DNA of 19,232 bases from Thermodesulfobacteriota bacterium. GTDB lineage: Bacteria; Desulfobacterota_D; UBA1144; Nemesobacterales; N074bin48. Made by a program: the position numbers and the translations under genes. Of this stretch, positions 1-19,232 are shown piece by piece. Numbering within the stretch: position 1 is the stretch's first letter; each line of letters opens with the position of its first letter. The stretch spans positions 1 through 19,232 of the forward strand of contig JBFFSH010000048.1 of NCBI GenBank assembly GCA_041572575.1. Reading direction: 5' to 3'. Below the pieces are notes generated by a model, which worked only from the letters and a program-made list of their open reading frames with translations, searched no databases and had not been told where the DNA came from.

Positions 1-132
1 GTAAGAAGATCTAATCTGATATATTATGTAAAGGAACAGGAGTTTAGGTTTAATAACAGACATCTTAGTACTGACGAAATGATGAATAAAATAATTAATA
101 TTTTAATGAATTCTACTCCGCCAGATGTCTAA
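1..132 (+). CDS. 3' end of an IS1595-family (ISXO2-like DDE) transposase, truncated by the window edge
   Basis: Not in the ORF track. Frame 1 reads VRRSNLIYYVKEQEFRFNNRHLSTDEMMNKIINILMNSTPPDV* (TAA at 130-132). Y-x-x-E-x-E-F-R-F-N-x-R is the characteristic C-terminal catalytic-glutamate motif of IS1595 transposases. Confidence 0.8.
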   Translation, partial: VRRSNLIYYVKEQEFRFNNRHLSTDEMMNKIINILMNSTPPDV

Positions 133-137
133 TGCCC
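1..137 (+). mobile_element. Right end of an IS1595-family insertion sequence
   Basis: The transposase stop lies inside GATGTCTAATGCCC (ends at 137; reverse complement GGGCATTAGACATC), a GGG-starting terminus typical of this family. It is followed by AT-only TAATTTAA (138-145), a plausible 8-bp target duplication. The left end is outside the window, so the boundary is inferred. Confidence 0.55.
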
Positions 138-166
138 TAATTTAAATACCAGTAAATTGTATATAT

Positions 167-1294
167 TTAAGTGAGATATTCCCTTAATATATCTCCATCT
201 GGGTTGTTTTTGATTTTTATAAGAGCATTTCTTTCGATCTGTCGTATACGTTCCCTTGTTAGATCATAAGAGTTTCCGATTTCATCCAGTGTATAGTTGT
301 GTTTATACCCAATTCCAAATCTCATACTAATGATGTTCTGTTCTCTTTCGCTTAGCTTTGAAAGTGCCTTTGATATATTAACGCTCATCTCAATCTGCGA
401 AATATATGTTTCTACACAGTCTGTGTTGTCGGGGATAAAGTCCTGAATAGTATTCCCGCTTTCACTATTGGCTTTGTACTTTGGAGTGTCTAAAGAAATT
501 ACGGATAAACTAGCGGCTTTTTCGACCTTTTTAACTTTTTTATCATTAATTCCTAAATGTACAGATATATCCTCAGTCCTGGGTGCGGTGCCGTTATCTT
601 TGGTGAGTGATTTTGGAGATTTACTAATTTTAAAGAATTCTTCTTGTATTTTTACAGGCAGTCTGATTAATCTGGATTGATCCAACACTGCTCTATTCAT
701 ACTTTGCTGAATCCACCAGGATTCATATGTAGAAAATTTATATCCTTTGTGTGGATCAAATCTGTCGATTGCTTTTAGTAAACCAATGTTTCCTTCCTGT
801 ATAAGGTCACTATATGGAAGCCCTCTGTTGGAAAAATTCTTTGCAAGGCTAATAACTAGCTTGAGATTTGAGCTTGCAAACTGAGATTTAAAATGCTGTA
901 TGGAGTTTTTAGTTACAAGAGAAATAGTATTTAATCTCTGGAGTTCATTGGTTTTATTTATATGTTGAGATTTTTGTGATTGTAACTCATTGCAAAGGGT
1001 TTTTTTAATGGAGTTAATTTTAGCGTTTATCTGTTTGTAATAAGCTTCAAATGATCTTAGTTTTACAGCGTATACTATTTCCTGTTTTGAATTAAATGTA
1101 TATTCCTGCCCAACTTCGTTAAAATATCTTTGTAGTGATGGGTTTTCTGATGATGAAATATAAGGTTTTCTGCCTTTGGAATGAACAGAGACCTTAGATT
1201 TTTTGCCACTAGGAGAGAATGTGGTTTTTGATGTCGTAGCACTATTTTCTATAATTTGAAAATCAGAAGTAGCAACTGTATTATCAAAATTCAT
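167..1294 (-). CDS. RNA polymerase sigma70-family factor (RpoD/RpoS-like, no region 1.1; probably non-primary)
   Basis: Region 1.2 SLQRYFNEV, region 2 NLKLVISLAK..DLIQEGNIGLLKAIDRFDPHKGYKFSTYESWWI, region 3 ISLDTP, region 4 TLDEIGNSYDLTRERIRQIE. I prefer ATG 1294 to the ORF-track GTG at 1351, but the start is uncertain. Confidence 0.92.
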   Translation of the reverse strand: MNFDNTVATSDFQIIENSATTSKTTFSPSGKKSKVSVHSKGRKPYISSSENPSLQRYFNEVGQEYTFNSKQEIVYAVKLRSFEAYYKQINAKINSIKKTLCNELQSQKSQHINKTNELQRLNTISLVTKNSIQHFKSQFASSNLKLVISLAKNFSNRGLPYSDLIQEGNIGLLKAIDRFDPHKGYKFSTYESWWIQQSMNRAVLDQSRLIRLPVKIQEEFFKISKSPKSLTKDNGTAPRTEDISVHLGINDKKVKKVEKAASLSVISLDTPKYKANSESGNTIQDFIPDNTDCVETYISQIEMSVNISKALSKLSEREQNIISMRFGIGYKHNYTLDEIGNSYDLTRERIRQIERNALIKIKNNPDGDILREYLT

Positions 1295-1792
1295 ACTTAA
1301 TACTAAAGCAATATACGTGCCACTAGATAATGTTACATTAAAACCAAGCACATTCTTTTCTATAGAATGATTAAGATTTTATTGGTATACAACAACTTAG
1401 GTATTAAGTTTGAGTATGACTAGTAACTGCTCGATCATAAAGGAAGTTTTTAGGAGGCACATTCTATATGCATATACGAAATAAACCTTACTGCTGCTAT
1501 TTCTAACTAATTAATATTACTATATATTTTATTCTATAAGCCTTTATTGTTGACAATAATTGTATGTACTTCCATAAATTGTCAGTTTCTATAAAGCTAC
1601 GATTTTAATATAAGGTGTATCTAAATTATCTAATATATTGGTAATATCCCGGTTTTTTAATCAATTAATAACTCGATAAATTTCCTCAAGTACAATTTAT
1701 TTATTGTTTTGTGACACTTACCGTTGTTTATTACCAGAATTTAGATAATATTAGCAGTCTTGTTAGTGACATAAATTATTTAATATAAAACT

Positions 1793-2722
1793 ATGAAAAT
1801 ATTAATTACAGGCGGAGCAGGATTTATTGGGTCCTGGGTCGCAGATAAATTTATTGAAAATGGCCATGACATACTTATAGTGGATGATCTTTCCAGCGGT
1901 ACTGAATCAAACATTAACAATAAAGCGCAATTTATTAAATGTGATATAAGGAATAAAGATTTATTATCGAAGATTTTTAGGGAATTTAAACCCGATATTG
2001 TAGATCATCATGCAGCTCAAATAAACGTGAGAACGTCTGTGGATGATCCGGTTTATGATGCTGAAATAAATATAATCGGTTCATTGAACCTGTTGGAACT
2101 TTGCAGAGACCATAAAGTCAGCAAATTTATATTCGCTTCAACAGGCGGTGCAATATACGGTGAGCCACCTCACATACCTGCTGATGAAGATACTAAACCC
2201 ATGCCGATTTCTCCCTATGGCACTTCCAAATTTGCAGTTGAACAGTACATTAACTACTATCATCAGGTTTATGGGCTACAATACGTTGCGCTCAGATATG
2301 CAAATGTATATGGACCCCGTCAAAATCCTCATGGAGAAGCAGGCGTAGTGGCTATTTTCTGTAATAAAATTCTTGCAAATGAACCATGCATGATATTTGG
2401 AGACGGTACCCAGACCAGGGATTATGTATATGTAAGTGATGTGGCTGATGCAAATATATTAGCATTAAATGCCGAATGTGGATGTTATAATATTGGCACA
2501 GGAGTTGAGACTGATGTACTGAAGCTTACTGAATTGCTTGGAAATTGTGCAAACGGTTATAAATTAGAGGTTAAACATGCAGATGAAAGAGAAGGGGAGG
2601 TGCAGAGCATATCTTTAGATAACACTTTATCTAAAAATAAGCTTGGATGGATTCCCAAGGTAAATATTAATGGTGGTATTGAGCAAACCTGGAATTGGTT
2701 TTTAGATTCCAGCAAAAAATAG
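1793..2722 (+). CDS. NAD-dependent nucleotide-sugar epimerase/dehydratase (UDP-glucose 4-epimerase-like extended SDR)
   Basis: ILITGGAGFIGS Rossmann motif, HHAAQ, ASTGGAIYG, catalytic YGTSK, LRYANVYGPRQ, GDGTQTRDYVYV. Confidence 0.93.
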   Translation: MKILITGGAGFIGSWVADKFIENGHDILIVDDLSSGTESNINNKAQFIKCDIRNKDLLSKIFREFKPDIVDHHAAQINVRTSVDDPVYDAEINIIGSLNLLELCRDHKVSKFIFASTGGAIYGEPPHIPADEDTKPMPISPYGTSKFAVEQYINYYHQVYGLQYVALRYANVYGPRQNPHGEAGVVAIFCNKILANEPCMIFGDGTQTRDYVYVSDVADANILALNAECGCYNIGTGVETDVLKLTELLGNCANGYKLEVKHADEREGEVQSISLDNTLSKNKLGWIPKVNINGGIEQTWNWFLDSSKK

Positions 2723-2784
2723 CATGCTTATAAAAATAGGATACAATAATTAACAGTCAGTTAGATATCAGGAGGAGTAAAGGT

Positions 2785-3018
2785 ATGAAAGATAAATTTG
2801 ATATTGATTTTGATGTAAGGGTAGTGGACCGTAGTATTAGAGATAGCAAGATAACCAGAAAGGAGTACGATGAGAAGCTCGAAGCTTTAGAAGATCTAAG
2901 TGAATTGGCCGAACCGCTTGTTATTGAAGATGATACAGAGCAGGAACAGGATGAGAATGAAGATACAAACGAAACTGCTGAGCAGCAGTTAGAAGAAAAT
3001 GTAGAGGAACAAGAATAA
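2785..3018 (+). CDS. Small acidic hypothetical protein (77 aa)
   Basis: Strong RBS AGGAGGAG at 2770-2777. N-terminal DVRVVDRSIR..ITRKEY..L..L.D followed by an E/D/Q-rich tail. The stop overlaps the next start (TAATG). Confidence 0.8.
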   Translation: MKDKFDIDFDVRVVDRSIRDSKITRKEYDEKLEALEDLSELAEPLVIEDDTEQEQDENEDTNETAEQQLEENVEEQE

Positions 3019-3227
3019 TGCCCTGGGAATACAAGGTTGTTTCTATTGAAAGCTTAATACCGGATGATGGTGATCATGATATTGCCGTATCAAAACAGGA
3101 CGCACAAAACAGAAAAGAAAAACTGTCAAACAATATGCAGGATAGTCTCAACAATCTTGGAAATGACGGGTGGGAACTCGTATCTATATTCAGTGATTTC
3201 GGAATATTTAAAAAACTAGCAAACTAA
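3018..3227 (+). CDS. DUF4177-like small protein
   Basis: WEYKVV ... LNNLGNDGWELVSI ... IFKK pattern; translationally coupled to the upstream gene. Confidence 0.75.
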   Translation: MPWEYKVVSIESLIPDDGDHDIAVSKQDAQNRKEKLSNNMQDSLNNLGNDGWELVSIFSDFGIFKKLAN

Positions 3228-3264
3228 ACTTACAAACTCAATCCAAATAGCTTTAATATATGCA

Positions 3265-4155
3265 ATGTGCAATATTAATTTTACGCTACTTACTATAATT
3301 ATCGTAAATATATTAGCAGGCAGCACTACATATAGTTCATCTCTTAATTTCCACAGAATTGATGAATTAAACCATTCGGTTAGTACAAAACATACAAATT
3401 TAATTTCAAATAGCACGGGTTATTCTTCTGGCAAGACGGAGTACCTGGTATCGCAGATTTCTGAAAATAAGAATTTTTACATAGAACTTTCCTATAATTC
3501 CGATCACGCAGATGTTCTCACCAAGGACATTTTATCCCGGGCGCTTAGAGAAATGACAACTATTTTTATTGGCTCGGGATATACATATGTAAAAAAAGAA
3601 AATGCTGATTATCTGGCGAAGGTATACATTGATGCAGAAATTTCTGATTACAAACGTGGAGATTCAAATAAATATGATTTCCTATCCAAAGTAACGATTA
3701 AGGTCTCTGACAAAGATGAACAGGTATTGGAACAAACTAACAAAAATGTGTTTTTATCCGGAGGTGATTTACACAAAATTGCAGTTGATTCAATAAGCAA
3801 GAGCGCTACCAGGGCCGCAAAAGAAATTGTAGGAAATCTAAGCGCTAAGAAAATAGAGAATGAAGATGAACCAGTAGTGGTAATTACCACATCCAAAGTG
3901 GAGCTTGTCTTTGAAGGAAGCGTTAACTATAAACTTTACAATGCAATAGATAATCTGATTAAAGAATCACTGAGTGAAATAAAGGTCTTAAAACGTACGA
4001 TTAAATATGGAAACTCCTTAAATATGCTTGTTCTATCTAATCTCCGGAGTCAACAGCTTGCACAGCTTGTAATTGACAGGATACCCGACAAGGATTCTAT
4101 GGAGGTTATTAATGTTAGTGACAACCGAGTAGTTTTTAAATTAAACCAAAACTAG
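3265..4155 (+). CDS. Hypothetical exported or membrane-anchored protein
   Basis: 296-aa ORF with a hydrophobic N-terminus (FTLLTIIIVNILA) and no recognised motif. It converges on guaA with a 9-bp gap. Confidence 0.65.
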   Translation: MCNINFTLLTIIIVNILAGSTTYSSSLNFHRIDELNHSVSTKHTNLISNSTGYSSGKTEYLVSQISENKNFYIELSYNSDHADVLTKDILSRALREMTTIFIGSGYTYVKKENADYLAKVYIDAEISDYKRGDSNKYDFLSKVTIKVSDKDEQVLEQTNKNVFLSGGDLHKIAVDSISKSATRAAKEIVGNLSAKKIENEDEPVVVITTSKVELVFEGSVNYKLYNAIDNLIKESLSEIKVLKRTIKYGNSLNMLVLSNLRSQQLAQLVIDRIPDKDSMEVINVSDNRVVFKLNQN

Positions 4156-4164
4156 TTAATTCAT

Positions 4165-5697
4165 TTACTCCCATTCAATAGTGCTGGGCGGCTTTGTTGA
4201 TATATCATAAACAACCCTGTTTATACCCTTAACTTCATTTATGATTTTCACTGAAACACGTTCTAGTATGTCGTAGGGAATCTTGGCCCAGCTTGCAGTC
4301 ATACCGTCCGTACTTGTAACGGCTCTAAGTGCAAGCACATTTTCATAGGTTCTTTCATCGCCCATAACGCCTACGGTTCTTACGGGGATAAAAACTGAAA
4401 AAGCCTGCCATATATCATCATAGGTGTTAGAAGATTTTAACTCATCAATAAATAAACGGTCTGCCTGCCTCAATATCTCCAGGCGGTCTTTTGTTATTTC
4501 CCCCATGATTCTTATTGCAAGCCCGGGGCCGGGGAAAGGGTGTCTGCCTAAAATTTCAGTTGGTACGCCAAGCTCTTTTCCTGCCTTTCTTGCTTCGTCC
4601 TTAAAGAGTTCTCTTAGGGGTTCTACGAGTTTCAGGTTCATTCTCTTGGGAAGCCCGCCCACGTTGTGATGAGACTTAATTGTGGCAGAAGGGCCCTTCA
4701 CACTTACACTTTCAATTACATCGGGATACAGGGTTCCCTGGGCAAGATATTTTGCCCCTTTGATTTTTTTGGCCTCTGCCTCAAATACTTTTACAAACTC
4801 CCTGCCTATGATCTTTCTTTTCTTCTCTGGATCTATTACTCCCCGTAGTTTTTGTAAAAACACTTTCTGAGCATTAACTACCTTTAAGTTAAGCTCCATC
4901 TGTTTATATGACTGCACAATTTCTTTTGCTTCGTTTAACCTCAGAAGGCCGGTATCAACAAAAATGCAGTGGAGGTTTTTGCCGATTGTTTCTTTTAGCA
5001 GTGCTGCTGTTACGGTTGAATCAATTCCGCCTGAAAGCCCGCATATAACCTTAGAGTCATCAAGTGTGTTCTTCAGGTCTTCAATAGTTCTTTGTACAAA
5101 TGATTTTGGTGACCAGTTTTTCTTTAGACCGGAAATCTTGAATAAAAAATTCGTTAATATTTCTATGCCTTCTACGGTATGAACCACTTCAGGATGAAAC
5201 TGGGTTCCATATATTTTTTTGTCTTTATGCTTTATTGCTGCCACAGGGCAGGTTTTAGTTTTTGCGATAATCTTAAAATTTTTGGAAATGGAAAGGACTT
5301 TATCGCTGTGAGACATCCAGACCTGTGAGTTGTTTGTAATATTCTCAAATAAATCAGAACTATGTTTGATTGATAACTTAGCCGGCCCAAATTCTCTCTT
5401 TTTAGATTTTTCTACTTTTCCACCAAGGCAGCTTACAGTAAGCTGCATACCATAACATATGCCAAGGATAGGAATATCCAGGTTAAATAGATCTGAAGAC
5501 ACCCTGGGGCTGTCCTTATCCCAAACACTACAGGGGCCGCCTGAGAGTATTATTGCACCGGGGTTTAATCCTTTAATTTCTTCAAGCGGTAAGTTAAATG
5601 GTTTTATTTCAGAATAGATGCCAAGTTCACGCACTCGTCTTGCAATAAGCTGAGTGTACTGAGACCCGAAATCTATAATCAATACAAGTTGTCTCAT
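4165..5697 (-). CDS. guaA: GMP synthase (glutamine-hydrolysing)
   Basis: [52 protein letters not shown]-terminal KPPSTIEWE. Confidence 0.99.
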
Positions 5698-5751
5698 GCA
5701 ATTATATAATTAAAGCTACAAATATGGAGATGCTTAAAAGTTTTAGACCAA

Positions 5752-7218
5752 TTATTCGACTCTGTAGTTTGGAGCCTCTTTGGTAATTATTACATCATGC
5801 ACGTGGCTTTCTTTAAGTCCGGCATTTGTTATTTTTGTAAATCTGGATTTTTCTCTAAGCTCATTTATGTTCTTGCATCCCGTATAACCCATTCCAGCTC
5901 TTAGTCCTCCAAGAAGCTGATAAATGACGCTGCCAATTGATCCCCTGTTAGGAATTCTTCCTTCTATTCCTTCTGGAACCAGTTTCGAATCGATCATTTC
6001 ATCCTGAGAATACCTGTCCTTGCTTCCCTTTTTCATAGCCTCAATCGATCCCATCCCCCTGTAAACTTTATATGTTCTGCCCTGATACAATATAACTTCG
6101 CCGGGGGCTTCATCAGCGCCGGCAAACAGGTTTCCAATCATCACAGAATTAGCACCTGCAGAAATAGCTTTTGTAATGTCACCTGAATATTTTATGCCAC
6201 CATCTGCAATCACCGGAACATTATGTTTCTTTGCTGCTTTTACCACATTCATAATTGCTGTAATTTGAGGTACGCCAATACCGGCTATTACTCTAGTTGT
6301 ACATATTGAACCCGGGCCAACACCGATCTTAAGGCAGTCAGCGCCTGCTTTAATCAGAGCCTCGGCAGCTTCTGTGGTTGCTATGTTTCCTGCTATTAAT
6401 TCGGTGTCGGGATGATTCTTTTTCGTTGATTTTACAGCATCGAGCACCCTTTGGGAGTGACCATGCGCGGTGTCTATTACAATCACATCGCAGTTAGCAT
6501 CGATAAGAGCCTGAACTCTTTGTTCGCTGTCCTCTCCAACCCCTACGGCTGCACCGCATCTTAGCCTTCCAAGTTTATCCTTGCAGGCCAGAGGATGTTT
6601 CTCTATTTTCTCTATATCTTTCATGGTGATAAGCCCTGTGAGTTTGAACTTATCATTTACAACAGGAAGTTTTTCAATCTTATATTTATGTAGCAGCTGT
6701 TTGGCTGATTCTAATGAAATATCCTCTTTAACTGTTACAAGCTTGGACTTCTTGGTCATTATTTTTTTCACAGGAAAATCCAGGTTTCTTTCAAACCTAA
6801 GGTCTCTGTATGTTACTATTCCAAGAAGCGTGTTGTCAGACCGGGTAACCGGAAGACCCGTAATGTTTTTTGTAAGCATTATATTAACAGCGTCGCCTAC
6901 GGTGTTGTCTGGTCTTACTGTAAGCGGGTTAATTATCATGCCGCCTTCATATTTTTTTACTTTTTCTACTTCGGATGCCTGATCCTCAATAGTAAAATTT
7001 TTATGTATTATGCCAATCCCACCCTCTGAAGCCATGGAAATTGCAGTTTTAGCCTCCGTAACTGTATCCATTGCAGCACTGATAAGAGGTATATTGAGTT
7101 TAATATTAGGGGTTAGGACAGTGCAAACATCTACGTCACCGGGCAAAACTTCAGAATAGGAGGGCAGTAACAGTACATCATCAAAGGTTAGAGATTCTTC
7201 AATTTTATCCTCTAACAT
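5752..7218 (-). CDS. guaB: IMP dehydrogenase with CBS pair
   Basis: [24 protein letters not shown], catalytic [29 protein letters not shown]. Confidence 0.99.
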
Positions 7219-7221
7219 GTT

Positions 7222-7587
7222 TTACTCTTGTTCTTTTTTTACTTTAGGTTTTCTGCCCCTTTTTGATTTTGGTTTAACTACCGGGGTTTCAGGTTTAAGC
7301 TCAATTCTTTGATCTTCGGGGGTATTAAACTGTATAACCTCTAAAACCTTTTTGCGCATTTCCGGCTGGTTTACGCCAAGCTCAATCTCTATTTCCTGTT
7401 CTTTATCTAAAAGGTTTACAAACACCGGAAGCACGCCTACAAATGTGCTTGTATCAACACGTTCAAAACCAAGCGCTTTTAGAAGTTTTTTAGGTATTAC
7501 AGGAAACTCCAGTGTTTCTACATCTACAGTTTCTTGAGGAAGCAGGCCATCCTGACTTATACTAATTTTTAGTTTAGTTGTTTTCAT
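7222..7587 (-). CDS. Hypothetical protein (121 aa, basic C-terminal tail)
   Basis: ATG-started ORF filling the gap; it ends 3 bp before the guaB start. The tail is KPKSKRGRKPKVKK. Confidence 0.7.
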   Translation of the reverse strand: MKTTKLKISISQDGLLPQETVDVETLEFPVIPKKLLKALGFERVDTSTFVGVLPVFVNLLDKEQEIEIELGVNQPEMRKKVLEVIQFNTPEDQRIELKPETPVVKPKSKRGRKPKVKKEQE

Positions 7588-7661
7588 CGTATTTTATCTA
7601 TTATATTAAAATGAGAGCGTATTTTACTTCAGAGTTTATAAATAGCAATGGGCAAATTTTA

Positions 7662-9266
7662 TTATCCTGAATTGTCTACTAATATTAACTCTGCATCTAT
7701 TACTTCTATATTATGTTTGAGCCCCAGTATTTGAGTCTTTGAAGGAAATATGGAATAAAATTGTATACTATCCCCGGGCATCAAATTATAGTTCGTTCCT
7801 GCAAGTTTTCTTGGATCACTAAAGTCTATATCACCGTTCTTTCTGTTTAATCTTTCATTTATTTCATTTAGAGATAAGGTTTGAAGTTCCTGTCCAGTAA
7901 AAGTATTTCCTGCATACAGTTTTGTATCATACAGGACCTGACCGTTATTAGTATACTGCGCATTTAACTGAATGTAGTTTACTATATTGTCAGTGAGGTT
8001 GGTAACATTTCCTTGTACAACAAACAAAGGACCATTGCTCGAGTTTATCCACTGACCAGGAGTACTTGTAATGTTTATTCCCTCAAGTGGGTCCTCTATA
8101 TCTATGGGAAGATTGGCAACCAAAAAACTTCTTAGTTCTTTTGCTTTTTCTTTAGGAATAACTTCAAGATTAATAGCCAGGATTAGTCCAACACTACCTA
8201 AAATAACTATTATACAGGCAGCTACAATAATCTTCGTTATAAATGAGCCGATCTTGGATCCGAAACTCTTTTTTTGAGGTCTTAAAGTAGATCTTATGCT
8301 TGGAGCCTCAGAACTTGAATCAAACTCCTGCTGGGCACCACCGCCATAGGATTCTGCCTGTACCTGAGACATAGTTTGCTGATCAACGGACAGATCTGAA
8401 TCCAATGGAGCTTCAGAGCCATGCGCTGACTGAAATGCTTGCTGATTATCTGCTTGCTGGACCTTTTCAATATCCAGATCAAGACTTGGTTCTTCGGCCA
8501 CCTGTTGTACGGGATCTGTCGCGCTGTCTGTAGCATAGTCCATTGATGGCTCGGCTGGTGGAGGAGATTGAGGAAATTCTGATGTAATAGGAGCTGTATC
8601 TACCTGTTTGTTATCCATATCAGATATGGACTGTGCCGGGGGAGTAAGATCGTCATCTGAAGTCTTACTATCTTCTTCTGAGTCCAATGAAGCCCAGGAT
8701 ACTGAAGAATTGTCAGGCTCTGTAATATCCTGCGGACTATCTGTATCTAAACTAAGTCCATTAGCTACGTTCAAATCTGCTTTAAGTTCTGGCTCTGGTT
8801 CAGGCTCTGGTCCAGGTTCAAATTTTACTTCGGCCGGTAGTGAATCAAGATCTGTATTAGTACCCGTACTAATATCAATTGATGGTTGTTCTATATCCAG
8901 ACTGGATGTTTGCTGCTCATCATCTATTGACCAGACTTGTTCTTGTTTATCTTCTTGCTCTGTGCTTGCATCAGGCTCAATTTCAGCAGAACCTTCCGTT
9001 TTTTGTGGTTCGCTGATGCCTACTTCTATTTGATTAGGGTCTGTAACCTCTTTCCTATTAGAATCAACCTGTAAATTGTCAAGATTTGGAGAAGGAGTAT
9101 CGGAAATTCCTGTTTCCGGTGCGGTTTCTTCAACTTTGGGTGTATCATTCTTTTCTACAAAAAATACATTGCCACATTTTGAACATCTAACCCTGCTTCC
9201 TGGTGGCTTGATCTTGCTGTCATCCACCCTAAATTTTCTATCGCACTGATCACATTGAATTATCAT
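7662..9266 (-). CDS. MJ0042-type zinc-ribbon protein with acidic/Pro-rich linker, one TM helix and a DUF3426-like C-terminal domain
   Basis: MIIQCDQC..F.VDDSKIKPPGSRVRCSKCGNVF, then about 290 aa of D/E/P/S/Q-rich linker, a hydrophobic segment IIVAACIIVILGSVGLILAI, and LFVVQGNVTN..N..PGDSIQF. Confidence 0.85.
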   Translation of the reverse strand: MIIQCDQCDRKFRVDDSKIKPPGSRVRCSKCGNVFFVEKNDTPKVEETAPETGISDTPSPNLDNLQVDSNRKEVTDPNQIEVGISEPQKTEGSAEIEPDASTEQEDKQEQVWSIDDEQQTSSLDIEQPSIDISTGTNTDLDSLPAEVKFEPGPEPEPEPELKADLNVANGLSLDTDSPQDITEPDNSSVSWASLDSEEDSKTSDDDLTPPAQSISDMDNKQVDTAPITSEFPQSPPPAEPSMDYATDSATDPVQQVAEEPSLDLDIEKVQQADNQQAFQSAHGSEAPLDSDLSVDQQTMSQVQAESYGGGAQQEFDSSSEAPSIRSTLRPQKKSFGSKIGSFITKIIVAACIIVILGSVGLILAINLEVIPKEKAKELRSFLVANLPIDIEDPLEGINITSTPGQWINSSNGPLFVVQGNVTNLTDNIVNYIQLNAQYTNNGQVLYDTKLYAGNTFTGQELQTLSLNEINERLNRKNGDIDFSDPRKLAGTNYNLMPGDSIQFYSIFPSKTQILGLKHNIEVIDAELILVDNSG

Positions 9267-9538
9267 ATATTTATGCTGTTTTTCTGATCAAATAATCAAA
9301 AATAGTATTGATATTTATAACTTTTGTATTAAAAACTAATGCTAACTTAATGTTAAGTCAACTATTATACAATATATTTTGAGATTTTTAATAGAATCGG
9401 GGGAAAATACTGATTTTTTTAGATTAAATTAATTATATTTTAAAATTATTGCTATAAAAATTAAGAGAAAATGGGTTAAGGTGTGTTTAAGATTGCTAAA
9501 TTGGTACATAAAAATATTTAATACTAAATACGGATAAA

Positions 9539-11023
9539 CTATTTAGAGGCTTTCACAGCCCTATCTGCTGCCCAGCGCTCCAGTGCGGATATCTCTTCTC
9601 TCATGGTAATTGACAGAGGAACAATAGAAGATGCTGCTATAATGAGTTCATTATCATCCAGCTCTTTTTTCTTGGAAAACGATTCGAACAGTCCTGCTAC
9701 TACGGCCTGCTCTATTTCCGAACCACTAAGTCCCTCTGTGTTTTTTGCAAGCGAATCCAGATCGTAAACATCAGGGTCTTTTTTCCTGTTTGTTAAATGA
9801 ATCCTGAAAATCTCCTTTCTTTCTTCCCTCGATGGAAGTGTTACAAAGAATATTTCATCAAATCTTCCTTTTCTCAGTAGCTCCGGGGGAAGTAGGTCAA
9901 TCTGGTTTGCAGTAGCAGTAATAAACACGGGCTTTTGTTTTTCCTGCATCCAGGTAAGAAAATATCCGAATATTCTAGATGATGGACTGTCGCCTGTTTT
10001 CTCTCCCGATCTTGTAATGCCCGCTTCTATTTCGTCTATCCAGAGTATACAGGGAGCACTTGCTTCAACTGTTTTTATGGCTCTTCTGAATACTTCCTCG
10101 GGTGATCCGAATGCGCCGCCATATACAGAGTTTAGTTCGAGTCTTATAAGAGGCAGGTTCCAGGCGGTTGAAACTGCTTTAGAGCACAGGCTCTTCCCGC
10201 AGCCGCTTATACCCATAATGAGCATGCCATTTGGAAAATCGAGCCCGAAATCCTTTGCTTCAGCAGAAAATGCATGATGCCTTATATGAAGCCATTCTTT
10301 AATATTTTCCAGTCCTCCCACGCCATCTAGTACAACATTTGATCTTATAAATTCCAAAGTGCCCGATTTTCTGATTATCTGAACCTTTTCTTCCAAAAGC
10401 TCTTCAATGATTGAATTGTCTGCGCTTGTCTTATCCACCAGTACTCTTTTTAAAGCAAGCTCAATCTCTATTGCTGCAAGACCCATAAGAGCATTTATGC
10501 AGTTGTTTATTAGTTCTGGCGTAAAGGAGTGTTTAATCGTTTCATTATCAATCTGAGCGATAGTACTATCGAATATCTCACGCACTTCCTGAGCATCGGG
10601 CAGGTCAACATCAACTACATTCACTTCTTTTTCAAGCTCGTAGGGTAATATCAGAGCCGGAGCAACTATAAACAAGGTTTTACTGGTATTTCTAAAAGCT
10701 GAATACACATCTTTTATCTTTCTTATTATCTTTGGATCGTTAATGATGTGATGAAAATCTTTTATAAGGAATATGCCTCTATTATTGCTTTGTATCGCAA
10801 TTTCCAGGGCTTTTTGTATATCACCGGAGCCATCAACCTTGCCATCGCCGTTTTGAAGCCCCCCGGTTGTAGACCAGCTGAAAAAATCTGCATCGGGCCC
10901 GTAGAGTTCGTCTTTTAACCGGATTAGATTATTTTCAATACGCTCTTCTTCCCACGACACTAAATATACTATGGGATACTGAGCCCTTATGAGTTTTGAT
11001 AATTGTTCTTTTGGAAACGCCAT
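9539..11023 (-). CDS. AAA+ ATPase, Ycf46-like
   Basis: N-terminal LIRAQYPIVYLVSWEEER and FLIKDFH, Walker A GISGCGKS, Walker B ILWIDEIE, SRH TAN..LPPELLRKGRFDEIFFV, C-terminal PLS.TM.EEI..L..WA..RA..AS. Confidence 0.92.
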   Translation of the reverse strand: MAFPKEQLSKLIRAQYPIVYLVSWEEERIENNLIRLKDELYGPDADFFSWSTTGGLQNGDGKVDGSGDIQKALEIAIQSNNRGIFLIKDFHHIINDPKIIRKIKDVYSAFRNTSKTLFIVAPALILPYELEKEVNVVDVDLPDAQEVREIFDSTIAQIDNETIKHSFTPELINNCINALMGLAAIEIELALKRVLVDKTSADNSIIEELLEEKVQIIRKSGTLEFIRSNVVLDGVGGLENIKEWLHIRHHAFSAEAKDFGLDFPNGMLIMGISGCGKSLCSKAVSTAWNLPLIRLELNSVYGGAFGSPEEVFRRAIKTVEASAPCILWIDEIEAGITRSGEKTGDSPSSRIFGYFLTWMQEKQKPVFITATANQIDLLPPELLRKGRFDEIFFVTLPSREERKEIFRIHLTNRKKDPDVYDLDSLAKNTEGLSGSEIEQAVVAGLFESFSKKKELDDNELIIAASSIVPLSITMREEISALERWAADRAVKASK

Positions 11024-11047
11024 AATTGTTTTCTAGTAGTAAATGAA

Positions 11048-12592
11048 TTAAACCCCTGCCGAGGAAGCTTTTTTGGGATGCTCTTTTCTCCACCTTAGTT
11101 TATTAAGCGCATTGATGTATGCTTTAGCGCTTGCAACGACTATATCCGTATTTGATCCCTGCCCAAGGGAAATGATGCCATCATCTTCTATTCTTACAGT
11201 AACTGCGCCTTGAGCATCTGTGCCGCCAGTGATCGAACCTACATTATAATCGAGTAATTTTGCAGACTCTCCTGTGGCTTTTGCAATTGCCCTGTAGGCA
11301 GCGTCTACGGGTCCGTCACCATGTTCTGAAACCGTTTTTTCAATACCATCAATAAACAGGGTGATAGTTGCAACAGGAAGCATATTGGTGCCGCTTGAAA
11401 AATTAGCTGTAACAAGTTTATAAAAATCCGATGATCTCATAAACTCTTCACTTATAAGCGCTTCAATATCTTCATCAAACACATATTTTTTAAGATCACA
11501 GAGATCCTTAAACTTTTTAAATGCTTCTTCAAAGTCTTTATCGCTTAAAAAATATCCATATTCTTCAATGCGCTTTCTAAAAGCATGTCTTCCGGAGTGT
11601 TTGCCTAGCACTATTTTATTAGATGGTATCCCAACATCTGCAGGGTTCATGATTTCATAAGTAATCCGCTCTTTTAATACGCCGTCCTGATGAATACCCG
11701 CTTCATGGGCAAAGGCGTTTGCTCCGACAATGGCCTTGTTGGGCTGTACATTTACTCCTGTAACCTGAGAAACTATTCTGCTTGTGGGGTAAATATGCTC
11801 AGTATTAATTCCAGTTTCAAATGGGTTCTTATCGCTCCTTACCTTAAGAGCCATCACTATTTCTTCAAGTGATGCATTGCCCGCTCTCTCGCCAAGTCCG
11901 TTTATGGTGCATTCTGCCTGCCTGGCTCCGGCGTTAATTGCTGCTATGGTATTTGCTACAGCAAGCCCAAGGTCATTGTGGCAGTGAACGCTAAGGGTTA
12001 CCTTGTGAAGACCCTTTACTCTTTCAAGAAGTGTAGTGATTATATGATGAAATTCTTCAGGAACGGTGTATCCAACAGTATCTGGAATGTTTATGGTGGT
12101 TGCCCCGCATTTAACGGCAAGCTTCACGGCTTTGCAAAGAAAATCAATATCTGTTCTTGTGGCATCTTCACATGAAAATTCTACATTGTCCGTATAAGCG
12201 GCCGCATGTTTTACAGCCTTTTCTATAATTGCTAAAACTTCATCCTGTGTCTTTCTAAGTTTATGCTTTAAATGAATTTCAGATGTTGCTATAAATGTAT
12301 GTATCCTTGGATGTTTGGAATGTTTTACAGCTTCCCACCCTCTGTCTATATCATTTATATTAGCTCTGCAAAGCCCTGCAATCTCACAGTTCTTAATCTC
12401 TTGAGCAACGAGCTTTACTGACTGGAAATCACCCTCTGATGAAATGGGAAATCCGGCTTCAATGATATCAACTCCGAGTTTTTCCAGGTTATATGCAACT
12501 TTTAATTTTTCATCAGTAGTCATACCGCACCCGGGGGCCTGTTCGCCGTCCCTCAGTGTAGTATCAAATATTTTTACATAATTTTTACTCAT
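11048..12592 (-). CDS. leuA: 2-isopropylmalate synthase
   Basis: FDTTLRDGEQ, NIPDTVGY, HCHNDLGLA, GERAGNA, HEAGIHQDG, regulatory-domain GDGPVDA. Confidence 0.97.
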   Translation of the reverse strand: MSKNYVKIFDTTLRDGEQAPGCGMTTDEKLKVAYNLEKLGVDIIEAGFPISSEGDFQSVKLVAQEIKNCEIAGLCRANINDIDRGWEAVKHSKHPRIHTFIATSEIHLKHKLRKTQDEVLAIIEKAVKHAAAYTDNVEFSCEDATRTDIDFLCKAVKLAVKCGATTINIPDTVGYTVPEEFHHIITTLLERVKGLHKVTLSVHCHNDLGLAVANTIAAINAGARQAECTINGLGERAGNASLEEIVMALKVRSDKNPFETGINTEHIYPTSRIVSQVTGVNVQPNKAIVGANAFAHEAGIHQDGVLKERITYEIMNPADVGIPSNKIVLGKHSGRHAFRKRIEEYGYFLSDKDFEEAFKKFKDLCDLKKYVFDEDIEALISEEFMRSSDFYKLVTANFSSGTNMLPVATITLFIDGIEKTVSEHGDGPVDAAYRAIAKATGESAKLLDYNVGSITGGTDAQGAVTVRIEDDGIISLGQGSNTDIVVASAKAYINALNKLRWRKEHPKKASSAGV

Positions 12593-12660
12593 AACGATTC
12601 ACTCTGTGTAATAATAAAATTGATTTACTATTATTTTACTAAAGATAATAAAATTAACAA

Positions 12661-14142
12661 TTAGATGATAGTAATTTCATAGTATTTGGATAATTCAATA
12701 TCTTTAATAAATTTAATTTCAATCCCATAACTTTCAACAAGGGATTTAAGATTTTCCTGTTCAAAGTTGTTAATGTAGTCAATTGTCTGCGGTTTGGTTG
12801 TTATGGTAATACTGTCTATATTATTTCTGCTAAGCTTTTCTTTTATCTCTCTGAATATTTCGTATGTTGTGGTTTCTGGAGATTTAAGGTAACCGGTGCC
12901 CCTGCAGTGGTAGCAGTCGTTTGTAAGATACTCCATAATGCTTTCTCTTAACTTTTGCCTTGTAAGCTGTACAACAGAGAACTGAGACATCTCGTGAACA
13001 ACAGTTCTTGCCTTATCATCTTTCATCTCATCTATGAACAGATTATATATCTCATTTGTCTTATCAGTGTCCTTAAGATCAATAAAATCAATTACTATTA
13101 TCCCCACAAGATTTCTAAGCTTGATTTGCTTTGCGGTTTCTATAGCTGCCTCTTTATTAATATGAAAGATGGTATCGTTTTGATTTTCTCCATCCAGATA
13201 TTTGCCCGTGTTTACATCTACTACGGTAAGCGCTTCGGCTTCTTCGATTATTAAATAACCACCCGACTCAAGCCAGATTTTCTTTTCAAAAAGTTTTTGG
13301 ATCTCCTGTTCGAGATCATATTTGGTAAAAAGCGGTGTTTTTTCCTCATAAAGCTGCAGCTTAATATCAAAATTGGGAAAATTGTTTTCAATAAATTCTG
13401 TGATCTTTTGATAATAGTCCCTGTCATCTACAAGTACCTCGGTGCTGTCCGTTACAAGGTCTCTTATAGTCTTGATGTAGAGTGGAGGTTCTTCATACAG
13501 CTGTACGGGCGCATTGTGCTTTTCGGATTTGTTTTTGATAAGCTCCCAGGTCTGCTGTAGCTGAGCAAGGTCGTTTTCAAGCAGTTGTTTGCCTATCCCC
13601 ATGCTTACGGTCCTTGCAATAACACCAATATTTTCGGGTTTAATCTCTTTTAATATTTCAATAAGTCTTTCACGTTCTTCGGTATCTTCAATCTTTTTTG
13701 AAACTCCAACAAAATCGACCATGGCAAGAAGTACGAGGTACTTGCCGGGAAGGGCAATGTTGGAAGATAGCTTTGCGCCTTTTCCTCCCGACGGGTTTTT
13801 AAGTATTTGTACCAATATATCCTGACCTTCAGTTAAAACGTCCTGAATAAGATAAGAAGGCAGCTGTCCATCTTCCAGATCATCCTGTTGTTCTAGGAAA
13901 ATGTTCTCAAATGAATCACTGTATACATCCTCTGCAGAAATAAACCCTGCCTTATCGCCCCCATAGTTAACAAACGCAGCCTGCATTCCGGGGATTACTT
14001 TTCCTACCTTTGCCTTATAGATATTTCCCGCAAGTTTGGGCTTGGATGTTCTTTCTACATAGAGCTCAAAAAGGTTTCCATTCTTGATATATGCAACCCT
14101 TGTTTCGTTAAAAGTTCTGTTAATTAATATCGTGTTTTTCAT
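12661..14142 (-). CDS. rng: Ribonuclease G/E family endoribonuclease (RNase G-sized)
   Basis: S1 domain GNIYKAKV..VIPGMQAAFV, catalytic VDVNTG and IVIDFID, Zn-link CYHCRGTG. ATG 14142 (MKNTILIN) is preferred over GTG 14172. Confidence 0.93.
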   Translation of the reverse strand: MKNTILINRTFNETRVAYIKNGNLFELYVERTSKPKLAGNIYKAKVGKVIPGMQAAFVNYGGDKAGFISAEDVYSDSFENIFLEQQDDLEDGQLPSYLIQDVLTEGQDILVQILKNPSGGKGAKLSSNIALPGKYLVLLAMVDFVGVSKKIEDTEERERLIEILKEIKPENIGVIARTVSMGIGKQLLENDLAQLQQTWELIKNKSEKHNAPVQLYEEPPLYIKTIRDLVTDSTEVLVDDRDYYQKITEFIENNFPNFDIKLQLYEEKTPLFTKYDLEQEIQKLFEKKIWLESGGYLIIEEAEALTVVDVNTGKYLDGENQNDTIFHINKEAAIETAKQIKLRNLVGIIVIDFIDLKDTDKTNEIYNLFIDEMKDDKARTVVHEMSQFSVVQLTRQKLRESIMEYLTNDCYHCRGTGYLKSPETTTYEIFREIKEKLSRNNIDSITITTKPQTIDYINNFEQENLKSLVESYGIEIKFIKDIELSKYYEITII

Positions 14143-14312
14143 TATTTTAGGACTATGAATTAAATTAAACAACTATTATAGACTAGATATTATTTTTAAA
14201 AAGATAAAAAAAATTAATATATGGTCTTTCAATTATGTTAAAAACATGTTAACTTATATTAAGTTTGTTCAATAAGTCACTGTATTGATGATATTTTTTT
14301 GGAGGTTTGGTG

Positions 14313-15353
14313 ATGAAATTAAAATTAATTTTACCATTTTTATTATTATTTTCAGCCTTTGCTGTAGCGGCTGATAACACTGGTGATAAAGATGCAAAGG
14401 TAAAAAGTACAGAACCGCAGGTAAAGGATAATGTATCAATCTATGTTGTTCGTCCCGGGGATTCTCTTTGGAAGATTTCAAAAAACTTCTATGATACGCC
14501 TGTTCTATGGCCAAGATTGTGGAAATTAAATCCTGCGATTGATAAACCATACAGGATATATCCCGGTGAGGTAATTTCTCTAAAACGTCAGGTACCAAAA
14601 CTTGCCGTAGTAGATTTTGATCCTGAGAAAAGAGATTTTATAGTTGGAGACATTGATCCTCCACCCCCAGTATACTATTACTCAAGAGCTCATAACGCTG
14701 GTTTTATAAGTCCTGATGAATGGGAGCATATGGGTACTATTATCAATTCAGAACCTCCAAGGATCATGCTTGGGAAGGAAAACACTCTGGCTTATATAAA
14801 CCTGGGTACGGATGATAATGTGGCAGTAGGTGATACGTTTACGGTGTTTAAAAGTTCAAAACCTGTACTGCATCCTGTAACGAAAAAGAGAATAGGATAT
14901 AAAGTGGCAATATTGGGTGAGCTTGAGGTTCATGAAGTGCTTGGTGAAAAACTTTCATCTGCAAAGGTTACAGCTTCAAACAGGGAGATGCACAGGGGAG
15001 CCAGGATAAGACCTACCGAAGAGTTTGTAACAGAAGTAGTAATCAGAAAGGGTGAAGAAGATTTGGACGGAGTGATTGTGGATAACAAATACAACCTTGC
15101 ATATGCGGCTCAGAATGATGTTGTGTATATCGATGCAGGAAGCCAGGATAATGTAGTACCTGGAAACACTTTTACAATCTTTCAGCATCCAAGGATAGTA
15201 AAAGATCTGGACTCCGGCAAAAACCTCACTGTTCCAAAGCTTCCTATTGGAAAGCTTGTAGTGATAAACGTTAAAAAACATATTTCTACAGGTGTTGTAA
15301 TAGAGAGTAAAAGGCAGGTTGCCAAGGGCGATATAGTAAGCCTAGACAGATAA
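14313..15353 (+). CDS. Exported LysM peptidoglycan-binding protein, TsaP-like
   Basis: RBS GGAGG at 14301-14305, 7 nt before ATG 14313. Signal peptide ending AVA-A, LysM YVVRPGDSLWKIS...WPRLWKLNPAIDKPYRIYPG, and two beta-rich repeats (YINLG.DDNV.VGDTFTV / YIDAG.QDNV.PGNTFTI). Confidence 0.85.
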   Translation: MKLKLILPFLLLFSAFAVAADNTGDKDAKVKSTEPQVKDNVSIYVVRPGDSLWKISKNFYDTPVLWPRLWKLNPAIDKPYRIYPGEVISLKRQVPKLAVVDFDPEKRDFIVGDIDPPPPVYYYSRAHNAGFISPDEWEHMGTIINSEPPRIMLGKENTLAYINLGTDDNVAVGDTFTVFKSSKPVLHPVTKKRIGYKVAILGELEVHEVLGEKLSSAKVTASNREMHRGARIRPTEEFVTEVVIRKGEEDLDGVIVDNKYNLAYAAQNDVVYIDAGSQDNVVPGNTFTIFQHPRIVKDLDSGKNLTVPKLPIGKLVVINVKKHISTGVVIESKRQVAKGDIVSLDR

Positions 15354-15391
15354 AGACAGATAAAGAAAAATAAAAATTAATTATAGATTAT

Positions 15392-15430
15392 AAGCCCTGC
15401 TGGAAGTTGCTTTCGGCGGGGCTTTTTTTT
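15392..15430 (+). terminator. Intrinsic terminator after the LysM gene
   Basis: AAGCCCTGCTGGAAG-TTG-CTTTCGGCGGGGCTT stem (G:U pairs valid on the + transcript) with a T8 run at 15423-15430, between convergent genes. Confidence 0.88.
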
Positions 15431-15437
15431 GTTTAGG

Positions 15438-16397
15438 TCATTGTTGTATAAGTTTTGAAACAATCTTTTCTGCAGCCTGATAAGGATCAAGCTGTCCTTC
15501 TCTTACGCTTTTTACTACTTTTTTAATGTCCGAGTCCTGCATTTTTGAAAAAAGCCTGTTGTCCAGCGCTTCTCTGACTATTTTTATAAGCTCCTCTTCA
15601 CGTTGTTTTTCAAGCTTTTCTGAGGCGAGGTTGTGTTTCATCCTGAAATACATGTGTTTTACAACCGAGTCCTTCACTTCTTTTATGCCGTCGTTCTTGC
15701 TGGCAGCAGTTAGCAGCACAGGTATGTTCCACTTGTCTTCTCTTTGACTAAGAGAAGTTATGCTCTTTATCTCCCTGCATATCTTATCAGCACCCTGCCT
15801 GTCCGACTTGTTTACTAGGAATATATCGGCTATCTCCATAAGCCCGGCTTTCATTGTCTGCACTACGTCTCCCGATTCAGGCACAAGGATTACGATCACC
15901 GTGTCTGCGATCTTTATTATATCAAGCTCTGTCTGCCCTACGCCCACAGTTTCAATGATCACTATATCAAAGCCAAATGCATCATACAGTTTTACTATCT
16001 GTGCCGTTGCCTTTGACAGCCCGCCCTGACTTCCCCTGCTTCCTATGCTTCTTATAAATACGTCTTTGTCTACACTATGGTCCTGCATCCTTATCCTGTC
16101 GCCAAGCACGGCACCTCCGGTAAAGGGGCTTGTGGGATCGACCGCTATTATTCCAACCTTACTGCCCCTCTTTCTGAAAAGCGCCGTAAGCGAGCTTACA
16201 AATGTACTCTTTCCCGCTCCGGGAGGGCCAGTGATACCAATAACATATGCGTTTGCGGTTTGGTGGTTAATAGACCTTATGATGGACGATGCGCTCTGTC
16301 TGTTGTTTTCCACCTTGCTTATAAGCCTTGCAAGCGCCGCCCGGTCTCCCTTAAGCATTTTGTCGATTAATTTTTTGTCTTTATCTGTAAGGCTCAT
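15438..16397 (-). CDS. meaB: MeaB/ArgK-family GTPase (B12-mutase chaperone)
   Basis: GITGPPGAGKST, AVDPTSPFTGGAVLGDRIRM, ETVGVGQTE, GDVVQTMKAGLMEIAD, NKSD. Confidence 0.96.
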   Translation of the reverse strand: MSLTDKDKKLIDKMLKGDRAALARLISKVENNRQSASSIIRSINHQTANAYVIGITGPPGAGKSTFVSSLTALFRKRGSKVGIIAVDPTSPFTGGAVLGDRIRMQDHSVDKDVFIRSIGSRGSQGGLSKATAQIVKLYDAFGFDIVIIETVGVGQTELDIIKIADTVIVILVPESGDVVQTMKAGLMEIADIFLVNKSDRQGADKICREIKSITSLSQREDKWNIPVLLTAASKNDGIKEVKDSVVKHMYFRMKHNLASEKLEKQREEELIKIVREALDNRLFSKMQDSDIKKVVKSVREGQLDPYQAAEKIVSKLIQQ

Positions 16398-16399
16398 GA

Positions 16400-16705
16400 T
16401 TATTTTTGCAGCTTTTCTATTAATCCATCTATTATAATTCCCGAAATATTATCAGGGTGTACGCTAACTTCAGCATCCGGGTTATCTTTGTAATACATAT
16501 CTTCGTTCTTTACTTTTTCGCGCACAAGATCATTTATGTTTGTAGAGCCGCTGTATACATAGTCTTTTTTGATCCACCTGTCCAGTGCCATATGTAGCCC
16601 TGCGGGGTCTGCATTTTTCACAGCCTCTATCTCGCTCTCATCAAGCGTGCCTATAATATGATCAATTGCTTCACCCAAATCGCTAAATTCTTTTTTCCCG
16701 CTCAT
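16400..16705 (-). CDS. Small hypothetical protein, DUF6794-like
   Basis: L.EAI..I...L, H..L.RWI and HPDNISGIII patterns; it ends 2 bp before the meaB start. ATG 16705 is preferred over TTG 16729. The family name is from memory. Confidence 0.6.
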   Translation of the reverse strand: MSGKKEFSDLGEAIDHIIGTLDESEIEAVKNADPAGLHMALDRWIKKDYVYSGSTNINDLVREKVKNEDMYYKDNPDAEVSVHPDNISGIIIDGLIEKLQK

Positions 16706-16791
16706 ATCAGGATAAAAATAATATATCAATATAATAGAATTTATAGGATAAATAATCTATTATTTAATTATAAGCTCTAAAGGAGATAAAT

Positions 16792-17010
16792 ATGAAGAAA
16801 TACGAATACGAAATTTTGTTTCATAGAAATGTTAAAGGACACGTCACATGGTATTTTGCCTCCAAGCCGAACAAGAAAGTGGGCACAAGCCTTATAAAGA
16901 TACTTAACAAACTGGGCGCAAAGGGCTGGGATGCCAGCATATCGGGCACACTTGAGGCCGGAGCTATTGCAGAGGTGCTTCTTAAAAGAGAGAAGGGGAA
17001 GAAGAAGTAG
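16792..17010 (+). CDS. DUF4177-like small basic protein
   Basis: RBS AGGAG at 16781-16785; KYEY ... LNKLGAKGW ... LLKRE pattern. Confidence 0.7.
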   Translation: MKKYEYEILFHRNVKGHVTWYFASKPNKKVGTSLIKILNKLGAKGWDASISGTLEAGAIAEVLLKREKGKKK

Positions 17011-17029
17011 AGTTTATCCTTTTTTTATA

Positions 17030-17156
17030 TGTCATCTCGAACCGAAGGTAGAGATCTGCTTTTTCCTAACACACTGAGCTAGTCGAAGTGTGAGAACAGC
17101 AATTACTTCCCACCACTGTCATTGCGAAGTTCACGAAGTGAACTGTGGCAATCTCG
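17030..17156 (+). repeat. Cluster of three REP-like extragenic palindromes
   Basis: 17030-17057 TGTCATCTCGAACCGAAGGTAGAGATCT; 17070-17092 CACACTGAGCTAGTCGAAGTGTG; 17117-17156 TGTCATTGCGAAGTTCACGAAGTGAACTGTGGCAATCTCG, which has a perfect AGTTCAC-GAA-GTGAACT hairpin. All three contain CGAAG. Confidence 0.75.
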
Positions 17157-17255
17157 CTTTTATAATGTAAACATATCCCTCTGAATAAATAAGTCTGTTT
17201 AGGCACAGGCCAAATGAGAACTACCCTTCACTTAGAATAAAGTCAGAATAAACCC

Positions 17256-17318
17256 CTTAGACCCATAAACCCAAAAACCCCGGGTTAAACCCTATACCTT
17301 TGGGTTTTTGGGGTTAAG
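17256..17318. repeat. 63-bp repeat, left copy (inverted relative to 18708-18770)
   Basis: CTTAGACCCATAAACCCAAAAACCCCGGGTTAAACCCTATACCTTTGGGTTTTTGGGGTTAAG; 55/63 ungapped identity to the reverse complement of the right copy. Confidence 0.95.
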
Positions 17319-17320
17319 TA

Positions 17321-18013
17321 TTAAATTAATCCCCTCAATAGTTTCTCCTGATCTTCTTTTAATACACTCTCTGGTGGATTGTCCCAATTAAATCTTTGAA
17401 ATAGCCATATTGTATGATCAAGTGATAGTTTAGATGAGTTCGCAATCAGTTCTTCAATAGTCAGAGGGTATTCACGATCTATTTTCTCAATTGCACAGAT
17501 ATACTCTGCTAATATATGACGTCTAATATCTAACATGAATAATTTCCTATCTCTCGTATCGTGTAAATTTATATATATTATGCACTCATTTCCTAATAAT
17601 CCTTTGTTGGCTAACCTAGATGCAAATTCAAATATCTCTGTAATTTTATACAATGTGGATAGTATCGATAATGATTTGCCATTTGGTAATTTCCATCTTC
17701 TGTCTTCCGATACCTGATCTTGCCAGTCTTCAACTAGACCAGAATAATGAACGAACATTCCATTTTGGTAATAACGCCAATATTCTACAAAGTACGACCA
17801 ATCTAATGGATGTTCTATAAAATCTAATCCAGTTGTAGGAGGCTTATCATCAGGGTAAAAGGGAAATTCCCAACCACGAAGGCTTACTTTTAATTCCCTA
17901 ATAATTTCCTTACATTTAGCAGTGGATTCAATGAAATTGTCTTTATATATTGTAGGCCTAATTATAACTTCCCAATGACCGCGTCTTTTAATTTTATCTA
18001 AAATTTCGCTCAT
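17321..18013 (-). CDS. Hypothetical aromatic-rich protein (230 aa), partner of the Schlafen/AlbA_2 gene
   Basis: Its ATG directly follows the upstream TAG (0-bp gap). Motifs are GHWEVIIRP, SLRGWEFP, EYWRYYQNGMF, EIFEFASRL and LFQRFNW. No TM segment or signal peptide is apparent. Confidence 0.85.
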   Translation of the reverse strand: MSEILDKIKRRGHWEVIIRPTIYKDNFIESTAKCKEIIRELKVSLRGWEFPFYPDDKPPTTGLDFIEHPLDWSYFVEYWRYYQNGMFVHYSGLVEDWQDQVSEDRRWKLPNGKSLSILSTLYKITEIFEFASRLANKGLLGNECIIYINLHDTRDRKLFMLDIRRHILAEYICAIEKIDREYPLTIEELIANSSKLSLDHTIWLFQRFNWDNPPESVLKEDQEKLLRGLI

Positions 18014-18646
18014 CTATTTAATATCCTTCAGCTTTTCTTCAAATTTACGCTTGTCCTCATCCTTTCTAGACTTAGATACTTGTTCTTGTGTAATGCCTAG
18101 ATTCTCCATGATCATTAATTGTTTTTTTAATTTTTTTTCTACGGCCATATCCAATATTTCACGCATCTCAGATTGACTTGGGACTTCTATTGTTTCAGGT
18201 TTTCGATAGGACCTAGTATATACAGCTCCATCCTTCAAAATAATGTTGTTGTTCGGATTATAATCCTTTTTGCATAACACAGGAATTTCATTAAATTCGA
18301 ATACCTTAATAACAGCAAAACTCTTATTTTTATATGGAAGCTTAAATACATCAATATTTACATAGGGATCAGAATAAACATCTACAAAACTTGCAATATT
18401 ATCTTTTGTATATGTATTTAAAACATTGTTTTCGAGACCTGTACATGTATAACTATCATCATCATTACGATCCACTCCAATTATTATATTACCTCCATCG
18501 CGAATGTTGCTCATTCCTAAGATTGTTTTAGTTATTTTCGCTTTGAATTCTTTATTTCTATTATTCCATGGAATAGACGTCTTAAAATCTATATTTCTTC
18601 TTTCCTGTCCGAATTCCAGAATATCTTTTAAATCATTTGCAGTCAT
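18014..18646 (-). CDS. Stand-alone Schlafen/AlbA_2 domain protein
   Basis: ERRNIDFK, KTILGMSN..DGGNIIIGVD, TGL, DP, F.VIKV, P...K and G.VYTR match the AlbA_2 (PF04326) pattern. It ends in a short charged helical tail and has no ATPase domain. Confidence 0.88.
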   Translation of the reverse strand: MTANDLKDILEFGQERRNIDFKTSIPWNNRNKEFKAKITKTILGMSNIRDGGNIIIGVDRNDDDSYTCTGLENNVLNTYTKDNIASFVDVYSDPYVNIDVFKLPYKNKSFAVIKVFEFNEIPVLCKKDYNPNNNIILKDGAVYTRSYRKPETIEVPSQSEMREILDMAVEKKLKKQLMIMENLGITQEQVSKSRKDEDKRKFEEKLKDIK

Positions 18647-18681
18647 AAATATATTTTATACAAGAATAGTAGTTGATCAAC
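18647..18681 (-). promoter_or_regulatory. Probable leaderless sigma70 promoter of the cassette operon
   Basis: Minus strand TTGATC (18680-18675), 16 bp, TAAAAT (18658-18653), 6 nt, ATG (18646), with no Shine-Dalgarno. A perfect palindrome GTTGATCAAC (18672-18681) covers the -35. Confidence 0.5.
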
Positions 18682-18707
18682 ATTAAATAGGGTCATCTCT
18701 CTGTATC

Positions 18708-18770
18708 CTTAACCCCAAAAATCCAAAGGTTTAGGGTTTAACCCCTGAGTTATGGGTTTTTGGGTCTAAG
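18708..18770. repeat. 63-bp repeat, right copy
   Basis: CTTAACCCCAAAAATCCAAAGGTTTAGGGTTTAACCCCTGAGTTATGGGTTTTTGGGTCTAAG; inverted partner of 17256-17318. Confidence 0.95.
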
Positions 18771-18855
18771 CAGTGCAAAAACTCCCAAAAGTGAAATTTT
18801 TTCAAATATTTTCAATTTCAGCGAAAAAAGTAAATCGGCGTAACTTGCTGTAAAT

Positions 18856-18902
18856 ACACAATATATGGTATAGTTTTGAAAATTGTATACAATATGTGTT
18901 TG
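18856..18902 (+). promoter_or_regulatory. Tandem NrdR-like boxes
   Basis: ACACAATATATGGTAT (18856-18871) and ATACAATATGTGTTTG (18887-18902) versus consensus acaCwAtATaTwGtgt. The starts are 31 bp apart, a typical NrdR tandem spacing, and the second box overlaps the -35. Confidence 0.65.
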
Positions 18903-18927
18903 ACAAAAAAGCTGGATTTGGTAACTT
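18900..18927 (+). promoter_or_regulatory. sigma70 promoter
   Basis: TTGACA (18900-18905), 16 bp, TAACTT (18922-18927), with extended -10 TG at 18919-18920. Confidence 0.65.
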
Positions 18928-18963
18928 TATAACTGGTACAACTGCGAAAGCACTTGAAAAAAG

Positions 18964-19000
18964 GCTCTCAGAACTTCTAAGTTTTGAGGGCTTTTTTTTT
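18964..19000 (+). terminator. Intrinsic terminator or attenuator hairpin
   Basis: GCTCTCAGAACT-TCTA-AGTTTTGAGGGC, a 12-bp stem with two G:U pairs, followed by T9. An A-run lies upstream, so it may be bidirectional. Confidence 0.8.
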
Positions 19001-19032
19001 GGTTCACTCCACGGGGTCTTTTTCTTTAACTA

Positions 19033-19091
19033 CGAGATTGCCACGTCGCGCACAGTCTTGATTTAAGAATTGCGGATGCGCTCCTCGCAAT
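19033..19091 (-). repeat. REP-like palindrome, inverted relative of 17117-17156, truncated at its outer end
   Basis: CGAGATTGCCAC (19033-19044) is the exact reverse complement of 17145-17156, and TCGCAAT (19085-19091) is the reverse complement of 17121-17127. The expected following GACA is missing. Confidence 0.7.
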
Positions 19092-19232
19092 TGTAGATGT
19101 CACATAATTCGCAGACAAAATACATAAGTAATTAAGTAGAGGGGGTATTTTGTTAAGATGCGAATAAACAGGAGTGATTTAAAACTTAAGAAAAACTATA
19201 TACAGAAGTACAGGTTTTTAATCAGTCAGTAC
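19092..19232 (+). mobile_element. Left end of a probable IS481-family insertion sequence
   Basis: It begins TGTAGATGTCA (IS481-family elements have TGT...ACA termini) exactly where the REP-like repeat breaks off, and a transposase-like ORF starts 66 bp inside. Confidence 0.55.
19158..19232 (+). CDS. 5' end of a probable IS481-family transposase, running off the window
   Basis: AGAGGGGG upstream; the frame is open to the window end as MRINRSDLKLKKNYIQKYRFLISQY. The NYIQKYRFLI..Y segment resembles N-termini I recall from a subgroup of IS481 transposases. Only 25 codons are visible. Confidence 0.55.
   Translation, partial: MRINRSDLKLKKNYIQKYRFLISQY

Follow-up and report, generated by a model that had tools for sequence, protein, structure and literature searches.

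In satellites of the SaPI/PICI kind, whose initiator is a self-loading helicase, the origin directly follows the 3' end of rep; its AT centre is flanked on either side by two or more iterons that point in opposite directions, and these iterons are bound by the C-terminal winged helix of the initiator, as described in parts of two studies (PMC9371898, PMC6092414). In REPIN-RAYT systems, dispersed intergenic palindromes are associated with a conserved gene that is present in few copies and derives from a mobile element, as set out in part of one source (10.1101/2021.07.10.451892). For prokaryotic Schlafen proteins, a section of another source gives Ex4(E/D)xK as the nuclease motif and counts 97.1% of its set as fusions (PMC13056530). 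How defence and other accessory genes are exchanged at chromosomal hot spots in the absence of a transposase is described, in a portion of a further source, as unresolved (PMC13586616).

The window, i.e. the whole 19,232-nucleotide stretch of DNA analysed here, is contig C48 of genome G000 (G-numbers denote genomes, C-numbers contigs of G000 and L-numbers loci in the genomes compared; G001 belongs to the same genus, and g13 is a sister genus with ten genomes). A preliminary description, made from the sequence alone, had read two repeats in it as the bounds of a mobile Schlafen defence cassette. We indeed found that the two arms are 63 bp each, inverted and gapless with 8 mismatches, one lying 2 bp beyond the last stop codon and the other 61 bp ahead of the first start, around two genes that are AT-rich (GC 0.30 and 0.33 versus 0.45 in meaB), with no transposase or recombinase gene between the arms and no target duplication in the cassette flanks. 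The pair is the longest inverted repeat of the window, and against the genome the arms gave BLAST E values of 3e-11 to 2e-16. Taken singly, an arm is imperfectly palindromic (19 of its 63 positions differ from its own reverse complement), so that the two can equally be aligned as direct repeats, at 70%. The layout of an arm, hereafter the unit, consists of a word pair eight bases apart, a GGGTTAAACCC core and an inverted word pair. Two labels given earlier to the surroundings had to be corrected: the small plus-strand gene at 16792-17010, called DUF4177, has no Pfam match at E<=0.1, DUF4177 matching instead at 3018-3227, and the "NrdR-box" stretch matches the leader of the helicase gene in two relatives and not that of an nrd operon.

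Table. Features of the window (coordinates in the 19,232-nucleotide stretch)
Feature	Position	Strand	Basis or remark
Unit L: dyad of a TAGACCCA/TAAACCCA word pair, a GGGTTAAACCC core and an inverted word pair	17256-17318	+	BLAST and profile
Unit R: inverted relative to L, 8 mismatches	18708-18770	-	BLAST
Partner gene, 230 aa, no Pfam family	17321-18013	-	homologue searches, predicted fold
Stand-alone Schlafen (AlbA_2) nuclease gene, 210 aa	18014-18646	-	PF04326 E 3e-11; motif E15-x4-D20-x-K22
Sigma-70-like promoter TTGATC-16-TAAAAT	18653-18680	-	weak: 12 sites versus 10.1 in shuffles
Three REP-like palindromes beside unit L, outside the unit	17028-17160		
Conserved leader	18772-19002	+	upstream of helicase gene in relatives L150, L169
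Two NrdR-box-like 16-mers 31 bp apart (18856, 18887), and hairpin with T-run	within 18772-19002		
End of multi-copy IS, about 1 kb, TGT end, in REP-like repeat after GCAAT	19092-19232	+	

The REP-like patch beside unit L resembles what we take to be GTCATTGCGA-type REPs, and G001 has a similar patch at the same site. A small gene with a sub-threshold DUF6794 match (16400-16729) lies between meaB and this patch and is absent at the G001 site. The promoter-like sequence ends 6 nt ahead of the Schlafen start, which weakly suggests that the Schlafen mRNA is leaderless. On the window, Rfam gave nothing near gathering score and PADLOC no match. Cassette depth was 42-46 against 49-54 in the flanks in two DNA runs, and two RNA runs contain the cassette stretch as contigs, a presence that does not show transcription.

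BLAST revealed four further units of the arms' word type in G000, on C82, C21 (two) and C31. The C31 unit, which shares its word with the window, overlaps the 3' end of a 482-aa helicase gene (C31:635-2083), one of two intact helicase genes in G000. Its predicted domains are DnaB_N, AAA_25 and a winged helix; a profile built from ten homologues hit RSF1010 RepA (E 6e-6), a winged helix (E 1e-3) and the N-termini of DnaB proteins, with invariant positions that we take to be Walker A, Walker B and an arginine-finger-like residue. Relatives came from alignment searches, single-protein locus scans giving none. The gene is present at 16 loci in 11 of 120 genomes of the phylum, and we observed, reading by eye, that units of the same geometry with other words end 13 of the 16 loci; one of the remaining three is cut by a contig end, one (C77) is unitless and one could not be resolved by eye. 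In metagenomes, 24 helicase loci were found, and a unit was present in 11 of the 15 for which the 3' end was located, some of these being near-duplicates. Two relatives (L047, L161) are integrase-linked helicase islands beside tRNA genes, and terminase genes follow the helicase at L160; a viral contig set held distant helicases only, at up to about 40% identity over short stretches. The dN/dS ratio was 0.11-0.26 in six solo-helicase pairs, i.e. the solo gene is under purifying selection.

The unit itself is of a known kind, and judging from this arrangement it is very probably the satellite-type origin of the helicase. As in PICI/SaPI, the putative origin lies directly 3' of the helicase gene (C31; 13 of 16 loci), with short iterons, two on either side and in opposite directions, round an AT centre, here a short TATA-like core; the predicted protein ends in a C-terminal winged helix, and some relatives have an integrase, HTH_17 and a tRNA site. 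In contrast to PICI/SaPI, the motor appears to be a RepA-like AAA_25 with a DnaB N-terminal domain rather than SF3/MCM-like, the unit is only about 63 bp, most copies lack an integrase, and 8-19 chromosomal origin copies of several word types lie away from the gene. The two copies in the window are displaced, probably to a place upstream of the helicase gene. No primase gene was seen beside solo helicase copies, and no integrase, att, regulator/xis or packaging genes of a whole PICI were found in the window or in C31 1-5000; such features are partly present in L047 and L161. A literature search, outside which most subscription papers lay, found no integrase-free initiator with dispersed multi-specificity origins bounding variable genes.

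The words vary between lineages, and our comparisons indicate that they go with the winged helix rather than with the ATPase core. Among 22 genes (L017, which has no core, being left out of this correlation), word similarity correlated with winged-helix identity after removal of core identity (partial rho 0.34), with a permutation p of 0.0002 that is overstated because kin are not independent; alignment A2 leaves out L034, whose coordinates were wrong, and loci fetched twice were counted once. In the 13 sister-genus-type genes, rho was 0.02 between word and core and 0.44 between word and winged helix. L054 and L055, 98% identical in the core and 39% in the winged helix, differ in their words, whereas L053 and L055, 71% identical in the core and 82% in the winged helix, share one. 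The GGTCA units fit the winged-helix type of C77, and helices L056, L154 and L158 carry GGGTCA. Both arms of the unit co-vary, with two-sided changes in 13 of 20 pairs and 90% pairing versus 28-45% in slid controls, as scored on a structure taken from the same alignment. We infer that the winged helix binds the word. Since the winged helix adjoins the unit, one crossover would carry both, so that their co-swapping reflects linkage, not binding. The natural series of winged helices and words would also supply a set of initiators and origins, each pair being predicted to have a specificity of its own.

Profiles seeded with 13 units detected 19 unit sites in G000 at E<0.05, six of them outside the seeds, against a best E of 2.1 in the reversed genome. 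These sites are dispersed and clustered: 13 of the 19 lie less than 2.5 kb from another, with a random expectation of 0.6 and a maximum of 8 in 10,000 trials. Units occur singly, as direct pairs, as inverted pairs and in clusters. A second word type (GGTCA) forms another inverted pair, round two AT-rich genes on C22 with no target duplication; the same type stands in direct orientation round two genes on C66. BLAST of a 76-mer in 60 relatives was empty because words differ between lineages, and an exact-pattern scan of a genome contig collection returned five hairpins, all unrelated. One cluster, C21:34896-35586 (L016), holds five units, belonging to two word types and nested about a geneless 233-bp stretch of GC 0.20, and its first two units recur as a doublet on C98. 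At C3:722-956 (L017), a helicase remnant consists of the winged-helix end and a unit; beyond them, where the contig stops, lies an AT-rich fragment of a P-loop ATPase gene. A ACCCACAACC hairpin lying 3' of two integrase-like genes (C61, C71) was put aside as a separate family; in the form ACCCACAACC...GATTGTGGG it is found at C61:1999, C62:426 and 2352, and C71:2747; it precedes secreted-looking genes, and on C62 two direct copies bracket two genes.

In the wider phylum, unit model R1 matched 13 of 120 genomes, among them all ten of g13, and model R2 matched 6 of 120, both models having been built from lineages that they match. Distinct unit sites numbered 14 in G046, 19 in G015 and 8 in G058. 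A full-length helicase match was present in 6 of the 10 g13 genomes, interrupted in two, with no integrase or tRNA at these g13 loci. Units recur at the same intergenic sites across genomes, and the cargo at these sites changes. At the cysS site, G015 has an inverted pair tight round a gene of 300 aa and GC 0.34 (L328), a tight fit like that of the C22 pair, and G046 has a direct pair holding a GIY-YIG gene (L333). At the pntB site, a single unit in G086 (L360) contrasts with several units and cargo elsewhere (L334, L354, L051): G083 has three units together with a kinase and one further gene, and in G052 the units accompany HicAB and the helicase. At the trxA site, the helicase lies between direct units, 98.6% identical, in G052 (L052) and is missing in G086 (L362), and at the alr site it is common to three genomes with varying cargo. 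The window's own site in G001 has two units with other words, followed by the contig end. Near-identical units within 3 kb reach 98.5-98.6%, and L327 consists of tandem unit-plus-gene paralogues. Genes between or beside units encode HicAB, DUF433-PIN, GIY-YIG, DUF4760, many IPTL-CTERM proteins and a second Schlafen protein (L351). Another such gene, unnamed and winged-helix-like, lies beside units at L015:1151-1801 and L365:2121-2765 (35% identity), loci from two different families of the order.

The right flank of the cassette points to a connection with the helicase. The leader listed in the Table is 85% identical over 196 bp to L150 and 76% over 172 bp to L169, where a unit precedes it too. 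It is followed by the IS end; the other end of this IS lies on three contigs, two of which, C31 and C75, continue with GCAAT. Beyond the IS, C31 runs on with sequence like that of the small-ORF region in L149, L150 and L169, after which comes the helicase, and from this we infer that the window probably joins C31 across the IS, C75 fitting the target duplication of the IS as well as C31 does. The likely order would be unit L, cargo, unit R, leader, IS, small ORF, helicase and unit. Ends of this IS are found on C14, C17, C31, C36, C75 and C105 as well as in the window, and 5 of the 7 lie in the stem of a GTCATTGC REP-like repeat. NrdR boxes are two 16-bp boxes at 15-16 bp spacing, as stated in part of one source (PMC12051234). 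The NrdR-like 16-mers of the leader have a spacer of 15 bp, and an nrdR gene was found in G000. They score 14 and 10 of 16 against an NrdR consensus; a noisy scan gave 27 such loose pairs genome-wide versus 11 and 18 in shuffles, and among the 27 a box of at least 14 of 16 against that consensus is found only in the leader and upstream of a gyrase-like gene and the ribonucleotide reductase gene. These results are only suggestive of NrdR control of the helicase leader. Extra NrdR-box-like leader copies with no helicase behind them occur at C36:22613-22741 of G000 and C18:1428-1492 of G001.

We regard it as somewhat probable that satellite-type helicase modules, scattered at shared intergenic sites, act as likely re-replication and recombination points at which accessory genes are gained, duplicated and swapped, and a little better than an even chance may be given to an active contribution of the units to cargo turnover. 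The helicase would bind the unit through its winged helix, unwind and load at the TATA-like core, and recruit the host primase by its DnaB domain. Forks from such ectopic origins, combined with 60-70 bp of near-identity between units, could produce duplications, inversions and the uptake of unit-bearing or adjacent foreign DNA, cargo entering either when near-identical units recombine or when forks that started there are repaired. Clusters, both orientations and a helicase moving between sites are expected from such a process, and the inverted pair of the window would be one of its products, not the defining ends of an element. Counting against this explanation are the C77 helicase, whose own 3' end bears no unit, the persistence of units in genomes in which no full helicase was found, and the contigs of the four runs, with neither altered junctions nor a raised cassette depth; it could also be that the REP-rich patches holding units drive the turnover instead. 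In a bolder form, which we offer tentatively and as more doubtful than probable, the gene is a domesticated initiator: an integrase-free self-loading helicase, possibly NrdR (dNTP)-controlled, fires at scattered origins of 63 bp, with interchangeable winged helices reading their words, and locally re-replicates and reshuffles defence, toxin-antitoxin and surface-protein genes, capturing genes without a recombinase. If true, this would be a helicase-driven counterpart of REPIN-RAYT and integrons. Since the slots have borders of 63 bp that are defined, an enzyme as candidate and a protein-DNA code that can be read, the question of transposase-free swapping becomes testable in vitro.

A rather unlikely alternative is that the units are inert leftovers of satellites that repeatedly integrated at the same hot spots and decayed to origins and some cargo, with no present role of units or solo helicase. 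The integrase-bearing and terminase-linked relatives would fit such a history, as would the truncated or interrupted helicases that retain a unit (C3, G055, G085, G058, G086) and the units kept where no full helicase was found (G046, G020, G084 and G001, genomes 74-96% complete); a winged-helix query of five helicase-less genomes, run without a positive control, was empty. It also agrees with our search for the altered junctions foreseen in the preliminary description: contigs from four runs of four studies, two of which may be the source of the assembly, contained no credible inverted, excised, circular or empty form, contigs being apt to drop rare forms. Two candidate joints, 17162-19092 and 17318-18714 (short side 20-21 letters), are accounted for by other repeat copies. 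However, no tRNA was found in the window or the ten other loci scanned, and the solo genes have no integrase beside them. The near-identity of units within 3 kb, the tandem paralogues of L327, the strict dyad geometry across words and the dN/dS of the solo helicase likewise argue against decay.

It is less likely still that some other enzyme, the Y1 transposase of the genome or GIY-YIG nucleases, spreads the units as passengers of the REP/REPIN kind, with cargo arriving separately at permissive intergenic sites. REPIN-RAYT is the closest behavioural analogy, both having short, palindromic, dispersed, lineage-restricted non-coding units and a conserved low-copy gene of mobile origin, and units do sit in REP patches and mixed BIME-like clusters, with GIY-YIG genes between them in L053, L057 and L333. 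In contrast to REPIN-RAYT, the partner here would be a helicase, not an HUH transposase, the units bracket gene cargo, the helicase gene itself changes site, and copies number tens, not hundreds (19, 14, 19 and 8 sites in four genomes). An ordinary REP, which the preliminary description had named as the finding that would undo its reading, does not clearly fit, as the copies are few (about 19 in G000) and clustered. The single Y1_Tnp gene of G000 has no flanking units and is flanked by a different repeat, a GIY-YIG query of G000 was empty, and the words track the helicase winged helix. This lone Y1 gene (L367, C6:51959-52282) is flanked by GGGTCAGGCTTTG repeats, which recur near units in G001 and L169.

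That the arms delimit, as its two ends, a single non-autonomous or invertible Schlafen element driven by a recombinase or transposase, as first proposed, is very improbable: the tight fit round two genes, the similar pairs at C22 and L328 and an inverted ffh-rplS block with inverted units at its ends are in its favour, but direct pairs occur as often as inverted ones (13 and 10 of 28 hand-picked neighbouring pairs, 5 being unclear), many units are single, target duplications are lacking, no recombinase is linked to solo units, no inverted or excised form appeared in the contigs, and the gene pair occurs without units at all 80 other loci inspected and in G055. What stands of the mobile-element reading is a repeat family that brackets exchangeable cargo and likely has a trans-acting protein, for which the candidate is a helicase-initiator rather than a recombinase or transposase. 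The block concerned, ffh-rimM-trmD-rplS, is inverted between C66:5504-10250 of G000 (L019) and C39 of G001 (L344), with inverted GGTCA-type units near both its ends in G000; this is one case.

The attC sites of integrons have RYYYAAC...GTTRRRY ends with extrahelical bases, and dif sites are 28 bp long. Like integron cassettes and pdif modules, the present loci form arrays, differing from genome to genome, in which short palindromic sites enclose one or two genes. Unlike integron cassettes, they have no RYYYAAC/GTTRRRY pair with extrahelical bases, no integron integrase and a mixed orientation, and unlike pdif modules their units are not 28-bp dif sites. The earlier remark that the arms are not IS ends, dif or attC was correct, and the mixed orientation and lack of a duplication at the window or C22 speak against MITE- or IS-derived units.

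The cargo pair of the window is independent of the units. Its partner gene was found in 2 of the 120 phylum genomes; the pair is rare among relatives, and its syntenic conservation there without the repeats, which the preliminary description had named as a refutation of its reading, is not clearly seen. The Schlafen gene abuts the partner gene in the same frame (TAG ATG), and the single TAG (18014-18016) parts the two, so that fused and split forms differ by one codon here. As in prokaryotic Schlafen defence proteins, AlbA_2 carries Ex4(E/D)xK in the 210-aa protein and stands beside a domain with which it forms a fusion in certain genomes. In contrast to the fusions that dominate the published set, as far as the cited part of that report goes (PMC13056530), the split form prevails here: among the best 80 of 147 partner relatives in a genome contig collection, Schlafen lies directly upstream in 72, split in 69 and fused in 3. 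Fourteen loci with flanking direct repeats were inspected; in three the repeats resemble tRNA att duplications, in one attC sites. The pair is widespread and a probable anti-phage system, in which the split Schlafen would act with an unnamed partner domain that is predicted to be a sensor or regulator. The fold of the partner is modelled confidently (pLDDT 96) and has no clear solved relative. A relationship of the partner to AdoMetDC was not accepted (best VIA Z 6.0; no Foldseek match under E 0.001). The partner has 60 stand-alone homologues and is fused to Schlafen in two longer proteins and to TIR in one, and its structural look-alikes are fused to HTH or DUF4062.
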